Of a DNA stretch of 64,000 bases, positions 1-64,000 are shown piece by piece. Position numbers and translations under genes: made by a program. Under the pieces are notes generated by a model, which was given only the letters and a program-made list of their open reading frames with translations, was not told where the DNA came from and made no database searches. The stretch spans positions 192,001-256,000 of the forward strand of contig CBDDPY010000002.1 of assembly GCA_965232515.1 (NCBI GenBank), read 5' to 3'. Source of the DNA: Alphaproteobacteria bacterium (GTDB taxonomy: Bacteria > Pseudomonadota > Alphaproteobacteria > GCA-2731375). The first letter of the stretch is position 1; every line of letters begins with the position of its first letter.

Positions 1-712
1 TGATCAGGCCCGCGCCCGCCTTCATCCGGCCAAGGCGGGCGTCGTCGATCAGGCCGCGCGTCTCGGCCGTCAGCGGCGTGGAGACGATGACGAAATCGGC
101 CAGCGGCAGCACGCGGTCGAGATCGTCGGGCCCGACCATCTCGTCGACGAAGCGGGCCTTCCGGCCATGCCGCCTGACGCCCATGACATGCAGGCCCAGC
201 GCCTTCGCCTGCCGGGCCGCGGCGGCGCCCATCTGGCCGACGCCGACGATCAGGCAGGCCTTGCCGGCGATGCTCGACGTGAAGACCGGGTCCCAGCGCC
301 GGGCCCGCTGATCGGCGGCGAGCTTCGGCAGGCCGGCATTCAACATCAAGAGCGCCATGGCGGCATACTCGCCGGCTTTCTGCGCATGCACGCCGCGACT
401 GTTGGTTAACGCGACGTCGGGCGGCAGCCAGTCCAGCGGCAGGAGATGCTCGACGCCGGCGCCGATGATATGGATCCATTTCAGATTGGGCGCCCGCCGG
501 GCCAGATCCGGGGTGGGCAGGTCATAGGTGACGAGCCCGTGCGTCTTCTTAATCGAGTTGCCGAAATTGTCCAGATCCCAATCGATTATCGTCGTTACTT
601 GCGATGCGATCTTAGCATGCCGCGCGGCCGCCACGTCGTATTGCGCCGATGTCGTGCGGAACACCGGCTCGCCCGCGCGATTGTTCTTGATATGCAGATG
701 GAACGCCGCCAT
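1..712 (-). CDS. D-2-hydroxyacid dehydrogenase (3' end runs off window)
   Basis: Manual translation from ATG at 712 (not in ORF track): MAAFHLHIKNN...LKWIHIIGAGVEH...NSRGVHA...LIVGVGQMG (GxGxxG)...ADFVIVSTPLTAETRGLID. Confidence 0.88.
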   Translation of the reverse strand, partial: MAAFHLHIKNNRAGEPVFRTTSAQYDVAAARHAKIASQVTTIIDWDLDNFGNSIKKTHGLVTYDLPTPDLARRAPNLKWIHIIGAGVEHLLPLDWLPPDVALTNSRGVHAQKAGEYAAMALLMLNAGLPKLAADQRARRWDPVFTSSIAGKACLIVGVGQMGAAAARQAKALGLHVMGVRRHGRKARFVDEMVGPDDLDRVLPLADFVIVSTPLTAETRGLIDDARLGRMKAGAGLI

Positions 713-837
713 ACGGAACGCCTTTCGCCCGACCCGATTCGCCTGCCATTATCGTGCCTGGAGGCGTTGAGGTCAGGCTGCATGAGGGAACGCATCGTGC
801 AAAAGCGTTTCGCCAGATCGACAGAACGGTTAGCGGC

Positions 838-2388
838 ATGACGACGCCGAAGGGCGCCATCGCCGCCGGACATCCCGACACGGCCGCGGCCGCGGCGGAT
901 GTGCTGCGCGATGGCGGCAATGCTTTCGACGCCGCGCTCGCGGCACTGGCGGCGGCGTGCGTCACCGAGCCGGTGCTCTGCTCGCTCGGCGGCGGCGGCT
1001 TCCTGCTGGCCCTGACGGCGGACGGCGACAGCCGGGTCTACGATTTCTTTTGCCAGACGCCGGTCGCCAAGCTGGATGCCGACGCGCTCGATTTCCGCCC
1101 GGTCAATGTGGATTTCGGCACCACGACGCAGGAATTCCACACCGGCCTCGGCACCGTCGCCACGCCGGGCGTGGTCGCCGGCATGTTCGCCGTGCATGAG
1201 GATCTCGGCCGGCTGCCAATGTCGGAAATCTTCGCGCCGCCCGCGCAGCTGGCGCGAACCGGCGTGCCGTTGGCGCCGCTGCAGGCGGACATCCTGCGCG
1301 CCGTGGCGCCGATCTTCCTCGACTCCCGCTCGGCGCGGTCCGTCTATCAGAACCCCCAGGCCGACGACGAGGTGATGCCGGCCGGCACTCTGCTGCGGAT
1401 GCCGGGGCTGGCCGATCTGTTGGAGGAGCTGGCGCGCGAGGGGCCAGACGTCTTCTACGCCGGTCCGGTCGCGCAGGAGATCGTCAAGCTGATGCGGGAC
1501 GGCGGCAGCCTGTCGGCCGACGATCTTTCGCGGTTCAAGGTCATTCGCCGCCGGCCGCTGGCCTGCGAATTCGCCGGCGCTCAGGTGCTGACCAACCCGG
1601 CGCCGTCGTCGGGAGGACCGCTGATTGCGTTCGCGTTGGCGTTGCTCAGCGCCGAGACGGCCTGCAACGGCGCCGACCGGCTGGTCGAGCTGGCGCAGGT
1701 GATGGCGCTGGCCAACCAGGCCCGGCGCGACGTCGGCCTGGCCGATGACTGCACCCTCGCGAAGGCCGAGCGTCTGCTGTCCGACGCCTTTCTCGCGACC
1801 TACCGGGCCGAGATGGATGGGCGGGCGCTCAAGGTCGGCGGCACCACGCATATCAGCGTCGTCGACGCGGACGGCAACGCGGCGGCGCTCTCGGTCTCGA
1901 ACGGCGAGGGCTGCGGCCATCTGCTGCCGGGCACGGACGTGATGCTGAACAACATGCTGGGCGAGGAAGACATCAACCCGCAGGGCTTCTTCAACTGGCG
2001 GCCCGACAGCCGTATCTCCTCGATGATGGCGCCGACCCTGATCGAGGATCGACATGGCCGGCGCGTCGCGCTCGGCAGCGGCGGCTCCAACCGCATCCGC
2101 AGCGCCGTGCTGCAGGTCATCGTGAACGTGCTGCGCCGCGGGCTGCCGCTCACGGAAGCCATTGCCGCGCCGCGCATCCACTACGAGCGCGGGTTGTTGA
2201 ACCTGGAGGCCGGGCAGGACGAGCGGGCGCTGGCGGCGCTCGCCGGCCGGTTCCCCGACGAGAAGCACTGGCCCGACCGGAACTTCTTCTTCGGCGGCGT
2301 GCATGCCGCGTCGTTCGATCCGGCGGATCGGGCCTTCGACGGCGCCGGCGACCCTCGCCGTGGCGGCAGCGCCGTCGTCGTGGCCTGA
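838..2388 (+). CDS. ggt: Gamma-glutamyltransferase family (Ntn hydrolase), no signal peptide
   Basis: GGNAFDAA, EP..SLGGGGF, autoproteolytic TTHISVVD, LNNML, SSMMAP, GSGGS, C-terminal GDPRRGG. Confidence 0.9.
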   Translation: MTTPKGAIAAGHPDTAAAAADVLRDGGNAFDAALAALAAACVTEPVLCSLGGGGFLLALTADGDSRVYDFFCQTPVAKLDADALDFRPVNVDFGTTTQEFHTGLGTVATPGVVAGMFAVHEDLGRLPMSEIFAPPAQLARTGVPLAPLQADILRAVAPIFLDSRSARSVYQNPQADDEVMPAGTLLRMPGLADLLEELAREGPDVFYAGPVAQEIVKLMRDGGSLSADDLSRFKVIRRRPLACEFAGAQVLTNPAPSSGGPLIAFALALLSAETACNGADRLVELAQVMALANQARRDVGLADDCTLAKAERLLSDAFLATYRAEMDGRALKVGGTTHISVVDADGNAAALSVSNGEGCGHLLPGTDVMLNNMLGEEDINPQGFFNWRPDSRISSMMAPTLIEDRHGRRVALGSGGSNRIRSAVLQVIVNVLRRGLPLTEAIAAPRIHYERGLLNLEAGQDERALAALAGRFPDEKHWPDRNFFFGGVHAASFDPADRAFDGAGDPRRGGSAVVVA

Positions 2389-2394
2389 GCCCGG

Positions 2395-3288
2395 TCAGGC
2401 CCAGGGCGGAACGGGCGTCATCCGTTCGACCAGATAGTCGACGAAGACTCGCACTTTCGGCGACAGATGCCGGTGGTGCGGGTACAGCACGTTGATGGCG
2501 CTGTCGTCTCGCGGCTGTCGGTCCTCGAACAACGCCACCAGCCGGCCGGCCTTCACATCCGGGCCGACCAGGAAGGCGGCGAGGCGGGCGATGCCAAGGC
2601 CGGCGAGCACCCCGTCTCGTAGGGCGTCGCCGTTGTTGGCCTCGAAGTTGCCGCGCACCTTCACTGTTTCCGGCCCCTCGAAGGTCCATTCGTTCAGCGT
2701 CGGCAGCCCGCTGAATGTCAGGCAGTTATGATTGGCCAGATCCGCTGGGGTTTTCGGTTTGCCGTGACGTTCCAGATAGGCCGGCGCTGCGCAGACGATG
2801 CGGTGGTCGGGCGCGAGGCGGCGTGCGATCAACGACGAGTCAGGCAACGGTCCGCTGCGGATCGCGACGTCGACGCCCTCCTCGACAAGATCGATGACCC
2901 GGTCGGAGAGCGCCAGCTCGACCGTCATCTCGGCATATCGCGCCAGAAAATCGGCAATGATCGGCATGATCTGACGCCGCCCGAAGGCGATCGAGGCGCC
3001 GACCCGCAGATGACCGCGCGGTTCGGCGCTGAGCTGCATGGCGGCGCGCTCGGCCTCGTCGATATCGGCGAGGATCCGGACGGCCCGGGCATAGAAGACC
3101 GTGCCCACCTCGGTCAGACCGACGCGCCGGGTCGTGCGATTGAGCAGCCGGACGCCGAGCCTGTCTTCCAGGCGTCCGATCTGCTTGCTGACGGCAGACG
3201 GCGTCAGGCCAAGTGCCCGGGCCGCCGCGGAAAAGCCGCCGTTGTCGACCACCTGGACGAGGGCGGCGAAATCTTCAGACGAGCTCAA
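2395..3288 (-). CDS. LysR-family transcriptional regulator (CrgA/DmlR-like)
   Basis: FSAAARALGLTPSAVSKQIGRLEDRLGVRLLNRTTR HTH; PKVRVFVDYL C-terminus; TTG start. Confidence 0.93.
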   Translation of the reverse strand: MSSSEDFAALVQVVDNGGFSAAARALGLTPSAVSKQIGRLEDRLGVRLLNRTTRRVGLTEVGTVFYARAVRILADIDEAERAAMQLSAEPRGHLRVGASIAFGRRQIMPIIADFLARYAEMTVELALSDRVIDLVEEGVDVAIRSGPLPDSSLIARRLAPDHRIVCAAPAYLERHGKPKTPADLANHNCLTFSGLPTLNEWTFEGPETVKVRGNFEANNGDALRDGVLAGLGIARLAAFLVGPDVKAGRLVALFEDRQPRDDSAINVLYPHHRHLSPKVRVFVDYLVERMTPVPPWA

Positions 3289-3390
3289 TTGCGCCTACTT
3301 ATTCCAAACACTCATAAGTTATGTTCTGTGCAACGATATTAAGTCGAATTGGACAAAGATGTAGCCTGTTCCTCTCGGTCAGGAGAAGGA

Positions 3391-4068
3391 ATGCGCATGT
3401 CAGACCTAGCGACGACGACAATCGCGGAAGAGCTGCGCGCCAATACCGCTCATCGCATGCAGGTAATGGCGGCCGACGACTACGCGGCGATTGACAAAGG
3501 TATCGAGGATTTGAAGGCGGGGCAGGTTGGCGCCGGCCACCTCAAGGTCGGTGCGACGGCGCCGGCTTTCGAGCTGCCGAATGCACTCGGGCAACCGGTG
3601 CGCCTGTCCGAACTTACAAGCGGTGGGCCTGTGGTCCTGAGCTTCTTTCGCGGCGGTTGGTGCTCGTACTGCAACATCGAGCTCCGTGCGCTGCAGCGGT
3701 ATCTGACGGAAATCCGGGATCTCGGCGCGGAGCTGATCGCGGTGACGCCCGAGCTGCCGGACGAGACCGTGAGCACGGCCGAGAAGCTGGCGCTCAGCTA
3801 TCCGGTTCTGAGCGATAGCGGCAACCAGGTGGCGCGGGCCTTCGGCCTGGTGATGACCGTGGCCGAGGAACTGCGCCCGCTTTACAGCAAAATGGGGATC
3901 GAGCTGCCGGCGAGAAACGGCGACAACAGCTTCGAACTGCCGCTGCCCGGTACCTTCGTCATCGACCGTGATGGCACAATCCTCCAGGCCTTCGTCGACC
4001 CGGACTATCGCAATCGCGTCGAACCAATGGTTATTCTGGAGACCCTGCGGCATCGAAACCGCGATTAG
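3391..4068 (+). CDS. Peroxiredoxin-like AhpC/TSA family protein
   Basis: APAFELP, FFRGGWCSYCNIEL (CxxC), LPLPGTFVID, DPDYRNRVEP; GGAGAAGG upstream. Confidence 0.88.
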   Translation: MRMSDLATTTIAEELRANTAHRMQVMAADDYAAIDKGIEDLKAGQVGAGHLKVGATAPAFELPNALGQPVRLSELTSGGPVVLSFFRGGWCSYCNIELRALQRYLTEIRDLGAELIAVTPELPDETVSTAEKLALSYPVLSDSGNQVARAFGLVMTVAEELRPLYSKMGIELPARNGDNSFELPLPGTFVIDRDGTILQAFVDPDYRNRVEPMVILETLRHRNRD

Positions 4069-4098
4069 CGAGGCCGACGGCCGGAGAGAGAACCGCCC

Positions 4099-5151
4099 AT
4101 GGCGACGAACACCGCCTTGATCGCCGGCGCGTTGGGCGTGGTCGGGCGCGCTCTGATCGAGCACCTCGACGGCCTCGACGACTGGCGGGCGATCGGTCTC
4201 TCGCGTCGTCCGCCCGACTTCGAGACCAGGGCAAGGTTCGTTTCTGTCGATCTGCTGGATTCGGAGGACTGCCGGCAAAAGCTCGCCGGCCTGCGCGACG
4301 TCACCCATGTTTTCTTCGCCGCCTACACGCCGCGCCCGACGTTGGCCGAAGAGGTCGGCCCGAACCTCGCCATGCTGTCGAACCTGGTCGGGACGATCGA
4401 ACCGGCGGCCGATGCGCTACGACATGTCCAACTGATGCAGGGCAGCAAGTGGTACGGCAATCATCTCGGACCGTATCGGACGCCGGCGCGGGAAGACGAT
4501 CCGGGGCACATGCCGCCCAACTTCTATTTCGATCAGCAACGCTGGCTCGAGGCGGCGCAGGCCGGCAAAGACTGGACCTGGTCGGCCCTGCGACCCCACG
4601 GCATCATCGGCTTCGCGGTCGGCAGCGCCATGAACCAGCTGACGGCGCTGGCGATCTATGCCGCGATATCGCGCCATCTTGGACTGCCGCTGCGTTGGCC
4701 CGGCAAGCCCGGCGCGTTCACCTCGGTCTATCAGATGACCGAGGCGGCGCATCTGGCCCGCGGCATGGTCTGGGCGGCGACCAGCCCAGCCGCCGCCAAT
4801 CAAGCGTTCAATCTAACCAATGGCGATTTCACCCGATGGTGCAATCTCTGGCCCATCGTCGCGCGCTTCTTCGACATGCCGGTCGGGCCGGTACAGTCCA
4901 TCCGGCTAGAGGACTTCATGGCCGACAAGGAGCCGCTGTGGGCGGAGATCTGCGAACAGCGCCGTTTGCGTAAATTTCGGATCGACGAACTGACCAACTG
5001 GCGCTTCGCCGATTTCGTCTATGGCAGCGACTTCGATCAGATGTCCAGCATGACCAAGGCGCGTCAGGCCGGCTGGCATGAGGTGGTCGATACCGAAGAC
5101 ATGATCTGGCGTCAGCTTGAGCGGCTGCGGCACGAGCGCATCATCCCCTGA
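4099..5151 (+). CDS. SDR oxidoreductase, PRISE (progesterone 5-beta-reductase/iridoid synthase-like) family
   Basis: GALGVVG, GLSRR, QGSKWYG, PNFYF, WSALRP, NQAFNLTNGD, C-terminal RIIP. Confidence 0.85.
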   Translation: MATNTALIAGALGVVGRALIEHLDGLDDWRAIGLSRRPPDFETRARFVSVDLLDSEDCRQKLAGLRDVTHVFFAAYTPRPTLAEEVGPNLAMLSNLVGTIEPAADALRHVQLMQGSKWYGNHLGPYRTPAREDDPGHMPPNFYFDQQRWLEAAQAGKDWTWSALRPHGIIGFAVGSAMNQLTALAIYAAISRHLGLPLRWPGKPGAFTSVYQMTEAAHLARGMVWAATSPAAANQAFNLTNGDFTRWCNLWPIVARFFDMPVGPVQSIRLEDFMADKEPLWAEICEQRRLRKFRIDELTNWRFADFVYGSDFDQMSSMTKARQAGWHEVVDTEDMIWRQLERLRHERIIP

Positions 5152-5489
5152 CACCTTGCGCGCGATTCGGGACCGGCGCTGTCGCCGTCCGTGAGTGAAC
5201 TGCTTCACACACCCGACCGATCGGAGAATCGATAGTGGGACAGCCGACCGTCGCCGGCAGTCCGCACCCGAATCGTCGCCAACATCACCGTCGAACCCGT
5301 CACGTGACATCGCTGCGTCAATTTTTATTGGGACTTTAAGACGTTAATGGTTAATTCTCTGCATGGGCTTGAGGTCGCCGGCATGACGCTGGTCGTTCTT
5401 CGATCCGCCAGCGGCGTGCGAGAGAATGTATGATCTCTGACGGCCATCGAGGCTCACGGAGGGGGGAGGCGCAGGGAGCGCTTGTTCTG

Positions 5490-6929
5490 ATGTGCCATTC
5501 TTGTCGTGCCGTTCGGACGTCTTCCAGCCGGACATGCGGGGCGTTTTTGGCAGCGGTTTGTGCATCGGCCACCCTGGCGGGCACGCCGGCCAGTGCCGTC
5601 ACATTGAAAGATCAACTGCAACTGCTGTTGCGGGACAACCCGCAGATCGCGAGGGCGCGTGATGATGTGGGCGCCGCGCGCGAGGGCGAGAACATCGCCA
5701 ACGCGCCGTTCCTGCCTGAAGTGACGCTTTCGGGCGATGGCGGTTACGAGAACACCGACAGCCCGGCAACCCGACGGTCCGGCCGCGGCGATTTCAGCAC
5801 CAGCCGCTATACCCAGTCGTTGACGGTAACGCAGAACCTGTTCGACGGGCAGGCGTCGACGCAGGGCCGACGGCAAGCCCAGTTCTCGACCCGGATCTCC
5901 GAGCAGACGTTGCGCAGCACGATCCAGTCGGTGGTTCTTGAAGGCGCAACCGCCTATCTCAATGTCTTGCGGCAGTCCGAGCTTGTAAAGCTGGCCCGTG
6001 GCAACGAACGCACGATCCGTATCCAGCTTGAACTGGAAGACGAACGAGTCCAGCGCGGGTCCGGCATTGCCGTCGACGTGCTGCTGGCCAAGTCGCGCCT
6101 GCAGCTGGCGAAGGAACGGCGGGTCGCGTTCGAGACAGGTCTACGCGACGCCGTCAGCCGTTATGCGCAGACGTTTGGGCAGGCGCCGGACGTTGCCGAC
6201 CTGACATCGCCGCAAAGCCCGCGATACTTGCTGCCGCCGGACCTCGGCGGCGCCGTCTCGCTGATTCAGGAAGAAAATCCGGCCATTCGCGCCAGCGGGT
6301 TCGAGGTCGATCTGGCTGACGCGCAACGCAGCTCGGCGCGATCGGGCTATTTTCCGCGCATCGATCTGATCGGCGAACAGAACTGGGAAAAGGACTTCGA
6401 CGGGACCCGGGGCATCGAGCGCAATTACTCCGTGATCGTTCAGTTCAACTGGGATCTGTTCTCGGGCTTTGCCACCCAGTCCGGCGTCGCGCAGGCGGCG
6501 AAGCAGTACTCGGCCGCGCGCGGTAACGCCCGGTTTGTCGAGCGCAAGGCGATTGAGCAGTTGGAGCTGTCCTGGCACGCTTACGAAAGCACCCAAGAGC
6601 GCCGGGAGTTATTAAGGAATGCGGTGAATATCGCCGGCGAAGTATTTGATTCCAGAAAAAGATTACGGGATTCCGGTAAAGAGACGGCGATCAACGTCCT
6701 GGACGCCGAAAACGAATTGCTGAATGCCTGCATCAATTTCGTTAACGCCGATTTCGACAATCAGATCTCGGTGTTTCAAGTGCTTTTTTCGCTGGGGCGG
6801 CTCGATCCGGAGGCCCTGGGCATCGTCGAAGACGTGACGGGAACATCAGCGCTGGCTGCCGACGCGCCGGAGTTGACCGGTGGGGGCGATGCGCTGGCGG
6901 CCGCCGGCTGTCGGATCGAGGACGGCTAG
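5490..6929 (+). CDS. TolC-family outer membrane protein of type I secretion system
   Basis: Signal-like N-terminus, FLPEVTL / YFPRIDL repeats, INVLDAENEL; adjacent to RTX cargo, ABC and HlyD; start uncertain (5430 or 5490). Confidence 0.9.
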   Translation: MCHSCRAVRTSSSRTCGAFLAAVCASATLAGTPASAVTLKDQLQLLLRDNPQIARARDDVGAAREGENIANAPFLPEVTLSGDGGYENTDSPATRRSGRGDFSTSRYTQSLTVTQNLFDGQASTQGRRQAQFSTRISEQTLRSTIQSVVLEGATAYLNVLRQSELVKLARGNERTIRIQLELEDERVQRGSGIAVDVLLAKSRLQLAKERRVAFETGLRDAVSRYAQTFGQAPDVADLTSPQSPRYLLPPDLGGAVSLIQEENPAIRASGFEVDLADAQRSSARSGYFPRIDLIGEQNWEKDFDGTRGIERNYSVIVQFNWDLFSGFATQSGVAQAAKQYSAARGNARFVERKAIEQLELSWHAYESTQERRELLRNAVNIAGEVFDSRKRLRDSGKETAINVLDAENELLNACINFVNADFDNQISVFQVLFSLGRLDPEALGIVEDVTGTSALAADAPELTGGGDALAAAGCRIEDG

Positions 6930-7108
6930 TCCGGACCCGGCGGCGATAACCTGGCGTGATGGAGATATCGCCATTTCTCGTAAAAGCCGCCTTGGTTGCA
7001 CGCCTTTTGCATATTTGCTTTAGAAAACGATAATGACTGGTCAAATCTGTCCCAAACAGGGAATTGTTCCCGTTTCGGCACCATTTGACCCCGTAAGGAC
7101 GCGTATCG

Positions 7109-10100
7109 ATGAACCCTAAGCCAATGGCCACAGACGCTGTCGTGGATCCGCGTGCCGCCGATATGGGCGACTACACGGCTGTGCTCGATGCCGCCGGGCG
7201 GGGCAATCTGGTGGTTGACCAGGATCTGTTGATCCTGGTCGGCGACTATCAGAAGTCGGGCACGGATCTGATTCTGACCGGCCCGGACGGCGCCAAGGTT
7301 CTGGTTCTGAACTACTTCGAATCCTCAACCCCGCCGGATCTGTGGACCGCCGGCGGCGCCCGTGTCGCCAGCGAGACCGCGGCCAAACTGGCCGGCGTGC
7401 ATGATCTGGTTCAGTACGCCCAAGCCAGCGACACCACTGGCGCCATCCAGCCGATCGGTGTGGCCGAGGCCGTGCGCGGCGACGTACTGGCCGTTCGGGC
7501 GGACGGTACGCGGGTCGTCCTGCAGGACGGCTCGCCGGTTTTCCAGGGCGACGTCGTCGAGACGGGCGATGGGGCGAGCGTCGGCCTGCGGTTCAACGAC
7601 GACACCAGCTTCGCCATGCAGGGCAACGGCCGCATGGTGCTCGACGAACTGATCTACGACCCCGGCACCCAGTCGGGTTCCGCCGCGGTGTCGGTGCTGC
7701 AGGGCGCCTTCGTCTTCGTCACCGGACAGGTCGCCAAGACCGATCCCTCGAGCTTCTCCGTCAGCACGCCATTGGCCACGATCGGCGTGCGCGGCACCAT
7801 GGTCGGCGGCACCCAGGGCGATCGGCTGGATATCTATTTCAACGAAGGTGCCGGTTTTATTCAGAATGCCGGCGGCCGCGTCGACATTGACGCTGGCGAA
7901 CGCACCTTCGTGCTGGGTTTCAATCTGATCCCGCAAACGCCGCAGGCGACGCCGCCGGGCCTGTTCGACTCGCTGTTTCAATCGGCGCTGGGCGTGCTGC
8001 CGGCGACGCAGTTCTATACCCCCGGCCAGCGCGGATCGGCCGACGAACCGACCGACGAAGAAGCGCAGGCCGCGGCCGAGGTGGCGCCGGAAGCGGGCGA
8101 GGGCGCCATTCCGGTGGTCGACGTGACGCTGCAGCAGGAGCTGGTCCCGCAGCTGCCGACTCTGCTGAACCTGGCCCCGCTGCCGCCCGGATTGCAGGCG
8201 AGCCTTCAGCGCGGCGGCGCGGCGCGGCGGTCGGACAACGACGACGTCATTTTTGCGGCGTTGAATCAGGCGCCGTTCGCCATCGAATTGTCTGATGTCA
8301 GCGCGTCCGAAGGCGCCGCCATCGGTTCCGTGATCGGCGTGTTGAGCGCCACCGATCCGGACGACGGCGAGCTCACCTTCAGCATCGTCAGCGATCCCGA
8401 CGACCGGTTTGAGATCGTTGGCAACGAGCTGCGGCTGACAGCACCGCTGGACTTCGAGACGCAGCAATTTCACGACGTCGTCGTTCGGGCCACCGACAGC
8501 GAGGGGCTGAGCGTCGATCGGGCATTCGCCATCAGCGTCAGCGACGTGCCAGATACCGTCATCTTCGGCACACCCGGTGACGATGTCCTGGTTGGCGGTC
8601 CGGGCGCGGATCTGTTTATCGCGTCGCCCGGCGACGATGTTCTCGACGGGCTCGGCGGCTCTGACACGGTCGACTACAGCGATTCCGAGACCGGCATCAT
8701 CGCCGATCTGTCGGCCGGCAGCGTCACAGGCGGTTTCGACGCCACGGACACGCTTTCGAATATCGAGAACGTCACCGGAACCGGCCAGAACGACGTGCTG
8801 ATCGGCGATGCCGGCGACAACATTCTGCAGGGCGGCGCCGGCGACGATACGTTGGATGGCGGAGAAGGCAACGACACCCTGCTGGCCGGCGACGGTGACG
8901 ACACGATCATTGGCGGTCACGGCGAGGGCGACGACAATATCGACGGCGGCGCCGGCAACGACACGGTCTCCTATACCAGCGCCGTCGCGGGCATTGTCGT
9001 GAACCTTGAGACCGGCGTCGCGTTCGGCGATCCGGCGATCGGTGTCGATACGCTGAACGCCGTCGAAAATGTGATCGGCGGTCAGGCGAACGACCTGATT
9101 GTCGGCAACGCCGCCGATAATCGCCTCGAAGGCGGCATGGGCGACGATGTTGTCCTTGGTGGCGACGGCAATGACCAGATCTTCGGCGGCGACATCCGGA
9201 CCCGGGAGCCCGTGGTCCTCACGCGCCCCGGCGATGTCTATGACATCTCCGAGGTCGAACAGGTTAACCTGCGCGTCGATTTCGTTTCCGAAGGCGCCGG
9301 CTTCGAGAATACGTTCGGTTATTATCTGGCCGATGCCGACGGCGTGCCGTTGTCCGGCCAGATCGTCTTCGCCAATGTCGATATCGCCGACACGGCCAGC
9401 TTCAACCTCGACGCGACGGCGCTTGCCGGCGCCGCGCAGCTCGGCTTCTTCGTCATTCCCGACGGCTTCGGGCTGAACGACGTCCTAGTCGACGGGGCCG
9501 AGATCGGCTTCGCGTTTGTAGACGGTTTCTGGACCGTGACGCTTGGCGGCGAAGCCTTGGAAGGCGACGGCGCGCCGGCGCTGTTCAGCGATCCAAACTT
9601 GAATGCGGATGGCTTCGATCACGAGATCGACAATGACGAGCCCGGCAATTCGAACTGGGAAGATCTGGCCGGCGGCGGCGATGGCGACTTCAATGACCTG
9701 AATCTCGATATCACGGTTACCGAGATACCCGCGGAAGATGGCGATGACACACTGAGCGGCGGTGTCGGCGACGACCAGATTTTTGGCGGCTCGGGCGACG
9801 ACGTCCTGAACGGGGACGAAGGTAACGACAGGCTGTCGGGCGGCGCAGGGAATGATCAGATCGACGGCGGCGCCGGTAATTTCGACGTCGTGCTCTACGA
9901 CGACTTCGACGGCATCATGGGCGTCGAGGTCGACCTGGTCGCCGGCACCGCGCGCGATTCTCACGGCGATACCGACCAGCTCAGCAACGTCGAGGGCGTG
10001 GTCGGCTCCCGATTCGACGACCTGATCGTTGGCGACGCCGCCGACAACTTGATTGCCGGCGGCGAGGGCAGCGATGTGATGACGGGCGGCGATGGCGCCG

Positions 10101-10441
10101 ACCTGTTCTCCTATCTCAGCCAGGCAGACGGTACCGAGATCGCCGGCAATTCGACTGTCGGCACCACGTCGACCGATCTCATCCAGGACTTCGAGAGCGG
10201 CGTCGACAAGTTCGTGTTCGACGCCACCGAATTCGATCCCGACGCGACCTTTGTCACCATCGGCAGCGCCTACAACGGCAACAACTCGGGTGTACAGTCC
10301 GGCGCCGCGTTCGTCTTCGACGGCACGCACCTGATCTATGACGAAGATGTCACGTCGGAAGGCTATACCGTGGTTGCCGACACCAACGGCCAGCAGGTCA
10401 CCGCGGACGATATCGACAACTCGAACTCGTCCAGTTCATAG
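7109..10441 (+). CDS. T1SS-secreted RTX protein: FecR domain, cadherin-like domain, Ca-binding GGxGxD repeats, DUF4114-like domain
   Basis: GDVVETG...TPLATIGVRGT (FecR); ATDPD...LDFE (cadherin); many GGAGDD nonapeptides; EGAGFENTFGYY...WEDL..GDGDFND (DUF4114-like); DLIQDFESGVDKF C-terminal secretion region. Confidence 0.9.
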   Translation: MNPKPMATDAVVDPRAADMGDYTAVLDAAGRGNLVVDQDLLILVGDYQKSGTDLILTGPDGAKVLVLNYFESSTPPDLWTAGGARVASETAAKLAGVHDLVQYAQASDTTGAIQPIGVAEAVRGDVLAVRADGTRVVLQDGSPVFQGDVVETGDGASVGLRFNDDTSFAMQGNGRMVLDELIYDPGTQSGSAAVSVLQGAFVFVTGQVAKTDPSSFSVSTPLATIGVRGTMVGGTQGDRLDIYFNEGAGFIQNAGGRVDIDAGERTFVLGFNLIPQTPQATPPGLFDSLFQSALGVLPATQFYTPGQRGSADEPTDEEAQAAAEVAPEAGEGAIPVVDVTLQQELVPQLPTLLNLAPLPPGLQASLQRGGAARRSDNDDVIFAALNQAPFAIELSDVSASEGAAIGSVIGVLSATDPDDGELTFSIVSDPDDRFEIVGNELRLTAPLDFETQQFHDVVVRATDSEGLSVDRAFAISVSDVPDTVIFGTPGDDVLVGGPGADLFIASPGDDVLDGLGGSDTVDYSDSETGIIADLSAGSVTGGFDATDTLSNIENVTGTGQNDVLIGDAGDNILQGGAGDDTLDGGEGNDTLLAGDGDDTIIGGHGEGDDNIDGGAGNDTVSYTSAVAGIVVNLETGVAFGDPAIGVDTLNAVENVIGGQANDLIVGNAADNRLEGGMGDDVVLGGDGNDQIFGGDIRTREPVVLTRPGDVYDISEVEQVNLRVDFVSEGAGFENTFGYYLADADGVPLSGQIVFANVDIADTASFNLDATALAGAAQLGFFVIPDGFGLNDVLVDGAEIGFAFVDGFWTVTLGGEALEGDGAPALFSDPNLNADGFDHEIDNDEPGNSNWEDLAGGGDGDFNDLNLDITVTEIPAEDGDDTLSGGVGDDQIFGGSGDDVLNGDEGNDRLSGGAGNDQIDGGAGNFDVVLYDDFDGIMGVEVDLVAGTARDSHGDTDQLSNVEGVVGSRFDDLIVGDAADNLIAGGEGSDVMTGGDGADLFSYLSQADGTEIAGNSTVGTTSTDLIQDFESGVDKFVFDATEFDPDATFVTIGSAYNGNNSGVQSGAAFVFDGTHLIYDEDVTSEGYTVVADTNGQQVTADDIDNSNSSSS

Positions 10442-10556
10442 CGTTCCGTGCGTATCGCGCGTTGGACAAGGCGCGCGACAATCGTTAACGGATTGTTGCC
10501 ATTCACGCTTAATATTGCGGCCGTTGCCCCGGCGACCAGCATGCCAGGACGGTTGC

Positions 10557-12287
10557 ATGACGACGGACAGGACCACTAGCGCTTGGCTGCGGCCGATCCT
10601 CGGATCGGTGCGCGGGATGCTGGCCGAGCTGCTGACGCTGTCGTTCTTCGTCAATGTGCTAGCGCTCGCCGTGCCGATCTTCGTGCTGCAGGTCTACGAC
10701 CGGGTGGTCTCGCAGAACGGCCTGACCACATTGCAGGGATTGCTGATCGGCGTCCTGATCGCGATTGTCTTCGATTTCGTGCTTCGGCAGACCCGCAGTC
10801 GTCTGCTGCAGCGCATGGCCATGCGCTACGACGTCGAGGTCGGCCGCGCCCTGTTCGAGAAGGTTCAGCGGCTGCCGCTGCGGACGCTCGAAGCGCGTCC
10901 GGCGGCGTTCTGGCAGATGCTGTTCCGGGACGTCGAGGTCCTGCGCAACACCGTTGCCGGCCCGCCGGCGATCCTGCTGGTCGATCTGCCGTTCGCCATA
11001 CTGTTCATCGCCATCATCTATGTGGTGGCGGCGCCGATCATCTGGGTCCTGTTCGCCATTCTGCCGCTGTTCGTGCTGTTGGCCTTGCGTTCGGGCAGCG
11101 CCGTTCGGGCGGCGGCCGACGCCGAGCGTGATGCGACGGTGGACCGCGACTCGCTGGTCTCCGACATCATCGGCAACCGCACCACGATCAAGGCGCTCGC
11201 GCTCGACGAGGCCATGCAGCCGCTCTGGGAAGACCGCCACGCATCGACGATCGAGCGCGCTGTGACGCGCGGCCGGCGCGCGGACGGCTATCACAATCTG
11301 GGCCTGTCGCTCAGTATCCTGACCACGGTTGCGATCACCAGCGTCGGCGCGCTGGCGATCATGGAACAGGCCCTGACCATCGGCGCCTTGATCGCCACCA
11401 ACATGCTGAGCAACCGGATCGTCGGCCCGTTCACACAGCTCGTCACCACCTGGCGCGGCATCGTCTCGTTCCGGCAATCGCTGAAGCGCCTGCGCGAAGC
11501 CTTCGATCTCGTCGAGGAGCCGGCGCATGACAGCGTCGAGATGCCGACGCCGAAGGGCGATCTGGAAGCCGACGCGGTGGTGTTCGCCTACGGCCCCAAC
11601 ACGGCCCCGGTTCTCGACCGGATTTCGTTTCGGGTCGGCCCCGGTGGCCTGCACGCGATCGTCGGTCGCAACGGCAGCGGCAAGACCACGCTGATGAAGA
11701 TAATGCACGGGCTTTATGCGCCGGCCGGCGGCCGCATGCTGCTCGACGGCGCCGATATCGGCCAGTTCTCGCGCCGACGGCTGGCACACTGGATCGGCTA
11801 TGTGCCGCAGGACACCGTTCTGCTCTCCGCCTCGATCCGCGAGAACATCGCCAAGGGCTGGGAGGGCATCGGCGACGACGACGTGCTGCGCGCTGCCCGG
11901 GCCGCGGGCGCGCACGACTTCATCGTCGACTTGCCCGAGGGCTACGGCGCCCAGGTCGGCGAGGGCGGCGGCCGCCTGTCGGGCGGCCAGCGGCAGCGTA
12001 TCGCCATCGCCCGCGCGCTGGTCGGCCAGCCGGCGATCCTGCTGCTGGACGAGCCGTCCGCCAGCCTCGACCGGCAGGCGGAGGAAGACCTGCGCGACAC
12101 GCTGATCGATCTCGCCCGCGAGCATACCGTTGTCGTCGTCACCCACAGCGCCATCCTGCTGCCGGCCTGCCACAACATCATGGTGCTGGATCAGGGCCGC
12201 ATCGTCATGGGCGGTCCGACGGCACAGATGCTGCCGCGTCTGTTCGGCAAGGCCGAGCAGCCGGCCGTTCTGGAGCGCAAGGCATGA
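10557..12287 (+). CDS. Type I secretion ABC transporter (permease + ATPase)
   Basis: LQVYDRV, Walker [28 protein letters not shown]; no N-terminal C39-like domain. Confidence 0.93.
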   Translation: MTTDRTTSAWLRPILGSVRGMLAELLTLSFFVNVLALAVPIFVLQVYDRVVSQNGLTTLQGLLIGVLIAIVFDFVLRQTRSRLLQRMAMRYDVEVGRALFEKVQRLPLRTLEARPAAFWQMLFRDVEVLRNTVAGPPAILLVDLPFAILFIAIIYVVAAPIIWVLFAILPLFVLLALRSGSAVRAAADAERDATVDRDSLVSDIIGNRTTIKALALDEAMQPLWEDRHASTIERAVTRGRRADGYHNLGLSLSILTTVAITSVGALAIMEQALTIGALIATNMLSNRIVGPFTQLVTTWRGIVSFRQSLKRLREAFDLVEEPAHDSVEMPTPKGDLEADAVVFAYGPNTAPVLDRISFRVGPGGLHAIVGRNGSGKTTLMKIMHGLYAPAGGRMLLDGADIGQFSRRRLAHWIGYVPQDTVLLSASIRENIAKGWEGIGDDDVLRAARAAGAHDFIVDLPEGYGAQVGEGGGRLSGGQRQRIAIARALVGQPAILLLDEPSASLDRQAEEDLRDTLIDLAREHTVVVVTHSAILLPACHNIMVLDQGRIVMGGPTAQMLPRLFGKAEQPAVLERKA

Positions 12288-13573
12288 GCCGGCTGGACGA
12301 TCTCTATCAACGCTACCCGCTGCCGACCTGGCGGCCGATCGCCTGGATATCCATGCTGCTGGTCGCGGCGTTTATCGGCTGGAGCTTCGTCGCCGAGCTT
12401 GAAGAAGTCGCCAGCACGTCGGGCGAGGTCGTGCCGCAGGGCAAGGTCAAGCTGATCCAGCATCTGGAAGGCGGCATCGTCGACGAGATCCTTGTCGCCG
12501 AAGGCAATGCGGTGGAAGAGGGCGCGCCGCTGGTGCGCCTGGATCTGCCGACGACGGCGATCAACCGCGAGGAGCTGCAGGTTCAGCTCGATGCCCTCTT
12601 GCTCACCCGCGCCCGCCTGAAGTCCGAGAGCGCCGGCGGCGACCTCGTCTTCCCGAAGGCCGAGAGCGAGCGGCATGCCGATCTGGTGGATACCGAGCAG
12701 GCAACCTTCGAAGCCCATCGCCGGCAACTGGACAGCCGCGTGGCGGCGCTGAAAAGCCGACAGGAACAACGACGGTTGGACCTCGCCGAACTGGAAGCGA
12801 AGCAGCGGGCGTTGGAGAACAATCTTCGGCTGGCGCGCGAGGAATTCGCGATCTCGGCCCGGCTGCGCGAACGCGAGCTGACGCCGAAGATCGAGCACCT
12901 GCAGCTGCAGCGCCAGGTCGAGGCGCTCGAGGGCGAGCTCAAGGTGCTGACGCCGACGATTCCCCGAGCACGGGCCGCCATTGAAGAAGCCGGCCAGCGT
13001 ATCACCGAGGAGTTGGAGCAGGCCCGTTCGCGCGCGCTGCAGGACCTGAGCCGCGCCGAGCTGGATATCGCCCGCCTGCGCGAGCGACTGGCGGAAGCAA
13101 CGGACCAGCGTCTGCGCACGACCATCCGCAGTCCGATCCGCGGCGTGGTCAAGAACCTGCGCTACAACACCATCGGCGGCGTGGTCCGGCCCGGCGAGAC
13201 GATCATGGAGATCGTGCCGGCGGACGACAGGTTGGTGATCGCCGCGCAACTGAGCCCGGCAGACCGCGGTTATGTGCAGGTTGGCCATACCGCCCTGATC
13301 AAGATTTCGGCCTACGATTTCTTTCAATACGGTGGATTGGAAGGGCGGGTCACGCAGATCGCGGCCGATACCAACCGGGCGCCCGACGGCACATCTTATT
13401 TCGACGTCGTCATCGAGACCGATCAGTCGTATCTCGATTCCGGTGGCGAGCCGCTGTTGATTCAGGCCGGCATGCAGGCGACGGTCGACATCAAGACCGG
13501 CACCCGGTCGGTGCTGCGTTACCTGTTGAAGCCCGTTCTGAAACTCCAGCACGAAGCGTTTCGCGAACGCTGA
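12284..13573 (+). CDS. HlyD-family T1SS membrane fusion protein
   Basis: IQHLEGGIV, IRSPIRGVV, GGVVRPGETIMEIVP, GMQATVDIKTG.RSVLRYLLKP; ATGA overlap with ABC gene. Confidence 0.95.
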   Translation: MSRLDDLYQRYPLPTWRPIAWISMLLVAAFIGWSFVAELEEVASTSGEVVPQGKVKLIQHLEGGIVDEILVAEGNAVEEGAPLVRLDLPTTAINREELQVQLDALLLTRARLKSESAGGDLVFPKAESERHADLVDTEQATFEAHRRQLDSRVAALKSRQEQRRLDLAELEAKQRALENNLRLAREEFAISARLRERELTPKIEHLQLQRQVEALEGELKVLTPTIPRARAAIEEAGQRITEELEQARSRALQDLSRAELDIARLRERLAEATDQRLRTTIRSPIRGVVKNLRYNTIGGVVRPGETIMEIVPADDRLVIAAQLSPADRGYVQVGHTALIKISAYDFFQYGGLEGRVTQIAADTNRAPDGTSYFDVVIETDQSYLDSGGEPLLIQAGMQATVDIKTGTRSVLRYLLKPVLKLQHEAFRER

Positions 13574-13600
13574 GCCACGCCGCCGCGCCGGTTACGCCGT

Positions 13601-16288
13601 ATGGCCTTCATCAACACGCTTCCGATTATGACCATGGCGCAGCGCCTGTTGCCGCTCAGCCGGGCACAGTTGAGCCTGCGGCGGATTGTGGCGCTCATGT
13701 TTCTGGCAGCCATGCTGGGATTGCGGATCTGGGACCCGATTGTCGTCGAGATGCTGCGCCTGCGCTCGTTCGATCTGCTGCAACGCATAAGTCCGTATGA
13801 GAGCGATAACCGGCCCGTGGTCATCGTCGACATCGACGAGGCGAGCCTGAAGAAACTTGGACAATGGCCATGGTCGCGGTCACTGCTGGGCCAGTTGCTG
13901 GTCGAGCTGCAGCAGCGCGGCGCTGTCGTGGTCGGCTTCGACGTCGTTTTCGCCGAACGCGATCGGCTGTCGCCCGGCGCGCTCGCCGATGTCATCGATC
14001 AGCTCGATGCCGACACGCGCCGTCGTCTCAACCAGCTGCCCAACAACGACTTGCTGTTCGCGCAGATCATCGAGCAGGGACGGGTGGTCACCGGCCGCTT
14101 CGGCCTCTCCTCGATACAGCCCGGCGCGGATCGCGAGCTGGTCCGCAAGTCCAGCATCGCCACCCTCGGCGGGCTGCCGCAGCCTTACCTCTTCAGCCTG
14201 GCGGGCGTGGTGCAGAACATTCCCGAAATCGACCTGGCAGCGGCCGGTACCGGCATGCTCAGCATCATCCCGGAACCGGACGGCATTGTCCGGCGGGTGC
14301 CGGCGCTGCTGCGCTGGGGCGACCGGGTGATGCCGGCCCTGAGTATCGAGATGCTGCGCGTGGCGACCGGTCAGCAAACGATCGCCACCAAGGTCGACGA
14401 AGCCGGCGTCAAGTCGGTCGTGGTCGCCGGCGTCGAGATTCCGCTCGACCGTCAGGGCCGCATGTGGGTGCGGGCCTCGCACCACGATCCCGGGCGCTAT
14501 GTCTCGGCGCAAGACGTGCTGGCGGGCAACGTCGACCGGTCCGCCATCGAGGGTAAGCTGGTTCTGATCGGCGTTTCGGCCGCGGGCCTTCTCGATATCA
14601 AAGCGACGCCGCTCGAAGCCGCCATGCCCGGCGTCGAGGTGCATGCCCAGTTGCTGGAGACGATCCTGGCCCAGGCCAACCTGGTGCGGCCGAACTACGC
14701 CATCGGCATGGAACTCAGCACGGCGGCCGTTGTCGGCATCCTGCTGATCATCTTCGTGCCGATGCTGGGCGCGCGCTGGACCCTCGGCGTGCTGCTGGTG
14801 GTCAGCGTCGCGCTGCTCGACCTGGTCTATTACCTGTTCGCCAACCAACAGCTGCTGATCGATCCGTCGTTTCCGCTGATCACGGCGGCGGCGCTCTACG
14901 CCATGCTGGTCTATTCCGGCTACATGTCCGAGGAACGTCAGCGGCGATACATCCGCCAGACCTTCGGTCAATACCTGTCGCCGGCGCTCGTCAATCAACT
15001 CGCCGACGATCCGAGCAAGGTTAGGCTCGGCGGCGATACGCGGGAGATGACCTTTATGTTTTCGGACGTGCGGGGGTTCACCAGCATCTCCGAGAATTTC
15101 CAGGACGATCCGCAGGGCCTGACCGCGCTGATCAACCGATTCCTGACGCCGATGACGAACGCGGTGCTGCGTCAGAGCGGCACGGTCGACAAGTATATGG
15201 GCGACTGCATCATGGCGTTCTGGAACGCGCCGCTGGAAGACCCGGGGCATGCGTCGCACGCCTGCCAGGCGGCGCTCGACATGCACAAGGCGCTGGATGC
15301 GCTGAACGCCGAGCTGCGCCTGGAGGCGGCTGGCGATCCCACGCGGGCCGAGCACTCCGACTACAGCCTCGCCAAGCGGTACAGTTTGGGCATCGACGGC
15401 GAGTCGGATGCGGCGAAAGCGTTCGAGCTGTTCAAGCGCGAGGCCGAGCAGGGCTTCGCCAACGCCCAATACAGTCTCGGCAAGGCCTATCGCGACGGCG
15501 CCGGCGTCGAGGCCGACCCGGCCGCCGCGGCGAGGTGGTTCCTGGCCGCCGCCGAGCAGGGCTACGCCAAGGCGCAACGCCATATCGGCACGCGGTTGGC
15601 CCGCGGCATCGGCGTCGAGCGCGACGACGTCCAGGGCTTGATGTGGCTGACGCTCGCCGGCCAGGCTGGCCTCGCGGCGGCCGAGGAGGGACGCAAGAGC
15701 CTGATCAAGAACATGACGACGGCGCAGGTCACCGAGGCCGAGCAATGGGCCCGTCTGTGGCGGCCCAGGGTGTCCGGCGCCCGGGCCATCAAGCTTGAGA
15801 TCGGCGTCGGCTTGAATACCGGCCCGTGCGTTGTCGGCAACATGGGCTCGGAGCAACGCTTCGACTATTCGGTCCTGGGCGATGCCGTGAACCTGGCGGC
15901 GCGCCTGGAGGGGCAGTCCAAGAACTACGGTGTCGGTATCGTGATCAGCGAGGAGACCCGGAAACAAGCGCCGGAATTCGCCGCCATCGAGCTCGATCTC
16001 ATCGCGGTCAAGGGCAAGCGCGAGGCCGTGCGGATCTTCGGCCTGGTCGGCAATGCCGAGACGGCGGCCGACGGAAGCTTTCAGGCCCTGATCGCCAACC
16101 ACGAGCGCATGCTTGCCGCTTACCGGGCGCAACGGTGGCAGGAGGCCCGGGAGCTGGTGGCGGCCTGCCAGGAGATCGAGGACCGTTACGACGATCTCTA
16201 CGAGCTCTATCGCGGCCGCATCGCGCAATACGAGGCCGACCCGCCAGGTCCGGATTGGGACGGCATCTTCGTGGCGCAGACCAAGTAG
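13601..16288 (+). CDS. CHASE2-domain class III adenylate cyclase with internal Sel1 repeats
   Basis: VVIVDIDE..GQWPWSR, FDVVFAE, PGVEVHA (CHASE2); TM helices; FSDVRGFT, DKYMGD, GDAVNLAARLE (cyclase); AEQGFANAQYSLG, AAEQGYAKAQ (Sel1). Confidence 0.93.
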   Translation: MAFINTLPIMTMAQRLLPLSRAQLSLRRIVALMFLAAMLGLRIWDPIVVEMLRLRSFDLLQRISPYESDNRPVVIVDIDEASLKKLGQWPWSRSLLGQLLVELQQRGAVVVGFDVVFAERDRLSPGALADVIDQLDADTRRRLNQLPNNDLLFAQIIEQGRVVTGRFGLSSIQPGADRELVRKSSIATLGGLPQPYLFSLAGVVQNIPEIDLAAAGTGMLSIIPEPDGIVRRVPALLRWGDRVMPALSIEMLRVATGQQTIATKVDEAGVKSVVVAGVEIPLDRQGRMWVRASHHDPGRYVSAQDVLAGNVDRSAIEGKLVLIGVSAAGLLDIKATPLEAAMPGVEVHAQLLETILAQANLVRPNYAIGMELSTAAVVGILLIIFVPMLGARWTLGVLLVVSVALLDLVYYLFANQQLLIDPSFPLITAAALYAMLVYSGYMSEERQRRYIRQTFGQYLSPALVNQLADDPSKVRLGGDTREMTFMFSDVRGFTSISENFQDDPQGLTALINRFLTPMTNAVLRQSGTVDKYMGDCIMAFWNAPLEDPGHASHACQAALDMHKALDALNAELRLEAAGDPTRAEHSDYSLAKRYSLGIDGESDAAKAFELFKREAEQGFANAQYSLGKAYRDGAGVEADPAAAARWFLAAAEQGYAKAQRHIGTRLARGIGVERDDVQGLMWLTLAGQAGLAAAEEGRKSLIKNMTTAQVTEAEQWARLWRPRVSGARAIKLEIGVGLNTGPCVVGNMGSEQRFDYSVLGDAVNLAARLEGQSKNYGVGIVISEETRKQAPEFAAIELDLIAVKGKREAVRIFGLVGNAETAADGSFQALIANHERMLAAYRAQRWQEARELVAACQEIEDRYDDLYELYRGRIAQYEADPPGPDWDGIFVAQTK

Positions 16289-16343
16289 GCCCGGACGGAT
16301 AAATCCGCCGGCACGCTTAATTCCGCAAATTGACATAATCTTC

Positions 16344-16383
16344 TTGTGCGGCCTTGGCGCTGCTGATATCTTCTACATTGTAG
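16344..16383 (+). promoter_or_regulatory. Putative sigma70 promoter followed by palindromic operator for PadR gene
   Basis: TTGTGC-N17-TATCTT immediately followed by perfect palindrome CTACA-T-TGTAG (16373-16383), 45 nt before the padR ATG. Confidence 0.45.
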
Positions 16384-16427
16384 TTTTGATGTGCCCTGTG
16401 GGTTTGTGGAGGTCGCGGACGCCGGTC

Positions 16428-16757
16428 ATGCCCAGGAACGACTATCTCGGTGCTTTTGAACAGATCGTTTTGCTGGCTCTGGTGCGCCTGCGGAACAACG
16501 CCTACGGCGTGACGATCCGGCGCGAGATCGCCGAACGCGCCGGACGCGATGTCTCGATTGGCGCCATCTACACCACTCTGGAACGCATGGAACGCAAGGG
16601 ATTGGTGACGTCGTTTCGCGGCGAGCCGACACCGGAACGCGGCGGCCGTGGCAAGCGCTACTACGCCATTGCCGCGCCTGGGGTCGAGGCCTTGAACCGG
16701 TCGCGCGACGTGATCGATCGCATGTGGGACGGCTTGGGAGCTCCCGTGGAGGCATAA
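16428..16757 (+). CDS. PadR-family transcriptional regulator
   Basis: LGAFEQIVLLAL..AYGVTIRREI..SIGAIYTTLERMERKG..GGRGKRYY winged HTH; start at ATG 16428 after GGAGG. Confidence 0.9.
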   Translation: MPRNDYLGAFEQIVLLALVRLRNNAYGVTIRREIAERAGRDVSIGAIYTTLERMERKGLVTSFRGEPTPERGGRGKRYYAIAAPGVEALNRSRDVIDRMWDGLGAPVEA

Positions 16758-16758
16758 G

Positions 16759-17157
16759 ATGCGACGGCAACGAGGGCCGCTACCGCCGAACCGGGTTCGG
16801 AAATCGCACAGCGACTACATACCGCGCTGGGCCGAGACCTTGTTGCGTTGGTCGATCCTGAGAGGCGGCCGGGAGCATATCCCCGGCGATCTGGAGGAGG
16901 AGTTCCACACCGTCATCTTTCCCACGCGCGGCTGGTCGGGCGCGCGCCGCTGGTACATCTGGCAGGTGCTGAAGTCGGTCGCGCCGCTGCTGATGCACGA
17001 GCTGCTCGATTTGCACCGCGCGCCGGTCGGAAACGATGCGCAGGTCGATGGCCTCGCCGAAACCGATGGCGGCGTGCCGCTCTATGCCACCGACCATCCG
17101 GCGGGCGCCAAGGTATCCTTTACGCCGCTCATGCTCGATGGGCGGGTCGGACGCTGA
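16759..17157 (+). CDS. Small protein resembling the N-terminal permease-prefix domain of PadR-associated ABC permeases
   Basis: PRWAETLLRW...GDLEEEF...ARRWYIWQVLKS motif; starts 2 nt after padR stop; no TM segments. Confidence 0.6.
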   Translation: MRRQRGPLPPNRVRKSHSDYIPRWAETLLRWSILRGGREHIPGDLEEEFHTVIFPTRGWSGARRWYIWQVLKSVAPLLMHELLDLHRAPVGNDAQVDGLAETDGGVPLYATDHPAGAKVSFTPLMLDGRVGR

Positions 17158-17169
17158 CGTGAGGGTTGA

Positions 17170-18003
17170 ATGAGGAGGTTGAATGAAAAGGGGATGAAGC
17201 AGATGGCCAAATCAGGAGTTCTCGCCGCCCTGGCCGGGGCCGCGATCGCGTTGTCGACCGGCGGCGCTCAGGCGGCGTCGCAGATGCTGGCGCTGATTTC
17301 GACCGACAGGCCCGTGCAGCTTACCTGCGAGCGCGGCGAATGCTCGGCCGAGCTGACGGCGATCTGCCTGCAGCCGGACCGCGCCAGTCCGCCGCCCGGC
17401 AAACGCTACACTCAGATCGGCGGCGAACAGGTCGCGCTGATCGGCGAGACCGCCGACGGCCGGCAGGTCGCGCTATCCGCGGCCGAGCATGGCGAATTCA
17501 CGGCGCTGCGTGGCCACAACGCCGTCAAGTTCGCCATCGATGGACGTGTTCTGTCAGAGCTTGGCGTGCGCCGGGTTTCGGTGCAGGTCGGCGAGATGGT
17601 GTCGCTGCTGCCCGAGCCGGTGATGGATGATCCGCTTCCGCAGACCGAAGCCGATATCGCGCTGGCGACCGGCCCGATGCGGACGCTGGCCGCGCGACTG
17701 GTCGACAACAGCGGCGACCGCATCGCCGCCGCGCAGATCGCCAGGGATCTGGTGAACTATCTGCCCAAGCTCGGCCGGTCGACGCCGGCGCAGCGGGCCG
17801 CCGCCTGGTCGGCGGTGATCAAGACTGAAGGCGCCGCGCGCACCCAGGCCGCCTTCGCCATGGTCGAGACCGCGCTGGAGCAATGCGACCAGCTCAATCA
17901 GACCAGCGGCATCCGGCTGCGCTCGTGCCTGGGGTCGAAACACGACAGCTTCGTTGGCGAACTCAACAACGGCTACTGGGACGCGATTAAGGCCGGCAGC
18001 TAG
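17170..18003 (+). CDS. Hypothetical exported Cys-containing protein
   Basis: Signal peptide ending AQA-A; five Cys; GC3-biased codons; followed by strong hairpin. Confidence 0.75.
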   Translation: MRRLNEKGMKQMAKSGVLAALAGAAIALSTGGAQAASQMLALISTDRPVQLTCERGECSAELTAICLQPDRASPPPGKRYTQIGGEQVALIGETADGRQVALSAAEHGEFTALRGHNAVKFAIDGRVLSELGVRRVSVQVGEMVSLLPEPVMDDPLPQTEADIALATGPMRTLAARLVDNSGDRIAAAQIARDLVNYLPKLGRSTPAQRAAAWSAVIKTEGAARTQAAFAMVETALEQCDQLNQTSGIRLRSCLGSKHDSFVGELNNGYWDAIKAGS

Positions 18004-18028
18004 TTACGCGTTCATCTGAGATGACGGG

Positions 18029-18056
18029 ACGGCCCGGACCGCGAGGTCCGGGCCGT
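18029..18056. terminator. Stem-loop, probable terminator
   Basis: ACGGCCCGGACC-GCGA-GGTCCGGGCCGT, 12-bp perfect stem with GNRA loop. Confidence 0.7.
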
Positions 18057-18119
18057 TGCCGTTTGGTCACAAACTTGCCCATGCCGCGGCCGTTGCATGA
18101 GCACCGTTGTCCAATCCCC

Positions 18120-18288
18120 GTCGTAACAAGCGAAGTGGGGCGCCAGACCTTGGTCTCAGATAGCGATGGGCTACGACGCCGCGGAACCGGGCACGGCGCT
18201 CGAGGTCGAGATCCTCGGCAAACGCCTTCCGGCAACGGCTATTCCGGAATGGCCGTAAGACCCGGAGAACACGAGCCCGCGTCGCTGA
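18120..18288 (+). pseudogene. Remnant 3' end of a GcvT-family dehydrogenase gene
   Basis: Frame from 18160: IAMGYDAAEPGTALEVEILGKRLPATAIPEWP*DPENTSPRR*; internal TAA at 18256; VVTS...WGxR just upstream with frameshift. Confidence 0.75.
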
Positions 18289-18291
18289 GCG

Positions 18292-20709
18292 TCAGCCGCG
18301 CATGCGTATGGCATCGGGATCGAACAGCGGCTTGGCGGCGTAACGGGCCGATCGTCGGTCGCCCAGGATTTCCACCTCGAACGATGCGTCGGCGTCGATG
18401 AGATCAGGCGGCAGGTAGGCGAGCGCGACGCTTTCGCCGACGTAATGCGCATAGCCGCCCGAGGTGACGAAGCCGACGACCTCGCCGTCGTGGAACACCG
18501 GCTCGTCGCCATAGACATCAGCGTCGTCGGCGTCCACGACCAGCGTCGCCAGTCGGCGTTTCGGTGGCGTGCCGCGTTGTTCCATCACGGCCGCGCGGCC
18601 GATGAAGTCGGCGTTGCGGTCGGTATCGACGAAACGGTCGAGACCCGCCTCGAACGCCGTGTAGTCCGGGGTGAAGTCGCGCATCCAGCTGCCGAAGCCT
18701 TTCTCCAAACGCAGCGAGTTGAGCGCCCGGCCGCCGAACGGACGCACGCCCAGATCGGCGCCGGCTTCCATCAGCGTGTCGTAGAGCGCCGCGTGCTGCG
18801 CGGCCGGCACATAGACCTCGTAACCCAGATCGCCGGTATACGAGACCCGGGCGACGATGGCGTTCGTCGGACCGACATCCACCTCGGCGATGCGGAAGAA
18901 CCGGAACGCCGCCTGCGACAGGTCCACGTTACAAAGCCGGGTCAGTAGTTCGCGCGAGGCCGGCCCGGCGACGGCGAAGCCGCCGAGCGCGCGGGTGACG
19001 CTTTGCACCTTGACGTCCTGATCGGGCAGCTGCTGCGCGAACCAGCGCAGATGAAACGCTTCGGCGATGCCGGAGCCGAAAATGAAGAACCGTTCTGGGC
19101 CCATGCGCGCGACCGTGAAGTCACCCATCAGCCGGCCCTTCGGGCTCAGCATCGGCGACAGCGACAGCCGGCCCTCCGCCGGCAGGCGGTTCGCCAGCAA
19201 GCGGTCGAGCCAGGCCTCGGCACCGGGCCCGGTGATCTCGTATTTCGCGTAGTTGCAGAGCTCGAGGATGCCGACGCCGTTGCGCACGGCGTGGCATTCC
19301 GCCGCCACCGGCTCGAAAGCGTTCGAGCGCCGGAAGGTCGGCGTCTCGACGGCCGTACCGCCATCGGGCGCGAACCACAGCGCATGCTCCAGCCCGAAGG
19401 CCGCGCCGTACACGGCGCCACGCCCGGCCAGCCGGTCGTAGGTCGGCGAGGTCTGGACCGGCCGTCCCGCCGGCAGTTCCTCGTTCGGGAAGGTAATGGT
19501 GAAGCGGCGGCGGTAGTTCTCGTAGACCTTGTCGTTGACGTAGCCCTTGGTCGCGTAGTCGCCGAAGCGGCTGACGTCCATGGCGAAGACGTCCATGCCG
19601 GGCTCGCCCTCGACGATCCATTCCGCGACCGACAGGCCGACGCCACCGCCCTGCGAGAAGCCCGCCATGACGCCGCAGGCCTGGAAGAAGTTCTTCAGCC
19701 CCGGCGTCGGGCCGATCAGCGGATTGCCGTCCGGCGCAAACACCATTGGTCCGTTGATGATCCGCTTGATGCCGGCCTCGGCGAGGCACGGATAGCGGTC
19801 GTAGGCGACGGCCAGATTGTCCATGATCCGATCGAGATCGGATTCCAGCAGTTCGTGGCCGAAGTCCGCCGGCGTGCCGTCGGCCGACCAAGCCCGGCAA
19901 CCCTGCTCGTAGGTGCCGATCAGGATGCCCTTGCCCTCCTGGCGCAGGTAGCTCTCGCCCTCGAAATCGATGGTGTGGGCCGCTTCCCGCTCCAACGCCG
20001 CGACCTCCGGTATGTCGTCGGTGACGAGGTATTGGTGCTCCATCGGCAGCACCGGCAGGTCGACGCCGGCGAGCTTGCCCACCTCGCGTGCCCACAGGCC
20101 GGCGGCATTAACCACGACCTCGGCTTCGATGGTGCCCTGTGGCGTTACCACCTGCCAGCCGCCGTCGGGCGTCGGGTTCAGTTCGATCACCGGCGTCTGG
20201 CGGTAGACCTCCGCGCCGGCCATTCGTGCGGCCTTGGCGTAGGCCTGGGTCACGCCGTTGGGGTCGACATGGCCGTCATTGGGATCGAACAGGGCGCCGG
20301 TCAGATTCGCCGTGTTGATCAGCGGATTGACTTTATGAACGTCGGCGAGATCGATGAATTCGAGATCCAGGCCCAGATAGCGCGCCTTGGCCCGTTCGGC
20401 CTTCAGGAAATCCAGGCGCTCGGGCGTTGCCGCCAGATACAGGCCGCCAGGCTGGTGCAGGCCGCAGGACTGGCCGCTGATCTCCTCGATCTCGTGATAA
20501 AGATCGATCGTATAGCCTTGAAGTTTCGAGATATTCGCGTCGCTGTTGAGCGTGTGCATGCCGCCGGCCGCATGCCAGGTCGAGCCGGCGGTCAGCTCGG
20601 TCCGTTCCACTAGTACGACGTCCTTCCAGCCGAGCTTGGTCAGGTGGTAGAGCACGCTGCAGCCGACCACCCCGCCGCCGATGACGGCAGCCTGCACCTG
20701 GGTATTCAT
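18292..20709 (-). CDS. GcvT-family FAD-dependent dimethylglycine/sarcosine dehydrogenase-like protein
   Basis: VIGGGVVG, LTAGSTWHAAG, MEHQY, APDGNPLIG, RVSYTGDLGYE, SLRLEKG, VTSGGYAH, PLFDP. Confidence 0.93.
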   Translation of the reverse strand: MNTQVQAAVIGGGVVGCSVLYHLTKLGWKDVVLVERTELTAGSTWHAAGGMHTLNSDANISKLQGYTIDLYHEIEEISGQSCGLHQPGGLYLAATPERLDFLKAERAKARYLGLDLEFIDLADVHKVNPLINTANLTGALFDPNDGHVDPNGVTQAYAKAARMAGAEVYRQTPVIELNPTPDGGWQVVTPQGTIEAEVVVNAAGLWAREVGKLAGVDLPVLPMEHQYLVTDDIPEVAALEREAAHTIDFEGESYLRQEGKGILIGTYEQGCRAWSADGTPADFGHELLESDLDRIMDNLAVAYDRYPCLAEAGIKRIINGPMVFAPDGNPLIGPTPGLKNFFQACGVMAGFSQGGGVGLSVAEWIVEGEPGMDVFAMDVSRFGDYATKGYVNDKVYENYRRRFTITFPNEELPAGRPVQTSPTYDRLAGRGAVYGAAFGLEHALWFAPDGGTAVETPTFRRSNAFEPVAAECHAVRNGVGILELCNYAKYEITGPGAEAWLDRLLANRLPAEGRLSLSPMLSPKGRLMGDFTVARMGPERFFIFGSGIAEAFHLRWFAQQLPDQDVKVQSVTRALGGFAVAGPASRELLTRLCNVDLSQAAFRFFRIAEVDVGPTNAIVARVSYTGDLGYEVYVPAAQHAALYDTLMEAGADLGVRPFGGRALNSLRLEKGFGSWMRDFTPDYTAFEAGLDRFVDTDRNADFIGRAAVMEQRGTPPKRRLATLVVDADDADVYGDEPVFHDGEVVGFVTSGGYAHYVGESVALAYLPPDLIDADASFEVEILGDRRSARYAAKPLFDPDAIRMRG

Positions 20710-20846
20710 CCGGCCATTCTCCATCGATTACTGGTGCCGTGAAAGACGTTCAACTACCACGCCTACAGACACAATTTTTTGTTCCCGACACCTGCGATTT
20801 TGTGCCAAGGTTCCCGGTTAAAGGGCGTTAGGGATTGCGGAAAGCC

Positions 20847-21842
20847 ATGCTTGGAACCACGCCACGCGAACTGCCGCAACGCTTCGCGTTCGTCGTCATA
20901 CCTGATTTCACCATGATCGGCTTCACCGCGGCCGTGGACACGCTGCGGTTGGCGAATCTCTTCAGCGGACGCGAGCTCTACCGCTGGCACCTTGTGTCGC
21001 CGGACGGCCAGCCGGTCGTTGCCTCGAGCGGCATTCCGGTGCTGGTGGAAAGTGGCCTGGAACAGGCATCCGATGTGTCGGCGGTGGTCGTCTGCGGCGG
21101 TATCAACACGCACCGGTTCCACGACAAGGCGATGTTCGCTTGGCTGCGGCGCATGGCGCGCCGCGGCGCCGATATCGGCGCCGTTTGCACCGGCTGCCAT
21201 ATCCTGGCGGAGGCGGGGCTGCTCGATGGCTATCGCTGCACCATCCACTGGGAGAACCTGCCGGCCTTCACCGAACGCTTCCCCGATGTCGAGGTCACCT
21301 CGCGTCTGTTCGAGATCGACCGCAACCGCTTCACCTGTGCCGGCGGCACCGCGACCATCGACATGATGCTCGGTCTGATCGCCATCCAGCACGGCCACGA
21401 ACTGGCCGGCGAGATCGCCGAATCGATCATCCATGAGCGGATCCGCGAGCACGACGAGCATCAGCGCACCTCGCTGCCGGCGCGCCTCGGCGTCCGACAT
21501 CCGAAGCTGCTGGCGATCATCGACCTCATGGAGAAGAACCTGGAAGAGCCGCTGGAGCGCCACGAGCTTGCCGCCATCGCCGGCCTGTCGACGCGCCAGC
21601 TTGAGCGGTTGTTCCGGAAATATCTCGACCGTTCGCCGGCGCGCTACTATCTCGAACTGCGGCTGCACAAGGCCCGGCTGCTGCTGCTGCAGACCAATCT
21701 GTCGGTGATGAATGTGGCTTTGGCTTGCGGTTTCGTGTCGCCATCGCATTTCACCAAGTGCTACCGCGCCTTCTTCGGCCACACGCCTTATCGCGAGCGC
21801 GGCGTGCCGAACGCCAAGCTGAAGGCGCTGGCCGGCGAGTAG
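20847..21842 (+). CDS. GlxA/GbdR-type AraC regulator (DJ-1/PfpI + AraC HTH)
   Basis: LRLAN, CTG, CTIHWEN, LFEIDRNRFTCAGG, RQLERLF, ACGFVSPSHF. Confidence 0.92.
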   Translation: MLGTTPRELPQRFAFVVIPDFTMIGFTAAVDTLRLANLFSGRELYRWHLVSPDGQPVVASSGIPVLVESGLEQASDVSAVVVCGGINTHRFHDKAMFAWLRRMARRGADIGAVCTGCHILAEAGLLDGYRCTIHWENLPAFTERFPDVEVTSRLFEIDRNRFTCAGGTATIDMMLGLIAIQHGHELAGEIAESIIHERIREHDEHQRTSLPARLGVRHPKLLAIIDLMEKNLEEPLERHELAAIAGLSTRQLERLFRKYLDRSPARYYLELRLHKARLLLLQTNLSVMNVALACGFVSPSHFTKCYRAFFGHTPYRERGVPNAKLKALAGE

Positions 21843-21847
21843 ATCGT

Positions 21848-22789
21848 CTAACCATCGACCGCAAAGCCGACACCGTCGTCGGCCATGGTGAAGGCGCCGT
21901 CGGCGACGGCGTCCGCCCAGGCCGTTGTGCGCGCTAGACCGCCGAGCGAATAGACGTGCGCCTTGACGATTCCACAGTCCGGGTCCTCGGCCCGATAGGC
22001 CGCCAGCGCGGTCACCATCCGGTCCGGCGCGGTGACCGTCAGCAGCTTGGCGATGCGGCTCGTCTGCCGGGTCAGCATGCGCATCGACGGGCCGATGCCG
22101 CAGGACCGGGCGAAGCTCAACAGCGTCCGCAGCTTGGCCGGACCGGGAATGCCGACATGGATCGGCAGCCCGTTGCCGGCGGCGCGGATGGCCTTGTCCC
22201 AAGCGATGATCGGGCCGGCGTCGAAGCAGAACTGGCTGACGATGTGGAACGCGGCATCGCTCCGCGCCGCGAATGCGTTCTTCCAGGCCAGCGCCTCGGC
22301 CACCGCGTCGGAGCTGATGTCCGGTGTCCCTTCGGGATGCCCGGCGATGCCGATCCGATCGATGCCGTATCGGTCCAGCAACCCGGTCTCCAGCAGCTGC
22401 ATCGAGGACTGGTAGGCGCCGATTGGCTGGCCAGCGCCACCGGCAATGACCAGCACTTCCCGAACGCCGGCCTCGTCCCGCAGGCGCTTCAGGCCTGTCT
22501 CAAATTCATTCCGGTCGACGATGGCGCGGGCCGCCAGGTGCGGCGCGGGCTCGAAACCCTCGGCGCGCAGCCGGACGGCGGTGTCCACGGTCTCGGCAAA
22601 CCGCGTGCCCGGCAGGAACGTGACGTTGACCGTCGTGCCCAGTCGCACGTGTGCCCGATAGTCGGCGATCTTTTCGGCCTGGTGCGGCGTTGTTTCCGTG
22701 CTGTAGCCGCGCATGAAGGCGACGATCTGCGCCTTGCGTGACAGGCCGGAATCGGCGGGGGTAAGGCTTGGTGTGACGGCGAACGACAT
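21848..22789 (-). CDS. metF: Methylenetetrahydrofolate reductase
   Basis: VTFLPG, PAPHLAAR, GIAGHPEG, SQFCFD, VGIPGPA..CGIGPS. Confidence 0.85.
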   Translation of the reverse strand: MSFAVTPSLTPADSGLSRKAQIVAFMRGYSTETTPHQAEKIADYRAHVRLGTTVNVTFLPGTRFAETVDTAVRLRAEGFEPAPHLAARAIVDRNEFETGLKRLRDEAGVREVLVIAGGAGQPIGAYQSSMQLLETGLLDRYGIDRIGIAGHPEGTPDISSDAVAEALAWKNAFAARSDAAFHIVSQFCFDAGPIIAWDKAIRAAGNGLPIHVGIPGPAKLRTLLSFARSCGIGPSMRMLTRQTSRIAKLLTVTAPDRMVTALAAYRAEDPDCGIVKAHVYSLGGLARTTAWADAVADGAFTMADDGVGFAVDG

Positions 22790-22856
22790 GAGGCGAGCCT
22801 CGGCTATCGTGCCGCAACGAACTGGCTTGGCAGCGACCTCTATCTGTTGGATTGCG

Positions 22857-23594
22857 TCAGGCGCCCAGGCGGTGGGCGTAGAGGCGTTGGTAGTGCGGCA
22901 GGCTGGCCTTGGCCAGCGCTTCGAGCGTGTCGCTCAGCTCGGGCTCGCGCGGCCGGTAGGGCGCGAAGCCAGTCGAGGATTCGACCGCTGCGTACCAGTG
23001 CTCGGCCCACACCCCGTCCGAGTGACGCCGTCCCGGCGGCCAGGACAGCATGGCCTCGGTGAACGGCACCTCCAGCGCCACGCAGAGGAGAGAAAGTAGG
23101 CGTTTCGGATCCTGCAGCACGTCGCGGGCGTCCAGCACCGGCGGGATCCGGCCGGTGCGGGCGGCCACCGCGTCAAAGATCTCGGCCTGCTGGTGCATGC
23201 CAATATCGTCCAGCGTCACATCGGTCCGCTTCGCCGCGTAGGACGCCAGCACCTCGCGTGGATCGCGGATGAGGAAGCAGTTCGCGACGCCGTCGAGCCA
23301 GCCCCGGTCGATCTCGGGCAGCTGATGGTGCGTCATGTGCTTCTGATAGAAGATCCGGCGGCCGTCGGGGACCGGTCCCACGGCCATTTCAGCGACCTTG
23401 CGCCAGTCGGTCTCGCCGGCGGCGATTACGTCGGCCGCCATCGGGTGCGCGAGGCGAGTCGCTGCCAGGTAGTAAGCATAAAACGGCTCATCCCAGACCG
23501 CCGTGTCGGGCCGGTTTTCCCAGGCGCGCATCATCGCCGTCGAGATATTGCGCGGTCCCGACCACATGGCGATGCGCAACGGCGCATCCGACAT
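22857..23594 (-). CDS. Sulfotransferase-like P-loop protein (family often associated with class IV aminotransferases)
   Basis: RIAMWSGPRNISTAMMR, DEPFY, YQKHMTHH, FLIRDP, DGVWAEHWY..V..STGF. Confidence 0.82.
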   Translation of the reverse strand: MSDAPLRIAMWSGPRNISTAMMRAWENRPDTAVWDEPFYAYYLAATRLAHPMAADVIAAGETDWRKVAEMAVGPVPDGRRIFYQKHMTHHQLPEIDRGWLDGVANCFLIRDPREVLASYAAKRTDVTLDDIGMHQQAEIFDAVAARTGRIPPVLDARDVLQDPKRLLSLLCVALEVPFTEAMLSWPPGRRHSDGVWAEHWYAAVESSTGFAPYRPREPELSDTLEALAKASLPHYQRLYAHRLGA

Positions 23595-23605
23595 TGGCTT
23601 GGCCC

Positions 23606-24769
23606 TCAGCCGACGCCGAGCAGGCGTTCGACGAAGTCGAGCTGGATGCGAGTCGCGTCGACCAGCTCCGATATCGGCACCGACTCGTTGGCCGCGTGCC
23701 CTTCGTCGCCGCTGCCCGGCCCGAAGTTGATGATTTCGATTCCGTCGTCGGCGAAATAACGCCCATCGCTGACGCCGACCGCGTTCAGGAACTTTGCCGG
23801 CGCACCCAGCTGCGCCTCCACGGCCTGGCTCAGGGCGGTCACGGCGGGGCCGTCCGCCGGGGCCGTGAAACCGTTGGTGCCGGTCAGGAACGTTACCTCC
23901 ACGCTGCCGGCCGGCTCGCCCGCGCCCTCGACGATGTCCTTCAGTTCGGCGAAGGCGTCCTCGACCTTGGTGTCCGGCAACAGCCGGCAATCGATCTCAA
24001 CCGTGCAGCTGCTCGGCACCGCGTTGGTGTTGTGGCCGCCGCGGATCAGGCCGATGTTCATGGTCGCCTGCTTGTCGCCGGCCACCCGCTCTGCCAGCTT
24101 CGGCGCCAGTTCGGCTTCGATCCGGTTGATCACCCGGACCATGCGCAGGACGGCGCTGTCGCCGGCAGCCGGGTTGCCGGCGTGCGCCGACCGGCCGCTG
24201 GTGTCGATCCGCGCCCACATCACGCCGCGCTCCTCGGTGATCAGTTGGTTGCTGGTCTGCGCGCCCAGCACCAGCATGTCCGGCTTCACCTTGCCGATCT
24301 CGCGCAGATAGCTGAGCCCGTCCTCGCCGAGGCGCTCTTCGTCGCCTACGAAGGTAAAAACCAGCGTGCCGGTTTTGGGTCCGCCGCGCCGCGCGATCTC
24401 CTCGGCCAGCCAGATCTGCGTCGCCATGGAGCCCTTGCAATTGCCGGCCCCGAGCCCGTAGATCCGGCCGTCCCGGATATCGGCCTGAAACGGGTCGCTA
24501 TCCCACTTCGCCGCCTCATCGATGCCGACCGTGTCGACATGGGCGTTGAAGACCAGCGCCGGTGACCCCTGGCCCAGGCTGGCGACGACGTTGTCGACGT
24601 CTTTGATGCGCGCCAGCACCTCGGTCTCGTAGCCGGCGGCGCGCATGCAGTCTGCGGCATAGGCGCAGATTTTCGTGCTGTCGCCGGGCGGATAGGCCGA
24701 CGGGATGGCGATCAGGTCCGACAGGATGCCGGTCAGTCGGTCGGCCAGGGCCGCGTCATCGATACTCAT
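23606..24769 (-). CDS. M20 ArgE/DapE-like metallopeptidase with atypical metal ligands
   Basis: NAHVDT, GDEE, GRSAHAG, HAANE; NCKG and GAQT replace DMKG and GEP. Confidence 0.85.
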   Translation of the reverse strand: MSIDDAALADRLTGILSDLIAIPSAYPPGDSTKICAYAADCMRAAGYETEVLARIKDVDNVVASLGQGSPALVFNAHVDTVGIDEAAKWDSDPFQADIRDGRIYGLGAGNCKGSMATQIWLAEEIARRGGPKTGTLVFTFVGDEERLGEDGLSYLREIGKVKPDMLVLGAQTSNQLITEERGVMWARIDTSGRSAHAGNPAAGDSAVLRMVRVINRIEAELAPKLAERVAGDKQATMNIGLIRGGHNTNAVPSSCTVEIDCRLLPDTKVEDAFAELKDIVEGAGEPAGSVEVTFLTGTNGFTAPADGPAVTALSQAVEAQLGAPAKFLNAVGVSDGRYFADDGIEIINFGPGSGDEGHAANESVPISELVDATRIQLDFVERLLGVG

Positions 24770-26025
24770 GCGTCACCATTGGCAAGATCGACCAGCAGCG
24801 CCGCCAGCACCCGCGTGCCGGCCGCCAGATCGTCTGGCGTTGCGCTCTCGGCCTCGTTGTGGCTGATGCCCTTTTCGCAGGGTACGAAGATCATGCCGGT
24901 CGGGCAGACCTCTGCCATGTACTGCGCGTCGTGACCGGCGCCCGAGAACATGTCCATGCAGCTCAGTTCGAGCTGCCGCGCCTGCCCGCCGACCCGCTCG
25001 ACCATGGCACGCGAAAAGTGCGTCGGCGAAGTGTCACGCGTTTTCGTGACGGTCACGGCGCAGCCGCGCGCATGCGCCTGGCAGACGGCGTCGACCTGGC
25101 CGCCGAGCCGGTCCAGCACGTCCTGTTCGGGATGCCGGAAGTCGATGGTGAAGAAGACCCGGCCCGGCACCGTGTTCGGCGAGCCCGGCTCGACCTCGAA
25201 GCGGCCGATGGTGAAGCGTACGGTGTCCGTATCATCGGCCATTAGCTCTTCCAGCGCGCCGACCATCTCGGCGGCGGCTTTGAGGGCGTCCTTGCGCTGC
25301 TTCAACGGCGTGGTGCCGGCGTGCGCTTCTTCGCCAACGACTTCGATGGCGAACCACTTCGAGCCCTGGATGCCGGTTACCGCGCCGATGGTGGTGCCGC
25401 TGTTTTCGAGCCGGGGCCCCTGTTCGATATGCGCTTCGACATAGGCCGCGACCGGATAGCCCGACTCGATCCGCCGCAGATCGGGCAGGGCGGAGAAGGT
25501 AGCGTCGAGCGCCGTGCCGAAGCGCGCGCCGTCGCTGCCGACGACGTCCTGTAGCTCGGCCAGTTTCATGTCGCGGACGAACACGGCCGAGCCCATGCAG
25601 CCCGGCTGAAAGCGGCTGCCTTCCTCGTTGGTCCAGGCGACGACCTCGATCGGTCGCTTGGTGGTAAGGCCGGTGCGCTCGATCGCCTCCAGCGCCTCGA
25701 AGCCGGCGAGCACGCCATAGGCGCCGTCGAACTTACCGCCGGTCGGCTGGCTGTCGAGATGGCTGCCGGTCATCACCGGCGGGGTATCTGCGTCGCTGCC
25801 GGCGCGGCGCACATAGAGGTTGCCGATCTCATCGATCGCCACCGTAAAGCCCAGCGCGTCGGCCCAGCTCGCCAGCAGGCGGCGCGCCTCGTTGTCCTCC
25901 GGCGACAGCGCCTGCCGGTTCACGCCGCCCTTGGGCGTGGCGCCGAGTTTCGCCATGTCCATCAGCCGCTGCCAGAGCCGGTCGCGGTCTACCCCTGCGG
26001 CGGCGTTCGAGATGTCAGCGTTCAT
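24766..26025 (-). CDS. Zn-dependent amidohydrolase (allantoate amidohydrolase / N-carbamoyl-L-amino acid hydrolase family)
   Basis: GSHLDSQPTGGKFDG, NEEGSRF, EAHIEQGP, HAGTTP, SGAGHDA, GISHN. Confidence 0.92.
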   Translation of the reverse strand: MNADISNAAAGVDRDRLWQRLMDMAKLGATPKGGVNRQALSPEDNEARRLLASWADALGFTVAIDEIGNLYVRRAGSDADTPPVMTGSHLDSQPTGGKFDGAYGVLAGFEALEAIERTGLTTKRPIEVVAWTNEEGSRFQPGCMGSAVFVRDMKLAELQDVVGSDGARFGTALDATFSALPDLRRIESGYPVAAYVEAHIEQGPRLENSGTTIGAVTGIQGSKWFAIEVVGEEAHAGTTPLKQRKDALKAAAEMVGALEELMADDTDTVRFTIGRFEVEPGSPNTVPGRVFFTIDFRHPEQDVLDRLGGQVDAVCQAHARGCAVTVTKTRDTSPTHFSRAMVERVGGQARQLELSCMDMFSGAGHDAQYMAEVCPTGMIFVPCEKGISHNEAESATPDDLAAGTRVLAALLVDLANGDA

Positions 26026-26125
26026 GTATTCCGACCCTGTTTTTCGTCGTTGGTTTCGGCGTCGCCGCGCGCCGCCATCCCTGTTCATAAACTGCCGCGG
26101 CGGCGCTGAAAACCACTGTCGTCGC

Positions 26126-26142
26126 TGCCCAGAAATTACGCA
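26126..26142. promoter_or_regulatory. Possible NtrC-type binding site
   Basis: TGCCCAGAAATTACGCA (TGC-N11-GCA, AT-rich core) about 100 nt upstream of the amidohydrolase. Confidence 0.3.
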
Positions 26143-26277
26143 ACTGCCCACGTCGGCGGCACAGCCAACGCCGATCCGCAACTCTGCTGTGGCGTCGCGA
26201 GGATGCTGCCCATAAGGTGGATGGTGGTTCGGGCCTGCTTCAACGCTGATCAATAACAGTTGTGAGGGAGGATCGAC

Positions 26278-27579
26278 ATGACATCTGACGATATCGCGGC
26301 CAAATTGCCGGATCTGGAGCGGGCCGCTGCCGGTGGTCTGTTGCACCGCCGCGCGTTGCTTGCCGGCGGTGCGCTCGCGACGGGCGCTATCGCGCTGCCG
26401 TCCACGGCCGCCGTCGCCGGTGCCGTCGGACCGGCCCAGCCGGAATCGATGCGCATACCCGGCGCGCCGTTTCGTGGCTACGGCCAGCCGTCGCGGTTCG
26501 AGGCCGAGGTGGCGCGCGGCATCCTCAAGCCCTACGGCGACCTGTCGCCGGGCGCCGGCGTCTCGATGACGCCGTTGCAGAACCTGAGCGGTACCATCAC
26601 GCCCAATGGCTTGTTCTTCAACCGCAGCCACAACGGCGTCCCCGACATCGATCCGGCGGCGCACCAGATCCTGATCCACGGTCTGGTCGAACGCCCGCTG
26701 AAATTCAGCATGGATGCGCTGATGCGCTATCCCATGGTCTCGCAGATCTGCTTCATCGAGTGCTCGGGCAACAGCTTCTTCAACAGCAACCTGTTTCCGG
26801 AGCCGATGCAGATGCCCGTCGGCATGATCCATGGGCTCGTATCCGCCGCCGAGTGGACGGGCATCCCGCTGGCGACCCTGCTGGACGAAGCCGGCGTGAA
26901 GCCCGAGGCCGGGTGGATCCTGGCCGAGGGCGCCGACGCGGCGGGCATGAGCCGCAGCATTCCGATCGACAAGGCGCTCGATGACGCCATGATCGCCCTC
27001 TACCAGAACGGCGAGCGCATCCGGCCTGAGCAGGGCTATCCGGTGCGGCTGATGCTGCCGGGCTATGAAGGCAACATGAGCGTCAAATGGCTGCGGCGCG
27101 TCAAGCTGACGGCCCAGCCGACGCATACCAAGGACGAGACCTCGAAATACACCGACCTGATGCCGGACGGAAAAGCGCGTCAGTTCACCTATCCCATGGA
27201 CGTGAAATCGGTGATCACACGGCCCGCGACCGGTCTGGCCATGCAGGGGGCAGGCTTCTACGAGGTGTCGGGGCTGGCCTGGACCGGCCACGGCCGCATC
27301 GCCAGGGTCGAGATCTCGGCCGATGGCGGCGCCAGCTGGGCCGAGGCCGCCTTGAGCGAGCCGAACCTGCCCCATGCCCTGGTGCGCTTCAGCCTGCCCT
27401 GGCAGTGGGAGGGCGGTCCGGTCGTCCTGATGAGCCGGGCGACGGACGAGAAGGGCAACGTGCAGCCGACCCGCGCCGACTGGTCGGCGCAATACGCCGC
27501 CGGCCAGCTCTATCACTGCAACGCGATCCAAAGCTGGAGCATCGCCGCCGACGGGGAGATCAAGAATGTCTATGTCTGA
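26278..27579 (+). CDS. soxC: SoxC-like sulfite oxidase family molybdoenzyme (Tat-exported)
   Basis: HRRALL Tat motif, TPLQ...ITPNGLFF, FIECSGN, QNGERIRPEQGYP, VKWLRR, SRATDE. Confidence 0.88.
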   Translation: MTSDDIAAKLPDLERAAAGGLLHRRALLAGGALATGAIALPSTAAVAGAVGPAQPESMRIPGAPFRGYGQPSRFEAEVARGILKPYGDLSPGAGVSMTPLQNLSGTITPNGLFFNRSHNGVPDIDPAAHQILIHGLVERPLKFSMDALMRYPMVSQICFIECSGNSFFNSNLFPEPMQMPVGMIHGLVSAAEWTGIPLATLLDEAGVKPEAGWILAEGADAAGMSRSIPIDKALDDAMIALYQNGERIRPEQGYPVRLMLPGYEGNMSVKWLRRVKLTAQPTHTKDETSKYTDLMPDGKARQFTYPMDVKSVITRPATGLAMQGAGFYEVSGLAWTGHGRIARVEISADGGASWAEAALSEPNLPHALVRFSLPWQWEGGPVVLMSRATDEKGNVQPTRADWSAQYAAGQLYHCNAIQSWSIAADGEIKNVYV

Positions 27580-28102
27580 TCGCGTTATCGCCGCCGGCAT
27601 CGCCGCGGTGCTGCTGTCGGGGCCTGCCTGGGCCGGCCCCGGCCTGGGCCAGCCGGCGACGCCAGAGGAAGTTGCCGCCTGGGATATCAGCATCGGGCCG
27701 GATGGGGCCGGCCTGCCCCCGGGCGGCGGCACCGCCAAGCAAGGCGCCGTCGTCTATGAAGCCAAATGCCTCTCGTGCCACGGCGAGGGCGGGGCAGGCG
27801 GCGAAAACCTTGCGGATCCCCTGGTCGGTGGCATCGGTTCGCTGGCGAGCGCGCAGCCGGTGAAGACGGTCGGCAGCTTCTGGCCCCACGCCACCACGCT
27901 GTTCGACTATATCCGGCGGGCAATGCCCTACGACGCGCCGCTGTCGCTGACCGATGATGAAGTCTATGCCGTCAGCGCCTACGTGCTCTGGCGCAACGAC
28001 GGCATCGTCGGCGAGGACGAGGTGTTGAACGCCGAGACGCTGCGCCGCGTGAAGATGCCGAACCGCGACGGCTTCGTGCCCTACTGGCCGCCGCCGAAGT
28101 AG
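27566..28102 (+). CDS. soxD: SoxD-like monoheme cytochrome c
   Basis: WDISIGPDG.GLPPG, CLSCH, TVGSFWP.ATTLFDYIRRAMP, MPNRDGF. Confidence 0.85.
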   Translation: MSMSDRVIAAGIAAVLLSGPAWAGPGLGQPATPEEVAAWDISIGPDGAGLPPGGGTAKQGAVVYEAKCLSCHGEGGAGGENLADPLVGGIGSLASAQPVKTVGSFWPHATTLFDYIRRAMPYDAPLSLTDDEVYAVSAYVLWRNDGIVGEDEVLNAETLRRVKMPNRDGFVPYWPPPK

Positions 28103-28220
28103 ATCTCGGTGCCGGGTGGCGGAGCCGGCCTCCGCCACCCATCGCGTCTTCTGCCGCCAATGGACTCTGCTCGGACACGCCACTAGGCTTTCGACCCAAG
28201 GCGAGGCGACAGGGACGACG

Positions 28221-29129
28221 ATGACGGACAGCTATCCACGCGACATGGTCGGCTACGGCCGCCGGCCGCCGGATCCGAAATGGCCCGGCGATGCCCGGGT
28301 CGCCGTTCAATTCGTGATCAACTACGAGGAGGGCGGCGAGAACAACATCCTGCACGGCGACGAAGCCTCGGAGGCGTTCCTCTCCGAGATCATCGGCGCC
28401 CAGCCGCTGCCCGGCGCGCGCAACATGAACATGGAGTCGATCTACGAGTACGGCAGCCGGGCCGGGTTCTGGCGGCTGCACCGCCTGTTCACCGAGCGCG
28501 GCCTGCCGCTCACCGTCTACGGCGTGACCATGGCGCTGGAGCGAAATCCGGAGGCCGTGGCGGCCATGCGCGAAGCGGATTGGGAGATCGCCAGCCACGG
28601 CTATCGCTGGATCGACTACCAGTTCATGCCCGAGGCCGAAGAACGCGAACATGTGCGCAAGGCCGTCGAGATCCACACCGCGGTCACCGGCGAACGGCCG
28701 CTCGGCTGGTACACGGGCCGGATCAGCCCGAATACCCGAAAACTCGTCGTCGAGTATGGCGGTTTCTTATACGATTCAGATAGTTATGCCGATGATTTGC
28801 CGTATTGGGTAAATGACTTCGGCAATCCGCATTTGGTCATTCCCTATACCCTCGACAACAATGACATGCGGTTCGCCACCAACCAGGGTTTCAACTCGGG
28901 TGACCAGTTCTTTGCTTATCTGCGCGACGCCTTCGAGGTGCTTTATGCCGAGGGCGCCGACGCACCGAAGATGATGTCGATCGGCCTGCACTGCCGGCTG
29001 GCGGGGCGTCCGGGCCGGGCGGCGGCGCTCGCGCGGTTCCTCGACGAGGTCGCCGGCCGCGACAATGTCTGGATCTGCCGCCGCGTCGACATCGCCCGCC
29101 ACTGGCATGCCCATCACGCACCGGCCTAG
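28221..29129 (+). CDS. puuE: Allantoinase PuuE (polysaccharide deacetylase fold)
   Basis: YPRDMVGYG, NYEEGGE, ESIYEYGSRAG, YTLDNNDMRF, GLHCRLAGRPGR. Confidence 0.93.
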   Translation: MTDSYPRDMVGYGRRPPDPKWPGDARVAVQFVINYEEGGENNILHGDEASEAFLSEIIGAQPLPGARNMNMESIYEYGSRAGFWRLHRLFTERGLPLTVYGVTMALERNPEAVAAMREADWEIASHGYRWIDYQFMPEAEEREHVRKAVEIHTAVTGERPLGWYTGRISPNTRKLVVEYGGFLYDSDSYADDLPYWVNDFGNPHLVIPYTLDNNDMRFATNQGFNSGDQFFAYLRDAFEVLYAEGADAPKMMSIGLHCRLAGRPGRAAALARFLDEVAGRDNVWICRRVDIARHWHAHHAPA

Positions 29130-29135
29130 CGCTGC

Positions 29136-29996
29136 ATGAACTCGACAATGGCCGTCGATAGCCGCCCGGCCGATTTGGCGCCGTCCCGGGCCGAGTTGAC
29201 CGTGACGGCGCGCGACGGCGTGTCCCGGATCGATCATCTCTATCAGAGCCAGCCGCTGCGGCTGCTGTTTCCCCGGCCCGAGCGGGACGAGCCGCTGACG
29301 GCGGTGCTCGCCAACACATCGGGCGGTATCGTCGGCGGCGACAGCCTCGATGTGCGCATCGCCTGCGCGGGCGACGCGCAGCTTTTGGCGAGTGCGCAGG
29401 CAGCGGAAAAGGTCTACTGCTCGGCGGGTCCGACGGCCGAGGTGAACCTGTCATTGTCGGCCGACGCTGGCGCCCGTCTCGAATGGCTGCCGCAGGGCAC
29501 CATCCTGTTCAACCGGGTCCGGCTGCGCCGCCGCACCGCGCTGTCGGTGGCGCCCGGCGGTCAGCTACTCGCCGGCGAGATATTGGTGTTCGGCCGTACG
29601 GCCATGGGCGAACGGCTGATGCAGGGCCTTGTTCACGACGCCTGGCGCGTGCGGTTTGGCGGTCGCCTGGTCTGGGCCGACAGCCTGCATCTCGACGGCG
29701 ATCTGTCGATGCCGTTCGCGTCGCCGGCCGGGTTCGCGGACGCGCGCGCCGCCGGCATGGCGCTGTACGTGGCAGATGACGCGGCCGGCCAGCTGGAGCT
29801 GGCGCGGGACTTGCAAGATCTGGCGAAAGTCGACGGCGTCCGGGTTGGCGCGACGGCGTTCGATCGCGTGTTGTTGCTGCGCTGGCTGGGGGTCGATGCC
29901 GGCGACGTCCGGGCCGCCTTCGGCCGGTTCTGGTCGGCGTTTCGCGCCGAAGCGCTCGGCCGGCCGTCCAGGCTGCCGACGTTGTGGCGGATCTGA
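29136..29996 (+). CDS. ureD: Urease accessory protein UreD
   Basis: [38 protein letters not shown]. Confidence 0.93.
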
Positions 29997-30018
29997 AAAG
30001 GGGTGGGGAGGTAAGTCC

Positions 30019-30321
30019 GTGAATTTGACCCCGAGGGAGAAGGACAAGCTGCTGGTCTCGATGGCGGCCATGGTCGCCCGACGCCGGCTCGAGCGTGGCG
30101 TCAAGCTCAACTATCCCGAGGCCATCGCGCTGATCACCGACTACGTGGTCGAGGGCGCGCGTGACGGCCGCAGCGTCGCCGACCTGATGGCCGCAGGCGC
30201 CGAGGTGATCGGCCGGGATCAGGTCATGTCGGGCGTGCCCGAGATGGTCCACGAGGTGCAGGTCGAGGCGACGTTTCCCGACGGCACCAAGCTCGTCACC
30301 GTGCACGAACCGATCCGCTGA
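30019..30321 (+). CDS. ureA: Urease gamma subunit
   Basis: GTG start; [33 protein letters not shown]. Confidence 0.97.
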
Positions 30322-30334
30322 AGGGGAGGGCGAG

Positions 30335-30652
30335 ATGATCCCGGGCGAAGTCCTCACGCCAGGCGGCGACATCACGTTGAACGCCGGCCGCGAGACCGTG
30401 ACGGTGACGGTCGCGAACACCGGCGACCGGCCCGTTCAGGTCGGCAGCCACTATCACTTCTTTGAGACCAACGCGGCCCTGCAGTTCGAGCGGGAGAAGA
30501 CGCGCGGCTTTCGCCTCGACATCCCGGCCGGCACCGCCGTTCGGTTCGAGCCGGGCCAGACGCGGGAGGTGACGCTGGTGCCGTTCGCCGGGGCGCGCCG
30601 GGTATTCGGCTTCAACCAGGCGGTCATGGGGCCGCTGGACGGGGAGGGCTGA
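30335..30652 (+). CDS. ureB: Urease beta subunit
   Basis: [35 protein letters not shown]. Confidence 0.97.
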
Positions 30653-30655
30653 AGC

Positions 30656-32368
<1,713 letters not shown>

Positions 32369-32373
32369 CCGCC

Positions 32374-32838
32374 ATGCAACACGCCGTCCGACATCACGCC
32401 AAGGGCCACTGGCCGGCGGACGCGGCCGCGGACTCGCTGACGCTCAGCTACGACGACCGGCACCGCCGTCGCATTCGCCTGACGACGGATGCGGGCGCCG
32501 ACGTCCTGCTCGACCTGCCCAAGGCGGTTCCCATCGCCGACGGCGACGGGTTGGCGCTGGCGGACGGCGGCTGGCTCGCCGTGCGGGCGGCGCCCGAGCC
32601 GCTGATCGAGATCACCTGTGCGACGCCGCACGAGCTCGCCCGCGTCGCCTGGCATCTCGGCAACCGGCATCTGCCGGCCGAGGTCCGGGCCGAAAGCATT
32701 CGCATCCGGCCCGATCATGTGATTGTCGAAATGCTGAACGGCCTCGGCGCCGCGACGCGTGAGATCGAAGCGCCGTTTCAGCCGGAGGGTGGCGCCTACG
32801 ATCACCACCATCACCACGATGAGGTGGGGCATGGATAG
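32374..32838 (+). CDS. ureE: Urease accessory protein UreE
   Basis: DDRHRRR, AWHLGNRH, FQPEGGAY + His tail. Confidence 0.95.
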   Translation: MQHAVRHHAKGHWPADAAADSLTLSYDDRHRRRIRLTTDAGADVLLDLPKAVPIADGDGLALADGGWLAVRAAPEPLIEITCATPHELARVAWHLGNRHLPAEVRAESIRIRPDHVIVEMLNGLGAATREIEAPFQPEGGAYDHHHHHDEVGHG

Positions 32839-33508
32839 CCGGGCGCTGTTGCGGCTGCACAGCTGGCTGTCGCCATCGTTTCCGGTCGGCGCCTTCAGCT
32901 ATTCGCACGGCCTTGAATTCGCCGTCGAGGACGGCCTGGTGCGCGACGCCGGCACGCTTGCCGACTGGCTGTCGGCGATCCTGCAGTTCGGCAACGGCCG
33001 CAACGAGGCGATTTTCTTTGCCGCCGCCTGGCGCGCCGACGGTGCCGACCGCTTGGCGATCGCGGAGCTGGCGGCGGCGCATCGCGGCACATCGGAACTG
33101 AACCTGGAAAGCACCGCGCAAGGCGAAGCCTTCCTGAAGACCGTGCGGGCAGCCTGGCCGCATCGAGCGCTCGACGACTGGGCGGCGGAACTGTCGGTGG
33201 TTGGCATCGCCCCCGTCATGCCCGTCGCCGTTGCCGTCGTCGCATCGGTGCACGGCGTCGATCTGCGGGCGGCCCTGACCCTCCACCTGCAAGCCTTCGC
33301 TGCCAACCTGGTCTCGGCGGCGGTGCGCCTGATCCCGCTCGGCCAGACCGACGGCCAGCGCGTCTGCGCCCGGCTCGAACCTGTTCTCATCGACTGCGTC
33401 GACGCCGCCTTGGCGGCCGAGCTCGATGACATCGGCACGGCAACGCCGGTTGTCGACTGGACGTCGATGCGACACGAAACCCAGCATACGAGGCTATTTC
33501 GGTCATGA
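32831..33508 (+). CDS. ureF: Urease accessory protein UreF
   Basis: [36 protein letters not shown]. Confidence 0.95.
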
Positions 33509-34146
33509 CGGCAGCGGAACAGATTTACTCCCATCACGGCCCGCTCCGGGTCGGTATCGGCGGCCCGGTCGGCTCGGGCAAGACGGCGCTGGTCGAGGTG
33601 CTGTGCAAGCACTTGCGCGAGGACTACGACATCTTTGTCATCACCAACGACATCTACACCCGCGAGGACCAGATGATCCTGACGCGGGCCGGCGCGCTGC
33701 CGCCCGAGCGCATCGAGGGCGTCGAGACCGGCGGCTGTCCGCACACCGCGATCCGCGAGGACGCCTCGATCAACCTCTCGGCCTTCGATCGCATGACCGG
33801 GCTGTTCCCGCAGGCCGAAATCTGCTTCATCGAATCCGGCGGCGACAACCTTGCGGCCACGTTCAGCCCGGAGCTCGCCGACCTGACGATCTACGTCATC
33901 GACGTGTCGGCGGGCGACAAGATCCCGCGTAAGGGCGGACCCGGCATCACCCGCTCCGATTTGCTGGTCATCAACAAAATCGACCTGGCGCCGCATGTCG
34001 GCGCCGATCTCGAGATCATGCGCCGCGACGCCACGAAAATGCGCGGCGAACGACCCTTCGTCATGAGCAATCTCAAGGCTGGCGTTGGCGTTCAGGACAT
34101 CGCAGACTTTATCGTCAGACAGGGCGGACTGGAGCGGTCGGCATGA
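33505..34146 (+). CDS. ureG: Urease accessory GTPase UreG
   Basis: [27 protein letters not shown]. Confidence 0.97.
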
Positions 34147-35615
34147 CGGATTTCGACGATGAGTTCGATGATGATGTCGCCTACGACCTGGTGATCCGCG
34201 GCGGCCGGGTGGCGACGGCGTCGGATGTGATCGATTGCGATATCGGCGTGCGCGACGGCCGTATCGTGGCGCTGGCCGAGCATCTCGATCTGGGCACGCG
34301 CGAGATCGACGCCAACGACCGCTACGTTACCCCCGGCGGCGTCGATGGCCATTGCCATCTTGACCAGCCCACGACCGACGGCAGCGTCAGCGCCGATGAT
34401 TTCGAATCCGGCACGATCTCGGCGGCCTGCGGCGGCACCACCACGGTGATTCCTTTCGCGGTCCAGCAGGCCGGCATGACGCTGCGCGAGGCCGTGCAGG
34501 ACTATCACAACAGGGCGGAGGGCAAGGCCGTTGTCGACTATGCCTTCCACCTGATCATCAACGATCCTTCGGAACAGGTGCTGGGCCAGGAGCTGCCGGC
34601 GCTGATCAAGGACGGCTACACGTTGTTCAAGATCTACATGACCTATGACGACATGAAGCTGAACGACCATCAGATCCTAGACGTGATGGCCGTGGCCCGG
34701 CGCGAAGGGGCCATGTGCATGGTGCACGCCGAAAACGCGGATTGCATTACCTGGCTGACGGACAAGCTGGAACGCGCCGGCATGACGCAGCCCGAGCACC
34801 ACGCCACCTCGCGGCCCGCGCCGGTCGAGCGCGAGGCGACGCATCGCGCCATCACGCTGTCCGAGCTGATGGACACGCCGATCTTGATCGTGCACGTGTC
34901 GTCGGGCGAGGCCGTCGAGCAGATCCGCTGGGGGCAGGGTCGGGGCTTGAAGATCTTTGGCGAGACCTGCCCGCAATATCTGTTCCTGACCGAGGACGAT
35001 CTGCGCAAGCCGGGCTTCGAGGGCGCGAAATGCCTGTGCAGCCCGCCGCCGCGCGACAAGGAGAGCCAGGAGGCGATCTGGGACGCGCTGGTCAACGGCA
35101 CGTTCCAGGTGTTTTCCTCCGACCACGCGCCGACGCGCTTCGACGACCCGAAGGGCAAGAAGATCCGCGGCGAGGACGCCTCGTTCCGGTACGTGCCGAA
35201 CGGCGTGCCCGGCATCGAGACCCGCATGCCGCTGTTGTTTTCGGAAGGCGTGCTCAAGGGCCGCATCGACATCAATCAGTTCGTGGCGCTGACGTCGACC
35301 AACGTCGCCAAGATGTACGGCTTGCATCCGCGCAAGGGCACGATCGCCGTGGGAGCCGACGCCGATTTGGTGGTCTGGGATACCGGCGCGCCGTTCCGCC
35401 TCGACAACGCGCGTCTGCACCACAATGTCGACTACACGCCCTATGAAGGCATGGAGCTGACGGCTTGGCCGGGCGTGACGGTGTCGCGTGGCGAGGTGGT
35501 GTGGTCTGACGGCGCGCCGGCGGGCGTGCCGGGCCACGGTCGCTTCCTGGCCTGCGACACGCCGGATGCGGCGAAACCGAAGGAGCGTTTCGTCAGCGCT
35601 TTCCGGCCGACTTAA
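34143..35615 (+). CDS. hydA: Dihydropyrimidinase / D-hydantoinase
   Basis: [46 protein letters not shown]; ATGA overlap with ureG. Confidence 0.93.
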
Positions 35616-36571
35616 GTACTTGCGGTTCGGGCGCGGATCGCCGACAGACTGCCGCCGCGCATGAGCTTGCCCGGCAGGGGATGACCGACGATCTCCTCGG
35701 CCATGCGGGCGCAGTCGATCAGCGCGTCGAGATCGACGCCGGTCTCGATGCCCATCTCCTCGCACAGGAAGACCAGGTCTTCGGTGCAGATGTTGCCGGC
35801 CGCGCCCTTGTGCCCGGCGAACGGACAGCCGCCGAGGCCGGCGCACGAACTGTCGAACCGCGTTACCCCCAGCCGCAGGCCGGCATAGGCGTTCGCCAGG
35901 CCGGCGCCGCGCGTGTCGTGCAGATGCAGCGCGATCTCAAGATCCGGCCAACGCGCGCGCACCGCGCCGATGACGCGTTCGACCGCGACCGGTGTGGCCC
36001 AGCCGACGGTGTCGGCGAACGACACGCCCTTCAACGTTACGCTGGCTTCGTCGGCCAAATCCATGATCGTCGCGACGGTTTCGACAACGCGTGACGGCGG
36101 CACCGTGCCCTCGAAGTTGCAGCCGAAGGCGGTCATCACCGAACCCCATTCGACGGCGATGCCGGCGTCGCGATAGGCGGCGAGCCAGCGCTGCTGCTCC
36201 GCGATGGTTTCGGCCGTGTTCCTGTTCGAATTGCGGACCGAGAACGTCTCGGACGCGCTCATCAGGATCCGACCTTTCAGATCCAACGGCGTTGCCTGCG
36301 CCCGTTCCAGGCCTTTCAGGTTCAGCCACAGCCCCGTGTATTGCACGCCCGTCTTGCGCCGTATGCTGTTCGCGACGTCTTCGGCGTCGGCCATGCCGGG
36401 CACGCGCCGCGGATTGACGAACGACACGCACTGCACCTTCGGCAGGCCGGTCTCGGCCAGCGCCTCGATGAAGCGGATCTTGTCGGCCGTGGCGATCGGG
36501 CCGGGCTCGATCTGGAACCCTTCCCGCGGTCCTTCCTCCTGGATTTCAACGCGTTTCGGCAAGTCGGTCAT
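35612..36571 (-). CDS. Hydroxymethylglutaryl-CoA lyase-like (DRE-TIM)
   Basis: GPREGFQ, AFGC, ADTVG, HLHDTRG, GLGGCPFA, GNICTED. Confidence 0.88.
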   Translation of the reverse strand: MTDLPKRVEIQEEGPREGFQIEPGPIATADKIRFIEALAETGLPKVQCVSFVNPRRVPGMADAEDVANSIRRKTGVQYTGLWLNLKGLERAQATPLDLKGRILMSASETFSVRNSNRNTAETIAEQQRWLAAYRDAGIAVEWGSVMTAFGCNFEGTVPPSRVVETVATIMDLADEASVTLKGVSFADTVGWATPVAVERVIGAVRARWPDLEIALHLHDTRGAGLANAYAGLRLGVTRFDSSCAGLGGCPFAGHKGAAGNICTEDLVFLCEEMGIETGVDLDALIDCARMAEEIVGHPLPGKLMRGGSLSAIRARTAST

Positions 36572-36601
36572 GGAAGGTCCACCCCGAGTTCCTGTTGCCG
36601 T

Positions 36602-37228
36602 CTAGGCCCGCTGCGGCACGCGCCGACGAGTCGAGGCGCGCGCGCCGCCCAACATGTCGAACACCATGCCGGTATAGATCTCGGTCAACGATTGCAGCGA
36701 ATGACGCCCCTTCGAGCGATACCACACGCTCGGGCCTGCCAGCATGGCGATAGTGGCGGCCGTCGCGACGCCGGGATCGTCCATCCGAAAAACGCCCTTG
36801 GCGATGCCGTCGTCGATGATCTCGCGCAGGCAGCTTTGGTATTTGTCGCGCAGCGCGACCACGGCTTTATAGTGCTTCGGGCTCAGGCTGCGCAGTTCCA
36901 TGTTGCTGATGAAGACCTCCTTCGGCCGCCGCGTGTGGAACTCGATGTGTTGGGCGATGAAGGCCCGCAGCCGCTCGTCTGGGTCGTCGATGCCTTCCAG
37001 GCGGGCCCTGAGTTCGGTCAGCGACTCCTCGGTGATCTCCTTCAGCAACTGATAGAGAAAGCTCTGCTTGCTCTGGATGTAGTTGTAGAGCGAGCCGGCC
37101 TGAATGCCGACTTCCTTCGCCAGCAGCCGCAGGCTCATGGCCTCGTAACCGTGCTCGTAGATCAGCTTCACGGCGCTCTGGCGGATGGCCTGGAGCGTGT
37201 CGTTGCGGTTCGATCCGACCGTGCGCAT
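36602..37228 (-). CDS. TetR-family regulator
   Basis: GYEAMSLRLLAKEVGIQAGSLYNYIQSK. Confidence 0.92.
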   Translation of the reverse strand: MRTVGSNRNDTLQAIRQSAVKLIYEHGYEAMSLRLLAKEVGIQAGSLYNYIQSKQSFLYQLLKEITEESLTELRARLEGIDDPDERLRAFIAQHIEFHTRRPKEVFISNMELRSLSPKHYKAVVALRDKYQSCLREIIDDGIAKGVFRMDDPGVATAATIAMLAGPSVWYRSKGRHSLQSLTEIYTGMVFDMLGGARASTRRRVPQRA

Positions 37229-37237
37229 GTCGTTGTC

Positions 37238-37996
37238 CTAAAGCGTGAGGTAGCCGCCGTCGACCGGCAGGATGGCGCCGGTGACATAGCTCGCGAGATC
37301 GCTCGCAAGAAATACGGCCGGGCCTGCCAGCTCGGATGGATCGCCGACCCGGTTCATCGGCACATGCTCGAGATATTTCGCCAGCGCTTCGGGATCGGCG
37401 CGTGTGGTCGCGGTCATCGGTGTCGCGATGATGCCCGGCGCGATCGCGTTTACCCGAACGCCAAGCGGCGCCAGCTCGCTTGCGAGCGACCGGGTGAATT
37501 GCGCGATCGCGCCTTTCGATACCGAGTATTCGGCCGAGCCCGGCGGCGCCACGTAGGACCGGATCGACGCAATGTTGATGATCGTGCCCTTGCTTGCCTT
37601 CAGCGCGTCCAGCATCGCCATGGTGACGTTGTAGGTGCCGTCCACGTTGACGCTCAACGTCCGCCGCCAGGCGTCGCGATGATCCGCGTCGGACAGGTGA
37701 CCACGGATCAGAATTCCGGCGTTGTTCACCAGGATCGAGATGTCGCCGATTTCGTCCCGGACCGTCGCCGCCAGTTCGGCGCAGGCGTCGGCGGCGGTGA
37801 CATCGAGGCCATAGCTCCAGGCCTGCCCGTCAACGGCGGTGATCGCCTCGGCGGATTCGGCCGCGGTCTCGGCGTTGATGTCGGTGACGATCACGCGCGC
37901 CCCGGCCTCGGCGAGGCCGATCGCGATCGCCCGGCCATTGCCCTGGCCGGCGCCGGTTACCAGCGCCAGACGCCCGTCCAACAATTGCGTGGCCAA
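37238..37996 (-). CDS. Classical SDR oxidoreductase
   Basis: TGAGQGNG, NNAG, YSVSK, VNAIAPG, VDGG; probable TTG start. Confidence 0.9.
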   Translation of the reverse strand: MATQLLDGRLALVTGAGQGNGRAIAIGLAEAGARVIVTDINAETAAESAEAITAVDGQAWSYGLDVTAADACAELAATVRDEIGDISILVNNAGILIRGHLSDADHRDAWRRTLSVNVDGTYNVTMAMLDALKASKGTIINIASIRSYVAPPGSAEYSVSKGAIAQFTRSLASELAPLGVRVNAIAPGIIATPMTATTRADPEALAKYLEHVPMNRVGDPSELAGPAVFLASDLASYVTGAILPVDGGYLTL

Positions 37997-38200
37997 AACC
38001 AATCCCCCTTGCCGGTCATTCGACCGCCGGTAGCTGAAATATACAAACGTTAGTTTTGTTAGCCTGTGATCGGCAAAAACACAAGCAGACGAGGGAGGCG
38101 ACTGCATCATACCGGTTGACGGCCGCCTGTGCCACAATCCCCGATGGCGCGATGACGACGGCAGGCGCTGTCTGTCCCGCAACGCGGAATTGACACAGTC

Positions 38201-39118
38201 ATGGCCGACAGATTGGTCACGGTGTTCGGCGGTTCCGGCTACCTCGGCAGCCGGATCGCCCGGCGGCTGGCAGAGGACGGCGCGACCGTGCGCGCGGTAT
38301 GTCGCCGACCCGACAATGTGGCATTGGCGCCGCGCAATGCCGGGGACGGCGAAATCGTGCCGTTCTACGCAGACGTCCGTGACGAGACGACCGTGTCGGC
38401 GGCGGTCGCGGGGGTGGACGCGGTCGTCAACGCGGTTGGACTTTACGTCGAGCAAAGCGCCGAGACCTTCGATGCCGTCCACGTGCAGGGGGCGCTTCAC
38501 GTCGCGCGGTCATCGGCACAGGCCGGCGTGGGCCGCCTCGTGCATATCTCCGGCATCGGCGTCGACGAGGCGTCATCGTCGCCATACCTCCGCGCGCGGG
38601 CCGTGGGCGAGGCTGTGGTATGGGATGTGTTCCGCAAGGCAACGATATTGCGGCCCAGCGCCGTATTCGGGCCGGACGATGCCTTCTTGAGCGCGCTTAT
38701 CGGAATCGTAATGTCGCTGCCGGTCGTGCCATTGTTCGGACGAGGCGACACGTTCCTGCAACCGGTCTATGTCGGTGATGTCGCCGCCGCCGTCGCGGCC
38801 GTCCTCGATAGACCGGAGACGCAGGCCGAGGTCTTCGAACTCGGTGGTCCGGAGGTCTTCCGCTATCGAGAGCTGGTCGAGTTGGTGTCGGCGCAGCTTC
38901 GGCGCCGGCGGGTCCTGCTCCCGCTACCATTCTGGATATGGAATTTCCTGACGCGCCTGCTGGCGATCCTGCCCAGTCCGCCGCTGACCCGCGATCAGGT
39001 CGCCCTGATGCGGCGGGACAACGTGGTTGGCCCGTCGATGCCCAACCTTCGCGATCTCGGTGTCAGTCCGACCGCCATACAGTCGATATTGACCGAGCTG
39101 GCTAAAAGAACGTCTTGA
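38201..39118 (+). CDS. NDUFA9-like atypical SDR
   Basis: VFGGSGYLG, FDAVHV, LRPSAVFG, QPVYVGDVA, ELGGP, LTRDQV. Confidence 0.88.
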   Translation: MADRLVTVFGGSGYLGSRIARRLAEDGATVRAVCRRPDNVALAPRNAGDGEIVPFYADVRDETTVSAAVAGVDAVVNAVGLYVEQSAETFDAVHVQGALHVARSSAQAGVGRLVHISGIGVDEASSSPYLRARAVGEAVVWDVFRKATILRPSAVFGPDDAFLSALIGIVMSLPVVPLFGRGDTFLQPVYVGDVAAAVAAVLDRPETQAEVFELGGPEVFRYRELVELVSAQLRRRRVLLPLPFWIWNFLTRLLAILPSPPLTRDQVALMRRDNVVGPSMPNLRDLGVSPTAIQSILTELAKRTS

Positions 39119-40403
39119 TTGCCGCGACCACGTTGTAGTCGTCGTCGACCACGGCGATCACATCCCATTTGTCGAACGTGGTGCAGGGGTGCGAGATGCC
39201 GAATCCGACCATGTCGCCGACCCGATAGGGCGCATCGTCCGGCACCGTCATGTGCGCGTGCTGGTCGTTCATGCCGACGACGGTCGCGCCGGCGGGCGCC
39301 GCGACCGGGCGGTCGTGCTCGCCCGGCCGATACCAGAACAGCGGCACCGGCTGGCCCGCATCCTCCGAGGCGTCGCGCTTGCCCATGGTCAGGATCGCCT
39401 TGCCCGCTTCCGGCCGTGACTGCACGTAGGCCCAGACCTCCAGCGCCGCCTGCAGGCCTTCGCCGAGCTGTGCCGCCTCGGGTGCGCGCTGCTTCAGGTC
39501 CTCGAAGAAATTGCGGTACATGGCCGAGTCGTGCGTTAGGTAGCAGCCGCTGCGGGTCAGCACCAGGGTCTCGCGCGACAGGCCGGCGGCGTTGAAACGC
39601 CCGATCACCAGATCGTAGAAAGCCGAGCCGCCGGCCGACAGGATCACCGGGCCGTCGGCATAGAGCGCTTCACGGTCGCATGCGCGGGCGATCTCGACCA
39701 GGAAGTCGAGGAAGCCGCCCACCGCGTCGGCCTGGGTCTCGTGCGGCTGCGCCATGATCAGGCCCTCGAAGCCCTCGACGCCGCGCAGCGCCAGATGCGG
39801 TGCCGCGGCGTGGACCGCGCGCGCGGTGGCCATGGCGGCGTCGAGATCGCGCGCGCCGGTGCGGCCGCCCGGCATGCCGCCTTCCAGCAGCACCTGCAGC
39901 GGACGGTCGAGCCCGTGCGCCGCGGCCGCCCGGTGCAGCAGTTCGACGCCGGCCTCGGAGTCCACGAGACAATAGAAATCGAAATCCGGATCGGCCTGCA
40001 ATTCGTCCAGCACGTATCGGATCGCCTGCCGGCCGATCAGCTGGTTCGCAAGCACGATGCGCTTGACGCCGTGGCGCCGCGCCACCTCGATCTGCTGCGC
40101 CGTTGCCACCGTCATCGCCCAGGCGCCATCGTCGAGCTGGCGCTGGAACAGCTGCGGGCTCATGGTGGTCTTGCCGTGCGGCGCGATGCGCACACCCGAC
40201 AGGTCGAGATAGCGCTGCATCCAATGGCTGTTGTGGTCCAGCGCCGAGCGCTTCAGGACCGCCAGCGGCAGCGGCAGGTCCTCGCGCAAGAGATTCCAGT
40301 TCTGCGCACCGATGTCCGCCAGCCGGAACGGCGCCGTTCCGCCCGGCACGCCCTTGGTCAAGCCATCCAGACTGAAGGCGTTAATGTCGTCGAGGCCGGT
40401 CAT
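39102..40403 (-). CDS. Fold-type III PLP enzyme, D-serine dehydratase (DSD1)-like amino acid deaminase
   Basis: APHGKTTM (PLP Lys), RSGCY.THD, NDQH, SHPCTTFDKW. Confidence 0.87.
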   Translation of the reverse strand: MTGLDDINAFSLDGLTKGVPGGTAPFRLADIGAQNWNLLREDLPLPLAVLKRSALDHNSHWMQRYLDLSGVRIAPHGKTTMSPQLFQRQLDDGAWAMTVATAQQIEVARRHGVKRIVLANQLIGRQAIRYVLDELQADPDFDFYCLVDSEAGVELLHRAAAAHGLDRPLQVLLEGGMPGGRTGARDLDAAMATARAVHAAAPHLALRGVEGFEGLIMAQPHETQADAVGGFLDFLVEIARACDREALYADGPVILSAGGSAFYDLVIGRFNAAGLSRETLVLTRSGCYLTHDSAMYRNFFEDLKQRAPEAAQLGEGLQAALEVWAYVQSRPEAGKAILTMGKRDASEDAGQPVPLFWYRPGEHDRPVAAPAGATVVGMNDQHAHMTVPDDAPYRVGDMVGFGISHPCTTFDKWDVIAVVDDDYNVVAAIKTFF

Positions 40404-41569
40404 TCCGCTGCCATCCCCGGCTCGGCATCCGCGTTGCCGTCGTGCCACCAACGACCGCCCAGCACCATGCCGGCGCAGGCGATCTTCTGGCTTCCGGTCC
40501 TGATGTTGCCGCGCGCGTCCTCGTAGTCGAAGCGGCCGTCCTGGATATCCAGCACCGTGGCGTCGCCCGGCAGGCCTGGCGACAATCGTCCCAGATCCTC
40601 GCGGCGTACGGCATCGGCCGGGTTCATGGTCGTCGCCCGCACGATGTCGGCAAGCGGCATGCCGAGATGCAGGAACTTCGACATGGTGTCGAGGATGTTA
40701 TAGGCCGGTCCGTCGATGCTGAGCGTATGCACGTCGCTTGAGATGCAGTCCGGCTGGAAGCCGCCGGCCAGCATGCCCTCCGCGGTCTCGAAGCCGAACG
40801 ATCCCTTGCCGTGGCCGATATCGAAGATCACGCCGCGCTCGCGCGCCGCCAGGGTTTCCTCGCGCGGCGCGCGGTCCGGTCCGACCGGGGCGTTCGGGAA
40901 CGGCCGGAAACAATGGGTCAGGATGTCGCCGCGGCGCAGGCGGCTCAACACCTCCATGCGGCTGGGCGGCGGATAGTCGAGGTGCGCCATCACCGGCAGG
41001 CCCAGCTCCTCGGCCACTTCGATGGCGATGTCGAGCGGCATGGCGCCGTTGCTGCCGCTGGCGGTCTGACCCACGCGGACCTTCACGCCGACGATAAGGT
41101 CGGCGTGCTCGCTGGCGACCCGCAGGCATTCCGGCGCGTTCAGCAGCCGGATGTCGACGCACTCGCCAATCATCACCTGGGCGCTGAAGGCGAAGATGCC
41201 GGGGAAGGCGACGTTGATGTAGGCCAGCACGCGGGTCTCGGCCGGCTCGATGATGTGACGGCGAAAGCCCGGGAAGTTGGCCGGCCCGGCCGTGCCGGCG
41301 TCGATCAGCGTGGTCGTGCCACCCAGGCGGCCGACCTCGTCTGGATCGACGCCGATCGAGGTGCCGCCCCAATAGACGTGCGTGTGCAGGTCGATCAGCC
41401 CCGGCGTGACGATGCGGCCACTGACGTCCCGGACTTCGGCGGCTTCGCTGGCATCGAGATCGGCCTCGCGCGTCGCCACGTTGCCGTCCTTGAAAGCGAC
41501 GTCGGCAACGCCGTCGAATCCGCTGGCCGGGTCGATCACGCGCCCGCCCTTCAGCACCAGGTCATACAT
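40400..41569 (-). CDS. Amidohydrolase/deacetylase (dihydroorotase-like, COG3964-type)
   Basis: PGLIDLHTHVY, DAGTAG, GVKVR, MAH, THCF, DIGHG.GSF, ISSD. Confidence 0.87.
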   Translation of the reverse strand: MYDLVLKGGRVIDPASGFDGVADVAFKDGNVATREADLDASEAAEVRDVSGRIVTPGLIDLHTHVYWGGTSIGVDPDEVGRLGGTTTLIDAGTAGPANFPGFRRHIIEPAETRVLAYINVAFPGIFAFSAQVMIGECVDIRLLNAPECLRVASEHADLIVGVKVRVGQTASGSNGAMPLDIAIEVAEELGLPVMAHLDYPPPSRMEVLSRLRRGDILTHCFRPFPNAPVGPDRAPREETLAARERGVIFDIGHGKGSFGFETAEGMLAGGFQPDCISSDVHTLSIDGPAYNILDTMSKFLHLGMPLADIVRATTMNPADAVRREDLGRLSPGLPGDATVLDIQDGRFDYEDARGNIRTGSQKIACAGMVLGGRWWHDGNADAEPGMAAE

Positions 41570-41789
41570 GGCCGATTTCCTCCCCGCCTCGCGTCCAAGC
41601 CCGACCATAGTACCCCGCCAGCGACGGCGGCAAGGTCCGGTCGCGCCCGTATTCCACTGCCTAAGCCTTGCTCATAGTGTCCGCGGCATGGGCAGGCTTT
41701 CGGGCGGTCCTGATCCGGTCGGCAAACGGACAACCGTTCGTTTGTTTGGAAAAGCAGGAATGCTGGCGCTTGCGGCGGCGGGGCAAAGC

Positions 41790-41805
41790 TGGCACGCTCC
41801 TTGAA
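41790..41805 (+). promoter_or_regulatory. Putative sigma54 (-24/-12) promoter of the peptide ABC operon
   Basis: TGGCACG-CTCC-TTGAA: perfect -24 element, -12 has GA instead of GC; 52 nt before ATG. Confidence 0.45.
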
Positions 41806-41857
41806 CACGACCGGGCAAGATTCAAAACAAATCCGCCACCAACAGGGGAGCGATCCA

Positions 41858-43456
41858 ATGAAATCGCGACGTACGAGTTTGAAGAGCACGCTGAGCGCCC
41901 TGGCGCTTGCCGCGCCCCTGGCGCTTGTCGCCATGGGCAACGACGCCAGCGCCGAGAAGGTGCTGCGCGTGGCGCCGCATGCGGATCTCAAGAACCTCGA
42001 TCCGATCTGGACCACAGCCTACATCACCCGCAACCATGGCTATCTCGTTTACGATACCCTGATCGCGCTTGACGAGAAGCTGCAGCCGCAGCCGCAGATG
42101 CTGGAGAAGTGGGAGGTCAGCGACGACGGCCTCAAATACACCTTCACGCTGCGCGACGGCCTGCGCTGGCACGACGGCTCCCCTGTCGTGGGTGAGGACG
42201 CGGTCGCCTCGATCAAGCGCTGGGGCAAGCGCGACGGCATGGGCCAGAAGCTCATGGACTTCACCGACTCGCTGGAAGCCACGAGCGAGAAGGTCTTTGT
42301 CCTGACCCTGAAGGAGCCCTATGGCCTGGTGCTGGATTCGATCGGCAAGATCTCGTCCAACACGCCCTTCATGATGAAGAAGGAAATGGCCGAGACCGAC
42401 GCGTTCGAACAGGTGCCGGAAGTCATCGGCTCGGGCCCGTTCATCTTCGACAAGGACGCCTGGGTACCGGGCAGCAAGGTCGTCTACCGTAAGAACGAGG
42501 CCTATGTACCGCGCGACGAGCCGGCCAGCTATGCCGCCGGCGGCAAGGTCGTGAATGTCGACACCGTGGAGTGGATCTATATCCCAGATCCGGCCACGAC
42601 GATGAACGCGCTGGTCGCCGGCGAGATCGACTTCTGGGAGACGCCTGCCGTCGACCTGATCCCGTCGATGGAAGGCGACGCCAACATCGCCATCGAGGTG
42701 ATCGATCCGCTCGGCACCCAGGGCTGGCTGCGTCCGAACCATCTGAACCCGCCGTTCGATAATCCAAAGGCGCGTCAGGCACTCCTGCACATGGTCAAGC
42801 AGGCCGACTATCTCCGAGCCATTGTCGGTGACGAGAAGTTCTGGCGCGAATGCGGGGCCTATTTCATGTGCGACACGCCGCTCGATACCGCGATCGGCGC
42901 CAACCCGCTGATGAAGCAGGACTTCGAGATGGCCAAGCAGCTGCTGAAGGAAGGCGGCTACAACGGCGAAACGTTGATCCTGATGCAGCCGACCGACATT
43001 CCGGTGCTCAGCGGCGCCTCGCTGGTAACGGCGCAGCTCTTGCGGCAGATTGGCGCCAAGGTCGAGGTCCAGGCCATGGACTGGAGCACGCTGACTTCGC
43101 GCCGGGCCGAGACCAAGCCGGTTTCCGAAGGTGGCTGGAACATCTTCCACACCTACGCGACCGGCGCCGACGCGTCGTCGCCGATCGCCAATATCGGCAT
43201 CTCCGGCGGCTGCGAGGAAAAGGCCTGGTTCGGCTGGCCCTGCGATCAGATGATCGAGGACCTGCGCGATCAGTACAGCCGTGAGGCGGATCCGGCGATG
43301 CAGAAGCAGATCGTCGAGAAGCTGCAGGCTCGGCTGTTCGAGATCGTGCCCTATGTGAACTACGGCCAGTGGTTCCAGCCGATCGCCTATCGCAAGAACC
43401 TGAGCGGTGTGCTGGTCTCGCCGGTGCCGTTCTTCTGGAATATCGAGGTCAACTGA
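41858..43456 (+). CDS. ABC substrate-binding protein, family 5 (Dpp/Opp)
   Basis: Signal peptide, LDPIWTTA, YTFTLRDGL.WHDG, GSGPF, PPFDN..ARQA. Confidence 0.93.
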   Translation: MKSRRTSLKSTLSALALAAPLALVAMGNDASAEKVLRVAPHADLKNLDPIWTTAYITRNHGYLVYDTLIALDEKLQPQPQMLEKWEVSDDGLKYTFTLRDGLRWHDGSPVVGEDAVASIKRWGKRDGMGQKLMDFTDSLEATSEKVFVLTLKEPYGLVLDSIGKISSNTPFMMKKEMAETDAFEQVPEVIGSGPFIFDKDAWVPGSKVVYRKNEAYVPRDEPASYAAGGKVVNVDTVEWIYIPDPATTMNALVAGEIDFWETPAVDLIPSMEGDANIAIEVIDPLGTQGWLRPNHLNPPFDNPKARQALLHMVKQADYLRAIVGDEKFWRECGAYFMCDTPLDTAIGANPLMKQDFEMAKQLLKEGGYNGETLILMQPTDIPVLSGASLVTAQLLRQIGAKVEVQAMDWSTLTSRRAETKPVSEGGWNIFHTYATGADASSPIANIGISGGCEEKAWFGWPCDQMIEDLRDQYSREADPAMQKQIVEKLQARLFEIVPYVNYGQWFQPIAYRKNLSGVLVSPVPFFWNIEVN

Positions 43457-43491
43457 TCCCGCGTCGTCACCGGGACAGGACTTAGGCTTCG

Positions 43492-44433
43492 ATGTATGCC
43501 TATATCGTAAGACGCATTTTGGCCACCATCCCCGTTATGGGGGTGGTGGCTATCTTTGTCTTTTTGCTGCTGCACCTGACGCCGGGCGATCCGGCGACGG
43601 TGATCGCGGGTGACTACGCGCGGCCCGAGGATATCGAGCGTATCCGTGCGCAGCTCGGCCTGAACGACCCGCTCTATATCCAATTCGGGAAGTGGCTGTG
43701 GCGCCTGTTCCAGGGCGACATGGGCATTTCCATTTTCTCCAACCTGCCGGTTACGCATTTGATCCAGCAGCGGCTGGAGCCGACCATCATGATGGCGCTG
43801 ACGACGATCGTGATTTCGGTCGCCGTGGCCGTGCCGCTGGGCGTGCTGGCTGCCTGGAGGCAGGGCACCTGGGTCGATCGCGCGGTGATGGTATTCGCGG
43901 TCTTGGGCTTTTCGGTGCCGATCTTCGTTGTCGCCTACGCCATGATCTGGGGTTTCTCGATCCAACTGAAATGGCTGCCCGTGCAGGGTTATACGTCGAT
44001 CAGCGAAGGCCTGATCCCGTTCCTGCGCAATATCATCATGCCCGCCGTGGCGCTCGGCATGGTCTATGTGGCGTTGATCGCCCGGATCACGCGGGCGAGC
44101 GTGATGGAGGTGCTGAACGAGGACTATATCCGCACCGCCCGCGCCAAGGGCCTGGCCTCGACCACGATCCTGATCCGCCACGCCCTGAAAAATGCCGCCG
44201 TGCCGATCGTCACCGTTATCGGCATCGGCATCGCGCTGTTGATCGGCGGCGTGGTCGTCACCGAAAGCGTGTTCAACATTCCCGGCCTCGGCCGGCTGAC
44301 GGTAGACGCTATCCTGCGACGCGACTATCCGATCATCCAGGGGCTGATTTTGATATTTTCCGGCGTCTACGTGCTGGTCAATCTGCTGATCGACATCTCG
44401 TACACGTTTCTTGATCCGCGCATCCGGTACTGA
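43492..44433 (+). CDS. Peptide ABC permease (DppB-like)
   Basis: PGDPA, YIRTARAKG, RDYP, DPRIRY. Confidence 0.94.
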   Translation: MYAYIVRRILATIPVMGVVAIFVFLLLHLTPGDPATVIAGDYARPEDIERIRAQLGLNDPLYIQFGKWLWRLFQGDMGISIFSNLPVTHLIQQRLEPTIMMALTTIVISVAVAVPLGVLAAWRQGTWVDRAVMVFAVLGFSVPIFVVAYAMIWGFSIQLKWLPVQGYTSISEGLIPFLRNIIMPAVALGMVYVALIARITRASVMEVLNEDYIRTARAKGLASTTILIRHALKNAAVPIVTVIGIGIALLIGGVVVTESVFNIPGLGRLTVDAILRRDYPIIQGLILIFSGVYVLVNLLIDISYTFLDPRIRY

Positions 44434-44451
44434 GGCGAAGAGGGGTCACGT

Positions 44452-45330
44452 ATGGTCGCCACACCGAGCGATGTTCCGCTCAGCGATGACAAGACGGCAT
44501 CGCAACGCGCCTGGGACTATACCCGCCGCCATCCGACGGTGGTGATTGGCCTCGGGCTGTTGCTGATGATGGTCGTCGTCACGCTGCTGGCGCCCGTGAT
44601 CGCGGCGGATCCGCTGTTCATGAATCCGATCGACCGCCTGCGGGCGCCGCAGGACGGCATGCTCTTCGGCACCGACATGTACGGCCGTGACATCTTCAGC
44701 CGTACGATCTACGGCTCCCGCATCTCGCTCACCGTCGGCATCAGCGTCGCGCTGCTCAGCACGGTCGTCGGCCTCGCGATCGGTCTGATCGCCGGCTACA
44801 ACAGGCCGTTCGACGCCATCGTCATGCGGATCATGGACGGCATCATGGCGATCCCCGCGATCCTGCTGGCAATCGCACTCGTCTCGCTCGCCGGCGCCAG
44901 CATCCAGAACGTCATCATCGCCATCTCGATCCCCGAGATCCCGCGGGTCGTGCGGCTGGTGCGCAGCGTTGTGCTGACCATTCGCGAGCAGCCCTATGTC
45001 GAGGCCGCGATCTCCGTCGGCACCAATTTCTGGAAGGTCCTCTGGCGGCACATCCTGCCGAACACCACCGCGCCGCTGATCGTGCAGGCCACCTATGTCT
45101 GCGCGTCGGCGATGATTCTGGAGGCGATCCTCAGCTTCCTCGGCGCCGGCACGCCGCCCGAGATCCCGACCTGGGGCAACATCATCGCCGAGGGCCGGGT
45201 CTACTTCCAGCGCGCGCCCTGGATCATCTTCTTCCCCGGCCTGTTCTTGGCGATCACCGTCCTGGCCGTCAACATTCTGGGCGACGGCCTGCGGGATAAT
45301 CTCGACCCGCGCGTCGCCAGGCGGATGTAG
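44452..45330 (+). CDS. Peptide ABC permease (DppC-like)
   Basis: FGTDMYGRD, YVEAA, HILPN, GDGLRD.LDPR. Confidence 0.94.
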   Translation: MVATPSDVPLSDDKTASQRAWDYTRRHPTVVIGLGLLLMMVVVTLLAPVIAADPLFMNPIDRLRAPQDGMLFGTDMYGRDIFSRTIYGSRISLTVGISVALLSTVVGLAIGLIAGYNRPFDAIVMRIMDGIMAIPAILLAIALVSLAGASIQNVIIAISIPEIPRVVRLVRSVVLTIREQPYVEAAISVGTNFWKVLWRHILPNTTAPLIVQATYVCASAMILEAILSFLGAGTPPEIPTWGNIIAEGRVYFQRAPWIIFFPGLFLAITVLAVNILGDGLRDNLDPRVARRM

Positions 45331-45333
45331 GCC

Positions 45334-46381
<1,048 letters not shown>

Positions 46382-46389
<8 letters not shown>

Positions 46390-47446
46390 CATTGAGACAC
46401 GAACGCAGGACATGACCAAAGGCGAGGTCGTCCTCGAGGTCAAGGATCTGAAGAAGCATTTTCCGATCCACCGCGGCATCATTTCGCGCATCGCCGGCTA
46501 TGTCTTCGCCGTCGACGGCGTGTCGTTCAATATCCACAAGGGCGAGACGCTCGGGCTCGTCGGCGAGAGCGGTTGCGGCAAGTCGACCGTTGGCAAGACC
46601 GTGCTGCGCCTGCTGGAGCCGACCGACGGTGAGATCCGCCTGCGCGGTCAGGACGTCACCCATCTGACGGGCGAGGAGCTGCGCACGAAGCGGCGCGAGA
46701 TGCAGATGGTCTTCCAGGATCCATATTCGTCGCTGAATCCGCGCATGTCGTCCGGCGACATCGTCGGCGAGCCGATGGAGAACTATGGCCTCGCGACCGG
46801 CAAGGAAAAAGAGGAACGCGTCGCCGCCCTGTTCGAGCGCGTCGGTCTGCGCCGCGAGAACATGCTGAAGTATCCGCACGAGTTCTCCGGCGGCCAGCGG
46901 CAACGGCTCGGCATCGCGCGGGCGCTGGCCTTGAACCCGTCGTTGATCATCGCCGACGAGGCGGTCTCGGCGCTCGACGTCTCGGTCAAGGCCCAGGTCA
47001 TCAATCTGATGATGGACCTGCAACAGGAATTCGATCTCGGCTATCTCTTCATCTCGCACGACATCGCGGTGATCGAGCACATAAGCCACCGGGTCGCCGT
47101 CATGTATCTCGGCAAGATCGTCGAGGTAACCGACAAGGACACGATCTTCCGCACGCCGCTGCATCCCTATACGGAAGCGCTGCTGTCGGCCGTGCCGATC
47201 CCCGATCCGCAGATCAAGCGCGACCGCATCATCCTGCGCGGCGACGTGCCGAGCCCGATCAATCCGCCGAGCGGCTGTCATTTCCACACCCGCTGTCCCT
47301 ATGCAATCGACCGCTGCCGCGTCGAGGTGCCGCCCTTGACCGAGGTCGCCCCCGGCCACCACGTCGCCTGCCACCTGCGCGAGGTCGGCGCGGGCCCGGT
47401 GAAGCTAACGCCGACAAAGATCGATACGCCAGTCGCGGCTGAGTAG
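46382..47446 (+). CDS. Peptide ABC ATPase (DppF-like)
   Basis: [30 protein letters not shown]. Confidence 0.94.
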
Positions 47447-47502
47447 GGTTGCCGAAAGGGGAAGCGGCAGCGGAAAGCTAGCTGGCCTCGCCTCTTGTGC
47501 GC

Positions 47503-47572
47503 GTCATACCGGCGCAGGCCGGTATCAATGACTTCGGCCGTGCCGATGGACTCTGGCCTGCGCCAGAGTGAC
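47503..47572. repeat. REP-like double-hairpin palindromic element
   Basis: GTCATACCGGCGCAGGCCGGTATC...TGGACTCTGGCCTGCGCCAGAGTGAC: two inverted arms, each a hairpin, between convergent operons. Confidence 0.75.
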
Positions 47573-47595
47573 GAGATGGGCGGTCTTGGCTTGCC

Positions 47596-48540
47596 TCACC
47601 CCTGCGGCGGCGGCTCGGCGCCCTTGCGTTCGACGATCAGGCCGTAGTGTTGCGGCTCTCGGTGCATGGCGAAGTTGAACACCGTCTCCTTGTAGGACTT
47701 GCAGAGATCGAGGTCGCAGTCGGCGACGGCCAGCTCGTCGCCGAGCGTGTGGCACTGCGCGACGATCTCGCCCGACGGTGCGATGATGGCGCTCTGGCCG
47801 ATCATCGGCACACCTTCCTCGTTGCCGCACTTGGCGACGCCGACCACCCAGGTGGCGTTCTGATAGGCGCCAGACTGCATCACCAGATGATTGTGGAACG
47901 GGCCGACGGCGTCATGCTCGGGCGCCGGCGGGTTCTCGACCGGCGTGTTGTAGCCGAGCGTGATCATCTCCACCCCCTGCAGGCCCATCACGCGATATGT
48001 CTCGGGCCAGCGCCGGTCGTTGCAGATGCACATGCCCATGATGCCGCCGAAGGCGCGGAACACCGGGAAGCCCAGATCGCCGGTCTCGAAATAGCGCTTC
48101 TCCAGATGCTGGAAGCGCCGCCAGGGCTCGTGCTCGGCGTGGCCGGGCAGGTGCACCTTGCGGTACTTGCCGACGATACGGCCGTCCTTCTCGACCAGGA
48201 TTGACGTGTTGAAATGATGCTTCTTGCCGTCGTCGTCATGCGCGATCTCGGCATAGCCGAAGCTGAAACCGATGCCGTATTCGGCCGCCTTCTGGAACAG
48301 CGGCTGGGTCTCGTTCGATGGCATCTCCTGCTCGAACCACTGATCGAGCTCGGTCTCGTCCTCGATGAACCAGCGCGGAAAAAACGTCGTCAGCGTCAGC
48401 TCCGGATAGACCACGAAATCGCAGCCACGCCGGTGCGCGCTGTCCATGAGGGCGATCATGCGGTCGACCACCTGGCTGCGGCTTTCGTCCTTGGCGATCG
48501 GCCCCATCTGCGCGGCGCCGACGGTGATCACTCGGGTCAT
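47596..48540 (-). CDS. N-carbamoyl-D-amino acid amidohydrolase (nitrilase superfamily)
   Basis: E-K-C triad: YPELTLTTFFPRW, YRKVHLPGH, QHLEKRYF, ICNDRRWPE. Confidence 0.92.
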   Translation of the reverse strand: MTRVITVGAAQMGPIAKDESRSQVVDRMIALMDSAHRRGCDFVVYPELTLTTFFPRWFIEDETELDQWFEQEMPSNETQPLFQKAAEYGIGFSFGYAEIAHDDDGKKHHFNTSILVEKDGRIVGKYRKVHLPGHAEHEPWRRFQHLEKRYFETGDLGFPVFRAFGGIMGMCICNDRRWPETYRVMGLQGVEMITLGYNTPVENPPAPEHDAVGPFHNHLVMQSGAYQNATWVVGVAKCGNEEGVPMIGQSAIIAPSGEIVAQCHTLGDELAVADCDLDLCKSYKETVFNFAMHREPQHYGLIVERKGAEPPPQG

Positions 48541-48563
48541 GACAGGCTCCTTTCGATGGCTTC

Positions 48564-49799
48564 TTATGCGTGTGCGAGCTTCAACATGGTCTGCAGTAGA
48601 ACATTGGCGCCGGCGGCTAGGTCACTTGGTTCGGTGTGCTCCGCCGGATTGTGGCTGATGCCGCCGACGCTGGGCGTGAAGATCATCGCCGTCGGACAGA
48701 GCCGGGCCATCATCTGGGCGTCGTGCCCGGCGCCCGAGGTCATCCGTCGGGTTGAGTGTCCGAGGGCTCGCGCGACGTCTGTGATGGTGTCGGCGATGCC
48801 GGCGTCGAACGTCACCGGCTCGAACCGGGCAAGCGAACGGGTGGAGATGGCGACCCCCTCGCGTTCGGCGAGCTCATTCAGGAATTCGGCGAAACGCCGT
48901 TCCGCTTCCTGAAGCTTCGCTTCGTCCGTATTGCGTAGATCGACCGTCACCGTGGCCGACGCGGCGATCACGTTGATCAGGTTCGGATGCAGGTCGATGG
49001 CGCCAACCGTTCCGACCTGATCGCCGCCCATTCCGGCCGCCAGCTCGCGCACGAACTGGCCAATCGCCGCGGCGCAATAGCCGGCATCGTGGCGCAGCCG
49101 CATGGGCGTGGTACCGGCATGGTTCGACTCGCCCTCGATCCGCACCTCCTGCCAGGAAATGCCCTGCAGGTTCTCGACCGCGCCGATGGTGATGCCCTCG
49201 GCCTCCAGGATCGGCCCCTGCTCGATATGCAATTCGACGAAGGCATGCGGCCGGACGTGGCCGGGCGCCAGATCGCCGGCATAGCCGATGCGCCTGAGCT
49301 CGTCGCCAACCGTGGCGCCGTCGATGCCCGTGGTCGCCAGCGCCGTGTCCAGATCGAGCCCGCCGGCATAGACCAGCGAGCCCATCATGTCGGGCGCGAA
49401 GCGGGCGCCTTCCTCATTCGTGAACACGGCGACGGCGATCGGCCGCTCGGTCTCGATGCCGGCCGCGTTCAGTACTTCGACGACCTCCAGGCCGGCCAAC
49501 ACGCCGAGATTGCCGTCGTAACGGCCGCCCGTGCGCACGGTGTCGATATGCGAGCCCGTCATCACCGGCGTTGCGCCGTTTTTGCCGGCGCGCAAACCGA
49601 CAATGTTGCCGATAGCGTCGATGCTCACATCGAGGCCCAGCTCCCGCATCCAGCCGACGACCAGATCGCGCCCACGCTTGTCGTCATCGCTCAGGGCCAG
49701 CCGGCAACAGCCGCCGCCGTCGATGGCGCCAATCTCGGCCAGACGATCAAGACGGCCGAGCAGCCGGTCGATATCGATGGCGAGGTTGTGGCCGGGCAT
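48564..49799 (-). CDS. Zn-dependent N-carbamoyl-L-amino acid / beta-ureidopropionase-like hydrolase (M20)
   Basis: GSHIDT..GGRYDG, NEEGARF, ELHIEQGP, NHAGTTPM, SGAGHDA, GISHN. Confidence 0.92.
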   Translation of the reverse strand: MPGHNLAIDIDRLLGRLDRLAEIGAIDGGGCCRLALSDDDKRGRDLVVGWMRELGLDVSIDAIGNIVGLRAGKNGATPVMTGSHIDTVRTGGRYDGNLGVLAGLEVVEVLNAAGIETERPIAVAVFTNEEGARFAPDMMGSLVYAGGLDLDTALATTGIDGATVGDELRRIGYAGDLAPGHVRPHAFVELHIEQGPILEAEGITIGAVENLQGISWQEVRIEGESNHAGTTPMRLRHDAGYCAAAIGQFVRELAAGMGGDQVGTVGAIDLHPNLINVIAASATVTVDLRNTDEAKLQEAERRFAEFLNELAEREGVAISTRSLARFEPVTFDAGIADTITDVARALGHSTRRMTSGAGHDAQMMARLCPTAMIFTPSVGGISHNPAEHTEPSDLAAGANVLLQTMLKLAHA

Positions 49800-50974
49800 C
49801 AGGCCGCCCGCACCGCATCGGCCGGGCGGCCGACGATTTCCCGGTAAAGCTCGGGATCGGTGTCGGCCTCGCTACCGAACAGAAGCACGACCGAGTTGGC
49901 GTCGACCCCGATCTCTTGCGGCGCCGCCAGCAGCCCGGCGAGGCCGGCGACCGCCGACTCGCCGGCGACGACCGCCGGATCGCCGTCTGCCAGCAGCCGC
50001 ATGCAGTCGATCGCCGCGCTGTCCGGCACGGTCATGAAGGCATCGGTGCCGGTCGCCAAGATCTCCCAGGCCAGCGGCGAGACCTCGCCGCACGACAGGC
50101 CTGCCATCATGGTTTCGAGATCGCCGGACGCCGGCGTCAGCTGGCCGGCTCGGGCGCTTTGGTAGAGACAATCGGCCCGTTCCGGCTCGACGACGATGAA
50201 TTTCGGCCGCGACGCGCCCCAGCGTTGCCACGAGTCGGAGCAGATGGCGGCCGCCATGCCGCCGACGCCGCCCTGCACCAGGACATGCGTCGGCACGACG
50301 CCGTCGGGCAGCTGTTCCGCCGCTTCCGCCGCCATCACGGTATAGCCCTGCATGACGTCGCGGGGCACGTCCATGTAGCCGGGATAGGACGTGTCGGAGA
50401 CCACAAACCAGCCGTTCGCGGCGGCCATCTCGGCGGCGTGCCGGACTGAATCGTCGTAGGTGCCGTCAACCCGCTCGACCTCGGCGCCGTAGTGGGCGAT
50501 GGCCGCGCGCCGGCCCTCGCTGACATGGGCGTGGATGTAGATCACGCAGCGACAGCCGAAGGTCTGCGCGCCCCAGGCGACCGAGCGACCGTGGTTGCCG
50601 TCCGTCGCGCAAGTGACGGTGATGCCGGCCACGATCTCGCGATAGGCGCCGCCGGCAATGTCCCGCGAGGTGACGCCCGTGTCGCCGGTCCGACGTTCGA
50701 TCTCGGTCTTCAGCAGGCGGAACACGGCATAGGCGCCGCCCAGGGCCTTGAAGCTCTTCAGGCCGAAGCGGCCGCCTTCGTCCTTGTAGAACAACCGCCC
50801 CACGCCTGCCCGCCGGGCCAGCCCCGGCAGCTCGACCAATGGCGTCGGCGCATAGCCGTCCCACGAGCCGATCTCGGCGCGCGCGGCGGCAAGGCCTGCG
50901 TCATTCAGAACAGCCTGTTGGGCCGGCCCATAGACGTTGTCCGGCCCGGCCTTCGGATTCGCGAAATACTGCAT
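49799..50974 (-). CDS. dpaL: Diaminopropionate ammonia-lyase
   Basis: RFGLKSFKALGG, CATDGNHGR, YDDSVR, SDTS, VMQGY, TMMAGLSCGE. Confidence 0.92.
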   Translation of the reverse strand: MQYFANPKAGPDNVYGPAQQAVLNDAGLAAARAEIGSWDGYAPTPLVELPGLARRAGVGRLFYKDEGGRFGLKSFKALGGAYAVFRLLKTEIERRTGDTGVTSRDIAGGAYREIVAGITVTCATDGNHGRSVAWGAQTFGCRCVIYIHAHVSEGRRAAIAHYGAEVERVDGTYDDSVRHAAEMAAANGWFVVSDTSYPGYMDVPRDVMQGYTVMAAEAAEQLPDGVVPTHVLVQGGVGGMAAAICSDSWQRWGASRPKFIVVEPERADCLYQSARAGQLTPASGDLETMMAGLSCGEVSPLAWEILATGTDAFMTVPDSAAIDCMRLLADGDPAVVAGESAVAGLAGLLAAPQEIGVDANSVVLLFGSEADTDPELYREIVGRPADAVRAA

Positions 50975-51051
50975 CGACCCGTCCCAATTCCACGGGCCAA
51001 CTATACGGCCTTGCGCGTGGCAACCGAAGCGGATCGGGGAAGGGGCCCAAG

Positions 51052-51085
51052 AAAAACCGCCCGCCGGATGGCTCCGACGGGCGGT
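51052..51085 (-). terminator. Rho-independent terminator after aceA and the small ORF
   Basis: CCGCCCGCCGGA-TGGC-TCCGACGGGCGG hairpin with A5 (U-tract on minus strand). Confidence 0.7.
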
Positions 51086-51113
51086 CGCTTGATGGCGTCA
51101 ATTGGTGTTCGTG

Positions 51114-51308
51114 TTAGCGCGCCGTTTCTTCGGCGATGGTGAAGCGCGCGTGGCAGTTGCTGCGGGTTTCGTCCGCCATCCGTTGCCAGACCTGCAGCGC
51201 GCGCTGCCGGTCGCCGAACGGTCCCATCACCCGTTCCGTGCCCTCAACCATGCGGTCGAATGCGGTGTCGGTGTATTCGCCCCCGATGACCCAATACTTG
51301 CTACGCAT
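51114..51308 (-). CDS. Small conserved protein (DUF4170-like)
   Basis: YWVIGGEY.DT.F...GPF...A...W; GGAGA RBS; directly downstream of aceA. Confidence 0.75.
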   Translation of the reverse strand: MRSKYWVIGGEYTDTAFDRMVEGTERVMGPFGDRQRALQVWQRMADETRSNCHARFTIAEETAR

Positions 51309-51333
51309 CTCGTGGTCTCCTTCGTCTGAACTG

Positions 51334-52644
<1,311 letters not shown>

Positions 52645-52765
52645 GGCCTTCATACGCCTCCAGAAAGCGGGTAAATCTGGAATGACCATATTTGACGATT
52701 TCGCAATCTGTCTATAACCTATTGAAAGTAAAAAGGTCATAGAGTAACGATTGAGAAAAATCGAA

Positions 52766-52790
52766 CTGTGAAGTTGTAAATATTGTAAAA
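52766..52790. promoter_or_regulatory. TTGTAAA tandem repeats, possible ScfR/RamB operator
   Basis: TTGTAAAT-A-TTGTAAAA in the AT-rich divergent aceA/regulator gap; resembles TTTGCAAA-type sites of this regulator family. Confidence 0.4.
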
Positions 52791-52804
52791 ATCGGAGTTC
52801 GAAA

Positions 52805-54238
52805 ATGGCGGAAAAGAAGGCGCTTCTGGGCCACAAGGTGCGCCGGTTTCGTCAGGACCAGGGCTTGAACCAGACCGAGATGGCCGAGCAGATGGGCATC
52901 TCGCCGAGCTATCTGAACCTGATCGAGCACAATCAACGGCCGGTCACTGTTCCACTTTTGTTCCGTCTGTCGCAGGCCTTCGAAGTCGATCTCCGCGATT
53001 TCGCCGAGGACGAGGAGGCGCGTCTCGCCGCCGGCCTCAAGGAAGTCTTCAGCGACCCGTTGTTCGAGGGCCAGAATCCGGGTCAGCACGAGATCCGCGA
53101 GTTGGCCGCGGCCAGTCCCGCCGCCGCGCAGGCCGTATTGGCCCTTTACGATGCGTATCGCGGCTTGTGGGAAGACGCCCAGGCGGTCGCCCATCGCATG
53201 ACGGATCGCGACAAGGTGGGGCCATTGGAGGCGCCGGGCTCGCCGGTCGAGGACGTGCGCGAGTTCCAACAAGCCCGATCCAATCATTTCCCCGAGCTCG
53301 AGAGCGCGGCCGAGATGCTGTGGGAGGATGCCGGCCTCGACGGCGACGATCTGATGCGTGGCTTGGCCGCGCATCTGGCCGACACGCACTCGGTCTCGGT
53401 CAAGGTCATGCCGGTCGACGTCATGGCCGACACGATGCGCCGCTACGATCATCACCGCCGGCGGATCATGCTGTCCGAAACGCTGCCGCCCTCGGGCCGC
53501 GTATTCCAGCTCGCCGCCCAGATCGCGCTCATGGGCCAGCGTGAACTGCTCGACGGTATCGTCGCCAAATCAGAGCTTCAGGGCGACGCCCAGCGGCTGC
53601 TGCGGGTCGGCCTCGCCAGCTATTTCGCCGGCGCGGTGATGATGCCCTACGAGCGCTTCCTCGCCGCCGCGCGCGAGCATCGCTACGACCTCGACCTGCT
53701 GCAGCATCGCTTCGGCGCCAGCTTCGAGCAGGTCTGCCACCGACTCAGCACGCTGCAACGCTCCGGCGCGCGCGGCGTGCCGTTCTTCTTCATCCGGGTC
53801 GATAATGCCGGCAACGTCTCGAAACGTTTGAGCGGCGGCGGCTTCAACTTCGCCCGCTTCGGCGGCACCTGTCCGCGCTGGATCGTGCACGACGCCTTCC
53901 GGCTGCCGGGCGTGATCCACACCCAGGTCGCCGAGATGCCGGACGGCACCAGCTTCTTCACCATCGCCCGCACCGTCGATCCGCTGGGCGGCTGGCGGCG
54001 CGAGCATCAGCCGCAATTCGCCATCGCGCTGGGCTGTGAGATCAAGGAAGCGCGGCATCTCGTCTATGCCGACGGCCTGAACCTCAAGAACAGCGAGCTG
54101 GCGACGCCGATCGGCGTCAGCTGCCGGGTCTGCGAGCGTCTGGATTGCAGCCAGCGCGCCCATCCGCCGCTGAACCATCGGCTGCGCATCGACGAAAACA
54201 TTCGCCGCGCCACGCCCTTCACCTTCGCGCCGAATTAG
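52805..54238 (+). CDS. ScfR/RamB/PrpR-family short-chain fatty acyl-CoA regulator
   Basis: XRE HTH ([15 protein letters not shown]), [34 protein letters not shown]. Confidence 0.93.
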
Positions 54239-55182
54239 GACTGTGCGAGCAGGGCAGAGAGGCCGATCAAGGCCGGGTTCGGCTCGGTGATGATGTTGGT
54301 CGGTACGGCCGCCACATAGTCGTGGAACCGGCCCTTGGCTTCGAAGCGCTGACGAAAGCCGTTCGCATCGAACAGGTCGCCCAGATGCGGCACGATGCCG
54401 CCGCCGATGAACACGCCGCCGCGGGCCGTGAAGCTCAAGGCCATATCGCCGGCGAAGCCGCCGAGCATGCGGGAGAACGCGGTCACCGTTCGTGCTGCCG
54501 CACTCGTTGGATCGACCGCGGCCACGGCCGTGATTTCGGCTGGATCGGCGACGACGATTTCGTTGCCGGCGATTGCCGTCATTGCGGCGTGCAGCATCAA
54601 CAGGCCGGGACCGGCCAATAGTTGCTCGACCTCGACCATGTCCTGCCGGCGCCAGACTTCGGCCAGCAGCGCCGCCTCATCCGCGTCGTGCGGCGCAAAG
54701 GCGGTATGTCCGGCCTCGCTGGCGACGGCCTGCCAGCCGCCGTCCGTCGGCAGCAGCGCCGCGACGCCGAGCCCCGTGCCCGGACCCAGCACCGCCATCG
54801 GCGCCCGCGGCTCCGCCGCACCGCCGCCGATTGGCCGCAGATCGCCAGGCGTCAGACAGGGCAGGCTGTGGGCAATGGCGGCGAAGTCGTTCAGCACCAC
54901 ACAGTGTTCGAAGCCGATGGCGGCGGCCAGCTCGTCGGCCGAAAATTGCCAGGGGTGGTTCGTCATCCGCACCCGGCCATCGTCGACGGGTCCGGCGGCC
55001 GCCACGGCCGCGCGGCGCGGCGTGGCTTTCAGCGTCGCCAGCGCCGTCCGCATCGCCGCTTCCAGGCTGGCATGGTCGTCGCAGTGATAGGTGATCACGT
55101 TTTCCGGCCGCGCGCCGGGTTGACAGACCGCGAACCGCGCATTGGTGCCGCCGACGTCGACGACAAGCACGCTGTCCGCCAT
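54235..55182 (-). CDS. glk: Glucokinase
   Basis: DVGGTNARF, AAGPV, NDF, GPGTGLG, SEAGH, GGIVP, KGR. Confidence 0.92.
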   Translation of the reverse strand: MADSVLVVDVGGTNARFAVCQPGARPENVITYHCDDHASLEAAMRTALATLKATPRRAAVAAAGPVDDGRVRMTNHPWQFSADELAAAIGFEHCVVLNDFAAIAHSLPCLTPGDLRPIGGGAAEPRAPMAVLGPGTGLGVAALLPTDGGWQAVASEAGHTAFAPHDADEAALLAEVWRRQDMVEVEQLLAGPGLLMLHAAMTAIAGNEIVVADPAEITAVAAVDPTSAAARTVTAFSRMLGGFAGDMALSFTARGGVFIGGGIVPHLGDLFDANGFRQRFEAKGRFHDYVAAVPTNIITEPNPALIGLSALLAQS

Positions 55183-55197
55183 CTTTGCCGCCAGCCC

Positions 55198-56589
55198 TTA
55201 CACGACCGTCTGCGGCACGGCCTGCAGGGCACCGACGAAGTCGTCGCGCCAGGCCGTTACGTTTTCGTCCCGGACCACCTCCATCAACCGTCGCCAGCGT
55301 TTACGGCGTTCGGCCAGCGAGAAGTTGAGGCCGCGCTGCAGCGCTTCGACGATGTCGTCGACATCGTAGGGATTGACGATCAGCGCGTCCGTCATCTGAT
55401 CCGACGCGCCGGCGAACCGCGACAGCACCAGTACGCCCGGATTGGCCGGGTCCTGGGCGGCAACGAACTCCTTCGCCACCAGGTTCATGCCGTCGCGCAG
55501 CGGCGTCACCAGGCCGATCCGGCTGACCCGGAACAGCCCCGCCAGCGCCCGCTGCGAATAGGCCCGGCTGATATAGCGGATCGGCACCCAGTCGAAGTCG
55601 GCGAAGCGGCCGTTAATATGGCCCGACAGCGCCTCGAGCTCCTGACGAATGTCGTCGTATTCCGGCACCTCGATGCGGGACGGCGTCGCCACCTGCAGCA
55701 GGCTGACCGCGCCGCGGTTCTCGGGATAGGTCTCGAGCAGCCGCTCGAACGATTCAAGGCGGGTTGGCAATCCCTTGCTGTAGTCCAGCCGGTCGACGCC
55801 GATGATCAGCTTGCGCTGACCCATGCTGTGCCGCATGCGATCGAAGTGACGCTTGGCCTCGGCCGACTCGGCCATGGTCACGAATTCCTTGGCGTCGATA
55901 CCGATCGGAAACACGCCGGCGCGGATCGTGCGGCCATAAGCCGTCAGCTCGCCGCTCGGCGTGATGCTGCCGCCGGCCTCGAACATCACATAGTCGTGGA
56001 AGGCGCGCAGATCGGATTCGGTCTGGAATCCGACCAGGTCGTAGGCGAAGAGCGCCCGAACCAGCGCCTGGTGGTTCGGCAGCGTCAGCAGGATCTCGGT
56101 CGCCGGAAACGGGATGTGCAGAAAAAAGCCCATCTTCTGCGCCAGCCCCATGCGGCGCAGCTCTTCGGCGCAGCCGATCAGGTGATAGTCGTGCACCCAG
56201 ATTAGATCATCGGGCTCGACCATCGGCGCCAGCGAGTGGGCGAAGCGCGCGTTGACCCGGAAATAGCCCTTGTCGAACTTCCGGTCGTAGGCCGCGAGAT
56301 CGGTGCGGTAGTGGAACAGCGGCCAGAGCGTGCGATTGGCGAAGCCGTTGTAATACTCGTCGTAATCGTCGGTGCTGAGATCGATGGTGACGACGGTGAC
56401 GTTGCTGACCTTGGAGACATTCGGCTGACCTTCGCCCGAGGTCTCGACGACATTGCCGCTCCAGCCGAACCAGATGCCGTCGTAACGCCGCAGCGCCGCA
56501 TAGAGCGCCACCGCCAGGCCGCCGGCCTGTGCGCTGTCTCGCCCCCGAGGAATGGAAACACGATTCGAGACGACGATCAGTCGGCTCAT
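55198..56589 (-). CDS. otsA: Trehalose-6-phosphate synthase
   Basis: VSNR, GGLA, WVHDYHL, FLHIPFP, DRLDYSKG, RDGMNLVAKE. Confidence 0.96.
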   Translation of the reverse strand: MSRLIVVSNRVSIPRGRDSAQAGGLAVALYAALRRYDGIWFGWSGNVVETSGEGQPNVSKVSNVTVVTIDLSTDDYDEYYNGFANRTLWPLFHYRTDLAAYDRKFDKGYFRVNARFAHSLAPMVEPDDLIWVHDYHLIGCAEELRRMGLAQKMGFFLHIPFPATEILLTLPNHQALVRALFAYDLVGFQTESDLRAFHDYVMFEAGGSITPSGELTAYGRTIRAGVFPIGIDAKEFVTMAESAEAKRHFDRMRHSMGQRKLIIGVDRLDYSKGLPTRLESFERLLETYPENRGAVSLLQVATPSRIEVPEYDDIRQELEALSGHINGRFADFDWVPIRYISRAYSQRALAGLFRVSRIGLVTPLRDGMNLVAKEFVAAQDPANPGVLVLSRFAGASDQMTDALIVNPYDVDDIVEALQRGLNFSLAERRKRWRRLMEVVRDENVTAWRDDFVGALQAVPQTVV

Positions 56590-58376
56590 ATAGCGCTTTC
56601 CCAGCGCTCGCTCAGTCTCATCGCGCTATTGATGATGCCTACCAGTGAATAGGTCTGCGGATAGTTGCCCCAGAGCTCGCCCGTGTCGGGCACAATGTCT
56701 TCTGACAATAACCCAACATGGTTGCGACAATCGAGCATGGCGCAGAAGATCTCGCGCGCCTCGTCGCGGCGGCCCATGGCGCCCAGGGCCTCGATGTACC
56801 AGAAAGTGCAGATATTGAAGGCGGCTTCCGGCGTTCCGAAATCGTCCGGCTGGCTGTAGCGGTACATGTGCTTGCCGCGCAGCAGCTCCTTTTCGATCGC
56901 CGCGACGGTGCCCTCGAAGCGCGGATCCGTCGGATCGACGAACCCGACTTCTGACATCTGCAGCAGGCTGGCGTCCGTATCGGTGCCGGCGAAGCTTTCG
57001 GCGAACATGTTGCGTTCGGCGTTCCAGGATTTCTTGATGATGGTCGCGTGCATCTTGTTTGCGCGCTTGGTCCAGTGCGCCGCACGGTCGCCCAGGCCCA
57101 GGTGGCCGGCGATCTTCGCCAAGCGGTCGCAGGCGGCCCAGCACATGACGCTGGAATAAGTGTGCACCTTGCTCTTGGTCCGCAGCTCCCACAGGCCGGC
57201 GTCCGGCTCGTTGTGCAACTTGTAGGCGCGGTCGCCGACCTTCTCCAGCTGCGCGAAATCCTTTTCGCCGACCGGCCGCAACAGCCGGCGGTCGAAGAAG
57301 GCCTGCGTCGTCGACAGCACGACCTGGCCATAGACGTCGTGCTGCAGGTGCTCGTAGGCCTGGTTACCGACGCGGACTGGCCCCATGCCGCGATAGCCGG
57401 CAAGCGATGGGATCTCGCGCTCGGTAAGGCGGGTCTCGAGGCCGATCCCGAATACCGGCTGCAGATGGCCGCCGTCAGCGGCGCCCAGCAGATTGCGCAG
57501 GTAGCGCAGATAGCCTTCCATGATGTCGATGGCGCCCAGCCGGTTCAACGCTTGCACCACGAAATAGGCGTCCCGCAGCCAGCAGAAGCGGTAGTCCCAG
57601 TTCCGGCCGCTGTCGGCGGATTCGGGCACCGAGGTCGTCATCGCGGCGATGATGGCGCCGGTCTCCTCGAACCAGCACATCTTCAGCGTGATGGCGGCCC
57701 GGATTACCGCCTCCTGCCATTCCAGCGGCACGGCCAGGTGCCGCACCCATTCGCGCCAATAGGCCGTGGTGTTTTCGAGGAAATCCCGGCAGGTCTCGGT
57801 GACCGGTCCGGCCAGGGTCTCGTCCGGTCCGAGGAACAGGTAGATCGGTTCCTCCAGATGGAACCAGGTCTCGTTCAGCAGGAATGTCACCGGCGCGTTC
57901 GTCGTCAGGCGCAGGGTCAAGTCCGGCCCGACATAACGGATATGGTTCGAGCCGTGCGTATAGCGGGGCTCGGTCGCACCGTAATCGAAGCGCGGGCGCA
58001 GCCGGATTCGGATACGCGGGTTGCCCTCCACCGGCCGCAGGATTCGCACCATCGCCATGGGTCGAAAGCGGCGGCCGAACTGGTTGAACCGGGGCGCAAA
58101 GTCGATCACCTCCAGGGATCGCCCGGCGCTATCCGTCAGCAGGGTCGACAGTACGGCCGTGTTGTCGAGATAATCCTGCTCGCTGCTGTCGAAGCCGTCC
58201 ACCAGCACGTCGAACAGGCCGCCGGCGGCCTCGACGTCGCCGTTATTCGCCAGCAGGCTGTTGAAGATCGGGTCGCCGTCGAACCGCGGCATGCAGCACC
58301 AGACCATTCTGGCCTGCTCGTCGATCAGGGCGTTGTAAACGCAGTTGCCGATAACGCCGAGATTAAGATTGCTCAA
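56586..58376 (-). CDS. Glycoside hydrolase family 15 (probable trehalase)
   Basis: RNWDYRFCWLRD, VRVGNQA, GLWELR, LLSED, GNYPQTYS. Confidence 0.92.
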   Translation of the reverse strand: MSNLNLGVIGNCVYNALIDEQARMVWCCMPRFDGDPIFNSLLANNGDVEAAGGLFDVLVDGFDSSEQDYLDNTAVLSTLLTDSAGRSLEVIDFAPRFNQFGRRFRPMAMVRILRPVEGNPRIRIRLRPRFDYGATEPRYTHGSNHIRYVGPDLTLRLTTNAPVTFLLNETWFHLEEPIYLFLGPDETLAGPVTETCRDFLENTTAYWREWVRHLAVPLEWQEAVIRAAITLKMCWFEETGAIIAAMTTSVPESADSGRNWDYRFCWLRDAYFVVQALNRLGAIDIMEGYLRYLRNLLGAADGGHLQPVFGIGLETRLTEREIPSLAGYRGMGPVRVGNQAYEHLQHDVYGQVVLSTTQAFFDRRLLRPVGEKDFAQLEKVGDRAYKLHNEPDAGLWELRTKSKVHTYSSVMCWAACDRLAKIAGHLGLGDRAAHWTKRANKMHATIIKKSWNAERNMFAESFAGTDTDASLLQMSEVGFVDPTDPRFEGTVAAIEKELLRGKHMYRYSQPDDFGTPEAAFNICTFWYIEALGAMGRRDEAREIFCAMLDCRNHVGLLSEDIVPDTGELWGNYPQTYSLVGIINSAMRLSERWESAI

Positions 58377-58394
58377 ACCGTCCTGCCCCCTGTG

Positions 58395-59162
58395 TCAGGA
58401 TGTCTGCCGCTCGCCTTCGCGGAAGGTCTTCAGCCATTCATATAGCGCGGCGATGTCTTTGATTCGCAAGCGCGCCGCCGATGGCGTGCGATCGCCGACA
58501 ACGACGGAGATGCCGTCATGGTCGTTGACCACGGCAAAGCCGTGCTCGTCGGTCACGTCGTCGCCGACGAAGACCGGTGTCCGGCCGGCGAACGGCGGCG
58601 CCGACATGAAGGCCATCACGGCATCGCCTTTGTCGCCGCCGACCGGCTTCAGTTCGAACACCATCTTGCCGGCCTGAACTTCCAGCCGGCCGTCGCTGGC
58701 GGCCGCCAGCGATCCGATGATCTCTTCGCAGGCCGATGCCTGTTCCGGCGCCCGGCGATAGTGCAGCGCCAGGCTCAGACCTTTGTCTTCCAGATGAATG
58801 TTGATGTTGGTGGCGGCGAAAGCCTGCAGCCGTTCGCGGGCGGCGGCGATATCGCCGGCGCCGCTGTCGCAGCGGTGCATGTGTCCATCGGGGGTGCGCC
58901 GCTCCAGGCCATGCAGGCCGGCGACAGCCGCGACGGCGCCGCCGAGGAAGCGGTCGATGTCGGCGATCGGCCGGCCGGATACCACGGCCAGCGCGCCGTC
59001 CAGATAACGCGCCACGCCATCGAGCAGTTGCCCGAGCGACGGGTCGACGACAATGCTCTCCGGCGTTTCCGCGATCTCGACCAGCGTGCCGTCGAAATCG
59101 AGGAACAGCGCCCAGTCCTTGCCGGGTTGCGGTAGCCGGTTCTCGCCCACTTGCATAAACAC
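58395..59162 (-). CDS. otsB: Trehalose-6-phosphate phosphatase
   Basis: FLDFDGTL, VSGR, LHYR, GKMVFELKP, GDDVTDE. Confidence 0.95.
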   Translation of the reverse strand: MFMQVGENRLPQPGKDWALFLDFDGTLVEIAETPESIVVDPSLGQLLDGVARYLDGALAVVSGRPIADIDRFLGGAVAAVAGLHGLERRTPDGHMHRCDSGAGDIAAARERLQAFAATNINIHLEDKGLSLALHYRRAPEQASACEEIIGSLAAASDGRLEVQAGKMVFELKPVGGDKGDAVMAFMSAPPFAGRTPVFVGDDVTDEHGFAVVNDHDGISVVVGDRTPSAARLRIKDIAALYEWLKTFREGERQTS

Positions 59163-59175
59163 ACCACTTACGACG

Positions 59176-59197
59176 GTAACCGTTTAGTTAAGGTTAC
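59176..59197. promoter_or_regulatory. Inverted repeat upstream of otsB
   Basis: GTAACC-N10-GGTTAC with AT-rich spacer. Confidence 0.35.
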
Positions 59198-59611
59198 GAT
59201 TCACCCGCCTCACAGGCCGCGGCACCGCGACGATTTTTCGGTGCCACAGGTACTCAAATCGATCGCCGATGTCGAGCCGCCGTGACGTGCTTCACCGATG
59301 GTTGAATTGCGGACATTAAGAAAATCTTGTGGGCGCGTTTGGGGCTGCTAGACTGACCGCGACGTTGTCGATAAGCGAAAAATAGCGGCACAAAGCCGCT
59401 TAGTCGCACGGCTTTGGGAGGCTGAGCTGCGTCATTGTTACAGCAATGCCGGACGACGGTTTGTGTCGGCCTCCGTTGGTATGTCTGCCCCATGACAAAT
59501 CGCGGAAAACAAAATAATGACACACGCGCTGATCGGGCACGCCCGAACCTCGACGATTGCCGTTTACAGGGCTGATCAGGATTTTTCGGGGACTGCCGCG
59601 GAGGCGCGGCG

Positions 59612-60220
59612 ATGATCGTCTTTCCCGCACTGCCGACCCGCAACTTCCGTATGAACGTGGTCTATGCCGCGCCCGCGCTCAGCACGGGAGATTGCGACCG
59701 CATTCGCGGATCCGCCAAGGACGATGCGTGGGAGGCCGGTCTCGTCGGCTCGAAGCAGAACGGCAAGTCCGGGTTCGCGGCCAAGGCGAACGTCCGCAGC
59801 ATGCAGCAGCAGCCGTTGCCGCTCGGCAACCAGGGCTATCCGCTGGGGCCTCTCGCGCACCACATCTGCAACGTGAACGGCGAGCATTGGGGCTTCGATC
59901 TCAGCGGCTTCGTCGCCGACGACCATCCCTGGATCATGAGATATTCGGAGACGAACCGGGATCACTACGACTGGCATGTCGACATCGGCAAATCGGTGAA
60001 CGCCTCGCGCAAGCTCGGCTTCACCTTGCAGCTTTCCGAGTCCGACGACTACGAGGGCGGCGATCTCGAGTTCCTGAACCTGAACATGGAACGCGAGACA
60101 TTACGGCGGAAGTCGACGCTGATCGTCTTTCCGGCCTACTGGACGCACCGGGTAACGCCGGTGACGCGCGGCACGCGCTACGCCGTGGTCGGCTGGGTGC
60201 ACGGACCGAGCTTCCGCTGA
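59612..60220 (+). CDS. 2OG-Fe(II) oxygenase (prolyl-hydroxylase/PKHD-like)
   Basis: WHVD (HxD), RKL, DYEGGDL, HRVTPVTRGTRY (distal His + Arg). Confidence 0.9.
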   Translation: MIVFPALPTRNFRMNVVYAAPALSTGDCDRIRGSAKDDAWEAGLVGSKQNGKSGFAAKANVRSMQQQPLPLGNQGYPLGPLAHHICNVNGEHWGFDLSGFVADDHPWIMRYSETNRDHYDWHVDIGKSVNASRKLGFTLQLSESDDYEGGDLEFLNLNMERETLRRKSTLIVFPAYWTHRVTPVTRGTRYAVVGWVHGPSFR

Positions 60221-60807
60221 TGTCGACGGCGACGAAGGATCACGCCGCCGTATTCGCCCGGCACCGCTATCTGGTGCTGCCGGGCTTCGTGGCCAAGCCG
60301 ATCTGCAATTTCCTGGCGAACTACATATTCATTCTCGATTCCGCCGGTCATATGGAACCGGACAACCACGGCCAAGGCGTCTATGCGGCGAACGGATTCG
60401 AGACCCTGATGGTGATGATGAGCGGACCGCTGTCCAAGGCGCTGGGTATCCGGCTGCTGCCGACCTATTCCTACGCCCGGGTCTATCGGACCGGCGACGA
60501 TCTGATCCCGCACACCGACCGGCCGGAATGCGAGATCAGCGTCTCGATTACGCTCGGCTACGAATCCGACACGCTCTGGCCGATCTATATGGGTGCGCCG
60601 ACCAACAATCCGCGTCCGGTGACGCTCGATATCGGCGATGTCGTCGTCTACCGCGGCATCGAGGTGCCGCATTTCCGCAAAGCCTTCGAAGGCCAATGGC
60701 ATATGCAGGCCTTCGTGCACTATGTCGATGCCAGCGGCCCGAACGCGCACCTGAAGTTCGACGGCCGCGCAAACGTCGGCACGCCGCCGGCGGCGGCCAA
60801 TCAGTAG
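60220..60807 (+). CDS. Second 2OG-Fe(II) oxygenase-like protein
   Basis: PTYSYARVY..G..L.PHTDR..CEIS, GD.VVYRG...PHFR, Q.FVHYV; TGATG overlap. Confidence 0.8.
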   Translation: MSTATKDHAAVFARHRYLVLPGFVAKPICNFLANYIFILDSAGHMEPDNHGQGVYAANGFETLMVMMSGPLSKALGIRLLPTYSYARVYRTGDDLIPHTDRPECEISVSITLGYESDTLWPIYMGAPTNNPRPVTLDIGDVVVYRGIEVPHFRKAFEGQWHMQAFVHYVDASGPNAHLKFDGRANVGTPPAAANQ

Positions 60808-60825
60808 CCTGGTCGCGATGCGGGT

Positions 60826-61647
<822 letters not shown>

Positions 61648-61719
61648 GACTGTGATCCAACCTGCGCCGGGTTCGGGACGGCCCGTCGGACGGACCGCCC
61701 CGCATACCGGCTTACCTGA

Positions 61720-63000
61720 CTACCAGCCGAGCCACTCGGGCTTGCGCGGCACTTCGATTTCGGCGATCTGCGTCATGCCGATGTTGCCGTTGGCCAGTAG
61801 GTCTTCGACGGCGCCGTCCGTCGAGCCCTTGACGTTGCCGCGGAAGACGCGCACGCGGTTGATGCCGCGATGGTCCTCGGCGGTCCAGGTGCCCGGGCCG
61901 CAGACGCCTTCAACGCCGGTCGGCGACCAGTTGTCCTGGGCGTACATGGCCTTCTTGATGTTCTCACCGGTGATGCCGCCCGGCATCTTGTCGGCCGCTT
62001 CCATCGCCGCCTTCAGGTAGAACACCGAGCAGACGCCGGCGGTGTAGTGGATCGGACGGAACAGATTGCCGCTCGGATCCGACATCTTCGAGACTTCCTT
62101 GATGGTCTTCATGCCCGGCACGTGGTCGTCTTTCCAGCCCGGCACGGCCACTACCCAGACCATGCCGTCGGCCCCGGGGCCGGTCGCCTTCAGGCTGTTC
62201 TCGTCCATCGACCAGACGTTGCCCATGAACTGGGCCTCGACGCCAACGGTCTCGCACGAGCGCAGAAGCGCGATGGTCGAGCCGGCGGTGTTTGCCAGGA
62301 ACGCATAGTCGGCGCCGGATTCCTTGATCGTCAGGCACTGAGCCTTGAAGTCGCCGCCGCGCATCGAATATTGCACCGCCGGCAGCACCTCGAAGCCGAG
62401 ATCCTTCGCCAGGGCCTCGCCGGCCGCCTTCGGGGCGTTCGGATAGGGGTGGTTGTCGCCGACATGCACGTACTTCGCCGTGCCCGACTTGCCCTGCTTT
62501 TTCCAGTCGTCAGCCGCCCACTGCACCAGCGCGCGCACGCCGTCGGAATAGGACGGACCGGTGAAGAAGTTGAACGGCGTCGCCTTCTTGGTGTTCGGGC
62601 CCTTGCCGGTGGGATCGGTCAGGTGGGCCGAAAACGACATCGAGTAGTACGGCACCTTGTCCTTGGTAACGAAGCCGACCAGCGCCTCGGTGTCGGCCGT
62701 GCCCCAACCGAGGACGGCGGTGACGTCCTGCTGCTTCCAGCGCTTGTAGGCGGCGATGGCGGCCGGCGCCTTGTAGGAGTAGTCGAGGTTGTCGACCTTG
62801 ATCTGCCTGCCGTTGATGCCGCCGTGCTTGTTGATGTAGTCCAGCGCGTCGATCTTGCCCTGGCCCGAGAACTTGCCGACGCCAGAGGTCGCGCCGGTCA
62901 TGTCGTAGAGGTTGCCGACAAAGATGTCTTCGGCGCTCGCCGTCGCGGCCCAGGCCGCGAGCGCGGTGCCCGCCAGCAGTGAAACCAAACCGTATCGCAT
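61720..63000 (-). CDS. HAAT-family ABC substrate-binding protein
   Basis: Signal peptide, GGINGR, GWGTADT; flanked by LivM- and LivF-like genes. Confidence 0.88.
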   Translation of the reverse strand: MRYGLVSLLAGTALAAWAATASAEDIFVGNLYDMTGATSGVGKFSGQGKIDALDYINKHGGINGRQIKVDNLDYSYKAPAAIAAYKRWKQQDVTAVLGWGTADTEALVGFVTKDKVPYYSMSFSAHLTDPTGKGPNTKKATPFNFFTGPSYSDGVRALVQWAADDWKKQGKSGTAKYVHVGDNHPYPNAPKAAGEALAKDLGFEVLPAVQYSMRGGDFKAQCLTIKESGADYAFLANTAGSTIALLRSCETVGVEAQFMGNVWSMDENSLKATGPGADGMVWVVAVPGWKDDHVPGMKTIKEVSKMSDPSGNLFRPIHYTAGVCSVFYLKAAMEAADKMPGGITGENIKKAMYAQDNWSPTGVEGVCGPGTWTAEDHRGINRVRVFRGNVKGSTDGAVEDLLANGNIGMTQIAEIEVPRKPEWLGW

Positions 63001-63086
63001 TGCGTTTTTCTCCCTTCAGTGTTGGCTTAGGCGATTGCCCCCGAGGTCAAGTCTGTTGTCGTTCGTTCCCCTCGCATCAGGTCGCA

Positions 63087-64000
63087 TCAATAGGAGAACG
63101 GGTAGAGCTTCCAATAAGCCTTGATCAGCCGCCATCGGTGCGCCAGCCCGTCCGGCTCGAAGATCAGGAACAGGATGATCGCCAGGCCGATCGCCATCTC
63201 CTTGAAATAGGCGAGACCGTCGCGCAGCCAAGGTGCATTGCCCCAATCGGTCTTCCCGACCGTGCTGACGGCGTGCTCCATGATCTCCGGCAGCAGCACC
63301 AGGAACGCCGTGCCCATCAGCGAGCCCATGATCGAGCCCAGGCCGCCGATGATGATCATGCCGAGGAACTGGATCGACAGCAGAATGTCGAAGCCCTCGA
63401 CCGAGACGAAGCTGAGATAGTGGCCCCACAGCGCGCCGCCGATGCCGGCATAGAAGGACGAGATGCCGAACGACAGGATGCGGTACTTCGTCAGGTTGAT
63501 GCCCATCATCTCGGCCGAGAGATAATGGTCGCGCACGGCGATCATCGCCCGCCCGTCGCGCGTCCGCATCAGATTGGCGGCCAGCGCATACATGACCACG
63601 ACATAGGCCAGCACGACGTAGATGTAACTCCGGTCGCCGAGGACCTCGTAGCCGAACATCGAGAACGAGTTGGCGAGCGCACCCGCCGTGCCGCCGGTGA
63701 ACCATTCGGCGCGGGCGAAGAAGTCCTCCAGGATGAACTGCGAGGCCAGCGTGGCGATGGCGAGATAAAGCCCCTTGATGCGTGCCGCCGGGATGCCGAC
63801 GATCATGCCGACGGCCGTCGTCATCAGGCCGGCCAGCGGAATGCTCCAGAAGACCGGAATCTCGAAGCTGTTGTTGATCCAGGCCGACGCGAAAGCGCCG
63901 AAGCCGAAGAAGGCGCTGTGGCCGAGCGAGATCTGGCCAGAGAAGCCGACCAGGATGTTCAGGCCCAACGCCGCGATGCCGAAGATGCCGATGGTGATCA
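63087..64000 (-). CDS. HAAT (LivM-like) permease (5' end outside window)
   Basis: GLNILVGFSGQISLGH, GLYLAIATL, IIGGLGS. Confidence 0.92.
   Translation of the reverse strand, partial: ITIGIFGIAALGLNILVGFSGQISLGHSAFFGFGAFASAWINNSFEIPVFWSIPLAGLMTTAVGMIVGIPAARIKGLYLAIATLASQFILEDFFARAEWFTGGTAGALANSFSMFGYEVLGDRSYIYVVLAYVVVMYALAANLMRTRDGRAMIAVRDHYLSAEMMGINLTKYRILSFGISSFYAGIGGALWGHYLSFVSVEGFDILLSIQFLGMIIIGGLGSIMGSLMGTAFLVLLPEIMEHAVSTVGKTDWGNAPWLRDGLAYFKEMAIGLAIILFLIFEPDGLAHRWRLIKAYWKLYPFSY

Follow-up and report, generated by a model that had tools for sequence, protein, structure and literature searches.

The stretch of alphaproteobacterial DNA analyzed here, 64,000 nucleotides long and referred to as the window, encodes a predicted receptor-type class III adenylate cyclase, with a CHASE2 sensor facing outward, helices in the membrane, and the catalytic domain on the cytoplasmic side. 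The catalytic domain is split in frame by approximately 146 residues of Sel1-like repeats (SLR)—an architecture proposed in the original prediction and now borne out by Pfam, by matches to proteins in the PDB, and by an alignment gap in insert-less relatives, all of which agree. The positions of the gene, its parts, and its upstream neighbors are collected in Table 1.

Table 1 Features of the cyclase gene and of the cassette preceding it, with positions counted from the first letter of the window
Feature	Position	Strand	Description and evidence
Whole gene	13601..16288	+	895 aa: CHASE2, transmembrane region, class III cyclase in which the Sel1 module is nested, helical tail; ORF list, translation, Pfam, full-length homologs
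CHASE2 extracytoplasmic sensor domain	13703..14755	+	Residues 35–385; Pfam PF05226, E 6.3e-58
Linker helices and N-terminal half of the cyclase (β1–α3)	14945..15313	+	Residues 449–571, including D489, K531, and D535; PDB phmmer (fragment 10–132), AF2 secondary structure, invariant columns
Insert, limits of the original prediction	15344..15787	+	Residues 582–729, both CGGGCC hexamers included; sequence, alignment gap in 11 insert-less relatives, motif spacing of 200 versus a mode of 54
Folded Sel1-like repeat module	15356..15757	+	Residues 586–719, nine helices; AF2 helices (fragment 147–280), Foldseek, PDB phmmer
C-terminal half of the cyclase (β4–β8)	15785..16075	+	Residues 729–825, including N764 and R768; PDB phmmer (fragment 290–386), AF2, invariant columns
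C-terminal helical tail	16076..16285	+	Common to insert-less relatives; AF2 helices (fragment 386–440), conserved residues
FecR-cadherin-RTX-DUF4114 protein	7109-10441	+	Part of upstream cassette 7109..13573; Pfam
Type I secretion ABC transporter	10338-12287	+	Upstream cassette; Pfam
HlyD-family protein	12284-13573	+	Upstream cassette; Pfam

Architecture of the split catalytic domain

Three domains are recognized by Pfam. CHASE2 is scored at 196.8 bits (cut-off 26.3), whereas Guanylate_cyc (PF00211, 63.5 bits versus 21.9) and Sel1 (PF08238, 55.5 bits versus 30.7) are each found in two stretches; the insert is hence recognized as Sel1, as had been supposed. Hydrophobic stretches are seen in the translation before residue 45 and at approximately 370–440. 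When residues 440–895 (the fragment, whose numbering starts at residue 440 of the protein) are searched against the PDB by phmmer, cyclases match in two separate pieces, residues 449–571 and 729–825, and Sel1 proteins match fragment residues 146–281. The claim that the catalytic residues are kept also stands: D489, K531, D535, N764, and R768, which we take to be the metal, substrate, and transition-state residues, are invariant across the 23 aligned sequences. In the helical tail, W846, R873, W886, and K895 are conserved in insert-bearing and insert-less forms alike.

The insert appears in the alignment as a clean block gap separating 12 insert-bearing from 11 insert-less relatives. The distance between the motifs FWNAP and VGNMGS amounts to 200 aa here, compared with 45–67 aa (mode 54) in the insert-less relatives, and taking 146 aa out of the 200 recovers the modal 54 exactly. 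One insert-less relative, P0160, carries approximately 35 unrelated residues at the same position, with a spacing of 87.

The AF2 model of residues 440–895 (mean pLDDT 89.2, pTM 0.72) contains the class III β-α-β-β-α-β catalytic fold and, within it, the stacked helical-hairpin fold of SLR proteins. Its elements follow each other in the order β1, α1, α2, β2, β3, α3, nine helices, and β4, which places the insert in the α3–β4 loop. Helices of the Sel1 module reach block pLDDT values of mostly 86–98. Foldseek relates the catalytic fold to 6fht, 3r5g, 2w01, and 1wc0 (E 1e-11 to 1e-9) and the nine-helix module to LpnE (6deh) and LceB (8sxq) of Legionella and to an Oxalobacter Sel1 protein (6ok3), with E 7e-9 to 5e-7; phmmer matches in the PDB span E 2e-53 to 5e-32, that to 6ok3 being E 2.2e-53. 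These three proteins share the repeat fold but are free-standing, and none of them is nested in an enzyme domain.

A two-copy prediction gives an ipSAE of 0.55 versus 0.00 for the best of three controls, a score that may reflect memory because cyclase dimers have already been solved. Of 30 proteins solved as one-chain pairs, 20 attained the score mark, as did one of 23 solved as single chains. At least 75% of the contacts agree between runs, with a partner pLDDT of at least 81. Confident contacts involve fragment residues 12–41, 62–95, and 303–322 and none in 146–281, with unnamed residues counting as uncertain. The predicted dimer would be the canonical, head-to-tail one, with no insert residue named at the interface. 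In the model, the catalytic fold and the canonical dimer appear intact, and the SLR module seems to lie peripherally, attached through two linkers of lower confidence—a placement that is suggested rather than proven by the model.

The same plan of CHASE2, membrane helices, class III domain, and helical tail is found, without an insert, in CyaD1 of Sinorhizobium meliloti and in the cyclase encoded next to mtxA in magnetotactic bacteria. Leaving the insert aside, the full-length identity of such insert-less CHASE2 cyclases is 40–53%, and they bear a short α3–β4 linker in place of the SLR module. CyaD1 devoid of CHASE2 is reported to make cAMP constitutively (PMC5498481), and a CHASE2 cyclase gene is placed after mtxA (PMC4439547).

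Integrity, conservation, and spread of the insert

The hexamer CGGGCC indeed occurs in frame at 15344–15349 and 15782–15787, as noted originally. It is present in 125 copies on both strands of the window, for which shuffled sequences give an expectation of 115.9 ± 11.0 (19 of 100 shuffles reach 125), and being at chance frequency, it is not read as an insertion footprint; nor does it delimit a cassette that is mobile or was recently acquired. Contigs from three studies bridge the insert junctions. A 5,466-nt contig of X1, possibly the data behind the assembly itself, covers 15199–16100 with no differences; a 900-nt contig from a different study, X4, covers 15263–16100 with 16 differences; and a 435-nt contig from a third study, X5, covers 15482–15916. 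X4 is an RNA library, and its contigs cannot show transcription. Sequencing runs with small shares (X6–X20) are excluded from this comparison.

An assembly artefact, or a very recent insertion of a cassette between the two hexamers, has only the 6-bp direct repeat in its favor, and in view of the bridging contigs, the chance frequency of the hexamer, and the presence of the insert at this position in homologs, it is refuted, with practically no probability left to it. Among the matches listed, 119 of 120 homologs (55–93% identity) show the long motif spacing, the motif not being found in the remaining one, and PF00211 and PF08238 are both present in all 120.

Separately, X1 also includes a contig of depth 4.3 in which 15228 is joined to 15801 with 137 letters between. 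It fits an insert-less paralog or another organism and is not read as a deleted form of the cyclase gene.

The insert is under purifying selection like the catalytic core: compared with a genome of the same genus, dN/dS amounts to 0.124 for the insert, 0.104 for the catalytic core, and 0.118 for CHASE2. Across 41 insert-bearing proteins, the mean identity to the query is 48.8% for the insert and 44.8% for CHASE2. Residues outside the general Sel1 consensus, e.g., AQY, YRDG, and WL, are retained by 90% or more of 42 proteins. The insert is old, being common to homologs down to approximately 45% overall identity and to five families, which disposes of a recent insertion. The insert-bearing form is nevertheless a minority among the genomes of the class that were sampled (8 of 401, in five families). 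As to whether the split architecture is already widespread and characterized, the former is fairly true of the databases; for the latter, no paper describing a Sel1-nested cyclase was found by full-text searches of literature outside subscription journals, the papers retrieved being judged unrelated from titles and the beginnings of abstracts.

Origin of the module and genomic surroundings

Quick trees place all 42 inserts tested in one group (SH-aLRT 97), so that a single shared origin is probable. Together with four stand-alone SLR proteins, the inserts are set apart from 19 further Sel1 modules found in the same genome (SH-aLRT 95). These four (P0269, P0270, P0306, and P0318) form the nearest group to the inserts in the module tree. 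They and their relatives comprise approximately 280 aa, the last ~137 of which match the whole insert at 47–56% identity, terminal helix pair included. Unlike the insert, they are separate, seemingly exported proteins with N-terminal signal peptides (assigned by eye) and four to five repeats. In the genome of the window, the match of the stand-alone SLR protein to the insert amounts to 114 bits, compared with 70 for the next Sel1 protein. Among shorter database proteins, the best matches other than cyclases are likewise SLR proteins of 217–335 aa, the last ~137 residues of which align to the whole insert at 47–54% identity. At E 1e-18, no stand-alone SLR relative was found in three genomes with insert-bearing cyclases. 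In an extended tree of 76 rows, the inserts lie on one side of a branch (SH-aLRT 100) along with one long-branched other Sel1 row; its 141 columns are too few to resolve the stand-alone family as sister of the inserts. By sequence comparison, the inserts are closest to the C-terminal half of a putatively exported, MlaC-linked SLR protein of approximately 280 aa.

This link to MlaC is seen in three families, where the stand-alone SLR gene directly follows mlaC; proximity to a CHASE2 cyclase is confined to the family of the window. In the latter, 17 of 25 genomes have a Sel1-only match within 5 kb of a cyclase on the same contig and strand, compared with none of 16 genomes of other families (gene content was checked at four loci). 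Elsewhere, in two further families, the Sel1 gene is preceded by mlaC, and the flanks retrieved contain no cyclase. Given their signal peptides, the stand-alone proteins are probably periplasmic, and their partners are therefore not transferable to a cytoplasmic insert. The neighboring stand-alone Sel1 protein was considered as a functional partner of insert-less cyclases and set aside; it is treated as a possible donor only.

The history of the host proteins differs from that of the module. On insert-masked host trees, the insert trait changes at least three times, and the insert-less paralog encoded in the same genome as the window nests within an insert-bearing group (SH-aLRT 99). A single clade of insert-bearing hosts is rejected by the AU test (delta lnL 189, p-AU 0.0013), which points to later losses or to exchange between paralogs. 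A single capture of the module, out of the 3′ half of a stand-alone SLR gene of this kind, is probable, followed in part of the lineages by loss or exchange. Since close relatives have lost the insert or never gained it, the module is dispensable for a working cyclase.

The upstream cassette travels with the cyclase: tblastn finds it in the same order at four insert-bearing loci of four families and at an insert-less paralog. Its 1110-aa protein contains a FecR domain (35 bits versus a cut-off of 24) and recurs at four other insert-bearing loci; its residues 1–364 gave no match to MtxA in the PDB. A FecR-type exported protein beside the cyclase is a feature shared with known CHASE2 cyclase clusters, namely one in Campylobacterota (PMC9239204) and the mtx cluster (PMC4439547), where genes for a FecR-type protein, a TPR protein, and a phosphodiesterase accompany that of the cyclase. 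Among the neighbors scanned at the cyclase locus, there is no separate phosphodiesterase or TPR-type protein. Downstream genes, PadR among them, are not shared by the other loci that bear the insert, and the locus contains no conserved candidate partner gene. The locus of the insert-less paralog does encode a GAF-HD protein, as well as a Sel1 protein separate from the cyclase.

Possible roles of the nested Sel1 module

We consider the chances about even that the Sel1 module provides the enzyme with its own cytoplasmic site for docking or allostery at the regulatory α3–β4 loop. On this reading, the nine-helix SLR unit of approximately 135–146 aa nested in this catalytic surface loop would take up a protein or peptide ligand, and binding would alter dimer geometry or activity, giving a second, cytoplasmic input beside CHASE2. 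The docking role is drawn by analogy with two eukaryotic systems that occupy the same loop, namely the Gsα contact region of mammalian C2 and the Δ-subdomain of trypanosome cyclases. Gsα docks at the α3–β4 loop region of mammalian C2. In mammalian cyclases, a separate regulator is bound at a short loop, whereas here the loop itself contains a putative binding module. According to PMC6027212, this loop of mammalian C2 is a regulatory region, and the Δ-subdomain of trypanosome receptor adenylate cyclases is an extra helical element in the same loop, proposed as an allosteric site. Unlike the SLR module, the Δ-subdomain comprises only 36 aa in two helices, is not built of repeats, and has a small molecule bound to it in the crystal. 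The two inserts have no sequence relation, so that the likeness is one of site only.

That a cytoplasmic partner might gate cAMP synthesis through the insert had been suggested originally. The in-frame module, the kept catalytic residues, the purifying selection, and the regulatory nature of the loop elsewhere (PMC6027212) make a second cytoplasmic input reasonable to infer; no partner emerged from the loci compared, where no downstream gene is conserved with the insert. A bolder version, in which the SLR would be a dedicated receptor that docks a cytoplasmic regulator at the G-protein site, its module having been captured from the 3′ half of a periplasmic SLR gene that, in the family of the window, belongs to a sister CHASE2 cyclase operon, is rather improbable.

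The SLR module might instead act within the protein or between its copies, either as an autoinhibitory latch on the linker helices or tail that is released by CHASE2 or by forming dimer arrays, with no need for an external partner. This is conceivable but doubtful. It is common for SLR and TPR modules to recognize peptides, helical or extended, that belong to their own complex, and conserved helices flank the catalytic domain on both sides in the AF2 model, while the pTM of the three-part fragment suggests some defined mutual arrangement and the locus offers no conserved candidate partner gene. However, tail and linker are equally conserved in insert-less relatives and thus did not appear together with the insert, and the confident dimer contacts include no insert residues, although residues left unnamed are only uncertain.

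Quite unlikely is a tolerated passenger, i.e., a once-only capture of part of an SLR gene in a permissive loop that was kept mainly since clean removal is rare and that has no regulatory role. The different segment held by P0160 speaks for such permissiveness, as do the repeated changes of insert state on the host tree and the persistence of insert-less close relatives. Against a passenger stand the dN/dS of the insert, which is on par with that of the catalytic core and CHASE2, an identity that matches that of CHASE2 across proteins from at least five families, and the retention of residues not explained by the general Sel1 consensus.

The cyclase is a clear example of domain insertion as opposed to end-to-end fusion, and with a candidate donor family that can be traced and probable losses afterwards, it is useful for studying how signaling enzymes gain inputs. 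If the bolder version of docking were true, it would constitute a bacterial, hard-wired counterpart of the G-protein control of animal cyclases, in which the outside-facing partner module of a pathway was copied to the inside of the enzyme. CHASE2 cyclases are common, and their switching is poorly understood. A conserved, putatively protein-binding module at the one loop used for allostery by two eukaryotic cyclase lineages would suggest that bacterial cyclases receive a second input from the cytoplasm, for which the natural insert-less paralogs in the same genome provide a clean experimental handle—swap and deletion constructs defined by nature.

Architecture of the split cyclase domain

The CHASE2 class III cyclase of the window is encoded by a single ORF, as seen in the ORF list and its translation. 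Pfam assigns CHASE2 to residues 35–385 (196.8 bits) and the class III cyclase domain to two separate stretches (63.5 bits), between which Sel1 repeats are found (55.5 bits); all three lie above the curated cut-offs. A sequence search with residues 440–895 agrees with this Pfam assignment: PDB cyclase chains match fragment residues 10–132 and 290–386 (counted within this fragment), and PDB Sel1 proteins match fragment residues 146–281. In an alignment of 12 insert-bearing and 11 insert-less CHASE2 cyclases, the Sel1-like repeat (SLR) insert forms one block of extra residues reaching from '...LNAEL..E' to '...L.IGIGINTG', a position at which insert-less relatives have just a short linker. D489, K531, D535, N764, and R768 are invariant in this alignment, so that the catalytic residues, whose roles we take to be those of the known motifs of the cyclase family, are kept as predicted.

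The distance between the motifs FWNAP and VGNMGS is bimodal among the 248 fetched proteins containing both (a motif is missing in 22 more). It is short in 121 (45–67 aa, mode 54) and long in 126 (178–212 aa), with a single outlier of 87 aa. The query has a spacing of 200, exactly the mode plus 146.

An AlphaFold2 model of residues 440–895, built from a 98-row alignment, has a mean pLDDT of 89.2 and a pTM of 0.72. Its elements follow the order β1, α1, α2, β2, β3, α3, nine helices, β4, and the remaining cyclase fold, which places the insert in the α3–β4 loop of the predicted structure. The two linkers joining the insert to the core are less confident (10-residue blocks at 64–76 and 68). By Foldseek, the model matches solved class III cyclases and its insert part matches solved Sel1 proteins. 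The outlier in motif spacing, the homolog P0160 (785 aa), is an insert-less-type CHASE2 cyclase that carries a different extra segment of ~35 aa (alignment columns about 760–805) at the same α3–β4 position. This loop seems particularly prone to insertions.

Coordinates of the cyclase gene, its upstream cassette, and a paralog locus in the same genome.
Feature	Position	Strand	Remarks
Cyclase gene, 895 aa	13601..16288	+	
Upstream cassette: FecR-cadherin-RTX-DUF4114 protein (1110 aa), type I secretion ABC transporter, HlyD-family protein	7109–13573		
Paralog locus L087: GAF-HD (HD_5), insert-less CHASE2 cyclase, trypsin-PDZ protease, MlaC, exported Sel1, MlaA and/or DUF1611	G000:C2:2156000-2172000, 4321–15296		Order conserved at four loci of one family (L087, L088, L089, L090)

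Integrity, age, and distribution of the insert

Reads across both junctions had been named as the check on misassembly, and assembled contigs of public sequencing runs do span them. The contig of run X1 (5,466 nt) covers 15199–16100 with 0 differences and may be the assembly's own source. That of X3 (536 nt) spans the left junction, that of X4, from a different study (900 nt), covers 15263–16100 with 16 differences, and that of X5, a marine metagenome of a third study (435 nt), spans the right junction. Misassembly is hence rejected. Contigs from all four runs break or branch at 15177–15232, a conserved GTIDKYMGD..AFWNAP coding stretch common to several paralogs; the breaks stem from the assembly graph and reflect no property of the gene itself.

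A recent insertion is likewise rejected. In a large protein search, all 120 listed matches (55–93% identity over the region) contain both the cyclase and Sel1 families, and 119 of them have the long motif spacing. In one pairwise comparison with a same-genus genome, the insert has a dN/dS of 0.124, the catalytic core 0.104, and CHASE2 0.118. The 41 insert-bearing proteins compared are on average 48.8% identical to the query in the insert, 44.8% in CHASE2, and 66–67% in the catalytic halves.

Of 41 related genomes, 25 belong to the window's own family, and 7 of these have full-length matches including the insert; the 16 from other families have none. In an even sample of the class, the insert-bearing form is present in at least 8 of 401 genomes from 5 families (E ≤ 1e-60), a count that scored five candidates per genome and may be too low. 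Of 574 confirmed CHASE2-cyclase loci in species genomes, the 80 best comprise 2 with the insert, 74 with short spacing, and 4 without a motif match. After clustering at 50%, the top 150 representatives are mostly insert-less, about 740–760 aa long, and aligned with a break at query residues 570–590. An insert-bearing copy is also seen on a 7.3-kb contig (L002, 3900–6509) of a MAG labelled Candidatus Cybelea, not an alphaproteobacterium; it was either transferred between phyla or binned wrongly. The homologs P0094 and P0096 (518 aa; contigs of 202 kb and 123 kb) combine cyclase and Sel1 without CHASE2; their first residues fall in the membrane region, which may mean genuine truncation or wrongly called start codons.

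Descent of the insert and its likely donor

The host tree comprises 84 full-length proteins (42 insert-bearing, 42 insert-less) with the insert columns removed. Its rows were picked by motif spacing before any tree building, taking every fourth of 97 long insert-bearing matches and every third of 115 insert-less ones, together with named representatives and genome loci. On this tree the insert state changes four times, with at least three changes forced by starred branches; the CHASE2-only tree requires five and the catalytic-part-only tree three. Uniting the insert-bearing hosts in a single clade costs 189 log-likelihood units and is rejected (p-AU 0.0013; quick tree, LG+G4). The sister group of a clade with 19 insert-bearing proteins consists of two insert-less paralogs (SH-aLRT 98), which belong to the window's genome and to a same-family genome. 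The window's genome has a further insert-less paralog that lies inside an insert-bearing group (SH-aLRT 99).

In a 65-module tree the 42 inserts group together (SH-aLRT 97) and, together with four stand-alone Sel1 proteins, are split from 19 other same-genome Sel1 modules (SH-aLRT 95). In a larger module set, a fully supported branch sets the inserts apart except for one long-branch intruder; the sister of the inserts is not resolved in that tree. The simplest account of these sequence trees would be a single capture followed by losses or by exchange between paralogs, gain and loss being indistinguishable because the trees are unrooted. The insert-less paralog at locus L091 of the same genome (G000:C2:7065000-7079000, 6172–11881) has the same upstream ABC-HlyD genes, and its locus matches the FecR/RTX protein weakly and in the C-terminal part only. 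Since this paralog nests within an insert-bearing clade, it is likely a natural clean loss of the insert.

The in-frame CGGGCC hexamers at 15344 and 15782 are located as originally described. As a sign of the insert's origin they are uninformative, since the window holds 125 copies versus 115.9 ± 11.0 expected.

The best non-self match of the insert in the window's genome is a Sel1 protein with 114 bits and 56% identity, the next best reaching 70 bits. This protein and its relatives have 4–5 Sel1 repeats and N-terminal signal peptides (judged by eye), and the last ~137 residues of the stand-alone relatives align with the entire insert. Among database proteins of <492 aa, the best single-alignment matches other than cyclase fragments belong to the same family (217–335 aa, 47–54% identical to the insert). 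This stand-alone Sel1 family is the likely donor. Its gene directly follows mlaC in three families and, in the window's own family, lies 3–4 kb downstream of an insert-less CHASE2 cyclase that is sister to one insert-bearing clade in the host tree. Of the 25 genomes in that family, 17 show this adjacency, which was seen nowhere else among the loci and genomes examined; it may be only local gene order.

Gene neighborhood and proposed mode of action

Insert-bearing loci of four families share the order of the cyclase and the three genes directly upstream of it, and the upstream order is also present at one insert-less paralog. The downstream PadR gene and its neighbors show no recurrence at the other insert-bearing loci compared. 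The CHASE2 sensor may have the secreted FecR-domain protein as its ligand or partner. Campylobacterota clusters described in PMC9239204 link CHASE2 cyclases to exported proteins of FecR and TPR type, and PMC4439547 describes a CHASE2 cyclase as the gene after mtxA, with the same link.

Public annotations of insert-bearing proteins read 'CHASE2 domain-containing protein' or 'adenylate cyclase', and full-text literature searches turned up no publication describing a Sel1 module embedded in a cyclase domain. The α3–β4 loop that holds the insert here is described in PMC6027212 as a regulatory region of mammalian C2 domains and as the location of the trypanosome Δ-subdomain, a proposed allosteric site.

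Two copies are predicted to form the canonical dimer (ipSAE 0.55; best of 3 controls 0.00). The mark was attained by 20 of 30 proteins whose structures were solved as one-chain pairs, compared with 1 of 23 single-chain structures. At least 75% of contacts agree between runs, with a partner pLDDT of at least 81. As cyclase dimers have already been solved, the score may reflect structures that the predictor has seen. Confident contacts fall at fragment residues 12–41, 62–95, and 303–322 and none in the insert, residues left unnamed by the prediction being only uncertain. The SLR could possibly act as an intramolecular latch or be a passenger domain. We infer instead a peripheral, flexibly tethered docking module, in which the SLR would tune the cyclase dimer through binding of a cytoplasmic protein or peptide.
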